From positions 6,820,001 through 6,884,000 of the forward strand of contig JBHGNT010000018.1 in NCBI GenBank assembly GCA_043228905.1: a DNA stretch of 64,000 bases, written 5' to 3'. The notes beneath the pieces are model-generated. The model was not told where the DNA came from. It was given only the letters and a program-made list of their open reading frames with translations, and made no database searches. This DNA is from Azolla caroliniana (Eukaryota; Plantae; Polypodiophyta). The position numbers were made by a program, and so were the translations under genes. This document shows, in pieces, positions 1-64,000 of the stretch (position 1 is its first letter; every line of letters starts with the position of its first letter).

Positions 1-1349
1 ACTCTTTCCTTGCTCCATTTCATGATATACGCCTACTAGATTTACTGTTTTGGTTGTATACACATTTGGAAATACTTGTCCACCATGCACAATTGAAGAT
101 GAGGTCTGAAGATTGGTGGGAGGCATCAAGTTTGCACCAAAAGCCATCATTTGGGGAAATCCCATGGAACTCATCATCTTCACTTGCCGATCATAACCTT
201 GACAAACTTGGATAAGAGCTTCAAAAGATGTTGGATCCTTCAAGTTTGCCTCCAAACAGAAATACATGTCAAGACCCATCTTGAATCGTTCCATCTTAAA
301 CCACTCGTCTTCAATGCCACCACGAACGCGAATCCACATTGTCCACAAATCCTTGAAATTTCTTTCATACTCAATGAAACCAAGAGGTAATTCCATCTTT
401 AGTCGAAAAAGTTCTTCCCTTACTTCGGTTGCACTTAGTTGTTGAATATATCTAGCCCGAAATTGATGCACCAACAATTGATATGCTCCTTGTTGGTTTG
501 GTTGAAGGGAGTCATACCAATCTCGAGCTCGACCCTAGAATGTTGCTACCAACAAGGGAAACTTTTCATTGTCAGTGATGCGTCCAATAGAGATGGCATG
601 ATGCTCAAAGGATACCAAAAGGCACCAACATCTTGTGTTCTTTCACCTGAGAATGCAAATTGCATTGCTAAAGCTAATGCAATACGCTAACACAAAGAAA
701 AGATAAGACTTCCCTCCTATATGGAAAGGATTGATCCTCCTTGGAGCGCCAAAATGATAGGGTGTATAAGACAAATGATAGTCGTACACAATATGAGGGA
801 TTCACCAAACCGATTAGAGAGAGTTGTGAATTATAATAGATTATAAATACCAAGGTGGTTACGAATTAGGGAGAGAAACTCAATAAATTAAGAGAAAAGA
901 TAGAGATGACGAGAAAGAGATAAGAATGCTATAATATTCTACTATTGAGACAATACAATTGGGATAAACTCCAAATTCAACTAATGAACCAAAGAACTTC
1001 TTAACTTCCAATCACCCAAACCCACAAATTTCTTCACTATTCTACCTTAATCTCTTTCCTCCTTCAACTATACTTCCTTCTTCCCACTACTAAGACTCCT
1101 CCTTCTCTTCTAAGACTCTTCCTCTCTTCTAAGCCTCCCACTCTCTTCTAAGACTTCCCTTTTATAATCTTCTTATTATTTCTCTTTCCTCATTTTTTCA
1201 CGCTTTTTTAGAAGTTTTTTATCTCCTATTTTTAGCTATGACACAACGACCTTCTAATCGTCATATTGCCCTCATCCGAGCTCCACATTTAGAGATTTAA
1301 AAAGATACAGAAAGCTCTCTTTACTAGCCATCTAACCCATATTTAAACA
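1..1349 (-). mobile_element. Degenerate Gypsy-type LTR retrotransposon: 5' LTR (~755-1349, probably completed by 15050-15065), PBS and decayed gag running off the left edge
   Basis: Minus-strand PBS-like TGGCGCTCCAAGGAGG at ~736-751 next to an LTR-like TG at 755. Minus-strand gag-like remnant (..MERFKMGL..DPTSFEALIQ..) at ~180-400. After Copia A is removed, the flank continues to ...GGGTGACA at 15065, i.e. a TGTCAC LTR start on the minus strand. Confidence 0.55.
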
Positions 1350-1558
1350 TGTTGAGAATCAAAATCAACTTCCCATAGGAATGGTGTTCACAGTAGGTAG
1401 TGGACCACTTAGGAGGACATTTCTGTAATTAGTAGAAAGGGCATTTGCCCTAGACTAGTTGGTATTTAAACCAACCTTTTGTAACTGAGTAAACGTTGGA
1501 TGTAATATACAGTTTCTTATCTAGAACTCTCTCTCTCTCATTCTCTCTTATCTCACGT

Positions 1559-1564
<6 letters not shown>

Positions 1565-1635
<71 letters not shown>
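1565..1635. repeat. (AC)n microsatellite, ~35 units, inside the 5' LTR of Copia A
   Basis: Seen directly; the 3' LTR has only a few AC units at ~14997-15004. Confidence 0.95.
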
Positions 1636-1637
<2 letters not shown>

Positions 1638-3519
1638 CCTTCCGCTACACAGAAACGAAACAAAACCCAACTTGACACACATCGACTACCTAGCGTGGAA
1701 GCAGGCCGTGAGCTGTGTGTTGTATGGCCTTGCGTCATGCATTCATGACCACATGCTTGGCTATATTCGAGATTCAAAAACACTGAAAGAAGCTTGGGGA
1801 AATCTCACGAAGATTTTTGCGGCCTATACGGATGCATGAAAGCTCCAACTTTGATAGGAGGTAAACAACATGCAACAGAGGGACATGTTGATCACCGGCG
1901 ATACGTTGAAGATCAAGGAGTTGTGTGATGCCCTCGGTTCGATTAATGTTGTCATCGACAATGAAGAAATGGTGCAAATATGCCTCAACGGCTTGGCACC
2001 TTGATTCGGCACGATCAGATTGGCCATTCTTGCGAGGGAAAACCCTCCCTCCTTTTTTGACTTTCAATCGATTATGTTGGTCGAAGAAAATCACGTTCAA
2101 CAAAGGAACAATGCACCTGATGGTCAGATGCACTACTCACAATTGGATGATAGAAGAGGATTTAGTCGTGGAAATAATGGGTGGTTCGGACGAGGCCGAG
2201 ATGGTCGGCTGACCCAAGAGCGTAACCCCCACCATTGGCAAGAGGATAGGAGCAATCCCAGAGAGTTCGGCGGAAGGGGGAGCCACCCCGCCGGACCGAG
2301 CAATCGTAACAACCCGATCGAATGTGGGTACTATGGAAAACAGACACTATGAAGAGGAGTGCCAAAAAAAGATACGGGACTCGTCTTCGACTAGCCGACA
2401 ACTCATGAACTACGCTTCGAATTCCGACTACGACGATCGTGGTGGGATGTTCGTAATGAGGCATGAAGCACATTCGATGTCGGCACAAGCCTCGACTAGC
2501 ACCTCTTCTTCAGATAACATATGGTTTGTCGCCTAGGGAGCATCCAATCACATGACGTCCCATCAAGATTGGGTCCGAGAATTACGAAAGCCCGATCGAC
2601 CCGTCTATGTCGAAACCGGAGATGAAACGACTCACCCAATTCAGCATGTCAGAAATGCTCCATTCGGAAATGACAGCAAACAAACCTACCTCAAGAACTT
2701 CTTGCATGTCCCAACCATCATGAAAAACCTAGTCACGGTAGGCCACATTGTCGAACAAGGTATGCAAGTACGATTCAATAATATCGCATGGTTTCCAAGA
2801 AGGCCGAATGTTCATCCTCGAATCAGAGGAGGTGAAATCGGCTATGTTCGCAATAAGCCTTAAAGTCAAAACAGACTTGAAACTGTGGCACATGAGAATC
2901 GGCCACATCAATCTCCAAAAGCTCCAGAACATGCAAACGAAAGGAGCCGTAATCAGACTTCCGAACTTTACGGATAGAGAGATTACAGGCATATGCGAAG
3001 CGTGCTATTTCGGAAAACAATGCCGACATCTATTCCCAAAAGAGAGGATTGTAAGCAAAGGGATCCTGGATGTAGTACATTCAGATATGTGAGGACCAGC
3101 TCAAACAACTACATTCGGTGGTTGAAAATATTATGTCACCTTCATCAACGACTTTTCCAGGCACACTTGGATCTACCTGTAAAGAAATCAGGAGCAAGTG
3201 CGACTGAGATGCAGCGGAAGGACTGTGTGTGTGTGAGTACATAAGGCAAAACAGAGAGAGAGAGAGAGAGCTTAAGACAGAGATAAAAGACTGTATGATA
3301 CATTAACCAAAATACTTCCAACAATAACTAGGTTACAAGGGGTTGGTTTAAATACCAACTAAGCTAGGGTAAGTGCCCTTTCTACTATTTACAAAACTAG
3401 CCTGGTATGTCTATGAGCTAGTGTGAAACCTATTACTATGGGAAGTTGAGTTCAACTCTCAACACGCCCCTTCGAACACAACTTCCATCTATCGAAAAGT
3501 TGTTTCGGTTCGGTCTTCG

Positions 3520-6500
3520 TGTTGAGATATCAAGTTCAACTAGTTTAATCTAGTTAGTCAACACATGTAACTTAGTAGTTACCTAGATCGAATCTAGTTA
3601 ATGTGTTGACCTTAAGCCTTTAAATAGGACCTTGTACTTAAGTGGGATATTCTAGATCCTCCACTCCTTAGTACATTTAAAGTAGGACTTACACATAAGT
3701 ACCTATGTTCTACCCACACATGTGCACCTTTGCACATGGGTTGTATATATACCTCATTGTGGGTATTTTTGTATTGCGATGACACTTTTTAATATAGTCA
3801 ATCATCCCCCATTTATCTTCATGCTCATAAGTGTAACTTCCTCTCTCTCTCTCTCTCTCTCTCTTCCTCTCACACACTCTCACGTGCATATCATACTAAT
3901 CTTCCACTGCTTAACGTAACCATATAATTAGTCTCTGATTAACCCTAGTTAATTACCTAATTCCTTAACATGGTATCAGAGCACGTGGTTTAGGAAATCC
4001 ACTAAGCCCACCGCTTATCCGTGATTGTGTGTTCGAGATGCCGACGACAAATCCCGGTTATTCGCTATCCGCTACCGTAGTGCCGCTACGAAGGACGTGT
4101 ATGCGACCAAGAGAAGAAAAACAAAACGAAAGACACAACAATCAACATGAACACAAAAATGGGAAGCTCACTCCCTAACGAAAAGCTAGACTGAAGCAAC
4201 TATTCATCTTGGGAGTACAAGATAAATCAATACCTTGTCGGCCAAGGGTATTGGAGCTACATCAACGGCGCACAAGAAAACAAACCCGAAACCAGACACG
4301 CCAACTACCCAACATGGGAGCAAGGCGTGAGTCGGGTAATGTATTGCTTGGCAACATGTGTAAACGACCACATGCTTAGCCACATTCGTGACGCCAAGAC
4401 GCCCAAAGAGGTGTGGGAAAATCTCAAGAAGATTTTCGCCGCAGACACATCCGCGCGCAAGCTTCAGCTCCGGCAAGAGTTGAACAACATACAACAAAAA
4501 GAAATGTCTGTGACGGACTACACCACCAAGATCAAGAGCATTTGCAAATCTCTTGGCTCCATCAATGTCAACATCGACGAGGACGAGATGGTGCAAGTAT
4601 GCTTGAGCGGACTCGCACAACGATTCAACCCGTTGAGAACGGCAATCTCGGCGAGAGATACCCCTCCCTCGTTCTTCAACCTCCAATCAATGCTATTGGT
4701 TGAAGAAAACCACGTTCAATCAAAGACCAACACATTGGAAGGACAAATGCTCTTCTCCAATACGGATGGTGCCCAAAGACGAGGTCGAAGCGGAAGAGGT
4801 CAATTCGACCTATCCCACGAAGGGAATTCACAATTTCGGCAAGGAAACGGAAGCCATCGAGGAACCTTCACAAGAAGGGGGAGCTTCCATGCCAAACAAG
4901 GTCGGCGAACGACGCCACCTACCTGCAACTATTGCGGCAAAATCGGCCATCGCAAAGAGGAGTGCCGAAAAAGACGAAGCGAGTCGGCCTCAACAAGCCG
5001 GCAACTCACAAATTACGTCGTGAACGCGGAATACGCAGACTACGGCGGACTCTTCGTGATGAGGCATAGAGTGAACTCTATGATGGCCTCCGATCCCGCA
5101 AACTCCGCAAGCACCTCCAACTTTGAACACGTGTGGTTCGTAGACTCCGGCGCCTCGCACCACATGATGTCGCACCAAGAGTGGTTTCGCGACTTGCGAA
5201 CGCCGGATCGACCCAGCTACATAGAGACCGGAGATGACACTCCGCATCCCATTCGGCACATCGGCGATGTCCCATTCGGGAAAGAAGGTGAGCAAACCTC
5301 CATCAAGAATGTCTTGCACGTGCCCATAATAACAAAGAATTTGGTCTCAGTCGGCATAATCGTGGAGCAAGGCATGCAAGTCCGCTTCAACAATGAAGGT
5401 TGCTTCATCGAGAAAGACAACCGACTCATAGCCAAGGGACGGAGAGACGGTCGCTTGTTCATCCTCGACTCGAATGAGGTAAAATCGGCCATGTACGCCA
5501 AAGGTCTCAAGACCGAGACAAACATCGAGTTGTGGCACAAGCGAATCGGCCACGTAAACCTCCAACGGCTTCGCGGAATGCAATCAAAGGGAGTCGTAAT
5601 CGGACTTCCGGCCTTTGAATCGAAACGAGTCGACCGAGTGTGCGAAGCATGCCAACTCGGCAAACAACATCGACTCCCATTCCCGAAGGAGAGCTCCGCA
5701 AGCAAAGGCCTCCTTGACATAATCCACTCGGACGTATGGGGACCGGCTCAAACGCCAACGCTCAGCGAATGCCGCTACTACGTCACCTTCATCGACGACC
5801 ACTCGCGCTACGCGTGGATATACCCGATGAAGAAGAAGAGCGAAGTGCTCTCCCACTTTCAAAGGCTCAAAAACCAAGTGGAGAAAGAAACCGGTCGGCA
5901 CATTCGATGCCTACGATCGGACGGAGGGAAGGAGTACTTCTCCGACGAGTTCACCTCCTACCTCCAAGGTGAAGGCATTCGGAGGTAATTCTCATGCCGA
6001 CACACTCCCCAACAAAACGGAGTAGCCGAGAGAAAGAATCGGCAAATTCTCGAGGTAGCACGCGCCATGATGCATGAGAAGCACATGCCGAATTTCTATT
6101 GGGCCGAAGCGGCATCCACGGCCGTCTATCTCATGAACCGGTGCACCACCAATGGAGTCCACGAGCTTACTCCATACGAGATCTTCGTTGGAAGGAAGCC
6201 CATTCTCGCGCACCTCAAGGTGTTCGGAAGCATTGCGAATGTACACATCCTGAACGAAAGTCGAGAGAAGCCCGACGCGAAGTCAGAAGAATGTATCCTC
6301 ATAGGATACTTGTCCACGAAGAAGGCGTACAAGTGCTTCAACCCTTCGACCTGAGCGGTGCGGATAAGTCGCGACGTTGTTTTCAACGAATCGGCACCTT
6401 GGTATAAGCCCGATGCGACTCCATCTGACCCAATCGAGGAAAAGTTGAACGCCAACTCGGATGACGAAACTTGGCCAAGTCCTCCACTGAAGGATAATCC

Positions 6501-7410
6501 AAGCTCTACCAAGCTAATTGGCCCACAAGGGCCTCCACAAGATGAAAACACGTCGTGGCCAAGTCTGACATCGGACAAAGGCAAAGGTAAGATGCCCGAA
6601 TACGAAGTCGAGGTCCACCCCGACGATCGTGATTCGGATGATTCGGCTCGCTCACTAGACAGTGAGTTCGGTGTACCCATCATGAGGACACCCGGAGTAA
6701 AGAAGGCGCTCACATCGAAAAATGAGAAACTCCGCCACTCATCATGAGCAAAGACCCAAGTCACTCGTTATGCCTACAACGAGTATATGGCCCATCACTA
6801 TGCCCTCGCGATGGAGATAGTGGCCGAACAAGAGCCCGAGGATCCAAGCCTTCGTCACAGGCTTGAGGGGGAGAACAAAGCCGCGGAGAGCCGCACAACG
6901 AAGCAGCGAAGACGCTAAGAAAGCCGCGCAACGCCGCGAAGAAAGCCGCAAGCCGCACCGATGCGTGTTGAGATATCAAGCTCAACTAGTTTAATCTAGT
7001 TAGTCAACACATGTAACTTAGTAGTTACCTAGATCGAATCTAGTTAATGTGTTGACCTTAAGCCTTTAAATAGGACCTTGTACTTAAGTGGGATATTCTA
7101 GATCCTTTACTCCTTAGTACATTTAATGTAGGACTTACACATAAGTACCTATGTTCTACCCACACATGTGCACCTTTGCACATGGGTTGTATATATACCT
7201 CATTGTGGGTATTTTTGTATTGCGATGACACTTTTTAATATAGTCAATCATCCCCCATTTATCTTCGTGCTCATAAGTGTAACTTCCTCTCTCTCTCTCT
7301 TCCTCTCACACACTCTCACGTGCATATCATACTAATCTTCCGTTGCTTAACGTAACCATATAATTAGTCTCTAATTAACCCTAGTTAATTACCTAATCCG
7401 GCTTCTGACA
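3520..7410 (+). mobile_element. Ty1/Copia element C, internally deleted (gag-PR-INT, no RT or RNase H), inserted in the 3' UTR of B
   Basis: LTRs 3520-3970 and 6966-7410, highly similar; PBS TGGTATCAGAGC at 3971; TSD TTCG(T). Coding sequence jumps from ..AEQEP (~6840) to the pol-end/PPT motif TTGAGGGGGAG. Confidence 0.9.
4147..6870 (+). pseudogene. Gag-protease-integrase polyprotein of Copia C, with in-frame stops
   Basis: ORF 4327-5988 contains a CCHC knuckle (CNYCGKIGHRKEEC), PR motif VDSGAS, the LWHKRIGH..CEAC zinc-binding region and INT core (HSDVWGP, RSDGGKEY). It continues past stops at ~5986, ~6352 and ~6745. Confidence 0.88.
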
Positions 7411-10400
7411 TTCGTAATCCTTGAACTTGATTGTTCGGCTTTTCGGCTTCGTGCTCGGTTCAATTAACTGGGTGTTGCGTACTCGATCAATTGCGTACAG
7501 TGCGTGCGTCTCGTGTAGTACTCCCCCTCAAGTTCGGCAATGTGGATGTCACGAGACCAAGGTCCGAGGCGAATTGCCCAAGTTTGTCAACACCTAAGGC
7601 CTTCGTAAACATATCAGCAACTTGGAGGTGTGTACTGATGTGTTGTAGATCGATTTCTCTGGCATGTACGCACTCGCGGATGAAGGGGTAGTACGCGCGT
7701 GAAATTCGGGGTTTCGCACCAAGTAGATGTTGCTCATGTTGTCGCAGTATAGGCGAACCAGATCTTTGATGGGTATGCCCAGATCCTTTAGAATACGCTT
7801 GAGCCATACGGCTTCGCATGCGGTGACTGTCGCGCCCCTGTATTCGGCTTCTGTGCTCGATAGTGTGACTGTCGGCTGCTTCTTACTACTCCACGAGATC
7901 GCTCCACTACCAAGGGAGAAGAAAAATCCGGATGTGGATCGTCTATCCGTTTTGTATCCTGCCTAGTCCGTGTTTGTGTATCCTTCGAGTCGAATTATTG
8001 TATTTGACTGATACATAATGCCATAATCCATCGTCATACTGACATACCGAAGTATCCTCTTAGCGCAAGTGAGATGAAAGTTTCATAGATTCTGCATGAA
8101 TTGACTAAGTAGCCCGACCGAATAACTGAGGTCGGGAGTCGTAATGGTGAGATAGATTAAGTCGTCGATCAGTTGACGATACTGAGTTGACTCGCACTTG
8201 ATTGAGATTACGATCAAGATGGGTAGACACAAGTTTGCACTCGGTCATTCCGAACTTGTACAGAAGGTTGAGAATGTAGTGTCGTTGAGAAATCATTATT
8301 CCGACTGGTGTCCGAATTACTTCAATGCCAAGGAAGTAATGGAGCTCGTGCAAGTCTTTCATTACGAATCTGCCGGAAAGAAGTGATTTGACCTTGTTAA
8401 TCTTGGCGAGGTCCTTTCCTCCGATGAACAAATCATCCACATAAAGGATGATGACAATCGGGCTATCCGAATCGTTTCGGATGTACAGAGAAGTATCGGA
8501 TTTTGACATTCAAAATCCGATCTGATGTAGAGAGGCTTCTTGAGTTGGCACATGGAGTTCGGATGATTGCGCGATTCAAAACCGGGTGGTTGGATCATGT
8601 ACACCTCCTCTTCCAATTCTCCTTGAAGAAAGACATTCTTGACGTCCATCTGGTTGAGGTGCCACCCTTTTTGCTGTCGTGATTGCAATTACGGTCCGCA
8701 CAGTTGTCATGTTTGCCACCGGGGCAAAGGTTTCTTCGTAGTCTACGCCGTGCGTTTGCGCGTATCCTTTCGCAACCAGCCGTGCTTTAAAGTGATTTAT
8801 GGAGCCATCGACATTGTGTTTCACTTTGTAAATCCACATGTAGCCAATTGCTTTCCTGTCGGAGGGTGAGGAACGAGATCCCAGGTCTCTTTTTTGCATA
8901 ACGCTTCCATTTCCTCATTCATCGCATCGACCCATCGCGGATCCTTTATGGCTTCGAAAAGCATCTCCGGCTCCCGTACTGACGCTACCTTCATCATGAA
9001 GGCGTAATGTTACGCCATATAATCGTTGTAGCCGAAGCGGCTCACGGGGTTCTTTTCATGGGTGGACCGGCGTAACTTCTCTTTCGCGGAGATGAATGCT
9101 TTCTTCGCTCCATTCGTTTGGGAGATCGGGATGTCCAAGCCTTCGAACTCACTATCAAGGGAGTGAGTTAACGTGATATCGATTGGATCTTCGTATTCGG
9201 ACATCTTGGCCTTCCCTTTGTCGAGTTTCAGACTCGGCTGAAATGTGCTTTGGTCACTCGGGGGCTCCCATGGTCCACTAAGCCGTGTCGTACTCGGGCT
9301 TTCTTCAAACATGCGCATGAGTTGATCTTCTTTTTCTATCTCCATTTTGTCAGAATCCGGGTCGAGCGGAGTCAGAGTCGAAGTTGTTTCTGGTGCGTAC
9401 CAGGATGCGGACTCGTCGAAAACGACATCTCAACTTACGCGAGCTTTTCGGGTAGATGGGTTGTAGCATTTGTACCCCTTCTGTTCGAGTGAGTATCCTA
9501 CGAGGATACATTTCTCCGACTTCGGGTCGATTTTTTGTCATGTATCGTCGGGAATATGTACATAAGCGATTGCGCCGAAAATGCGGAGATGTGATAAGTT
9601 TGGCTTCTTTCCAAAGAACTTCTCATGAGGAGTTACATCGTGTACTCCCGAGGTTGTGCACCTATTCATGAGGTAAATAGCCGTGTTCGCCGCTTCTGTC
9701 CAATACGATTTCGGTAGGTTCTTCTCATTCATCATAGCCCGTGCGACTTCTACTATGTGCCGATTTTTATGCTCAACTACGCCGTTCTGCTGAGGTGTGT
9801 GACGACATGAGAACTCTCGTCAGATTCCTTCGTTTCGGAGATATGTCGTAAAATTGGCCGAGAAGTATTCTTTGCCTCCATTCGATTGAAGGCATCATAT
9901 GTGCCAACCCATAGCTTTTTCGATTTCGGCTTTGAATCTCTGGAAGTATCCAAACACTTCGCTCTTTTGTTTCATCGAGTAGATCCAAGTGTTCCTGGAG
10001 AAGTCATTGATGAACGTGACATAGTATCGGCAACCACCGAATGTTGTTTTCGGGCCTGGTCCCCACACATCTGAATGTATGACATCCAGGATGCCTTTGC
10101 TCACATTCCACTCTTTCGGGAATGGATGTCAACGTTGCTTTCCGAACTGGCACACTTCGCATACACCCGTAATCTCCTTCGCGGTAAAGTTCGGGAGTCT
10201 GATTACGATTCCTTTCGATTGCATGTTCTGAAGTTTTTGGAGATTGATGTGGCCGATTCTTTTGTGCCACAAATTTAAGTTTGTTTCGACTTTGAGGCCC
10301 TTTGTGAACATGGCCGACTTTACCTCATTCGATTCAAGGATAAACATATGGCCTTCTCGTCGACCGTGAGCTACGACTTGACCGCCCCTTTCGATTAAGC

Positions 10401-13400
10401 ACCCGTCGTTGTTGAATCGTACTTGCATTCCTTGTTCGACAATCTGGCTGACTGAGACCAGGTTTTTCGTGATGGAGGGGACATGCAATACATTCTTGAG
10501 GTAGGTTTGTTTTCTGTCGTTTCTGAATGGGACGTTCCCGATATGCTATATTGGATGAGTCGTGTCATCTCCTGTTTCGACATATCCGGGACGTTCAGGC
10601 TTCCGTAGTTCTCGGAACCAATATTCATAAGACATCATGTGATTGGATGCTCCCGAATCGACAAACCATACGTTATTTGAGTCAGAGGCACTAGTTGAAT
10701 CCTATGCTGACATTGAGTGTGCTTCGTGTCTCATTACGAACATTTCGCTATGATCGTCGTAGTCGGAATTCGTAAACATTCCACTACGATTGTCGTAGTC
10801 GGAATTCGATGCGTAGTTCATGAGCTTTCGGCTAGTTGAAGCCGAGTCTTGTACCTTTTTCCCGCACTCCTCTTCATGGTGGCCGTGTTTTCCATAGTAC
10901 CCGCATTCGATCGGGTTGTTACGATTGCTCGGTTCGGCGTGATGACTCCCCCTTCTGCCGAACTCTCTGGGACCATTCCTATCCACTTGCCATTGGTGGG
11001 GGTTACGCTCTTGAATCTGCCGACCATTACAGCTTGTTCAAATCGACCTCTATTTCCACGGCCGTAATTTCTTCTATCATCCGACTGGGAGTAGAGCATA
11101 TGACCCTCTAGTGCGTTGCTCCTTTTTCGGGCGTGATTTTCCTCAACGAACAATATTGATTGGAGATCAAAAAATGAAGGAGGGTTCTCCCTTGCAAGGA
11201 TGGCCGATCTAATCGAGCCAAATCGGGGTGCTAAGCCGCCAAGGCATATTTGCACCATCTCGTCATCGTCGATTACGACATTAATCGAACCGAGGGCATC
11301 ACACATCTCCTTGATCTTTAAGGTATAGCCCGTGATCGACATGTCCCTTTGTTGCATGTTGTTTAGCTCCTATCGAAGTTGGAGCTTTCGTGCAGCCGTG
11401 TTGGCCGCAAAAATCTTCTTGAGTTTTCCCCAAGCTTATTTCGGTGTTTTCAAATCTCGAATATAGCCAAGCATATGATCATGAACGCATGATGCAAGGC
11501 AATACAATACAACACATGGCTTGCGGCCTGCTACCAAGCAGGATAGTCGGCGTGTGTTGGGTTGGGTTGAGTTTCGTGAGCTCCTTCAATGTAGCTCCAA
11601 TAACCTTGTCCGACAAGGTATTGACGCATCTTGTATTCCCAATATGTGAAATTCGTTTTGTCAAGCTTCTCAGTAGGAAGAGCGCTTCCCATATGAGTGT
11701 TCATTATGTCGATTTCTTCTCTGTTGATTATCGGTGTGTACCACAACACAGTTGAATAGATTCAATTAAGCAACCACACGCTTTGATACCATGTAAAGAA
11801 ATGAGGAGCAAGAGTGGTTGAGATGCAGCGGAAGGACTGTGTGTGTGTGTGTACGTAAGGCAAAACACAGAGAGAGAGAGAGAGCTTAAGATAGAGATAA
11901 AAGATTGTATGTTACATTAACCAAAATACTTCCAACAGTAACTAAGTTACAAGGGGTTGGTTTAAATACCAACTAAGCTAGGGTAAGTGCCCTTTCTACT
12001 ATTTACAAAACTAGTCTGTTATGTCCATGAGCTACTGTGAAACCTATTACTATGGGAAGTTGAGTTCAACTCTCAAAACTACCCGATGAGACAGAAGAGC
12101 AAAGTGTTTAGACACTTCCAAAGGTTCAAAAACGAAGTCAAAAAAGACACGGGTCGGTACATACGTTGCCTCCAATCGGATGGAGGCAAAAAATATTTCT
12201 CGGATGAGAGTACGACATATCTCTGAAAGGAAAGAATACGACGAGAATTCTCGGGCTGACACACACCTCAACAAAATGGAGTAGCTGAACGAAAGAATCG
12301 GCACATAGTAGAGGTGGCAAGGGCCATGATGAATGAGAAGAACATGTTGAAATCGTACTACGCAGAAGTGGCTAGCACAATTGTCTACCTCATGAATAGG
12401 TGTACAACCTCAGGGGTACACGATGTCACCCCTCATGAGAAGTTTTTTGAAAAGAAGCCTAATCTATCACATGTTTGGATATTCGGCTCAATTGCCTATG
12501 TGCATATTCCCGACGAGATATGACAAAAGCTCGACCCAAAGTCACAGAAATGTATCCTCGTAGGGTACTCGCTCGAACAGAAGGGATACAAGTGCTACAG
12601 CCCATGTACATGAAAAGCTCGAGTGAGCGAGACATTGTTTTCGACGAATTGGCATCTTGGTATGATCTAGAGACGACTCTGATTTCTACTCCAATCAACC
12701 CGGAATCGGCTGAACGAGAGATTGAAGCCAAATTTCGACTCGGACACATGTTCGAAGAAAGTCCGATTACGACAATGCTTAGTGGGCCACAAGCGCCCCC
12801 GAGCAACCAAAGCACATCTCGGCCTAGTTCGAAATCGAATCAACTCACTCTCTCGATAGTGGGTTCGAAGGCCTCGACATCCGGACAAATGCGGCGAAGA
12901 AAGCCTTAGTATCTGCGAACGAGAAGCTATGCCGGTCTACTCGTGAAAAGAACCCTGTAAGCCGATTCGGCTACGATGAGTACATGGCGTATCATTACGC
13001 TTTTATGATGAAGGTAATGACAACACGGGAACCGGAAACATTTTCCGAAGCTACCAAGGACCCGCGATGGGTCGAAGTGATGAATGAGGTGATGCAGACC
13101 CTACGCAAAAACAAGACATGGGATCTCGTTCCCCATTCTACACACAAGAAAGCGATCGGTTGTAGATGGATATATAAGGTAAAATACAACACCGACGGCT
13201 CGGTAAATCGCTACAAGGCACAACTCATACCTAAGGGATACGCTCAAACACACGGAGTCAATTACGAGGAGACCTTTGCCCCGGTGGCAAAAATGACGAC
13301 TGTTCGGACAGTTATTGCTCTCGCGACTGCAAAAGGGTGGCACCTCCATCGGATGGACGTAAAGAACGCCTTCCTAAAAGGAGATTTAGACGAGGAGGTC

Positions 13401-15482
13401 TTCATGGTTCAACCACCCAGTTTCGAATCGATGAAACACTCAATAGAAGTCTGTCGACTCAAGAAGCCTTTATATGGCCTCAAGTAAAAACTGTGTGCTT
13501 GGCACTCGAAGATCACTCAATATCTTCACCAAATCAGCTTCCGAATGTCGAAATCGGACAACTCCTCATACATCCAAAACGAGTCGAACAACCCGATTGT
13601 CATCATCCTGTATGTGGATGATCTGGTCATCAGAGGAAAGGATCTCACCGAGATTAATAAGGTAAAATCGCTCCTATCCGACATATTTGAAATGAAAGAT
13701 ATGCACGAGCTCCATTACTTCCTCAGTATCGAAGTAATTCGGACACCAGTCAGGATATTGATCACACAACGGCATTACGTTCTCAACTTACTCTACAAGT
13801 TCGGAATAATCGAGTGCAAACCTGCGTCTACCCCTCTCGACCGTAATCTCAAGCTCGATATCGACTCCAGCACAACCGAGTGTGAGCCGACTCAATATCG
13901 ACAACTGATCGGAAGCCTAATCTATCTAACCATCACACAACCCGACCTCAGCTATTCAATTGGCCTACTAAGCCAATTCATGCAGAACCCACAAAATGAT
14001 CATCTCGATTGCGCTAAGAGGATACTTCGGTATGTTAGTACGACGATGGATTACGACATCATGTATAAGTCGAATACACTTATTCGACTCGAAGGGTACA
14101 CAAACGCGCACTGGGCAGGCTATAAGGCTGGTAGACGTTCAACCTCCGGATTCGTTTTCTCCCTTGGCAGTGGAGCAATCTTCCATAAGAAGCAGCTGAC
14201 AATCGCATTGTCAAGCATAGAGGCCGAATAAAAGGGCGCTGCAATCGCCGCATGTGAAGCCATATTGCTCAAGCACATACTGAAGGATCTGGGCGTACCC
14301 ATCAGGCATCCGATTCGCCTATACTACGACAACATGAGCAGTATCTACCTAGCTCGCAACCTTGTGTTCCACGCAGGGACTAAGCACATCGAAGTGCACT
14401 ACCACTTCATCCATGAGCGCGTTCCGGTGGGAGATGTCGATTTACATATCAACACGAATCTTCAGGTTGTTGACATCTTCACGAAAGCCATGGGTATCGG
14501 CAAGCTGCGATAGTTCGCGACGAACCTCGATCCCCGACCAGCCGAACTTGAGGGGGAGTACAGGAGTAGTCGACACCGAACATTAACCGATCACTTGATT
14601 GAAGCTGACTAGAGGAGTCAAAACGATGATAGTCATGCATGGAGTGATCGAAAGCCGAAAACCGATTTAGTAGAATAGAAGTATTTCAAAGATCAAAAAC
14701 CAATTCAGCAGAATCGAAGTATTTCAAAGACCAAAACGTAACAACTTTTCGTCATCTGGAAGTTGGTGTTCGACGGGGTGTGTTGAGAATCGAACTCAAC
14801 TTCCCATAGGAATGGTGTTCACACTAGGCAGTGGATAACTTACTAGGACATTTCTGTAATTAGTAGAAAGGGCATTTACCCTAGACTAGTTGGTATTTAA
14901 ACCAACCTTTTGTAACTGAGTAAACGTTGGATATAATATACAGTTTCTTGTATAGAACTCTCTCTGTCTCTCTCATTCTCTCGTCTCACGTGCACATACA
15001 CACAGATCCCTTCTGTTGCACAGAATCACACTCGATTCTTTACAAAACATGATATTTGGGTGACAAACGAAAGAGTTATGATCATTCCTTTTAGATTGTT
15101 TTTGGGTGGTCCGTTTTTTCTCTTTTTTACTTTTCTCCATGTCTCTTGCTTTTAGTTTGACTTCTCCTTAAGATCTTGGTTCGTGTTCTTGCCCTCCAAA
15201 TGTAAATGCTCCATACCTTATATTATTCTAATATTCAATGGCTTGAATTCTAAAAACACTTTCACACATAGCATCACTTGAAAGCTCTAAGAGATCTTCC
15301 TCATCCCATCTTTTGAACCATTTTTTGATGTCCACTACCTAACCAGATGACAAAAATTTGTTCTTATGATTCATTTGTTGTTTACATCCATCCAACATTC
15401 GAAGCAAGATGTCGTAATATATGGTTTGGCATATTCTTGACTTTTTTAATGGATCTATATACTCTTTGTAGCACCAATATCT

Positions 15483-16073
15483 TGTTAGGAAACAGGTCCC
15501 TCCGGATGGGAAGTGTGAACCGGATGACAAGTACCCGGCTACGGAAGACCCGGTGAGAACCGGATGAGGTGTGCCCGGCAAGCGCCGGATGATGCAGGCC
15601 CGGTGAGGAGTGCTCACCGGATGAAGGGACATATTTGTAAATATGTTTCTGAGAGTCCATCGGGATATATTTGTAAATAGCCGAAAAGTCATATTATTAT
15701 AAATATGACTTAGGGAAAACTTAGTGTAAGTGGTTGTCATTCTTGTTGGTTCAAGACTAGAGAGCTCGTAACAGTGTACAGAGAGAGAGAGAGAGAGGAA
15801 GAGGTTGTTGCCTCTGTTGTAACCGCCGTCTGTGGCGAAGATAGCAAGCTCGAGGTCGTGGCCTCGGTGCTTTCTTATTTGTACATTCTGACATAGTGAT
15901 AGTTTGCGGTCTGTGGGCTGCTGTGGTTTTTTCCCGAGTTTGGGTTTTTCACGTTAACATCATGTGTACTCTTCTCTTCATTGTGTCGTGCATTCATTCC
16001 CCATTTTCTGTGTTTTGATTCTAAGCTCGGTTGTGGCCGAGCGTTGTTCATCGGGAGCGTGTAGTTCCTGTCA
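15483..16073 (+). mobile_element. Solo LTR of the CCGG-rich Copia family (D/G/H type)
   Basis: TGTTAGG...CCTGTCA, TSD TATCT, homologous to the LTR at 19574-20280. Confidence 0.9.
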
Positions 16074-16479
16074 TATCTCTATAGGTTGAACACCTATTTC
16101 CAAGTGCATAACTTGATAGAAGGTGGTGGATTTTACTCCCAATTGTCTCCTTAAAAAGATCTTTTGAATATCCTCAATCTCATTCCATGCACGAAGAGAG
16201 ATTGTGCCTCCCCACACTTCTACTCCATAAGGAAAACTTGTGTTACCATGACATTAAATAGCATTAGTTTCACTTCCCATCCATGAGTATAATAACTTCT
16301 CCAACCTGCATAAAGTCTAGACTCAAATCATACTCTCCATTTATTTGTGGTAGGTACATCGATACCAAGATACTTAAACCTTTGTACAAATTGTACATGT
16401 TCTTCCTTGTATGTAAGCATCAAATATTCGTGAGGTTGGATGGTTCACACTACCATCATTTTTGTTTTATCCATATTTA

Positions 16480-17186
16480 TGTTAGGATTTTGTCCCTCCT
16501 AATGGGAGAAGTCAGTAGTGAAATGGGAGAAGTCGGCAGTTGACTTCAGGATGGTCAATTGGATCGACCAACGGGTCGATTTGGTGGTCAACCATTTGAA
16601 GGAAAGGGGGAGTCGACTGTGATAGTCGTAGTTGACTGTATTGGATAAATGATCCAAGTGAAACACTAGGTTGACTAATCGGGCCAGTTGGATGTTTGAA
16701 GGACAAGTCGACAATGGGAGTGGACTGGTTGGATTGACTAGACTGTCAACTTGTGGGTCGGACAGTCCAGTTGACCAGTCGACCAATTAAATATTATTAT
16801 AATAATAAATAATAACATATTTCCTTCTATAAATATGTTGAGTTAGGGCAAAACTTGTTGTAACGGTAGAAGGTGTAGGGCAGAATATATAGCAACACAA
16901 TGTGACAGAGAGAGTGTGTGAGGCGAGAGAGAGCGTGTGTGGCGGCACAATTTAGTGGAACTTGCCAAAACCCTAAGGGGTGAATACCCTGATCATCAGA
17001 GTCTTTGTACTTTGTTCCTTTTTTTCTTGTATCTCTATTCTATATTGAAATTTGTTGCCTTGTGGTTTTTCCCTATTTAGGGTTTTCATGTAAAATGTGT
17101 GTATTGTGTATTGTGTATTTTGGTGTTTTCTGTTTTTTACTTATTTCACATATCTTTCTCGTCCATCTATGGTCCTAATCTCAACA
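16480..17186 (+). mobile_element. Solo LTR
   Basis: TGTTAG...TCAACA termini, TSD ATTTA, TATA-like CTATAAATA at ~16827; interrupts the LINE RT. Confidence 0.8.
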
Positions 17187-18004
17187 ATTTACAGTTAGTC
17201 CACTACTTTAGCAAAATGCTTCTAATGCTCCAAGTATACGTTGCATACCATCAACATCATATGAAAAGATAACCTTGTAGTTCGCATATAAATGCAACTA
17301 AACTTGTTGCATTAGTTTTGGGGCATCTAATCCTTCTTCTCCTGCAACCCTATTAACCACTTCTTCCAATTTATGTATGCATAAACCAAAGAGTGTTGGT
17401 GATAATGGACTTCCTTGCTTAACCTCCATGTTACTTAAAAAGTGTTGTGAGAAACCATTCTCAATTTTCACTTGGCATTTAACTTGCTCATATAATCGTG
17501 CAATAGCAACTTGATACTCTAGTGGCATGCCAATTTCCCCCATTCTATTCCAAAGCTCTCTGCATGGTATTATATCAAATGTTTTTCTAAAATCAACAAA
17601 GCAATAATAGAGTGTCTTTCATTGTAGTCGACTTTCTTTCATAATTACCCTTAATGTAACAAGATGATCTACTGTGGAGTGCTTTGGTCTAAAACCTGCT
17701 TGGCCAAGTGCTCATTTGTTTTGACTTTCAGCCCATGCACTTACTGCTTGCTCCATGATAGTGCTATACAAATTAGCAATAATGGAACTCCCCATGATTG
17801 TATGATAATTTGATACTTTATTTTTATCTATTGCTTTAAAAAATGCCTTAATCTAGTTCATGAGCTAATCATTCGATAAACCTTGTTTAATAGCTTAATA
17901 TATGATGGACATGATCTAAGGACGAGTACTTGACATTGTCCATTTTAAGAGCTCACTTGTAATGGGAGTTACATCGACTTCTTTCCCATTAGCCATCTTC
18001 TTTG

Positions 18005-18855
18005 TGTCGAATACAGGTTCATAACATAGTTCCTAATATTCGCATACGTCCAATTTACTGGACGTACGCGAACGTTTGCAAACGTATGCATATGATACGC
18101 GATATTCGTTTGGCTTCCTTTTTTCTTTGACTTTTTTTGGGTTTTTTTAATTTTTGATATTCATAATTCTTTGTGAATAGATTATAGAAGTGACGTCTCA
18201 CACACACACTCTCTCTCACACACACACGAGAACTGACAGATCTTCTCTCTCTACAAAATCTAGATATCTAATATACATATTACACACTCCCTCACACAGA
18301 CAAAACCCATAGCTCCTCTCTGTCTCTGTCTCTCTCTCTTTCTCACACACACACACTATGTACACCATATACACCATATGTATATATCTATGTACCACAT
18401 ATGGATTTCAATCATACTTGGAGCCTTTTAACGTATGAGTATGATACGAATATTGGCGTTTGAGTATGACACGAATGTCCCGTATGGCTAGAACTATGGT
18501 TCATAATGGAAGTATTCACACTGTCCCATTGGACAAACTAGGTTTAGGCCATATTTGTAAATATTGGGAAGGGTAGTTGCACTAGGTCAGTTAGTATTTA
18601 AACTGACCTTTGTAACCTAGTTAAATGTTGTTGATGTTGTTGTTGCCATTGTAACTCTCTGAGATAATAATACAATTACTTCTGTGCCTCTCGGTTTCTC
18701 TCTCTCTCTCTCATACATTCTCTCTCTTTGATCTTGATCTTTGTGAAGTTGTCTCTGGTTCTAATATGTTAAATCAACTCCTTCATCTTCGACTTGGTGT
18801 TCTTCATCTCATGATGTTGTTCTTGTTTCCACAACTGACAGCCTTCCCTACAACA
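18005..18855 (+). mobile_element. Solo LTR containing a hAT MITE
   Basis: TGTCG...CAACA termini, TSD CTTTG; internal GTATTTAAAC.GACCTTTGTAAC motif resembles the A/B LTRs. Confidence 0.75.
18025..18498. mobile_element. Non-autonomous hAT-type DNA transposon (MITE)
   Basis: TIR CATAGTTC/GAACTATG, perfect 8-bp TSD GTTCATAA, subterminal TATTCG/ATACG repeats. Confidence 0.85.
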
Positions 18856-19573
18856 CTTTGTTCCCTTATTCCTTTATAAAATCACCTTTGATATCTTCCT
18901 TTCTACCATTGAGTTGTCTCCATGCTAGGCTTGGTTGGAGCTTAAACAACCTTTTTTCTTTCTTTCTTGCATTTAGAAGCATTGCCTTTTCTTTCTCCTC
19001 ACTACCTTCTTATACTGGCGTCGTACCATGACCCATTCACTTTCCCCTTTCGCAAACTTATATAGTTTGAGATATATCTTACATTCCTCATCAAACCAAG
19101 AATTACATGGGAAAGTAGAACTTTTATGTCCACCAGCACAATTTTGAAAGTGTTGATATCCTACCTCAAGGTTGACATCTTTCAAGTGTTTCTGATTTTC
19201 TTTAACATCATTACCTAAAGAGAGTGTTGACAAATGGTTCTCAACTTCTTTTGCATATATCATAGCTTTATTGTAACAAGGTCAAATGATGTATCTTCTT
19301 TCCTCTTTCACTTTACCACATTTGTTGATAGAGTGTAAGAGTGTAAGGTCCAAGTACAAGGGCTTATGGTTCGAGTCCGAGGATAGAGCAATGATCTTAT
19401 ATGTATTCACCATGGATAGATCACATACATGCCTTCAAAAATACATAATCTACTACACTTCATCCACTTGGGGTAGTAAACATGTGAGTACATTTGTCAA
19501 AGGAAAAACATTTATACCATTCAAGACAATCAAATTTGTGCAATCAAGCATATGCATAAGAATTCGTCCATAA

Positions 19574-22345
19574 TGTTGGGAGACAGGTCCCTCCGGATGG
19601 TGTAGACCCGGTGAGAACTGGATGAGGAGTACCCGGTTACGGAGAGCCGGATGGGGAGTACCCGGCTGCGGAGAGCCGGATGGTGCAGACCCGGTGAGAA
19701 CCGGATGAGGTGTACCCGGCTACGAAGAGTCGGATGGTGCAGACCCAGTGAGAACCGGATGAGGAGTACCCGGCTACGGAGAGCCGGATGGTGCAGACCC
19801 GGTGAGGAGTGCTCACCGGTTGAAGAGACATATTCGTAAATATGTTTCTGAGAGTCCATCGAGGCTATATTTGTAAATAGTCGAAAAGTCATATTAGTAT
19901 AAATATGACTTAGGGCAAACCTTTTGATGTAGTTGTTGTCATTTCTTGTTGGTGCAAGAAAAGAGAGAGAGCGTAACTATGTACAGAGAGAGAGAGAGAG
20001 AGAGAAAGAGGTCGTTGCCTCTGTTGTAACCGCCGTCTGTGGCGAGGATCATGAGCACGAGGTTGTTGCCTCTGTGAACTAACTGTTGTACATTCTAACA
20101 TAGTGATAATTTGCAGCCTGTGGGCTGCCGTGGTTTTTCCCCTTAGATTGGGTTTTCCACGTAAACATCCTGTGTACACTTCTCTTCACTGTGTCGTACA
20201 TTTATTTCCCGTTTTCTGTGCATGATTCTAAGCTCGGTTGTGGCCGAGCGTTGCGTATAGGGAGCGTGTTGTTCCTGACAAGTGGTATCAGAGCGAAACG
20301 ACACAGAAAATGGACAAATCGTTTGGCGTCATGTTCAAGCTCACCGGCTCCAACTATTCAGTGTGGAAGTCGAAGATGAGGGACATGCTCGTGGTTAAAG
20401 ACCTCTGGCTGCCGGTTCAGTTTGGGGACAAGAGACCGGACAAAATCGACGTCGCGATATGGGAGGTGATGCACATGAAGACAACGGCGTACATACGGTG
20501 CTTCATCGACATGAGCCTATACAACAACTTAAATGAAGAGAGCAAGGCTCATGAGCTCTAGGAGAAGATCGGCATAATGTTTCAAAACAAAAATGTTGTT
20601 AATCAGGTTTCGGTATTCCGGAAGCTAGTAAGACTCCGGTACCAAGATGGCTCCAGCATGGCGGAGCACATGAATGCCTTCTAGGGGCTGATCCACTAGG
20701 CAACTTCATTGGAAGTACCTCTCGCCGATGAGGTACTAGCGTTACTCCTACTCGGTTCCCTCCCGGATAGCTGGGAGACGTTGGTTGTCACTTTGGGCAA
20801 CGCCGGGTCGGAAGGAAAGCGGTTATCCCTAGCAAGAGTAAAGTCGAGCTTGCTAGATGAGGAGGCGCGTCTGAAAGATAAAGATACGAGCTCCGACTCC
20901 AAAGCGCTCCTTACCGAATCGGAACGCGGAAGACAAAGAAACCGTAGTCCCTAGAACCGGGAGAAGTCGGGGACACGGTCAAAGTCAAGGGGGAGGCCCA
21001 CTTGCTTCTATTGCGGCAAGTCGGGACACTTCCAGAAGAACTTTCGGCATTTCCGAAAGGACAAGGAAACCGACGGTACCGATTCGAAGCGGATACCGAA
21101 CCGGAACGGTAAAGACCGGAGGGGGCCGGACCGGAAGGGGACGACGGCAATCGCAGCAAGTGAAGAAGAGTTGATGCTCATCACCGAGGAGAGTGAGATA
21201 AACCTTGCCGGCGATGAGATGACTTGGGTGGTCAACTCCGGAGCGTCGTTCCACCTTACCCCGGACCGGAAATGCTTCTCATCCTACTCAGCCGGTGATC
21301 ACGGCTGTGTCCGGATGGGGAATGAAGGTACATGCCGAATTGTCGGCATAGGAGACATGTGGCTGACAACACCAACCGGATGCAAGTTGCTGCTGAAGGA
21401 TGTCTGACACGTTCCGACGGTTCGTCTGAACCTGATATCAGCCGGTCGGCTAGATGATGAAGGTTACACGGGTAGCATCCGGAACGGTGTCAGGAAGTTC
21501 AGCAAAGGGAGCCTGATTGTGGCTAGGGCCCGGAAGGTAAACACACTGTACCTGATGAATCCCCGGTTATGTCCGGAAGAAGTGAACCTGGCATCTGACA
21601 CTGCCGGTGAGCTGTGGCACAAGAGACTGCAGGCTATCCGGTAAGCAAAGCCCGAAGACAAAAGCAGAGAAGGCGGATATGATGAAGATTCCATATGCCT
21701 CAGCCATCGGGAGCTTGATGTACGCAATGGTGTGTACCCGACCGGATATAGGATACGCAGTCGGAGTGGTGAGCCGGTTTATGAGCAATCCCGGCAAGGA
21801 GCACTGGAACGCGGTCAAATGGATACTCCGGTATTTGAAGGGCACTTCAAATATATGTCTCCGATTCGGCTCCGGAAAACCTCAACTTGACGGTTTCACC
21901 GATTCGGACATGTCGGCTGATGTGGATACCAGCCGGTCTACATCCAGGTATGTAATGACATATGCAGGGGGAGCTGTCTCGTGGCAGTCGAGTCTGCAGA
22001 AGACGGTTGCATTGTCAACCACGGAGGCGGAGTACATGGCGGAGTAATTGTGTACAGAGAGAGAGAGAGAAAGAGGTCGTTGCCTCTGTTGTAACCGCCG
22101 TTTGTGGCGAGGATCGTGAGCGTGAGGTTGTTGCCTCCGTGAACTCACTGTTGTACATTCTAACATAGTGATAGTTTGCAGCCTGTGGGCTGCCGTGGTT
22201 TTTCCCCTTAGTTTGGGTTTTCCACGTAAACATCCTGTGTACACTTCTCTTCACTGTGTCGTGCATTTATTTCCCGTTTTCTGTGCATGATTCTAAGCTC
22301 GGTTGTGGCCGAGCGTTGCGTATAGGGAGCGTGTTGTTCCTGACA
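19574..22345 (+). mobile_element. Ty1/Copia element D (Tnt1/Tork-like), two internal deletions
   Basis: 5' LTR 19574-20280 with 54-bp repeats; PBS TGGTATCAGAGC at 20283; gag-PR; deletion at ~21625 (WHKRL joined to RT C-terminus); second deletion at ~22044 into a partial 3' LTR; TSD CATAA. Confidence 0.9.
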
Positions 22346-24481
22346 CATAATTTGTCACAATGCAATCCTTTGAGTCACATAATAGACAAGGATCAAATAT
22401 CTCCATATTTTGGTATTTTCCAACTCTAACATTAAAGTCTCCCATAATCAATACTTTACCAAGCTTCTAAAAAACATGTCTTCATATAAATCCGAGAAAG
22501 GATCATCATGTTCCAACCCAAATCTATGAAGAGAAATGCGCGGAATATTGCTCGGCCACAACCGAGTAGTAAGTCACTTCTATAAGAATCAAACACAGAA
22601 ATGGGATGTGGAGAGTACACAAGAAAAATGACACTAGATGTTTACGTGGAAAAACCCTAATAGGGAAAAACCATGGGAGCCCACAAACTTTGAACTAACA
22701 CTATGAAGAGAAGGGGTACAATTAGAGACTCGGACGGAGGCAACGACCTCGAGCTCTGTTTCTTCACACAGTGGCGGTTACAACAGAGTATTGCTCTATC
22801 TCTCTCTCTCTCTCCCTCTCACACTCTCTGTACAACAATTATAGTAATATATCAACAACACAATCATGCTCACACCTTTAATGTGATTGCCCTAAGTCAT
22901 ATTTATAGCTATATGAACTTAGGGCTATTTACAAATATAGCCTCAATGGGCTTATTCAAGACATATTTACAAATCTGTCTTCTCTTCCGGTTCTCACCGG
23001 TTCTCCTCCGGTTTCTGGATCTCTTCCTGTTCTCACCGTGTTCTCTTTATTCATCGCCGGATCCCATCCAGAGAGACCGATTTCCCAACAATCTCCCCCT
23101 TCACTCCGGTATGGGATGTCTTGTAAGTCCGATCCGCTTCCAACATGCGTCCAGCTTGTCGGGTGTCAGCACCTTGGTCAGCATATCCGACTCGTTCTCC
23201 TTCGTGTGGATCTTCGTCAGCACGAACTCTCGATCTTCAACTCACTCTCGGATCCAGTGGTACCTACGCTGGATGTGCTTCGTTTTGGAATGGTATGCCG
23301 CGTTCTTTGCAAGGTGCATGGCACTTTGACTGCCGCAGTAGAGCAGGCATTCCTCTTGCCGGATCCCTAGCTCTCTGATGAAGTCCTTCATCCATAATAT
23401 TTCCTTGCCGGCTTCCACGGCTGCCATGTACTCTGCCTCCGTGGTTGACAACGCAACCATCTTCTACAGCCTCGACTGCCACGAAACGGCTCCACCTGCA
23501 TAGGTCATGACATATCCGGAATTTGACCGGTTGGTGTCCACATCAGCCGACATATCCGAATCGGTAAAGCCTTCCATGAGGGGTTTACCGGAGCCGAATC
23601 GGAGGCACATACTCGAAGTGCCCTTTAAGTACCGGAGTATCCATTTTACCGCATTCCAGTGCTCTTTTCCGGGGTTGGTCATGAACTGACTCACCACTCC
23701 GACTGCGTATCCAATATCCGGTCGAGTACACACCATTGCGTACATCAAGCTCCCGACCGTAGAGGCATATGGAATCATCATCATATCGGCCTTCTCTGCC
23801 TTTGTCTTCGGTCTTTGTTTACCGGATAGTCTGTAGTTTGCCGGGAGTGTCGATCCAACCGGTTTTGCTTCTAACATGTTAAACCGCTGAAGCACCTTTG
23901 TCACATACTTTTTCTGTGACAGCCACAATTGCTTCTTCGACCGGTCCCGGATGATGTGCATCCCCAGTATCTGTCTTGCCGGACCCAAGTCTTTCATTGA
24001 GAAGGTCCGGTTAAGGGCCTTCTTCAGCATCTGTATCTTGACTTGGTCTCGTCCGACAATCAACATGTCGTCCATGTATAGGAGCAATATCAGGAAATCT
24101 CCTCCATCAAATTTCTTCACAAACACGCAGTGATCGGCTTGCGTCTTGTGATACCCTTGATCGGTCATGAAGGAGTCAAACTTCCGGTACCATTGCCGGG
24201 GAGCTTGCTTCAGTCCATATAAGCTCGTCTTCAGTCGACACACCAGGTGCTCCTTTCCTTTCTTCTCAAAACCTTCCGGTTGATGCATGTAGATCTCTTC
24301 TTCGAGGTCTCCGTGTAGGAATGTCGTATTGACATCCAGTTGCTCTACCTCGAGGTCCATGCTTGCTGCTATGCCCAATACCATCTGGATGAATGTCATC
24401 TTTACTACCGGGGCAAAGATTGTTGGGATTACGGTCCCTCCGGATGGGATGTCCGGAGATGAATGACGGCAAGCCCGGTTG

Positions 24482-24672
24482 CGGTTACGGAGCCGGATGA
24501 TGAAGACCCCGGTTACGGAACCGGATGATGAAGACCCCGGTTACGGAGCCGGATGATGAAGACCCCGGTTACGGAACCGGATGATGAAGACCCCGGTTAC
24601 GGAACCGGATGATGAAGACCCCGGTTACGGAGCCGGATGATGAAGACCCCGGTTACGGAACCGGATGATGAA
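24482..24672 (+). repeat. Tandem array of seven 28-bp units (CCGGTTACGGARCCGGATGATGAAGACC) in U3 of LTR F; repeated at ~29324-29514
   Basis: Seen directly; the variable position runs G,A,G,A,A,G,A in both LTRs. Confidence 0.95.
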
Positions 24673-25175
24673 TGTACCCGGAGAGAGATCCGGATGCGGA
24701 GACATATTTGTGAATATGTTTGCCAAGAGCCCTTGAGGCTATATTTGTAAATAGCCCGAAAGTCATATGTGTATAAATATGACTTAGGGCAAACAGTTTT
24801 ACGTTGTTGCTCATTGTCTGTTTTTCCACTTAGAGGGAGCGAAGTGAGAGCAGCCGAGAGAGAGAGAGAGAGAAACGAAGAGGTCGACGCCTCTGTGTAA
24901 TACCGCCGCCTGTGGCGAGGACAGCGAGCTCAAGGTTGTTGCCTTGTAGCCTCGCCATTGTATATTCCAGTGTATAGTGGTAGTTGGAGTCGTGCACTCC
25001 CGTGGTTTTTCCCGTTTAGGGTTTTCCACGTTATACCCTGTGTATTCATCTCTCTGTGTCTTTGTTTTCATTTTTCTGCTGCATTGATCCGTGTTGTCTC
25101 GGTTGTGGCCGAGAGGCGAAAGAATTGATAGCGTCAAAGCTTTACAAAGTGGTATCAGAGCGACTGTTGCAGAAA

Positions 25176-28100
25176 ATGGAAGGCGGCGGCAGCGGGCAGC
25201 CGATGATGATGGTGCTGAATGCACAGAATTACGCCGACTGGAAGATCAAGATGGAGGATCTTCTGATTGTTCGGGACCTGTACGAACCGATTGACAGGTC
25301 GGAAATACCGAAAGGGGTACTTGAGTCGGAGTGGAAGCTCCTGAACCGGAAAGCCGTAGCAACGATCCGACAATACGTCGATGTAAGCGTCCTACAACAT
25401 GTGGCGAACGACACCAATGCATACGAGATGTGGAAGAAGCTGTCGGGCCTCTATGAGAGGAAGAATGCGTTGAACCGGACCTCCCTGATGAGGAAGATTG
25501 TGAATCTCAAGTACCGGGACGGCGAGAGTATGGTGGAACACGTAAGCACGTTCATGGGATTCGTGAACCAGCTTGCGGCGATCAAGTTCCCGTTGGAGGA
25601 TGCAATGCAAGCCATCATCCTGATGTGTACATTGCCGGACAGCTGGGAGAACTTGGTGGTGACTCTCAGCACCTCCTGCACAGAAGACAACTTGTCCCTA
25701 CAAACGGTAAAGACAAGTATTCTAAATGAAGAAGCGCGTCGGAGAGATAAAGAACCGGCCTCCGACTCGAAGGCGCTGCTTACCGAATCGGAACGGGGAA
25801 GACACTGGAACCGGAGTCCGCAAAGACGGGAGAAGTCGGGGACCCGGTCGCAGTCAAGAGGAAGACCCATTTGCTTCCACTGTGGGAAGCCGGGGCACTT
25901 CCGGAAAAATTGTCGGCATTACCGAAAGGACAACGGAGCCGACGACACCGATTCGAAGAAATCACCGGAGAGAAACGGTGCATACCGGGGAGCCACGGAC
26001 CGGAGAGGTCCGGATCGGCGAGGGCAGGACCGGAAAGGAACGACGGCACTCGCGGCAAGTGAAGAAGAGATAATGCTCATTACCGAAGAGAGGGAGCTGA
26101 ACCTTGCCGGCGTAGAGATGACCTGGGTGGTCGATTCCGGAGCGTCGTTCCACCTGACCCCGGAGAAGAAATACTTCTCATCCTACACAGCCGGTGAGCA
26201 CGGCTGTGTCCGGATGGGAAATGAAGGTACGTGCCGGATAGCCGGCATAGGAGACGTGTGGCTGATGACATCAACCGGATGCAAGATGCTGTTGAAGGAT
26301 GTGCGACACGTTCCGGAGGTCCGATTGAACCTGATCTCGGCCGGGAGGCTAGATGATGAAGGCTACACGGGTAGCATCCGGAACGGCGTAATGAAGTTCA
26401 GCAAGGGGAGCCTGATAGTGGCTCGGGCCCGGAAGGTCAACACTCTGTACCTGATGAATGCCCGGTTATGTCCGGAAGAGCTGAATGTAGCAGCCGACAC
26501 TGCCGGTGAGCTGTGGCACAAAAGACTGTGCCACATGAGTGAGAAGGGGATGAAGAGGCTTGCAGAAGACAACCTTATTCCAGTGAAGCATGTGCACCTG
26601 GAGAAGTGCACCGACTGCCTGGCCGGTAAGCAAAACCGGACCTCCTTCCACTCAAGGCCACCGACGAGACGTAGCGCACCCTTGGAGCTGGTGCACACTG
26701 ATGTGTGTCAGGTAGAAACGAAGTCACATGGCGGAGCCCAGTACTTCGTGACATTCATTGATGATCACAGCCGGAAGCTGTGGACGGCACCGTTGAAGAC
26801 AAAGGACCAAGTATTGTCCGTCTTCAAAGAACTCCACGCGAGAGTGGAAAGGGAATCCGGCAAGAAGCTGAAAGCGATACGAGCGGATAACGGAGGGGAA
26901 TACCGGGGGCAGTTCCAGGAGTACTGCCGCTCGAAGGGAATCCGGCTCGAGTTTACTGTGCCGAAGACGCCGGAACTGAACGGGCTGGCCGAGAGGATGA
27001 ATCGGACCATAATGGAGAGGGTCCGGAGTATGCTAGCGCATGCGAAACTACCCAAGGGATTTTGGGCTGAGGCAATGTCGACGGCGACGTATGTGATAAA
27101 TAGATCACCCTCAGTACCTTTGGACGGAGACACGCCGCAGAAAGTGTGGACCGGTAAGGAAGTGTCCTACCGGCATCTGAAGGTGTTCGGGTGTCTCACA
27201 TACGTGCATGTGGCAAAGGACCGGAGAGGAAAGTTAGATCCAAAGACCCGGCCATGCATATTCCTCGGTTACGGCGACGACGAGTTTGGCTACCGAGTAT
27301 GGGACCCGGTCGACAAGAAGATATTCAGGAGTCGAGATATCATTTTCATGGAGGACAAGACGCTCGCCGACTGGGAGTCGGAGAAGAAGATGAAGAGCTC
27401 CAAGTCGACCGGTGAGGATAAACTCTACGAGGAGCAGTCCCGACCGGCAAGGGACCGGTTAACACTCGAAGACCCGGCCGAAGACGGTGAAGAAACAGAA
27501 CCGGCTGAAGAGGATGAAAATGATACCGGAACCGGCCCCGATCCCGAAATGGATTCGGATGAAGAAGAAGAATCGGAAGAACCGGTTACCGAAGCTCCCG
27601 AACGGAGATATCCTCTAAGAGAGAGAAGGGCCCCCCGGAGATTTCCGGAACCAGAGCACGTGCTGCTAACCGACGAGGGGGAGCCGGAGAGCTTTGAAGA
27701 AGCAAAGCACGACACCCAGAGCCGCAGGTGGTTAAGTGCCATGCAGGACGAGATGGATTCCCTGCATGAGAACCACACATATGAACTTGTGGAGTTGCCG
27801 AAAGGAAAGCGGGCACTTCGAAACAAGTGGGTGTTCAAGCTGAAACCGGGAGATGCCGGAAACCCCCCGAGATACAAAGCCCGGATCGTGGTGAAGGGGT
27901 TTCAGCAGAAGAAGGGCGTCGACTTCGACGAGATATTTGCCCCGGTAGTGAAGATGACCTCCATCCGGACGGTGCTGAGCATAGCGGCAAGCATGGACCT
28001 CGAGGTAGAACAGATGGACGTGAAGACGGCATTCCTTCACGGTGACCTCGAAGAAGAGATCTACATGCAGCAACCGGAAGGATTCGAGAAGAAAGGGAAG

Positions 28101-29252
28101 GAGCACCTGGTATGCCGGTTGAAGAAGAGCCTTTACGGACTGAAGCAGGCTCCCCGGCAATGGTACCGGAAGTTCGACTCCTTCATGACCAACGAAGGGT
28201 ACCTCAAAACGCAGTCTGACCACTGCGTGTTTGTGAAGAAGTTCGAAGGAGGAGACTTTCTAATACTCCTCCTGTACGTGGACGACATGTTGATCGTCGG
28301 ACGGGACCAGGTAAAGATACGGATGCTGAAGAAGGCTCTTCACCGAACCTTCTCAATGAAGGACCTGGGTCCGGCGAGGCAAATACTAGGGATGCACATC
28401 ATCCGGGACCGGAGCAAGAAGCAGTTGTGGCTGTCACAAGAGAAGTACGTGACAAAGGTGCTTCAACGGTTCAACATGTCGGAAGCAAGACCGGTCGGAT
28501 CAACCCTCCCGGCAAACTGCAAGCTGTCCAGCAAGCAATGTCCCAAGACAAAAGCTGAAAAGGAGGATATGATGAAAGTACCGTATGCCTCAGCCGTCGG
28601 GAGCTTGATGTACGCCATGGTGTGTACGAGACCGGATATAGGATATGCAGTCGGAGTGGTGAGCCGGTACATGAGCAATCCCGGCAAAGAGCACTGGAAC
28701 GCGGTCAAGTGGATACTCCGATACCTGAAGGGCACAGCGAATGTGTGCCTCCGATTCGGCTCCGGTAAGCCCGAACTCGACGGCTTCACCGATTCGGATA
28801 TGTCGGCTGATGCAGATACCAGCCGGTCCACATCAGGGTATGTGATGACGTATGCAGGGGGAGCCGTTTCGTGGCAGTCGAGGCTGCAGAAGACGGTTGC
28901 GTTGTCAACCACGGAGGCGGAGTACATGGCAGCTGTTGAAGCCGGCAAGGAAGTAATATGGATGAAGGACTTCATTAGAGAGCTCGGTATCCGGCAGGAG
29001 GAGTACCGACTCTACTGCGACAGTCAGAGTGCAATCCACCTTGCGAAGAATGCGGCCTATCACTCCCGGACGAAGCACATCCAGCGAAGATATCACTGGA
29101 TCCGGGAAAGGATAGAAGACAAGGAGTTCGTGCTGACGAAGGTCCACACGGACGAGAACGGGTCGGATATGCTGACCAAGGTGCTCACACCCGACAAGCT
29201 GGAAGCATGCCGGAAGAGGATCGGATTGGAGAGACATCCCATGCCGAAGTGA
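25176..29252 (+). CDS. Copia Gag-Pol polyprotein (1358 aa): capsid, CCHC knuckle, aspartic protease, integrase, RT, RNase H
   Basis: First ATG after the PBS; motifs CFHCGKPGHFRKNC, VDSGAS, LWHKRLCH, HTDVC..ADNGGEY..NGLAERMN, SLYGLKQ, LYVDD, TEAEY, CDSQSA, KHI. Confidence 0.96.
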   Translation: MEGGGSGQPMMMVLNAQNYADWKIKMEDLLIVRDLYEPIDRSEIPKGVLESEWKLLNRKAVATIRQYVDVSVLQHVANDTNAYEMWKKLSGLYERKNALNRTSLMRKIVNLKYRDGESMVEHVSTFMGFVNQLAAIKFPLEDAMQAIILMCTLPDSWENLVVTLSTSCTEDNLSLQTVKTSILNEEARRRDKEPASDSKALLTESERGRHWNRSPQRREKSGTRSQSRGRPICFHCGKPGHFRKNCRHYRKDNGADDTDSKKSPERNGAYRGATDRRGPDRRGQDRKGTTALAASEEEIMLITEERELNLAGVEMTWVVDSGASFHLTPEKKYFSSYTAGEHGCVRMGNEGTCRIAGIGDVWLMTSTGCKMLLKDVRHVPEVRLNLISAGRLDDEGYTGSIRNGVMKFSKGSLIVARARKVNTLYLMNARLCPEELNVAADTAGELWHKRLCHMSEKGMKRLAEDNLIPVKHVHLEKCTDCLAGKQNRTSFHSRPPTRRSAPLELVHTDVCQVETKSHGGAQYFVTFIDDHSRKLWTAPLKTKDQVLSVFKELHARVERESGKKLKAIRADNGGEYRGQFQEYCRSKGIRLEFTVPKTPELNGLAERMNRTIMERVRSMLAHAKLPKGFWAEAMSTATYVINRSPSVPLDGDTPQKVWTGKEVSYRHLKVFGCLTYVHVAKDRRGKLDPKTRPCIFLGYGDDEFGYRVWDPVDKKIFRSRDIIFMEDKTLADWESEKKMKSSKSTGEDKLYEEQSRPARDRLTLEDPAEDGEETEPAEEDENDTGTGPDPEMDSDEEEESEEPVTEAPERRYPLRERRAPRRFPEPEHVLLTDEGEPESFEEAKHDTQSRRWLSAMQDEMDSLHENHTYELVELPKGKRALRNKWVFKLKPGDAGNPPRYKARIVVKGFQQKKGVDFDEIFAPVVKMTSIRTVLSIAASMDLEVEQMDVKTAFLHGDLEEEIYMQQPEGFEKKGKEHLVCRLKKSLYGLKQAPRQWYRKFDSFMTNEGYLKTQSDHCVFVKKFEGGDFLILLLYVDDMLIVGRDQVKIRMLKKALHRTFSMKDLGPARQILGMHIIRDRSKKQLWLSQEKYVTKVLQRFNMSEARPVGSTLPANCKLSSKQCPKTKAEKEDMMKVPYASAVGSLMYAMVCTRPDIGYAVGVVSRYMSNPGKEHWNAVKWILRYLKGTANVCLRFGSGKPELDGFTDSDMSADADTSRSTSGYVMTYAGGAVSWQSRLQKTVALSTTEAEYMAAVEAGKEVIWMKDFIRELGIRQEEYRLYCDSQSAIHLAKNAAYHSRTKHIQRRYHWIRERIEDKEFVLTKVHTDENGSDMLTKVLTPDKLEACRKRIGLERHPMPK

Positions 29253-32200
29253 AGGGGGAGTTTGTTGGGATTACGGTCCCTCCGGATGGGATGTCCGGAG
29301 ATGAATGACGGCAAGCCCGGTTGCGGTTACGGAGCCGGATGATGAAGACCCCGGTTACGGAACCGGATGATGAAGACCCCGGTTACGGAGCCGGATGATG
29401 AAGACCCCGGTTACGGAACCGGATGATGAAGACCCCGGTTACGGAACCGGATGATGAAGACCCCGGTTACGGAGCCGGATGATGAAGACCCCGGTTACGG
29501 AACCGGATGATGAATGTACCCGGAGAGAGATCCGGATGCGGAGACATATTTGTGAATATGTTTGCCAAGAGCCCTTGAGGCTATATTTGTAAATAGCCCG
29601 AAAGTCATATGTGTATAAATATGACTTAGGGCAAACAGTTTTACGTTGTTGCTCATTGTCTGTTTTTCCACTTAGAGGGAGCGAAGTGAGAGCAGCCGAG
29701 AGAGAGAGAGAGAGAAACGAAGAGGTCGACGCCTCTGTGTAATACCGCCGCCTGTGGCGAGGACAGCGAGCTCAAGGTTGTTGCCTTGTAGCCTCGCCAT
29801 TGTATATTCCAGTGTATAGTGGTAGTTGGAGTCGTGCACTCCCGTGGTTTTTCCCGTTTAGGGTTTTCCACGTTATACCCTGTGTATTCATCTCTCTGTG
29901 TCTTTGTTTTCATTTTTCTGCTGCATTGATCCGTGTTGTCTCGGTTGTGGCCGAGAGGCGAAAGAATTGATAGCGTCAAAGCTTTACAAAGATCTCCTCG
30001 AAATCCACTCCTTTCTTCTGCTAGAAGCCCTTCACCACGATTCGGGCCTTATACCTTGGTGGATTTCTGGCGTCTCCCGGTTTCAACTTGTACACCCACT
30101 TGTTCCGAAGTGCCCTCTTTCCTTTCGGCAACTCCACTAATTTGTATGTGTGGTTCTCATGCAGGGAATCCATCTAATCCTACATGGCTCTCAACCACTT
30201 GCGGTTGTGGGTGTCTCCCCTTGCTTATTCAAAGCTTTCCGGTTCCCCCTCATCGGTTAGCAACACATGCTCTGCATCCGGAAATCTTCGGGGGGCTCTT
30301 CTCTCCCGGAGAGGATATCTCCTTCCTTGGTTTCTGACGGTTGGTTCCTCCATTTGTTCCTCATCCTCATCCGATTCGGGATCTTGTCCAGTTCCAGTGT
30401 CATCATCATCTTCTTCTTCTTCTTCGGTCGATTCAGTTTCTTGTATGAATCCGGCCGGTTCGTTGAGTGTCATCCGGTTACCGGCTAACATCTGATTTTC
30501 AACCGGGTATATCCTTTTGTCCTCAAGCCGGTTTTCAATGGATGATCCGGAGTTTGTTACCTTCTTCTCCGACTCCCAGTCGGCAATGGTCTTGTCTTCC
30601 ATGAAGACTATGTCCTGACTCCAGAACACCTTTCTGTCGACCAGATCCCACACCCGGTAACCGAACTTATCGTCGCCAAATCCAAGGAATATGCATGGCC
30701 GAGACTTTGGATCCAGCTTTGCTCTCTTGTCCTTCGCCACATGCATGTATGCGAGATACCCGAACACCTTCAGATGCCGGTAAGACACATCCTTACCGGT
30801 CCATACTTTCTTAGGTGAGTCTTCGTCCAAGGGTATTGAGGGTGATCTGTTTATCACATAGGTCGCCGTCGTCAGCGCCTCAGCCCAAAACGTCTTGGGT
30901 AACTTGGCATGTGCGAACATGCTCCGGACTCTCTCCATTATGGTTTGGTTCATCCTTTCGGCCAGCCCGTTTAGTTCTGGCGTCTTCGGCACAGTGAATT
31001 CGAGCTGGATTCCCTTCGACTAACAGTACTCCTCGAATTGCCCCCGGTATTCTCCTCCGTTATCTGCTCGAACTGCTTTCAGCTTCCGACCGCTTTCTCT
31101 TTCCACTCTTGCGTGGAGCTCCTTTAAGACGTATAATACTTGATCCTTCATCTTCAACGGTGAGACCCACAGCTTCCAGCTGTGGTCATCTATGAACGTC
31201 ACGAAGTACTGCAATCCAGCATGTGACTTCGTGTCAACTTGACACACATCGGTATGCACTAGCTCCAGTGGTGCATTCCGTCTCATCGGTGGTCTTGACC
31301 GGAAGGAGGTGCGGTTTTGCTTGTCGGCCAGGTAGTCGGTGCACTTCTCAAGTTGCACGTCCTTCACCAGAATGAAGTTGTCTTCAGCAAGCCTCTTTAT
31401 CCCCTTCTCACTCATGTGACACAATCTTTAGTGCCATAGCTCACCGGCAACGTCAAATGCTACGTTCACTTCTTCCCGGCATATCTAGGCATTCATCAAG
31501 TACAATGTGTTGACCTTCCGAGCTCGAGCCACTGTTAAGCTCCCTTTGCAGAACTTCATGACACCATTTCGGATGCTACCTCTGTAGCCTTCATCATCTA
31601 GCCGACCGGTTGATATCATGTTCAGTCGAACCTCCGGAACGTGTCGGACATCCTTCAGCAGCAACTTGCATCTAGTTGATGTCGTCAACAACACATCTCC
31701 TATGCCGATAATTCGGCATGTCCCTTCATTCCCCATCCAGACACAGCCGTGCTCATTGGTTGTGTAGGATGAGAAGCATTTCCAATCCGGGGTAAGGTGG
31801 AATGATGCTCCGGAATCGACAACCCACGTTGTCTCGTCGACGGCAAGGTTCAACTCACTCTCCTCAGTGATGAGCATTAGTTCTTCTTCACTTGCCGTGA
31901 TCGCCGTTGTTCTCTTCTGGTCTAGGCCTCGCTGATCTGAACCATTTTGGTCCGGTGACTTCTTCGAATCGGTATTGTCGGTTCCCTTGTCTTTCCGGAA
32001 ATGCCAATAGTTCTTTTGGAAGTGTCCCGGCTTGCCACAATAGAAGCAAGTGGGCCTCCCCCTTGACTTTGACCGTGTCCCCGACTTTTCCCGGTTTTGG
32101 GGACTCCGATTCCTTTGTCTTCCGCGTTCCGATTTGGTAAGGAGGGCTTTGGCGTCAAAGATCACCTCCTTGTCTTTCCGTCGCGCCTCCTCATCTAGCA

Positions 32201-33906
32201 AGCTCGACTTGACTCTTGCTAGGGATAGCTATTTTCCTTCCGGCCCAGCATTGCCCAACGTGACAACTAACGTCTCCCAACTATCCGGGAGGTAACCGAG
32301 CAGGAGTAGAGCAAGTACCTCATCGGCGAGAGGTACATACAACGAGGTTGCTTGGTGTATCAGCCCCTGGAAGGCATTCATGTGCTCCGCCATACTGGAG
32401 CCATCTTGGTACCGGAGCCTCACTAGCTTCCGAAATACCGAAACCCAATTAATGACATTCTTGTTCTGGAACATGATGTTGATCTTCTCCCAGAGTTCAT
32501 GGGCCTTGCTCTCTTCATTGAAGTTGTTGTACAGGCTCATGTCGATGAAGCACCGGATGTATGACATCGTCTTCATGTGCATCACCTTCCACATTGTGGC
32601 GTCGATCTTATCTAGTCTCTTATCCCTAAACTGAACTGGCAACCAAAGATCTTTAACCACCAACATGTCCCTCATCGTCGACTTCCATACTGAGTAGTTG
32701 GAGCTGGTAAGTAAGTCACTTCTGTAAGAGTCAAACACAGAAATGGGAAGTGGAGAGTACACAAGAAAAATGACACGGGATGTTTACGTGGAAAAACCCT
32801 AATAGGGAAAAACCATGGGAGCCCACAGACTCCGAACTAACACTATGAAGAGAAGGGGTACAATCAGAGACTCGGAGGCAACGACCTCAAGCTTTGTTTC
32901 TTCACACAGTGGTGGTTACAACAAAGTATCGCTCTGTATCTCTCTCTCTCTCCCTCTCACACTCTCTATACAATAGTTACAGTAATATATCAACACAATC
33001 ATGCTTACACCTTTAATGTGATTGCCCTAAGTCATATTTATAGCTATATGAACTTAGGGCTATTTACAAATATAGCCTCAATGGGCTTATTCAAGACATA
33101 TTTACAAATCTGTCCTCTCTTCTGGTTCTCACCGGGTCTCCTTCGGTTTCCGGATCTCTACCAATTCTCACTAGGTTCTCTTTATTCATCACCGAATCCC
33201 ATCTGGAGAGACCGATTTCCCAACAATCTACTATAGTAGTTTGACTTTTTATGAGGAATGTAGCATGCAGCTATGTAGAGATTCTCTTTGCCCAAATTAA
33301 TCTTGATCCATAGGTATCGCTTATAATCATCATAATTACATAATCTTATATAATTATCTAATCTCTCGTTGTAAATGCATGTTATCCCTACATGTCCGAT
33401 ATTCCCTTTAGAGTGAGGCCATATTCATTTTATAAGGTAGCTATCTATCTTAGGTATGCATTTTGCATCATGCTCCCAAGTTTCAACCAAAAATATAACA
33501 TTACTAATTTGCGCTACATCACTTAGTCCTAATCCCTTATCCCATGGATATCCTTGATAGTTCCAAAACATGATTTTCAAAATTGAGGTATATGTAGTCC
33601 CATGGGTCATCACTTGCTATGCATTTTGCATTCCTTTCCTAGATTTGTATGCTTGCATTTTGTGTTCTTGCTCTTTTGGAGTTCAATCCTCTATTATAAA
33701 GAAACTTGTGTGTGCGAGGAGGGGCAACCAAGGTGACGTAGTAGTAGTTGCGCTACTACTATTGTTGTAGTTGGTCGTCGACTATCGATCAACACTGACT
33801 TGCACACCACATGACGTGTTGATGCGACTAGCCAACCAACGCAAAGGCCAAGCCTCACTAATCCAGCGTGGGAAATATTGCCTTTATTACAAAGTGCGAT
33901 TATTAC

Positions 33907-34271
33907 TAGGAATCAGCAACACCTCGGCTCAAGCCCGAATCCAACCGTTAAAACCGTTTTTTAAAAGCTAAAAGGTTTAGCGGGTTGGTTTGGTTTAGGC
34001 TTGGGCTTCCTTAACAGGTTTGAGCTTAGGTTAGGATGGCTCAAACCGAACCGAACCGATTTGGGCCAAACCGGTTAAGGCTTAATCGGCTTGGCTAAAC
34101 CTAGGTAAATCGGTTTAGGCTTAACCGGTTCGGTCAAACCGGTAAGCCTTAACTGTTTTAGAAATAGATTCGGTTCAAGTTCAGAAACTCCCAAACCGGA
34201 AAAGGCTTAAGTGGTCCGGTTGGGTCTAGGCCAAACCAGATAAGCCGAACCTGGACCGTTGCCAATTCCTA
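33907..34271. mobile_element. AACCG-rich MITE-like element immediately upstream of the LSm10-like gene
   Basis: Imperfect TIR TAGGAATCAGCAAC / GTTGCCAATTCCTA and dense AACCG/CGGTT subterminal motifs; no clear TSD. Confidence 0.6.
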
Positions 34272-34313
34272 ATCGTGGACATAACATGTAAATGTAGAGA
34301 GGAGAGAAGGGAT

Positions 34314-35227
34314 ATGGCTAATCAATATGGTCCTTCTTCTTCTTCTTCTTCTGGAAGAGCAGGGGATGGAGGAGGAGGCAGAGGCAGAGGCAGAGGCAGA
34401 GGAGGTAGGCCATGGGAGCGTAGCTTGGTCTGTGTCTTGAAGGCCCTGCGTGGGATGGAGGTGCTTGTCGAGCTCCAGAACGACGCCGTCATCAGGGGAT
34501 CTCTCGATGACTGCGACGATGTCATGAAGTCAGTATCATCTCCTCTCTCCCTCCTTGCCCAATCTTCTGCTTAATGAAATGAAATGCAATGGACTTGTGT
34601 GCAGCGTCACCATTACTGATGCGACCATGGAAGATGTGGAGGTAACATCTCCCTCCCTCTCTCTCCATTTGCCTCTTTTCTCATAGGCTATGTCTCTAGT
34701 GCTCCTAAAGTATTTAGGGTTTAGGAGTAGGCTTCTAGTGTTTGAGGTATTGGGTTAGGTTTTTTAGTGTTTCTAGGCGTTAGGGTTAGCCTTTAAAATT
34801 AGTTGTAGCATTTAAGATTTAAGGTTAAGGGTAATGTTGTTTGGTTTTTTTTTATTGGCTAATGGTTACGTCTAGGATCGGCCGATCCTTTCTTCTCTTT
34901 TAACATTCTCAGGGTAATATGAAGACACTACCTCTCATCTTCATTAGAGGCAGCAATGTCCGGTTTGTCCACATACCAGATGGCATCAATGTATCTGATG
35001 CAGTAGAAGAGATGGTAACTTACATTCATGCTTTTCTTTGGTGTGCATGTATATATACCTATACATATAAAGATACATACATACATACCCTTGTTGCTTT
35101 ATATTTTGTATGTTATTTTGCTCTTCTTCCCATCCCCTTGCAGAGACTTCTGCAAGATAAAGCTGCCTTTGCATATATGGGGAGAAAACCTGGTGAATCC
35201 TCCTCCGGCGGGTCAAGCATCAAATAG
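34314..35227 (+). CDS. LSM10: Sm-like protein, most similar to U7 snRNP-specific LSm10 (145 aa, 4 exons)
   Basis: Exons 34314-34528, 34605-34641, 34913-35014, 35144-35227; all introns GT-AG and frame-consistent. Spliced product: ..ERSLVCVLKALRGMEVLVELQNDAVIRGSLDDCDDVMNVTITDATMEDVEGNMKTLPLIFIRGSNVRFVHIPDGINV.. (Sm1 + Sm2). It resembles metazoan LSm10 as recalled (ENSLIILLQGLQG..DAFMN..NVRYVHIPDDVNI). The Sm fold is secure; the subfamily call is by recall. Confidence 0.75.
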
Positions 35228-35282
35228 TAGGATTTAAGATCTTTAGGGGCAATGTGATGCCTCATTATTTATACATGAGACA

Positions 35283-35424
35283 GGGAAAAATCATTTATAT
35301 ACATGACAGAAAAACTGAACTTGATGGAAAGGTTTATAGCGATGGAAATTGAGGGAAAATTCATTTATATACATGACGGAAAAACTGAAGCTGATGGAAA
35401 GATTTATGGCGATGGAATTTGAGG
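35283..35424 (+). repeat. ~70-bp direct repeat, two copies, in the 3' region of the LSm10-like gene
   Basis: GGGAAAA.TCATTTATATACATGAC.GAAAAACTGAA..TGATGGAAAG.TTTAT.GCGATGGAA.TTGA occurs twice. Confidence 0.85.
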
Positions 35425-35974
35425 TGAATAGAAACAGAGTTACTGAGATTTCCTTAGAATTTTTTTTACTGCATAATTTTACAGAATCAGAATAGAAGTT
35501 CTTATTTTGGGCACATTTCATTGTGGATAATAATTGCATGTTTATATTTAACTTTGAGCATTTCTGGTAAATAGAATTCTTGCGCCTATATGCATTCAAA
35601 ATAATGCATATGCTAAGATTTTCCTTAACTGGTCATGAAAAGGTTTCGATGCTTTTAAGTTTAACATCAACCTATTATAAATCAAGTTGTCTCCCGGAAT
35701 GAGAGTTTGATATAGTAAATATGAGAAAATATGCCATAAGCAAATTTGGATAGGCATCTAAGTAATGATCATTCAATGAATCGTTTATAAATACCAGGTT
35801 TTAAATTTGTACAATTGTCTTGTTCACAAGTTCATATATCTTCCTTCACAAGTTCATATATCTGGATGAACTTGCGTATCAAACAATGTGTAAGCTGCTT
35901 TACTATTGAGATCATGCCATTGTGTGACTAGATCTTCTATGTAAGTTACCCAAGTATATTAACATATAGGCTTC

Positions 35975-36200
35975 ATATGATGATCAAACTGAAGTGTGTA
36001 ATATTATAGACTGTATCATGATGATTGGACTGAAGTGTATAACATAGAGATTGTTATGATGTTGATGATCAGGCTGAAATGTATAATATAAAGAATATAT
36101 GATGATGATCAGATTGAAGTGTATAATATATATATTATAGACCATATGATGATGATCTGGCTGAAGTATACAACAGATAGACTATACAATAATGATGATG
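35975..36200. repeat. Degenerate ~40-45-bp tandem repeat (5-6 units) just past the NYC1 stop
   Basis: Recurrent ATGATGAT..CTGAAGTGTATAA core at ~35989, 36030, 36075, 36114 and 36161. Confidence 0.8.
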
Positions 36201-36221
36201 GAATTACCCTGAATGACATCG

Positions 36222-39200
36222 CTATGTTCCTGAGATTCCACTTTCGAGCATTATGAATGCACAAATCACTGTAATGGAAAAGACTGAAACCAGTGTGGTA
36301 TCGGAGAATTGCTCTATAGCCGCAGATACAGGCAACCTTGCTCGGTCTTCAGCCCAATTACGCAATCTGTCTGCCTCTGCAGCATAAACAGCTCGACCCT
36401 ATAGATGCATTCACAACTTGGTCAACATTTGGGCATGCAACATACGTTCAGCATTTCAGCATCTAATAGAGAAGTATCCAACATATGTTTTATTACTTTC
36501 CCTATTCCCCCCCCAGTCAACCTTTGAAAGATAGAGAAAGGGAATGAGTTGAGAGTAAAACTGATCAAATATCACATATTTGGGCTTTGAAAATTGGGAA
36601 AGGGTTTGATCAATACATGGGGGATGAATTGGTTATATATTTAATCTCCGCATTTCAACATCCAATGGAATGTTTTAATAGTTTTATGTATTCCCTTCGG
36701 TCATCAAACTCTTAAAGTTGGACAAGGGAATGAATTGATCATATAATGGTACATCTAGTCTAGAAGAGGTTAAATAGGAATGATTTGCGAACACAATTTT
36801 TGCTCAAATAGCTCAAATGATTGAGACAAAGGCAATGAATTGGATATCAAATGCAAGACATTTTTAATAAAACTAGTGATGAATTGGTAACGAATTGTAT
36901 TCGTGATATTATTGCTCGTGAGTAGCAATCAAACTCAAACCGTTTAAAGAAATTGAAACTTAAACTGTACAAAACCAAATCGTTTAAACCGAACCGTTAC
37001 AAAAAAATCAAGCTCATACCTAATGGTTTTAGAGACTTTTAAACCATTAAAATCGTGGTTTTGCAGTTCGGTTTTGGTTTTCAAGTTCAGGTCAAAATTC
37101 AAAATTTCACAAAGGCTCTAACCGAACCGATAAAAACCCCAAACTGAACCTGAACCCGAACCGTTTACAAAAACCTGAACCGAATCAAACCGTTTAAATC
37201 ATTAAGCTGTGGTTTAGCGGTTCGGTTCGGTTCAGGTCGCCAATTAAATAATTATTACTCGTGAGGCAGTTCCCAAGGTCATTTGGAGATGAAATTCTAG
37301 AGGCTTCTCTTGGAAATACAGAAAATTTCCTATAATACATAATGTGGGCCTTTAAACCTATCTTAAACTATGTGCATGCACATACTTATTGGGAAAAGAT
37401 AATGTACACACATCAAAGAAAATATAACGGTAGAACAAAGAGCTTTTCATCGGTATCCATTTAGTCTTTCTTAAACCATGTATTCGTATTGATTTTTCCT
37501 AATTTAATGCAATCAGCAATGGCATGAAAGCAAACGAAGTCTACACACCTCTTCATCAAACCATCGACCGCGGCGTAGCCATGCTGTTACTAATGCTAGT
37601 AGTATTCGCGGGGGTGTGAGGAAGTTGATTGCTTTCCCTGTACCCTTGATGTCTCGCATCCTTGGGACTAAGGTTCTAGCCACAGTCTCCGGTAGCTCGC
37701 AGATTATGTTGAACATCTTTTTGTTTTGAAGTGATGCACCACTGCAGAAACAGCATGTAAAATTGACATTTCCACAGATTTATCAATATGTATAATTGAT
37801 ATTCCGGAGAGGATATTCCAGAGATAAATTGAGCGCCTTTGGGAAAATAACCAAAACTTGGGGAAAACAATGAAAAAACTTGGGTATCTCAGAGTTTTGT
37901 TTTTCACCAAGATTTTCCCAAATGATATGTAGTAAGCAAAGTTATGGGGGAATCCATGCTTTTACCTCAGGAGGAGATCGGTGAGAACCATTCCAGGGGA
38001 AGCTGTATGAATACCGACTCTTGATCCTTTGCATTCTTTTAATAGTGAACCATGTAGCTGGCGAAGACCACATTTTGTTGCCCCATACCTGCAAATAATC
38101 TGTCTCTGCTTGAGCAGCACTATACATGTTAACTTTCTGTTCTTACTTAGAATGGTTTTGACTGTGAAATGGATGGATATGATCAAATAAACTAAGTTTT
38201 GAGTGCAAACAGATGTTATCACAATTCATTTCGAGTGCAAATGGATATTATCACAATTCATTTTCTCATACACAGCAGTAAGAGGAGTGCTCGATCCTCC
38301 AGATCCAGCTCCATCCATGTTAAAAATATGCCCACCCTTCCTTTGCAACTTCATCACCCGGATCGCTTCTCGAGTACAAATCAATGACCCGATCATATTG
38401 GCAGAAACAATCTGTAGTGGGAAGGTTGAATTCCATATTCATGTATAATAATGTGTTTTCATTATAGCCACAAAGATTTCGATCTCAAGAAAACTCACCT
38501 CCTGAATGTCATCATCAGAGAATTGAGTAAGTGGTCTAAACCCTTTGTTGATACCTGCATTATTGATCTGTCCATATGATATATCAACATCATGATATTA
38601 AGGGTACAGGAATGTAATTTGAACATAAAATATCATAATATGATATGTTTGTGAGCATTGTGAAGACCTACCCATAAATCAATTGATCCAAGTTCACTCC
38701 CAGCAAATTCTGCCAATGCCTTTACATCATTGACTTTAGACACATCACATGCAATTCCAATAACTCTGGCCCCATCTTTCCTATCCTTGAGTGATAGAGA
38801 GTCATGAACCATTGAAAATGGGTGGTATAATCTGGATGCCAACTCAACTTGAAGCTCCTCGACCGTTTCAGCAACAGATTCAGGACTGAACCAAAAGTAG
38901 CTAGATATATTGACATTGAATTTCTACAACACTTTGAAAAGAAAAATGTGTATATTATATATATCTCCACGGCACTGAAAGGTGATGCATACCTCCGTGA
39001 TGCAATTACCACCCGATCTCCAGCAAGGAGGAATTCCCTTGCCAAAGCCTTCCCTAGACCACGCGTGCTGTCATGTCACCGAATATAGTTAATGAGTTCA
39101 GTTAAAGCTGCATTGGAAAACTATAATTGTGCAAATTTTCAAGATTTGGATGGCTTTTGATAACCATAATGGTATATTGGTAGTTATCCCCAAATTATGA

Positions 39201-40918
39201 AACAAAAATGTCACTTGATGGAATTCAATCGGCTTACCTTCCAGTAATTATAACATTCCGAGGTCCCGATCGAAACCGCTTTTGCATAACTTTCTCAGCA
39301 CCGATCATTGATCCTACAATGATTCCAGCAAGCCAGCTGAGCCAGATTACTGTCTCTAGTTCTGAATCTCCTCCTTCATTGACCAGAATTGATGAAAACA
39401 GAAACACATAAGACTTAGGCAGACAGACATTGCTTCAGAACAACCTTCAGAACTAGAACTACAAACTTCACAAGTAGAAATCATATGAATTTGCAAACAC
39501 CATGATGGACACAATTCAGCAGAGCGCCCCCCTACATTTTTGTTATTTCACCAAATGCCCCTGGTCAAACCCTGGAAGCGTGAAAAAGATGGATGATTCG
39601 AGCAAATAATTGCTCAAATAGCATGTAGAAGTGAGAAAAATGGGTATCAATTGACCATATGATTGCTCGAATGCCACATGTTAACTTCTCGAGCGGTGGT
39701 TGACCAAGGTTATGTGGGAAAGTAACAAAAAGTTAGGGGGAATTGCAATGAGATAAAGAAAATCTCAGAGGTAAAGTTTCATGGTTTTCTCTCCAGATAT
39801 AAATTATTCATATATGTCTTTGCATTGAGCATACCTGCTAGTTCATAACCTGTGGCAAGAACAGTTCCAGTTGCCATCATGGTGAACAAGAATTTTCCTA
39901 AATGACTAGTGAACTGGTAAAGAGACAATCAGAGGAAGAAAAATATTAGCTTTCATGTCTGCAGATGGCCAAAAGACTTTCGCTATATAAGCATCATACA
40001 ACTCTATGTCAGCTACTATGGATTTATTTCATGTATGAAACATCTTTTTAAATTCCTCCATTACTTGTACCTAGAAATCATGTTTGAAGATCAACGTGAA
40101 CAATGATATCTACAGTTGCTTCTCATTATTTGTGACACAAGAAAGTCACCATTTTGAACACAGGAAAGACCTGATATTTTACAGATTTAATATTATGAAC
40201 TTACTGTAAAGAAATCAGCCTCAGCCTGCCTTAATCTGCGGCGGATCTTCCTTCTATGGTAACTAGGTGGCCATGATCCTGTCAACATCTTCACGAAGCT
40301 CCACGAAGTTCTTAAATCATCTGCTTCTGATCGCTGGAGCTTCTTGTTCTTCTTTTTCTTTCTCTCGTTCCCGAGCGATAAGTCCTTCAGATTGGATCCG
40401 TTCACTACCCTAATGAGAGGGCGAACTGTGTTGATGAAGCCATACTGAAACCAAGTCAACTTCCTTCCATCTCCGTCTATTAAATCAGTGCAGTTATTCA
40501 ATGATTCAAAACTACCAGAAACATCTGGTAATTCTGTGTCTATTTGAAGATCCTTGCTGTCGCCATATCTGTTGGCCACGAAACCACTTCCATCTTGGGA
40601 AGAAGGGCTATCCTTCTTCTCCGCTTGCGTGGACTCCTCACGGATCAGAGAGTACGCGGAATCGTTCTTGCTGGTAGCAGAGGCAGGGATTCTTATCGAA
40701 CTGCGAGGGTCCTTGGAGGAAGGATGGGGAAAGACAAAGCAGAAGATGGAGGAGGGAGGAGGGCCATGGAGGGGAGGGTTAAGCTTGGATCGGAGTGGGA
40801 ATGGGAGCTCGGAAGCACAATTGTGGCGAGGCAGGGCGGCGGCGGCGGTATGTGTGGGGATCATGATGGCTCTGTAAGACAGTGGAGGAGGAGGATTTGA
40901 GGTATGCAGAGCCGCCAT
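36222..40918 (-). CDS. NYC1: Chlorophyll(ide) b reductase NON-YELLOW COLORING 1 (chloroplast SDR), ~639 aa, 10 exons
   Basis: Exons (minus): 40918-40205, 39913-39835, 39373-39238, 39067-38993, 38885-38672, 38567-38499, 38411-38272, 38088-37966, 37741-37549, 36398-36222; GT-AG, phases consistent. SDR motifs TGSTRGLG, INNAG, YGATK. NYC1-specific N-terminal TM segments (LAGGDS..WLSWLAGIIVG) and C-terminus (MFNIICELPETVA..RRGRWFD..YAAEADRLRNWAE), which NOL lacks. Transit-peptide-like N-terminus. Confidence 0.95.
36930..37245. mobile_element. AACCG-rich MITE-like remnant in NYC1 intron 9
   Basis: Dense AAACCG/CGGTT(C) motifs ending GGTCGCCAATT, similar to the right end of the 33907-34271 element. 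Confidence 0.5.
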
Positions 40919-41015
40919 GGAAGCTTGAAAGGAAAGGAAAGGAAAGGAAAGGAAAGAAAGAAAGAAAGAGAAGGAAGGAGACAGGTTCATCAGTTTTCTG
41001 GTTGCGTGTGGATAG

Positions 41016-41070
41016 GCCATGTGGCCACGATCTGCTGCCACGTCAGCCGGCCGCCAGGTCCACGTGGCTG
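41016..41070 (-). promoter_or_regulatory. G-box/ABRE cluster in the NYC1 promoter
   Basis: GCCATGTGGC (41016), GCCACGTCA (41037) and CCACGTGGC (41060), ~100-150 bp upstream of the ATG. Confidence 0.55.
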
Positions 41071-41975
41071 GCCCGCCCCCTGCACGGGGCCCGGGCTGCC
41101 GGTTCGTACCAACTCATATGTCCCGCCCGCGCCCCCGGTCTCTAGACCACAAACCTTCTCTGCGTTTCGGCCGAACCGAACCGAACCGAACCAATCAATT
41201 CTTTTGCTCGTCCTGTCCATTCGCTGCGTCTTTTGACTAGTAAGGCATCCTACGAGAGCCCGAGCCAATCAATCGACCACTTGTATTCGATTGATCGGCT
41301 CGGGTAGGCTTCTTTTCCAGTTCTCGTTCTCGGCCGTTGCTTCTAAGTCAAATGTAGCCTCCCCCCCCCCCCCACGTCCTTTGCCTTCTTAGCCAATCAA
41401 TCAACCACTTGTATTCGGTCGAGGTGCACCTATTGCTCACCTCTGCTTTTTGAGATGTCCATTAGATATTTTTTTGCGTAGGGGTATCAAAAAGAATCTT
41501 GGTTGATGTAGTAGACCCCTCCACGTCTCCTTCTTGCTTTGTTAAAATGAGAAAAGTGGGATGTGAGGACAAAAGGGAAGGAGTATTAGTTTAACATCTC
41601 GAAGAGCACGGTCTATGAAACCTGGCAATGATCAACAATGATTTCGTTATAGAGCTATTTCTTTGGTTTTTGAAGCTTGACACAAGATTTGTATAAAACT
41701 CACCTTTTGTAGAAACCAGCCTCTCCTTTGATGTCGATGAAACATGCCCCTTAAAGTAATTGTGCCATATTCAACAACATTTTAGGTGACATAAAGTTCT
41801 ATCCAAGGGAAAAAGGGACGAGAATATTCACATTCCCTAAATATTTTCTCCCGTCCAACAAATTTTCACAACACAAATGTTTACATATGGACACATGCAC
41901 ACTTGAACAAACATATACCCATAATTACTCGTACACAATAAAACATACATCTATATATATGCAGATCACTAATAG

Positions 41976-42440
41976 TGTTATGGGCATGACAATAATTTAT
42001 CCCATGGTAAGTTGTACCGTAATATTCTACACACGAGGATAAAGTGTGAGGGTTAATCGAGAGTGTAAAGAAGGTAGGATTACATTTAATCTTAAGAATT
42101 GAGACAACCCATAAGCGCCAAGTGTGAACTTGCCTAGGGGTCTTAGGTCTGGTTATAAATATGAGGCCTATCTACTCTCATTAGTCACATTATCCGACTA
42201 CATTGATACTGTGATATTGTGGTGAACAAACTCTTGTAGTGAGTGCGCAAGTACCATGTACGACTCGATGTCATGGCAGTGGTAGGGGATGTTGATCAAG
42301 GCTCGAGTCCGTCTCGATCCCTCTACTCGGGGGTGGTCGGGTGGATCGACACCCTTCTTTCTCTCTCTTTTCTTATTTTTCTATCTTATATTTCCTTATG
42401 TTTACATTAGGAATGATCTCTAACATATGGTATTTGAACG
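41976..42440 (+). mobile_element. Old LTR followed by a decayed Met-type PBS
   Basis: TGTTA...TAACA (41976-42425), TATA-like TTATAAATA at ~42153, then TA-TGGTATTTGAAC resembling TGGTATCAGAGC. Confidence 0.5.
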
Positions 42441-43259
42441 ATTTCTTTAATGTTTCTTTTGTTGATGTGATTTTGTTTGGATGGTGATTGATCAATGTTT
42501 GTTAGAGCTTGATCCAGAAAAGGTGTTAACAAAGGAAAGTCGGTACTTCCTTCTTTTGCTATTCTTTCTTCTCCCATCTCAATAATGTTTAAGTTGATAT
42601 GTTAAAATGTTAATCATTCAATTATGTTGTAGTGGTCATAGTTTGTTTGTATAAAACGTACATGTGCCATATGCGTAAGAGTTCAATACCTCAATTGCGT
42701 ATTACGTTCACTCTTATGTCTTGGATGTTGCATGTGCGTAGAGGCTACATGCCTTGACTATGTATCTCGATCACATCATTCATTGGTTTAACAGTAGGTC
42801 ATTTGAAATAGGTAACATGTCACATTCTCTTTTCCATATCTTGGTGAGATGTTCAAAAATGTCTTATTTTAGCAAACTTTCAAAAACACATGTGTACATG
42901 GTTTTTTAACACAGTGAAAAATAGAACTAAGTAATATAAAGACAACAAAGTCATCGGACGTATAATATGTCTACCATGTTTTTCATCCAAATCTTAGATA
43001 AGTATAATTGTATCATGACTCATTGTGCATAATCTAAAAATCAAACCCCACTAAATAAGTGTCTTCTTCTAATTTTGTGTGTATATTTATATATAATACA
43101 TCTTAAAGGAAATTGTGAAGGTTGCAATTAAGAGATACTATTATATCGAGAGAAATATTCCATTGACACATGACACTGTCAATGTGGAAAGAAACCAGTC
43201 TACAATAACGTTCCAATAAGATGAACAACTGATAGAGTACAAATTTATCATGTGAATAC

Positions 43260-43678
43260 GGTTGGGAAAACAGGTCCCTCCCAATGGGAAGAAGAGAACA
43301 AACTGAATCGAAGAAGAAATCGAAAATCGAAAACCGGAATCGAGAATAGATTATATAACCGATTTAGGAGACTATAATATTTGTAAATAGTCTAAATGTG
43401 CTCCATGTGGACTATATTTGTAAATAGCCAGAAAGTTGTAAGTAAAAATACAACTAGGGCAAACTTTATTAGTAGGTAATGTACCATTGTAGTTGATTAT
43501 TATTACTATTACATAGTTAGAGAAGGTTGTTGCCTCTGTAATTGTGAGAGAGTGAGAGTTAGAGTAGTAATTCTCCCGCCGTCTGTTAGACGAATGAGAG
43601 CTTAAGGTTGTTGCCTTGGAGCTTCTCATTGTACTCCTCCAATCATAGTGCTATGTTTGGAGTTTGTGGACTCCACGT
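43260..43678 (+). mobile_element. Diverged LTR of the Copia D/F family, interrupted by Gypsy I
   Basis: GTTGGGAAAACAGGTCCCTCC start, CTATATTTGTAAATAGCC and GAGCTTAAGGTTGTTGCC motifs shared with the D/F LTRs. Confidence 0.65.
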
Positions 43679-44792
43679 TGTCGTGAAGGATTTTGGACAA
43701 GAGAAAAGGAGCCAAGTGCACACAAACGATTGTGTGCACCGATGCACACAAATAAAGTATTATATACCAACATAATGTAAATAGCATAGGACTAGTAAGT
43801 ACTAGGTAGTACAATTTAATGAGGCACTTTAAAGTCCCACACATTAAAAAGAAATCAGGGAAGAGGGAAATCTCTAACACCGATCACGATGTAATAGTCT
43901 TCCCTTGTGTTATAAAAGGGGAGGCTTGAGCCTATTTTAGGCATCTGGTTTTGGGAGCACGAAGGGCTGCCGATTTGTGGGCTGACTTCTCTCTCTCCCT
44001 CTCTCTCTCGTTCGCTGTCTTGTGCATGATTCTGTAAGCTCCCGGCCAGAGGCTCCTTGGTCTGTCTGTGTGCGTGTGTGCATGAGGATGTGTTTCGTAG
44101 AACGTACGACTCTGCTACCGGCTGAGCTCGATTGTAATCTGATTACCTTAATCTATTAGTTTCGATAGTTCTGGTTTTCATCTCGATTTCTGAATCTTCG
44201 TAACTGGTTTCCCGATCTACCTGTGGGCTACGTGACATGGTGCCTTTCACGAACCTACACACTCGTTGTCCGGCTTTCGGTAACCGACTAGGCACACTGT
44301 CACGATTGCTCTTCCTACTCCCTCTGACTCCTTGGCTCGAGGCCCCCGTGGTCCTGCCCGTTTCAACACTTACTCGTGGAAAATCTCGACATCTTTGGTG
44401 AACCCAACGTGAAAGGGGCAACTGAGGAGTCTGAAGATGAGAGGAAGCGAACTCGCTGAAGTAATGGCGGTGGTTGTAGACCGCCTAGTTAATGCTCGCG
44501 AGGGCAAGAGTGCCTTTGATAGGGCCATAGAAACGATGGTCGACAAGATAGGCTGGTTTAATGGGAAAGACGCAACAAGCTACCTGGAGGCCTATAGGAC
44601 CGAGATGCTGATGAGGAATATTTCGGAGGACAGACAGTTGTTTGGATTCCCTCGGGTCGTAATGCCGAGAGTCCATGCAAAGGTGCTCGAAGTGAAAGTG
44701 GATTGCCGTAATTGGGCAGACTTCGAGGGGCGGTTGCTCAAGAAGTATGGCTTCAATGATTCTCTTTGGTTGTCAAAGAAGGACTTTATGGA

Positions 44793-47700
44793 TGTTGGGA
44801 GACAGGTCCCTCTGGATGGGAAGGGAGAAGAACAGTGCTGATGAACAAACTCGGCCGAGGCCGATAGGCCGAGACCGAAACCGGATAAGGAGTATCCGAC
44901 TACGAAGAGCCGGATGGTGCTGACCTGGTGAGAACCGGATGAGGAGTACCCGGCTACGGAGAGCCGGATGGTGTAGACCCGGTGAGGAGTGCTCACCGGT
45001 TGAAGAGACATATTCGTAAATATGTTTCTGAGAGTCCATCATGGCTATATTTGTAAATAGCCGAAAAGTCATATTAGTATAAATATGACTTAGGGCAAAC
45101 TTTTGTATGTTGTTGTCATATTCTTGTTGGTGCAAGGATAGAGTGATCGCGTAACTGTGTACAGAGAGTGAGAGAGAGAAAGAGGTCGTTGCCTCTGTTG
45201 TAACCGCCGCCTGTGGCGAAGATCGTGAGCACGAGGTCGTTGCCTCCGTGAACTCACTGTTGTACATTCTAACATAGTGATAGTTTGCAGCCTGTGGGCT
45301 GCCGTGGTTTTTCCCTTAGTTTGGGTTTTCCACGTAAACATCTTGCGTACTTTTCTCTTCCTCGTGTCGTGCATTCTCTCACCGTTTTTCTGTGTATGAT
45401 TTTAAGCTCGGTTGTGGCCAAGCGTTGCGCATATGGAACGTGAGTTCCCGTCAAGTGGTATCAGAGCGAAACGACATAGAAAATGGACGATTCGTTATGA
45501 GGCATGTTCAAGCTCACCGGCTCCAACTATTCGGTATGGAAGTCGAAGATGAGGGACATGCTCGTGGTTAAAGATCTTTGGTTACCGGTTCAGTTTGGGG
45601 ACAAGAGACCGGACAAAATCGACGCCACGATATGGGAGGTGATGCACATGAAGACAACGGCTTTCATACGGTGCTTCATCGACATGAGCCTATACAACAA
45701 CTTCAATGAAGAGAGCAAGGCTCATGAGCTCTGGGAGAAGATCGGCATTATATTTCAAAACAAAAATGTTGTTAATCAGGTTTCGATATTCCGGAAGCTA
45801 GTAAGACTCCGGTACCAAGATGGCTCCAACATGGTGGAGCACATGAATGCCTTCCAGGGGCTGATCCACCAGGCAACATCATTGGAAGTACCTCTCGCCG
45901 ATGAGGTACTAGCGCTACTCCTGCTCGGTTCCCTCCCGGATAGTTGGGAGACGTTGGTTGTCACTTTGGGCAACGCCGGGCCGGAAGGAAAGCGGTTATC
46001 CCTAGCAAGAGTAAAGTCGAGCTTGCTAGATGAGGAGGCGGGTCGGAAAGATAAAGATACGAGCTCCTACTCCAAAGCGCTCCTTACCGAATCGGAACGC
46101 GGAAGACATAGAAACCGTAGTCCCTAGAACTGGGAGAAGTCGGGGACACGGTCAAAGTCAAGGGGGAGGCCTACTTGCTTCTATTGTGGCAAGCCGGGAC
46201 ACTTCCAAAAGAACTGTCGGCATTTCGGAAAAGACAAGGAAACCGACGGTACCGATTCGAAGCGGACCCCGGACCGGAACTGAAAAGACCGGAGGGGGCC
46301 GAACCAGAAGGGAACGACGACAATTGCGGCAAGTGAAGAAGAGTTGATGCTCATCACCGAGGAGTGTGAGATAAACCTTGCCGACGATGAGATGACCTGG
46401 GTGGTAGACTCCGGAGCGTCGTTCCACCTTACCCCGGACCGGAAATGCTTCTCATTCTACTCAGTCGGTGATCACGGCTGTGTCCGGATGGGGAATGAAG
46501 GTACATGCCGAATTGTCGGCATAGGAGACGTGTGGCTGACAACACCAACCGGATGCAAGTTGCTGTTGAAGGATGTCCGACACGTTCCGGAGGTTCGTCT
46601 GAACCTGATATCAGCCGATCGGCTAGATGATGAAGGCTACATGGGTAGCATCCGGAACGGTGTCATGAAGTTCAGCAAAGGGAGCCTGATTGTGGCTCGG
46701 GCTCGGAAGGTCAACACACTGTCCCTGATGAATGCCCGGTTATGTCCGGAAGAAGTGAACGTGGTATCCGACACTGCCGATGTGCTGTGGCACAAGAGGC
46801 TGTGTCATATGAGAGAGAAGGGGATGAAGAGGCTTTTAGACGACAATCTCATTCCAGTGAAGAACGTGCACTTGGAGAAGTGCACTGATTGTCTGGCTGG
46901 TAAGCAAAACCGGACCTCCTTCCGACAAAGGCCCCTGATGAGACGTAATGCACCACTGGAGTTGGTGCATACGGATGTGTGTCAAGTAGACACGAAGTCA
47001 CATGCTGGAGCGCAGTACTTCATGACGTTCATAGATGACCACAACCAGAAGCTATGGGCCACACCGTTGAAGACAAAGGACCAAGTGCTATGACGGAGAC
47101 ACGCCACAGAGAGTATGGACCGGTAAGGAAGTATCCTACCGACATCTGAAGGTGTTCGGGTGTCTCGCGTACGTGCATGTCGCTAAGGACCGTAGAGGAA
47201 AGTTAGATCCAAAGACCCGACCATGCATATTCCTCGGTTACGGTGACGATGAGTTTGGCTACCGAGTGTGGGACCTGGTTGACAAGAAGGTATTCCGGAG
47301 TCGAGATATTATCTTCATGGAGGACAAGACGTTCGCCGACTAGGAGTCGGAGAAGAAGATAATAAACTGAGAGTCGACCGGTAAGGATCGACTCTACGAT
47401 GAACAGACCCAACCGGCAAGAGACCGGTTAGCACTCGAGGGACCAGCCGGTTACGGTGAGGATACCGAACAGGCTGAAGAAGAAGTAGAGGAAGCTGAAA
47501 CCGGAACTGACCAAGACCCTGAATCGGATTCGGATGAAGAGCAAATGGAGGAGCCGGTTACCGAAGCCCGAAGACGGAGATATCCTCTCAGAGAGAGAAG
47601 GGCGCCCCGGAGATTTCCGGATGCAGAGCATGTTCTGCTGACCGATGAGGGGGAGCCGGAAAGCTTCGAAGAAGCGAAGGATGACACCCACAGCCGCAAA

Positions 47701-50700
47701 TGGTTAAGTGCCATGCAGGATGAGATGGATTCCCTACATGAGAACCATACGTACGAATTGGTGGAGTTGTCGAAAGGAAAGCGGGCACTCCGAAACAAGT
47801 GGGTGTACAAGTTGAAACCGGGAGATGCCGGCAAGCCCCTGAGATACAAAGCCAAGATCGTGGTGAAGGGGTTCCAGCAGAAAAAGGGCGTGAACTTTGA
47901 CGAGATATTTGCCCTGGTAGTAAAGATGACCTCCATCCGGACGGTGCTGAGTATAGCGGCAAGCATGGACCTCGAGGTAGAACAGCTGGACGTGAAGACG
48001 GCATTCCTTCACGGCGACCTCGAAGAGGAGATCTACATGCAACAACCAGAGGGATTTGTGGAGAAAGGGAAGGAGCACCTGGTATGCCGGCTGAAGAAGA
48101 GCCTGTACGGACTAAAGCAGGCTCCCCGACAATGGTATCGGAAGTTCGATTCCTTCATGACCGATCAAGGGTACCACAAGACGCAAGCCGATCACTGCGT
48201 GTTTGTGAAGAAGTTCGAAGGAGGCGACCTCCTGATACTCCTTCTGTACGTGGACGACATGTTGATCGTCGGATAGGACCAAGCCAAAATACGGATGCTG
48301 AAGAAGGCTCTCAACCGGACCTTCTCAATGAAAGACTTGGGTCCGGCAAGACAGATGTTGGGGATGCATATTATTCGGAACCGGTCAATGAAGCAATTGT
48401 GGCTGTCACAGGAGAAGTATGTGACAAAGGTGCTTCAGCGGTTCAACATGTCAAATGCGAAACCGGTCGGATCGACACTTCCGGCAAACTGCAGGTTATC
48501 CGGTAAGCAAAGCCCGAAGACGAAAGTAGAGAAGGCGGTTATGATGAAGATTCCATATGCCTCTTCCGTCGGGCGCTTGATGTACGCAATGGTGTGTACC
48601 CGACCGGATATAGGATACGTAGTCGGAGTGGTGAGCCGGTTTATGAGCAATCCCGGCAAGGAGCACTAGAACGCAGTCAAATGGATACTCTGGTATTTGA
48701 AGGGCACTACAAATATGTGTCTCCGATTCGGCTCCGGAAAACCTCAACTGGACGGTTTCACCATTTCGGACATGCCGGCTGATGTGGATACCGGCCGGTC
48801 TACATCCGGGTATGTAATGACATATGCAGGGGGAGCTATTTCGTGGCACTTGAGGCTGCAGAAGACGGTTGCATTGTCAACCACGGAGGCGGAGTACATG
48901 AAGGCTGTGGAAGCCGGCAAGGAAATATTATGGATGAAGGACTTCATCGGAGAGCTCGGCATCCGGCAAGATGAATACCGACTTTATTGCGACAGTCAAA
49001 GTGCCATCCATCTTGCCAAGAATGCGGCCTACCATTCCCGGACGAAGCATATCTAGTGAAGATATCACTGGATCTGGGAAAGAGTAGATGACCACGAGTT
49101 CGCACTGACGAAGATCCACATGGCTCAGAACGGGTCAGATATGCTGACCAAAGTGCTGATACCCGACATGCTGGATGCATGCCGGAAGAGGATCGGACTA
49201 GTAAGACACCCCATGCCGGAGTGAAGGGGGAGTTTGTTGGGAGACAGGTCCCTCTGGATGGGAAGGGAGAAGAACAGTGCTAATGAGCCTATTTTAGGCA
49301 TCCGGTTTTGGGAGCACGAAGGGCTGCCGGTTTGTGGGCTGACTTCTCTCTCTCCCTCTCTCTCTCGTTCGCTGTCTTGTGTATGATTCTGTAAGCTCCC
49401 AGCCAGAGGCTCCTTGGTCTGTCTGTGTGCGTGTGTGCATGAGGATGTGTTTCGTAGAACGTACGACTCTGCTACCGGCTGAGCTCGATTGTAATCTGAT
49501 TACCTTAATCTATTAGTTTCGATAGTTCTGGTTTTCATCTCGATTTCTGAATCTTCGTAACTGGTTTCCCGATCTACCTGTGGGCTAAGTGACATGGTGC
49601 CTTTCATGAACCTACACACTCGTTGTCTGGCTTTCGGTAACTGACTAGGCACACTGTCACGATTGCTCTTCCTACTCCCTTTGACTCCTTGGCTCGAGGC
49701 CCCCGTGGTCCTGCCCGTTTCAACACTTACTCGTGGAAAATCTCGACATCTTTGGTGAACCCAACGTGAAAGGGGCAACTGAGGAGTCTGAAGATGAGAG
49801 GAAGCGAACTCGCTGAAGTAATGGCGGTGGTTGTAGACCGCCTAGTTAATGCTAGCGAGGGCAAGAGTGCCTTTGACAGGGCCATAGAAACGATGGTCGA
49901 CAAGATAGGCTGGTTTAATGGGAAAGACGCAACAAGCTACCTGGAGGCCTATAGGACCGAGATGCTGATGAGGAATATTTCGGAGGACAGACAATTGTTT
50001 GGATTCCCTCGGGTCGTAATGCCGAGCGTCCATGCAGACGTGCTCGAAGTGAAAATGGATTGCCGTAATTGGGCAGACTTCGAGGGGCGGTTGCTCAAGA
50101 AGTATGGCTTCAATGATTCTCTTTGGCTGTCAAAGAAGGACTTTATGGATGTTGGGAGACAGGTCCCTCTGGATGGGAAGGGAGAAGAACAGTGCTGATG
50201 AACAAACTCGGCCGAGGCCGATAGGCCGAGACCGAAACCGGATAAGGAGTATCCGACTACGAAGAGCCGGATGGTGCTGACCTGGTGAGAACCGAATGAG
50301 GAGTACCCGGCTACGGAGAGCCGGATGGTGCAGACCCGGTGAGAACCGGATGAGGAGTACCCGGCTACGGAGAGCCGGATGGTGCAGACCCGGTGAGAAC
50401 CGGATGAGGAGTACCCGGCTACGGAGAGCCGGATGGTGCAGACCCGGTGAGGAGTGCTCACCGGTTGAAGAGACATATTCGTAAATATGTTTCTGAGAGT
50501 CCATCATGGCTATATTTGTAAATAGCCGAAAAGTCATATTAGTATAAATATGACTTAGGGCAAACTTTTGTATGTTGTTGTCATATTCTTGTTGGTGCAA
50601 GGATAGAGTGATCGCGTAACTGTGTACAGAGAGTGAGAGAGAGAAAGAAGTCGTTGCCTCTGTTGTAACCGCCGCCTGTGGCGAAGATCGTGAGCACGAG

Positions 50701-50918
50701 GTCGTTGCCTCCGTGAACTCACTGTTGTACATTCTAACATAGTGATAGTTTGCAGCCTGTGGGCTGCCGTGGTTTTTCCCTTAGTTTGGGTTTTCCACGT
50801 AAACATCTTGCGTACTTTTCTCTTCCTCGTGTCGTGCATTCTCTCACCGTTTTTCTGTGTATGATTTTAAGCTCGGTTGTGGCCGAGCGTTGCGCATAAG
50901 GAACGTGAGTTCCCGTCA
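44793..50918 (+). mobile_element. Ty1/Copia element G (degenerate), with ~870 bp of flanking Gypsy DNA duplicated at its 3' LTR
   Basis: 5' LTR 44793-45453; PBS at 45456; gag-pol with stops and an INT deletion at ~47090; PPT at 49223; LTR stub 49235-49285; full LTR 50150-50918; TSD ATGGA. Confidence 0.9.
49283..50149 (+). repeat. Direct duplication of 43927-44792 (Gypsy I LTR 3' part, PBS and gag start)
   Basis: Near-identical sequence and ORFs (44437 vs 49794; 44143 vs 49500). Confidence 0.95.
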
Positions 50919-52564
50919 ATGGATTGGGTCGAGAACCCCGCCAAGGGACGAAATACTTCGGCTCTACTTCAGGTGTTCGAAAGGTAGTTTGCGTGACTCT
51001 CGGCGCTAGACCAGACCGTGCTCGATACGAGCAAGGTCCTATTGTTTGTGAAGTCGGTCGACGTGCTCGACAGCGAGAAGGTTGGTTTCCTCTTGGAGAC
51101 GGATGAAGGGCTCACGATCGATTGGGCCGTGGGAAAAAGAGTTTGTGGTCGTTTCGACAAACGAAGCGATTGGAACGACGCGGGGTTGTCGACAACCGAC
51201 ACGGTTTCTAGGAGGAAGCCGGAGGAACAAATTCTGACGAGAGCAGACGAAACGAGATGGTGGTTCGAGTCGGGCATGACGCTGACCAATGTGGTCACAG
51301 GACCGTCCGGGGGCGTGACTCTAGAGGAGCTGACAAAGATGGTGCGCAATCTCCAGATTGCGCAAGCTCGGAGAGATGGCTGGGGACAGTTGCATGACCT
51401 GAGGCCTCTGTTAGACCAACGATGCATGTGGTGCGATGCCGTCGGCCACATCCAAAGGGAGTGTGCTAATTTCGCAAAAGCACTCGAGAGCAATGTCGTG
51501 TACCTCTGGAAAGGGCGGGTACATGCATGCGATACGCGAAGGCCCCTCGAAGTGAGTACTGGACGAGGTGGCATGAAGAGGATAATGGAGGAAGTGGCCC
51601 GTAATGCTAAGGCCATCCACTATTCGGTGTCAGTGGGGATTCGGGTAGGCAGAGAGAAGGGTGCCGCATCCGAAAGCAATATGGGATTTTGGCCACTCGT
51701 ATTGGAAGGCCTGACGGGAGTGAGGCTAAGGAAGGACGAGGCGAACCGTGCGGAGAGACGGGTCCAAGAGGGCACCGGGTGGAGTGACCCGGTAGAAGAG
51801 AAAACCGGCTTTGTGGAGGCCGTTTGCCAAAACTACGAGGCTCTAGTTGAAGACAAGTGGGCTGGAAAATCCTGAGGGGTCGGACCTTCGAACTGATACG
51901 AGACCCGAAGCGGTCCGAAAAGAAATGACAGGGGCCTGACCAGCCCACAGGAGAAGACGAAGTTGCTGAGCTTCCGGTTGAGCTCGGAGATCGAAAGGGC
52001 GACGGACCTACGAAAGGTCTTGGAGGAGCAGATCCTAGACAGTTGAGTGGAACTCACGCTGTAGGAAGTGCTAAGTATAGCAAAGGAGTTCGACGATTCT
52101 ATCGTGTGACGGGAACTGGTCGTTCATTATGCGCAAACCTCGGCTACAACCGAGCTTAGAATGATACAAAGAAAACGGGAAATAGAACACGACACAAAGA
52201 GGAGGAAGATACACAGGAGGTTTACGTGGAAAAAACCCCAAACTAGGGGAAAAAACCACGGCAGCCCACAGACTGCAAACTGTCACTATGTAAGAATGTA
52301 CAAAACAGTGAGTTCACAGAGGCAACGACCTCGAACTCACGATCTTCGCCACAGGCGGCGGTTACAATAGAGGCAACGACCTCTTTCTCTCTCTCTCTCT
52401 GTACAACGTTATGTACTCTCTCTTAATCTTGCACCAACAAGAAAATGGCAACCTTGTATACACATGTTTGCCCTAAGTCATATTTATACTGATATGACTT
52501 TTCGGCTATTTACAAATATAGCCTCGAAGGGCTCTCAGAAACATATTTACGAATATGTCTCTAC

Positions 52565-52952
52565 CTCCGGTTCTCACCGGGTCTGCGTCATCTGGCTCTC
52601 CGTAGCCGGGTGCTCCTCATCCGGTTCTCACCGGGCCTGCACCATCCGGCTCTCCGTAACCGGGTACTCCTCATCCGGTTCATATCGGATTTGCACCATC
52701 CGGCTCTCCGTAGTCGGGTACTCCTCATCCAGTTCTCACCGGTTCTGCACCATCCGGCTCTCCGTAGCCGGGTACTCCTCATCCGGTTCACACCGGGCCT
52801 GCACCATTTGGCTCTCCGTAGCCGGGTACTCCTCATCCGGTTCACACCGGGCCTGCACCATCCGGCTCTCCGTAGCCGGGTACTCCTCATCCGGTTTCGT
52901 ACCGGGTCTGCACCATCCGGCTCTCCGTAGCCGGGTACTCCTCATCCGGTTC
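52565..52952 (-). repeat. Tandem array of ~7 x 54-bp units in the LTR of Copia H
   Basis: Unit CCGGTGAGAACCGGATGAGGAGTACCCGGCTACGGAGAGCCGGATGGTGCAGAC; 18-aa periodicity in the ORF track. Confidence 0.93.
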
Positions 52953-54272
52953 ACAGCCTCGGCCGAGTTTGTTCATTGGCACTGTTCTTCTCCCTTCCCA
53001 TTCGGAGGGACCTGTCTCCCAACAAATTCCCCCTTCACTCCGGCGTGGGGTGTCTTACCAGTCCGATTCTCTTCCGACATGCGTTCAGCTTGTCGGGTGT
53101 CAGCACTTTGGTCAGCATATCTGACCCGTTCTCGACCGTGTGGATCTTCGTCAGTGCGAACTCCTGGTCATCTACTCTTTCCCAGATCCAGTGATACCTC
53201 CGCTGGATGTGCTTCGTCCAGGAATGGTAGGCCGCATTCTTAGCAAGGTGGATGGCACTTTGACTGTCGCAATAGAGTCGGTATTCCTCTTGCCGGATAC
53301 CGAGCTCTCCGATGAAGTCCTTCATCCATAATATTTCCTTGCCGGCTTCCACAGCCGCCATGTACTCCGCCTCCGTGGTTGACAATGCAACCGTCTTCTG
53401 TAGCCTCGACTGTCATGAAATAGCTCCCCCTACATATGTTATTACATACCCGGATGTAGACCGGATGGTTTCCACATCAGTCGACATGTCCGAATCGGTG
53501 AAACCGTCCAATTGAGGTTTTCCGGAGCCGAATCAGAGACACATATTTGAAGTGCCCTTCAAATACCAGAGTATCCATTTGACCGCTGTCGAGGTATTCC
53601 TCGCGGATGCGTGGAATGAGGCGGGACCTCGGGGGTCTTGTACCGAAGACCAAGAGAGAAAGGAGAAGGGAAGAGGTCCACTAGGTGCGAGCGTAGATCC
53701 ACAGGGACACGGCCCTTCGACACGAAGACGCAAGCGGGAAACCAACACAGAGAGACACGAAGGAATGTATGTATATATTAACAGAGACAAACAACAAAAA
53801 CACGAAGTCGGTTACAACCGAACAGGCCGGCGAACAGATGCCGATGCCTGTTCGTAAACGCACAAAAAGAAAGAAGTAGGTTGGAGGTGCTGTCGGAAGC
53901 ATTCGGGCATTCCTCAGAGCAGCGCGAGCCTCCCGAAACCTGCACAGAAAGAAGCTATGGAGTTTGGAAGAGAGAGAAGCGTTCGGCCCACAATCCGACA
54001 GCACCTCGTCCTCTCTTATTTCGCGATCCCCCCTCCCCTCCTTGTCTCCCTCCTTTTAAAGGCAAGGAAGGAGCCGTTTCCTATTAACTTCCTACCTACC
54101 GAGGATCTTCTATGTACAACATAAGGCGCACGTGTATGAAGAGCCGGTTCCTACGCTCCGGAACACCGATTCCGCTTGTGGACGGTTTTCTTCACGACAT
54201 CCGCCCCCACCTAACCGCGCATCCACCGGCATGCGCCAAATTGAGTTGGGACGGAGAAAACCGGTCCAGCCT

Positions 54273-57200
54273 TTATTCCCAGCCCGTCGGTTCTTCTTCG
54301 GTTTCGGATCGTTCGTCGTCCCGGTCCAGGTCAACCGGATCCGGCTCGTCGTCGTGACGCTTCTTGAACGCTTTGATCCGCTTCCCAGCTACCGGTATCG
54401 CCATTCTTGTACCGTCGAGTTCCCCCAGATGGTACGTCCCGTTGTCGTTGGCGCTTTGTACCACGTAAGGCCCGAACCACCTTCTTGCGAACTTCCGTGT
54501 CGCTCGGTGCTGGTTGTCGAGGTTGCTGTCGTAGACTAGCACCCAGTCGCCTTCCTCGATCTTCTTCGGTCGGAGCCGGTGTGTTCGGTTGAACCGGGCT
54601 TTGTTCCTCATCCTTGCTACCTGAAGCTTTTCCGCAGCCTGCTCCACGTCCTCTGGTCTTCGCTCGAGCTGCCATATGCGCGCCGTCAACAGTTCCTCTC
54701 GGCTCATCTCGTCTCTCCAGTCCACGGTTGCCTAGGAGGAGATCGTACGTTCCATCGGCATGATCGGCTTCTGCCCAAACATGAGCTCTGCCGGCATGAA
54801 TCCGGTTACCGAACTGTGCGTAGTTCGGTCCGCCCACAACGCGTAAGGCAACAGCCGCGGCTAGTTCCCGACTTGACCTCCGCATGCCCGAACTAACGTC
54901 TTTACGATCGGTCCGTGTCCGCGCTCCACCTTCCCATTTGCCTCCGGATTGTATGCAGTGGTGAGCGAGAGCTTGACTCCTAGCCGGTCGAACAGCTCCT
55001 CGGCCTCTTCGGCGTCCAACTCCCCGCGATCAGCCACGATCTTCCCGACGCACCTGTACCGGCATATCACGTCCTCAATCAGGAACCGACATACGGCCGC
55101 GGTCATTTTGTTTTGAAGGGCTCGGCCTTCTACCTGGTTCGTCAGATCTTCCCGAGCCAGGACCAGGTACCGCATCTGTCCTACTCCCATCGGCATCGTC
55201 ACGAGATCTACCATCCATTTGAAGTGGATGGTCGGCGGGTACGTAGGGTGAAGCTCGTCCCGATGTCGGACTATGGAGTGCATCTGACAGCTCTCGCAAG
55301 TTGTCATGAACCGATGCACGTCCCGGTACAGTCCCGGCCACCAGTACTTCCCCTTTATCTTCTCGAACGTGGCCCACGTTCCACGCTGTCCAGCCCAAGG
55401 GCTGTCGTGGTAGGCCGTCAGCAGCTCCTCCTGTTCTTCCTTCATCGCCACCACCCGGAGCGGGACGCCGTTCCTCTTCTTCGGGTGCTTCCATAAGTAT
55501 CCGTCCCGGAGAAAGAATCGGTAAGCTTTCTTCCGGATCCGGTTGGCCTCGTCCTTCGTCCAGGATGCATCCAGCGTCATTGTCCTAAAAAATCCACCGA
55601 TCTGGAGCCACTCGCCGTCGTACTTGCTCTCATCGAAGTCGTTAAGTGCCGGAGTGCTCGTCCCATCAGTCGTCACGTACGCCGCCTCGAAGAAGTCCAC
55701 GCCGACTTCTTCGTCCTCCGAAACCATGCCGCCCTCGTCATCAAACCTCGCCCTCGAAAGCATGTCGGCCATGGCGTTGTCCTTTCCGGAAATGTGCCGT
55801 ATTTCCGGGTCCAGGGACTTGATGTACGCTTCCACCTGAGCATCGCCAGGTCCGGTGTCGCGCATCCAGAAACCATGCCGAGAATTGGCAGGCAATCCGT
55901 CTTTGTCGGCCTTTACTGCCGAAACGATACCCCAGAGTTCGCATTTAACCTGGGCGTACCCTCGTTGTCACTCACTGAGGACCTTCGCGCCGAATCGGAT
56001 CGGGAACCGAATGCCGTCCCCGTCTTCTTGGTTGACGACCCATCCGATCCCGGTCGGACTCGTATCCACCGTTATGTATATCGGGGTACCCTTCTCGTAG
56101 ACAGCCTTCCGGAGCGCCGGTGCTGCCGCAAGAGCTTCCTTCAGCTTCCAGACCTACTCCGTGTGCTCGTCTCGCCACTCGAATTTTCGCCCTTTCTTCA
56201 GCAACCCGTATAGCGGCTCCGCAACGTGGGCGTAATGCGGGATCCATATGTGGTAGAACGCGCATGCCCCCAGGAACCTCCGAACTTTCGTAACCGAGCT
56301 ACAGTCGGTCTTCATTGCGGAGATGGCTTCTACCTTTGCCGGAGACGGCTTCCGGCCATAGGGTCCACATAGGTGTCCGACCACTAGGATTTCCGATTGC
56401 CCGAAGGCCGATTTCTCCCCGGAGAAGGTGAGCCTCGCATCCTCTAGCCTTTGTAGCACCTTCTCGCAGTCGTCGATGTGTGTTGCCACGAATCGCCGGC
56501 ATCCGTCCGGCCCGACTGTCTCGTCCTTCTCTTCCACCGGGCACCCCTTAATCGGGATGTCGTCCAGAAATGGCATGGTGATGTCCGGGATGCAATCCCT
56601 CAGTACCTTGTTCATTGCATTCACCATGTGGGCCACCGAGTTGGTCCCTCCTTGCGGCAGGGTACACATTCGCACTAGGCCGAGGGGAGTTCGCATCGTC
56701 GTAATGTCTTTGCTCTCCACGGCTAGCTGGAACTGGTCGTACCCCAAGTACAGATCACCGACCAAGTAAATCGACCTTCCGGCGAAGGCCTCCGCGAACT
56801 CGTCTATGGTCGGTCCGATTCCTGCGTTCCGAATCGTCACTCTATTGACCGGCTGCAGGTCCTGAATGAAGCGCAATGTTCCGTTTTTCTTTGGTACGGT
56901 AAACCATCGGTTCGAGTATGGCGCGCTCGACGGTTCGAGAATACCCATATCGACTTTCTGCCTCAGTACCTCCATCAACTCCGGGATGTGAGCTCTTGGT
57001 ACCGGAATCGGCTTGAGATTCCACGGCACATGCGGTACCGTGAATATCACCATCGGCTCCACGATTGTTGGGTCTACGCACCCGATCTCTTCCGGAGAAA
57101 ATGCGAAGGCTTTCCCGTGCCTTCCGAGCATTCTCCAAAACCGGTCTTCCTCCGCCGGCAGTAGGAACCCGCCCCCACCGATCTTGAGCTCCCGGAGCGT

Positions 57201-57713
57201 CCCGTCGGCGAAGGTGTGTCCTATGCAGGCCGGATCTCGTAAACTGGGGTCCGACGCAACCCCTCTGATTCGGGACTCGCTGCCCTCCGGTAAGGGTGCC
57301 GCGACGGGCCTTACCTTCCGGTCCACAGCCTTGTACTTCGTGCTAACTCGGGCCGTCCGATCCGACCCGAGCCCTCGACTGAAGTTCGCGATGACTTTGT
57401 ACATCTCTTCGGAACATACCGGTATCGTCCGGTCTTCGTTAAGGTCTTCTCCGGCTACCTCCCCCAGCATTCCCAAGGTGTCGTCGAAGGAGACCGCCTC
57501 CACGGCTCCGCTGATTTCCTCATCCGGGCCGAGAACTCCGCTCGCTCGAAGTCGCACTTCCGCCCTTGTCTTTTTTCGGCCGACGATGTCGACTATCATA
57601 CACCCTCCGTTGTTGGAGAAGTAGAATTTCCTACCTATCGTACAGTCGTGGGGTCTTTCCCGAGTGTCCGGGCTGTCTCGGCCCCACGCCTTGGCAGCCC
57701 TCTCTAAAAATCC
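54273..57713 (-). pseudogene. RT-RNase H-integrase ORF of Gypsy J (-1 frame relative to gag-PR; no chromodomain)
   Basis: RT LPQGGTNS..PFLDD; RNase H VDTSPTGIGW; INT HDSPWAG..CESCQ, ADRGE, EANGKVERG; GPY motif; a few stops and frameshifts. Confidence 0.88.
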
Positions 57714-59830
57714 TCCCGGTTCTCGCCACCAAGGGATTCGCGGTTTCGCTCGTGGTTCGGCCGCACCGTCAAAAATTGGACTGAATGGCGCCCGTCCTGG
57801 CTTTTGACCCTCGCGTAGGCCGAACCGTTGTCCAGCACCTTGGTCTCCATTCGCGCTGCCGTGATGTATGGTTCCCCTAATATGACTGGGTGCGAGGACG
57901 TCTCCTGTACAAAGAAGTGCTGGTCAATCTCGACGTCGCCGATCTTGACTCGCACGTTCGGGCAGGCCCCGTGCAGTTCCTCGGTGGCGCGCGTCGCTGC
58001 CCGTATCTTCCACCCGTGCTTGGTGTTGATCGGCCACTTCCCCTTCTTATAGAAGTCCATTGACATCAGGTTTATTTCCGAACCGTGGTCCACCAATGCC
58101 ACCACCGGTTCCTGAACATCTCCGATCTTTACCGGGGTCTCCGTGGTCGCTCAGGCCCAGTGCGGCCTTGAATAGTGGCTCTCTGCCCACTCATCTTCCA
58201 GCGCCATGTCGTCGATGTGCGTCGTCCGCACCTCCACCGGTCTTTCCGGTTCCGTCTCCGTCGATAGCCTCTTCCGTTTCACCAGGTCCACAATGGAGTC
58301 GTGGAACTCCTTCTTGGCGATCCCTAGCACCTCTCGCAATGACAGCTCCACTTTGTTGTCGAGGATCCGTTCTTCTAGGACCTTTCGTAGGTCCGTAGTC
58401 CTTTCTATTTCCGTCCCCAGTCGGTATCCGCCCTTCCTGGGGTTATCTTGCGAGCTGGACCCACCGGCATCGTTCCGTCGTTGCCCGAATCGGGTCTCGT
58501 ACCGTTGTGAGGGCCCGGCCGCTCCGACTTTCCCCACTCGTTTGTCTTCTACCAGAGCCTCGTAGTTCCGGCAGGCGGCTTCTACGAAGCCCGTCTTCTG
58601 CTCGACCGAATCGCTCCACCCGGTTATTTCCCGGACCCGTCTCTCAGCGCGGTTCGTTTCATCTTTCCTTAGCCGTGCGCCGGCAAGACCTTCCAGCATT
58701 GCCGACCAGAATCCGTCTTTGCCCTCCTTTCGGGCCTCGTTGCCCCCGACCCGAATACCGGCCGACGCCGAGTAGTGGATGGCCTCCACGTGTCGGGCTG
58801 CTGCCTCTTCCATCAATCTCTTCATTCTTCCTCGCCCGTCGTTTCAGTTTAGGGCCCTTCTGGTGTCGCCGGCGTGCATCCGGCCTTCCCACAGGTACAC
58901 CACCCGGTTCCTCAACGCTTCTGAGAAATCGCCGCAATCCTTCTGGATGTGGCCGACCTCGTCGCACCACATGCACCTGTTCCCTGCTACCGGCCGTCGG
59001 TCATGAGCCGGTTCGCCGCCTTCCCTTCGAGTCTGGGCGATCTGGAGATCCTTTATCGCCCGCGTCAACTCCTCCAGCGCTGCTCCTCCGGACGAGCCAC
59101 TCACCATGCCGGTCGAAGCCGGACCGGTTTCGAGCCATTCCCGGGTTTCTTCCCTTCGCCCTTGCGGTGCCGGTTCAAGCCTCCTTGCTGTGACAAAGCC
59201 CGCACCAGCCGCCCCGTTGTCAGCCCATTCTCGCCGTTTGTCGAAACGGCAACAGACTCTCTTAACCGCAGCCCAGTCGGTCGTCAGCCCATCTTCGGTT
59301 TCCAGCAAGGAGTCGACTTGATCCCGGTCCCGCTTGTCCACCGACTTGACGAACAATAGGACCCGGCTCGTATCCAGAACGGTTCGGTCAAGCGCCGAAA
59401 GGCTCCCAAAGCGTTCTTCGAACTCCCGGAGGAGTGCCGACGCGTTTCTTCCCTTGCCGGGGGACTCCACCCATTCCATGAAGTCCCGTTTCGAAAGCCG
59501 GAGCGCGTCGTCCAGCCCGTATTTTTCTAGGAGTCGGCCTTCGAACTCCTCCCAGGTATGGCTCTCCGCCCGTACCTCGAGCACCTCCGCATGGATGCTC
59601 GGCATCGCCACTCGAGGGAACCCAGCAAGACACCTCTCTTCCGGAATGTCCCGCATCAACATTTCTGCCCCATAGGATGCCAAATACTTTGTGGCATCCT
59701 TTGTGCTGATCCGGCCGATCGTACCGATGACCGCCTCAATGGCTCTGTCGAGGGCGCCGGAGCCCTCGCGTGCGCTCAATATCCGATCTACGGCCGAAGC
59801 CATGGCCTCCGCAAGATCCGACCCTTTCAT
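57704..59830 (-). pseudogene. Gag-protease ORF of Gypsy J (one frameshift, one stop)
   Basis: MKGSDLAEAM start, CMWCDEVGHIQKDC knuckle, PR motif LVDHGSEIN..ILGEP; ends at EDF*. Confidence 0.85.
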
Positions 59831-62800
59831 CTTCTGCTCTTCTGCCGCCTCCTTCACGTCGGGTTCACCAAGATGTCGAGGTATTCCTCGCGGATGCGTG
59901 GAATGAGGCGGGACCTCGGGGGTCTTGTACCGAAGACCAAGAGAGAAAGGAGAAGGGAAGAGGTCCACTAGGTGCAAGCGTAGATCCACAGGGACACGGC
60001 CCTTCGACACGAAGACGCGAGCGGGAAACCAACACAGAGAGACACGAAGGAATGTATGTATATATTAACAGAGACAAACAACAAAAACACGAAGTCGGTT
60101 ACAACCGAACAGGCCAGCGAACAGATGCCGATGCCTGTTCGTAAACGCACAGAAAGAAAGAAGTAGGTTGGAGGTGCTGCCGGAAGCACTCAGGCATTCC
60201 TCAGAGCAGCGCGAGCCTCCCGAAACCTGCACTGAAAGAAGCTATGGAGTTTGGAAGAGAGAGAAGCCTTTGGCCCACAATCCGACAGCACCTCGTCCTC
60301 TCTTATTTCGCGATCCCCCCTCCCCTCCTTGTCTCCCTCCTTTTATAGGCAAGGAAGGAGTCGTTTCCTATTAACTTCCTACCTACCGAGGATCTTCTAT
60401 GTACAACATAAGGCGCACGTGTATGAAGAGCCGGTTCCTACGCTCCGGTGCACCGATTCCGCTTGTGGACGGTTTTCTTCACGACACCGCGTTCGAGTGC
60501 TCCTTGCCGGGATTGCTCATAAACCAGCTCACCACTCCGACTGTGTATCCTATGTCCGGTCGGGTACAAACCATTGCGTACATCAAGCTCTCGACGACAG
60601 AGGCATATGGAATCTTCAACATATCCGCCTTCTCTGCTTTCGTCTTCGGGCTTTGCTTACCGGATAGCTTGCAGTTTGCCGGAAGTGTCGATCCGACCGA
60701 TTTTGCTTCTGACATGTTGAACCGGTGAAGCACCTTTGTCACATACTTCTCCTGTGATAGCCATAATTGCTTCACTGACCGGTCCCGAATGATGTGCATC
60801 CCCAGCATCTGTCTTGCCGGACCCAAGTCTTTCATTGAGAAGGTCCGGTTGAGAGCCTTCTTTAGCATCCGTATCTTGACTTGGTCACGTCCGACGATCA
60901 ACATGTCATCCACGTATAGAAGGAGTATCAGGAAGTCGCCTCCTTCAAACTTCTTCACAAACACGCAGTGATCGGCCTGCGTCTTGTGGTACCCTTCATC
61001 GGTCATAAGGAGTCAAACTTCCGGTACCATTGCCGGGGGGCCTGCTTCAACCCGTAGAGGCTCTTCTTCAACCGGCATACCAGGTGCTCCTTCCCTTTCT
61101 CCACAAATCCCTCTGGTTGTTGCATGTAGATCTGCTCTTCGAGGTCGCCGTGAAGGAATGCCGTCTTCAAGTCCAGCTGTTCTACCTCGAGGTCCATGCT
61201 TGCCGCTATACTCAGCACCGTCCGGATGGAGGTCATCTTTACTACCGGGGCAAATATCTCGTCGAAGTCCACGCCCTTCTTCTGCTGGAACCCCTTCACC
61301 ACGATCCTGGCTTTGTATCTCGGGGGGTTGCCGGCATCTCCCGGTTTCAACTTGTACACCCACTTGTTTCGGAGTGCCCGCTTTCCTTTCGGCAACTCCA
61401 CCAATTCGTACGTATGGTTCTCATGTAGGGAATCCATCTCGTCCTGCATGGCACTTAACCATTTTCGGCTGTGGGTGTCATCCTTGGCTTCTTTGAAGCT
61501 TTCCGGCTCCCCCTCATCGGTCAGCAGAACGTGCTCTGCATCCAGAAATCTACGGGGGGCCTTCTCTCTCTGAGAGGATATCTCTGTCTTTGGGCTTCGG
61601 TAGCCGGCTCCTCCATTTGCTCTTCATCCGAATCCGATTCGGGGTCTTGGCCGTTTCCGGTCTCAGCTTCCTCTACTTCTTCTTCTGCCAGTTCGGTATC
61701 CTCACCGTAACCGGCTGGTTCCTCGAGTGCTAACCGGTCCCTTGCCGGTTGGGTCTGCTCATCGTAGAGTCGATCCTTACCGGTCGACTCGGATTTTATT
61801 ATCTTCTTCTCCGAGTCCCAGTCGGCGAGCGTCTTGTCCTCCATGAAGATAATATCTCGACTCCGGAATACCTTCTTGTCGATCGGGTCCCACACTCGGT
61901 AGCCGAACTCATCGTCACCGTAACCGAGGAATATGCATGGCCGGGTCTTTGGATCTAACTTTCCTCTCCGGTCCTTTGCTACATGCACGTATGCAAGACA
62001 CCCGAACACCTTCAGATGCCGGTAGGACACTTCCTTACCGGTCCATACTCTATGTGGCGTGTCTCCGTCCAAGGGTACTGAGGGTGATCTGTTTATCACG
62101 TATGTCGCCGTCGACAGTGCCTCAGCCCAGAACTTCTTGGGTAGTTTTGCATGCGCTAGCATACTCCGGACCCTCTCCATTATGGTCCGGTTCATCCTCT
62201 CGGCAAGTCCGTTTAGTTCCGGCGTCTTCGGCATGGTAAATTCGAGCCGGATTCCCTTCGAGCGACAGTACTCCTCAAACTACCCTCGGTACTCTCCTCC
62301 GTTATCTGCTTGAACCGCCTTCAGCTTCCGGCCGGTTTCTCTTTCCACTCTTGCGTGGAGCTCTTTGAAGATGGATAGCACTTGATCCTTCGTCTTCAAC
62401 GGTGTGGCCCACAACTTCCGGCTGTGATCATCTATGAATGTCACGAAGTACTGCGCTCCGGCATGTGACTTCGTGTCTACTTGACACACATCCGTATGCA
62501 CCAACTCCAGTGGTGCATTACGTCTCATCAGTGGCCTTGGTCGGAAGGAGGTCCGGTTCCAATCCGGAGGGACCTGTCTCCCAACATTGTGGACCTGGTA
62601 AAGAGGAAGCGCTTCTCGACAGAGCCGGAGCCGGAAAAGCCAATCGAAGTAAAGGCGGCCCACATCGAAGAGGTGACGATGGAAGAGGAGTTCCTGGAGA
62701 GCCACGATATGAACCTGCACTAGGCCAGAGCAACGACGGAAACCCCTGTTCGAATCGGGGATGTGAAGGAGCTGGTGGTGGTGCTATTTGACCACAGGTC

Positions 62801-62932
62801 GGAGATTAACTTAATGTCCATGGACATCTACAAGAAGGGTAAATGGTCGATCAACACAAAGCATCGGTGGAAGATACACACGACGACCCGCGCTACTAAA
62901 GAGCTTTATGGTGTGTGCTTTCCTTTCTATAG

Positions 62933-63222
62933 TGTAGATTTTATGTATTTCCTTTCTATATATGAATTATAGATGGAACAACCATAGACAACCATGTGCA
63001 CAAAACCATGGTTCTAAACCCATGGTTTGTGCATGACATAAGCAAAACCGTGTGCACAAAACCATGGTTTTAGCCCATGGTTTTGTGCATGTCACAAGCA
63101 TGGAAAGACCTATAAAAGCCTCTAGTTGGGCTTGTGTAAGGGGGGCTCAATATGTGATATCACCAACACCACTATCATCAATATAATTATATTTGTCTTT
63201 ATCTTCTTCATATTTTTCTACT
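62933..63222 (+). mobile_element. Short LTR-like insertion in the protease of Gypsy I
   Basis: TGTAGA...TCTAC termini, TATA CCTATAAAAG, two palindromic AAACCATGGTT units; AT-rich relative to the host; TSD not evident. Confidence 0.5.
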
Positions 63223-64000
63223 TCTCAAGTGTACAATCCTTCTTCTTCTCAAGTGAATAAATTTCATCAAATCTTACATTGATCATCATCTCTTCGATAA
63301 TTTCGTGAACGTCCTCCCCAGTCCAAGACCCTAGTGGTCGCTCGAGTAGCACACGCACGTGCGAATCTTCGCGACACCGGTGATACTCGACGAGCTTTAC
63401 ATTACAACGGCTCGTATGGAGACCAAAGTGTTGGACAATGGTTCGGCATATGCAAGGGTGAAGAGCCAGGACGGTAAGCACTCCATCCAATTCCTGACAG
63501 TGAGGCTGAATCATGAATGAAACCGTGATTCTCTCGGCGGCGAGGGCCGAGGGGATTTTTAGAGAGGACTATCAAGGTGTGGGGCCGCAATAGTCTGGAA
63601 AACTGGAAGAATCCCCACACCTGTACCATAAGTAGGAAATTTTGGCCCACCGCTAACGGAGGTTGTACCATAGCCGACATCGATGGCCGGGAGAAGAAGC
63701 GGGTCAAAGGACGCTTGAAGGCCTACGACGCCTTAGGCTCCGACGCCTTAGGCTCCGACGCCTTAGGCTCTGACGACGAGATTATTGGCGTTATGGATGC
63801 AGTCTTATTTGATGACACTCTCGGGGAGATCGAGAGGTTGGCCAAAGAGGACCTACGTGAGGACCGGATAGTTCCGACCGGTTTGATCGAAATGTACGAA
63901 GTAATCGAGGACTTCGGAAGGATGGTCGGGTCGGATCGAATGACCCTATAATGCACGGAATACAAGATTGTGGACCAGAAGGTGAGGCCAATCGCGACTC

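What the first reader, a model, noticed from the sequence alone, without database searches (positions are those of the whole stretch)
34314..35227. Intact LSm10-like gene in a land plant: a possible U7-type or repurposed Sm ring
Seen: a cleanly spliced 145-aa Sm-fold gene. Its helix (ERSLVCVLKALRG), D..MN and NVRFVHIPDGINV motifs fit LSm10 better than SmD1 or LSm2, by recall. Established: LSm10/LSm11 replace SmD1/SmD2 in the U7 snRNP, which cleaves non-polyadenylated histone mRNA 3' ends, whereas angiosperm histone mRNAs are polyadenylated and lack this machinery. Inference: this lineage keeps either a U7/stem-loop histone pathway or an LSm10-containing ring on some other small RNA.
Basis: partly seen in the sequence, partly recalled or inferred. 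Interest (0 to 1): 0.8.

Follow-up and report, generated by a model that had tools for sequence, protein, structure and literature searches.

The report
Fern keeps animal-type histone-processing gene LSm10
This intact, spliced gene from what is likely a fern matches LSm10, a subunit of the particle that cuts histone messenger RNAs in animals, and likely does the same job here; LSm10 and tail-less histone messages are already on record for non-flowering land plants, so it is mostly a new member of a known system, with the plant guide RNA still unfound.

Summary
There are four exons, three GT-AG introns and 145 aa, and all three junctions appear in contigs of public runs of close relatives. The protein is an LSm10 orthologue: human LSm10 scores 71 bits against a plant profile, versus 50.5 or less for SmD3, LSm2, LSm4 and SmD1. 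It sits in a fern clade within moss, fern and gymnosperm orthologues.

The novelty premise largely fails. RefSeq already names the Physcomitrium orthologue LSm10. An October 2026 preprint reports LSM10 and LSM11 in land plants. Chen et al. 2026 show poly(A)-less stem-loop histone mRNAs and SLBP in moss, fern and a cycad. Earlier notes of this scan found histone stem-loops elsewhere in this genome.

The likely job is U7-type histone 3' cleavage. This is inferred: no genome was available, so LSm11 and U7 RNA were not tested.

What is left over: (1) no plant U7 RNA was found in the texts I read; (2) unnamed plant-type H4 loci share a candidate downstream element about 15 nt after the hairpin, which predicts the guide; (3) this lineage alone adds an N-terminal RG cluster.

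The parts
34314..34528 (+). Exon 1: start codon, N-terminal extension, first helix and Sm1 motif
   Evidence: Pfam LSM E 4e-4, below the curated cut-off on its own; donor seen as a joint
34368..34409 (+). Gly/Arg (RG) cluster in the N-terminal extension, encoded by GGA and GAGGCA repeats; seen only in this lineage
   Evidence: 3-4 GRG in the window protein, P0001 and P0002; at most 1 in the other 74 of 77 rows that matched the helix pattern
34529..34604 (+). Intron 1, 76 nt, GT-AG, phase 2; moss genes appear to break at the same place
   Evidence: moss read-through ORFs P0062, P0066 and P0069 diverge from the family at this point
34605..34641 (+). Exon 2 (37 nt)
34642..34912 (+). Intron 2, 271 nt, GT-AG, phase 0
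34913..35014 (+). Exon 3: Sm2 motif with RFVHIP and the start of the C-terminal helix
   Evidence: best PDB match human LSm10, E 2.2e-5; next SmD3, E 0.019
35015..35143 (+). Intron 3, 129 nt, GT-AG, phase 0
35144..35227 (+). Exon 4: end of the C-terminal helix, low-complexity tail and stop; the land-plant GGKG segment reads GRKP here

Best explanation
The gene is an intact, spliced LSm10 gene of what is likely a fern, and its protein likely pairs with an LSm11 partner in a U7-type ring that guides cutting of histone pre-mRNAs just after their 3' hairpin. Shown: gene structure; spliced contigs in relatives; closest similarity to LSm10 among solved Sm/LSm chains; orthologues from streptophyte algae to gymnosperms whose tree broadly follows the plant groups. 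From the literature: ferns, a moss and a cycad make poly(A)-less, stem-loop histone mRNAs and encode SLBP. In humans LSm10 and LSm11 replace SmD1 and SmD2, and LSm10 wedges open the nuclease CPSF73. Inferred: an LSm11 and a U7-like RNA exist in this genome, the ring assembles, the RNA pairs with an element about 15 nt past the hairpin, and CPSF73 cuts. Angiosperms would have lost LSm10 together with SLBP.
For: PDB by profile: LSm10 71 bits; SmD3 50.5; LSm2 49.8; LSm4 48.0; SmD1 37.8. Full-length relative P0005: LSm10 2e-15 versus LSm4 2e-10. Atlas ranks 1 and 3 are LSm10. Ten of the 12 animal rows with an organism name are called LSm10 by their source, and no listed row is named SmD1, SmD3, LSm2 or LSm4. 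Tree: fern clade 99/97, land plants 98/97, then Coleochaete 95/94. A model of relative P0030 (74% identical) has the Sm fold plus helix 86-104, and human LSm10 chains take ranks 1, 2, 4 and 5. Coding differences in relatives are mostly silent. Chen et al.: poly(A)-less histone mRNA and SLBP in Physcomitrium, Adiantum and Cycas debaoensis, absent in Selaginella and angiosperms. Adiantum, Ceratopteris and Physcomitrium each have both LSm10 and SLBP. The candidate downstream element has information content 11.5 versus 7.5-7.9 in three control windows and at most 8.75 in 30 shuffles.
Against: No genome was held, so LSm11, SLBP, U7 RNA and histone genes of this organism were not examined; Rfam found no U7 in the window. 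The tree holds no rival paralogue. PDB has a single LSm10 sequence. Exon 1 alone ranks LSm4 and LSm2 above LSm10. Atlas rank 2 is SmD3 at the same rounded score, 0.93. S. pombe LSm4 is rank 3 in the fold search. The homologue search is word-seeded and so biased towards RFVHIP-bearing proteins. The GGKG segment, aligned to the human LSm10 region that contacts substrate RNA, is in 13 of 16 land-plant rows but not in the window protein or Ceratopteris, and is in 0 of 62 other rows. The window's end branch (0.38) is the longest among the fern rows. Chen et al. never mention LSm10, LSm11 or U7 (0 hits), so U7 dependence is unshown in any plant. In leave-one-out the downstream element ranked first at +14 to +19 in 6 of 9 groups only; those loci are related paralogues of undetermined organisms, not this fern.
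Confidence: 0.72

Rival explanations
1. It is true LSm10, but plant stem-loop histone ends are made without a U7 RNA (for example cleavage elsewhere, then trimming back to the SLBP-protected hairpin), and LSm10 has a minor or fading role.
For: No plant U7 RNA is reported in the texts read. The preprint's U7 covariance search covered 3,424 plant genomes, and the passages I saw name a candidate only for a fungus. The preprint argues that pathway parts decouple. The GGKG segment is eroded in this lineage.
Against: The protein is 53-74% identical across mosses, ferns and gymnosperms with an intact frame, and changes among relatives are mostly silent. A position-fixed downstream element is what an RNA guide predicts. 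An animal-trained U7 model is expected to miss a divergent RNA of about 60 nt (inference).
Confidence: 0.12
2. LSm10 has been repurposed into a ring on some other small RNA.
For: The lineage-specific RG extension is new. In human cells LSm10 and LSm3 stabilise each other (PMC11339298, passage).
Against: Its named range matches the published SLBP and stem-loop range. No positive evidence for another RNA was found.
Confidence: 0.09
3. It is a divergent SmD1, SmD3, LSm2 or LSm4 paralogue that only resembles LSm10.
For: Exon 1 alone prefers LSm4 and LSm2. No tree with these paralogues could be built.
Against: The margin is 20.5 bits by profile. The His in RFVHIP is shared with human LSm10 and absent from the SmD3, LSm2 and LSm4 chains displayed. 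The match covers both terminal extensions, profile positions 6-103. RefSeq names the moss orthologue LSm10.
Confidence: 0.04
4. It is a pseudogene or a contaminant sequence.
For: A repeat-like AACCGG-rich stretch ends only some 40-60 nt before the ATG. No run is on record as RNA.
Against: The frame is open with canonical splice sites. One spliced contig has 1 difference in 370 nt (X1). The protein nests among ferns.
Confidence: 0.03

Closest known systems
Physcomitrium patens XP_024388930.1, 'U7 snRNA-associated Sm-like protein LSm10 isoform X2'; Ceratopteris KAH7387071.1; Adiantum capillus-veneris KAI5066815.1 (both hypothetical proteins)
   Same: 64%, 73% and 72% identity to the spliced protein; same clade; same helix and RFVHIP motifs.
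   Different: The window protein has 36 residues before the first helix versus 11, with a Ser run and an RG cluster, and lacks the GGKG stretch found in most land plants.
Human LSm10 of the U7 snRNP (PDB 6V4X chain C; also 9N96, 9NB1, 9NH5)
   Same: Best solved match by sequence and by fold, including the N- and C-terminal helices outside the Sm core.
   Different: About 31-32% identical to the modelled relative. Ring partners, RNA and CPSF73 contact are shown only for the human protein. In human U7 the RG cluster that enters PRMT5 is on LSm11 (PMC10578488, passages); here one is on LSm10.
Land-plant stem-loop/SLBP histone mRNA system (Chen et al. 2026, PMC13130582)
   Same: Same named range: moss, fern and gymnosperms positive; Selaginella and angiosperms negative for SLBP there and not seen among named LSm10 rows here.
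   Different: That paper does not address the cleavage machinery: LSm10, LSm11 and U7 have 0 occurrences in its text, and LSm10, LSm11 and snRNP have 0 in the 2 held supplements.
Survey of histone 3' processing factors (Zhao, Bond, Ni Leathlobhair, bioRxiv 10.64898/2026.10.14.759114)
   Same: States that LSM10 and LSM11 homologues were detected in green algae and land plants.
   Different: The main text has 0 occurrences of 'fern' and defines downstream elements by AAA/AAGA, which would not describe the candidate element seen here. Its figures and supplements were not visible and may list ferns or plant U7 hits.

Membership tests
LSm10 | Sm fold with Sm1 and Sm2 motifs | tested here: met
   Pfam LSM on single exons, below cut-off, and on full-length relatives at 59-64 bits; model of P0030 at pLDDT 84
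LSm10 | Closer to LSm10 than to SmD1, SmD3, LSm2 or LSm4 | tested here: met
   71 versus at most 50.5 bits. Exon 1 alone does not discriminate
LSm10 | RF(V)H(I)P at the end of Sm2 followed by a long C-terminal helix | tested here: met
   RFVHIP at residue 101; motif in 78 of 78 aligned rows, which is circular because the search is word-seeded; helix 86-104 in the relative's model
LSm10 | Clade with animal LSm10 to the exclusion of other Sm/LSm subfamilies | tested here: inconclusive
   The tree of 37 rows contains only LSm10-like proteins; the search for LSm2 outgroups returned only plant LSm10 fragments
LSm10 | C-terminal segment that contacts substrate RNA in human U7 (residues 108-114) | tested here: inconclusive
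   Human GGKG aligns with plant GGKG; present in 13 of 16 land-plant rows, 0 of 62 other rows, and GRKP in the window protein
U7 snRNP | LSm11 partner encoded in the same genome | not testable with these tools
   No genome held and no LSm11 query among stored proteins; the preprint reports LSM11 in land plants without naming ferns
U7 snRNP | U7 snRNA with antisense 5' end, special Sm site and 3' hairpin | not testable with these tools
   None in the window by Rfam; a predicted-guide pattern had no match in the window or 120 short loci, far too little sequence to matter
U7 snRNP | Substrates: histone genes with 3' stem-loop, and SLBP | not tested
   No histone gene or GG..CC hairpin in the window. 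Published for Adiantum; unchecked notes report hairpins on H3 and H4 in this genome
U7 snRNP | Histone downstream element at a fixed distance from the hairpin | tested here: inconclusive
   Candidate in 8 of 9 plant-type H4 groups at up to 2 mismatches versus 2 of 38 other groups; motif derived from the same 9; leave-one-out 6 of 9; organism undetermined
U7 snRNP | Ring assembly and CPSF73-dependent cleavage | not testable with these tools
   Needs biochemistry or genetics
SmD1 / SmD3 / LSm2 / LSm4 | Best similarity to that subfamily | tested here: not met
   All score at least 20.5 bits below LSm10

The most novel reading that the evidence does not exclude
Mosses, ferns and gymnosperms still run a complete U7 snRNP with an undiscovered, divergent guide RNA. 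Its 5' end would pair with a downstream element that is not purine-rich (roughly RWTTGWVGCTY, starting 14-16 nt after the hairpin in plant-type H4 loci). The whole module was lost together with SLBP in flowering plants. In this fern lineage LSm10 has also gained the kind of RG cluster that human U7 carries on LSm11 for PRMT5.
Probability: 0.4. Interest if true: 0.6.

Novelty: new member of a known kind. Interest (0 to 1): 0.3.

Why it matters
How plant poly(A)-less histone mRNAs get their 3' end is open: the 2026 paper that found them did not examine the cutting machinery. LSm10 is the handle for it. It is present in two tractable models (Physcomitrium and Ceratopteris), so a knockout and a pull-down would show whether U7-guided cleavage survives in land plants and would deliver the plant U7 RNA. 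The candidate downstream element gives a concrete antisense sequence to search for. The gene's mere presence is not news.

Tried and rejected
Whole genome: none held, so no search for LSm11, SLBP, U7 or histone genes in this organism.

Rfam on the window: two chance-level hits, no U7. No histone-type hairpin in the window.

Run search: no RNA holder listed on record.

Exon 1 core as a word-seeded query gave only 2 hits among 4 candidates. Exon 3 against the 50% representatives gave 13 hits, of which 4 (P0003, P0006, P0013, P0015) are repeat-protein artefacts and were dropped.

An attempt to pull LSm2 outgroups returned only plant LSm10 fragments, so no full-family tree exists.

The records behind the H4 loci are not held, so their surroundings and organism were not examined. 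Whether fern histone transcripts carry the candidate downstream element remains open. A predicted U7 pattern matched nothing in the window or the 120 loci.

No complex prediction was run: no LSm11 or CPSF73 sequence was among the session's proteins.

The Atlas did not name the neighbouring gene's exon.

Davila Lopez and Samuelsson 2008 is not held and is known to me only through citations; it may already list plant LSm10.

Rejected: an upstream in-frame start. A stop lies 29 codons upstream with no Met between.

Full report
Observation. The finding's coordinates hold a four-exon gene on the + strand: 34314-34528, 34605-34641, 34913-35014 and 35144-35227. The introns are GT-AG, of 76, 271 and 129 nt, and the frame is 145 codons. 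No earlier in-frame start is possible. Four of 15 listed public runs were laid on the region. All three introns appear as joints, each in at least two runs, and one spliced contig differs from the window by 1 letter in 370. The runs are only guessed to be RNA, and one also holds intron-containing contigs. So expression is shown as spliced forms in close relatives, not measured. Six of the seven coding differences displayed are silent (38 rows of that table were not shown).

Identity. Exon 3 alone hits human LSm10 at E 2.2e-5, with SmD3 next at 0.019. Exon 1 alone is ambiguous and ranks LSm4 and LSm2 first. A full-length relative gives LSm10 2e-15 versus LSm4 2e-10. A profile of 18 plant and algal rows gives LSm10 71 bits, SmD3 50.5, LSm2 49.8, LSm4 48.0 and SmD1 37.8. 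In the other direction, a profile of 10 source-named animal LSm10 proteins scores the spliced protein at 77.4 bits, against 1.7 for the best of 200 shuffles. The Atlas lists LSm10 clusters at ranks 1 and 3 and SmD3 at rank 2, all 0.93. A model of relative P0030, built with animal LSm10 rows in its alignment, has the Sm fold and a long C-terminal helix. It finds human LSm10 chains at ranks 1, 2, 4 and 5, with S. pombe LSm4 at rank 3, so fold alone separates them weakly. I put LSm10 orthology at about 0.95.

Range and lineage. A profile search found 183 proteins among 3,857 candidates and listed 120. Named plant relatives are Ceratopteris, two Adiantum species, Physcomitrium, Ceratodon, Sphagnum, Picea, Cryptomeria, Welwitschia, Coleochaete and a row tagged Chlat1, which I read as Chlorokybus from recall. 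Ten of 12 animal rows with an organism name are called LSm10. No named row is an angiosperm, Selaginella, Marchantia or a hornwort. Only 22 of the 120 rows carry an organism name in that call, 63 hits were not listed, and the search is word-seeded, so absence is suggestive only. In a tree of 37 chosen rows, the window protein lies in a clade with Ceratopteris and Adiantum (99/97) inside land plants (98/97), with Coleochaete next. The organism is therefore likely a fern, and inheritance looks vertical.

What is already known. RefSeq names the Physcomitrium orthologue XP_024388930.1 as LSm10. The preprint 10.64898/2026.10.14.759114 states that LSM10 and LSM11 were detected in green algae and land plants. 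Of it I read parts 1-3 of 10, section 27, the first part of the Discussion and term passages; figures and supplements were not visible. Chen et al. 2026 (PMC13130582) show poly(A)-less stem-loop histone mRNAs and SLBP in Physcomitrium, Adiantum and Cycas debaoensis, and their absence in Selaginella and angiosperms. Of it I read the abstract, section 6, passages, one part of supplement 2 and term searches of the 2 held supplements. It does not mention LSm10, LSm11 or U7. Three unchecked notes of this scan report histone hairpins elsewhere in this genome; they led me to that paper, which my own search also listed. Nine literature searches turned up no functional study of a plant LSm10 and no plant U7 RNA or downstream element. 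The library lacks most subscription papers and the 2008 RNA paper.

Mechanism. In humans LSm10 and LSm11 replace SmD1 and SmD2 on U7 RNA (PMC7026596, passages). LSm10 wedges CPSF73 open (PMC7614891 and PMC9570436, passages), and its residues 108-114 contact substrate RNA (PMC12774660, passages). Given a conserved LSm10 in the same named lineages that keep SLBP and stem-loop histone messages, the simplest reading is that this protein does the same job. Each step past the gene itself is inferred. One point against: a GGKG stretch aligning with human 108-111 is in 13 of 16 land-plant rows but not in this protein or Ceratopteris, and in 0 of 62 other rows. It may be convergent or dispensable.

Indirect test of a guide RNA. 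Of these, 37 have the land-plant-type H4 C-terminal half (the diagnostic residues are recalled), 57 have other types and 26 could not be classed. One plant-type locus was dropped for a short flank. The remaining 36 form 9 groups whose third codon positions are 36-67% identical where compared. They share an 11-nt motif starting at +14 to +16 after the hairpin (one at +19). Its information content is 11.5, versus 7.5-7.9 in three windows further downstream and at most 8.75 in 30 shuffles; the shuffles had fewer search restarts. It matches 8 of 9 groups at that position versus 2 of 38 groups of other H4 types, but the pattern was derived from those 9. In leave-one-out it is the top site within 150 nt in 6 of 9. 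The position suits a U7-pairing element, but the organisms are undetermined, the loci are related, and nothing ties them to this fern. It is a lead, not a result.

Lineage-specific feature. The window protein and two unnamed close relatives have 33-36 residues before the first helix, with a Ser run and 3-4 GRG motifs; typical land-plant rows have 11-13 residues and no GRG. Human LSm11 has a similar cluster that enters the PRMT5 active site (PMC10578488, passages). Here the cluster is encoded by microsatellites and varies in length between relatives, so neutral expansion is at least as likely as function.

Verdict. A real LSm10 gene in a likely fern, a new member of a family already recorded in land plants, most likely serving U7-type histone processing. 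Interest 0.3. The open and testable part is the missing plant U7 RNA.

Noticed in passing
window about 36222-40920, minus strand: Multi-exon short-chain dehydrogenase gene tail-to-tail with LSm10, stop at 36224-36222. It resembles chlorophyll b reductase NYC1 by recall only; Pfam gives a weak adh_short match and the Atlas gave no name.
   Followed up: partly
window 35206 and 36210-36236: In run X2 one contig runs from LSm10 exon 4 at 35206 straight into sequence matching 36210-36236 at 25 of 27 letters, starting with an in-frame stop. In that relative the two genes' stops would lie about 10 nt apart with overlapping 3' ends, versus about 1 kb here. Single contig.
   Followed up: no
window about 33950-34270 and about 36920-37240: AACCGG-rich, partly palindromic repeat, high depth in the runs, ending some 40-60 nt before the LSm10 ATG; a related copy lies in an intron of the neighbour. 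It may supply or displace the promoter.
   Followed up: partly
window 35282-35421 and 35977-36181: A 70-nt tandem duplication in the LSm10 3' region and an array of 4-5 copies of a 40-47-nt unit near the neighbour's 3' end.
   Followed up: no
window 25020-29252, plus: A 1,410-aa open copia-type polyprotein (label recalled from its motifs) amid many broken LTR elements; the two host genes form a small island.
   Followed up: no
L002, L008, L018, L025, L037, L050, L055, L072, L075, after the hairpin: Candidate histone downstream element in land-plant-type H4 loci.
   Followed up: partly
L003, L016, L047, L078, L083, L085, L090, L105, L013, after the hairpin: A separate H4 group shares CACAAAGAAACA shortly after the hairpin, a purine-rich element of the classic kind.
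   Followed up: no
L009, L062, L073, L076, L077, L079, L093: Strongly divergent H4 proteins (ending KKAGRTLYGFGG or similar) carry the same GGTGTT hairpin 18-32 nt after the stop.
   Followed up: no
P0004 (Adiantum nelumboides MCO5588875.1): Gene model joins an unrelated, transposase-like N-terminal part (label recalled) to the second half of LSm10; probably a mis-prediction.
   Followed up: no
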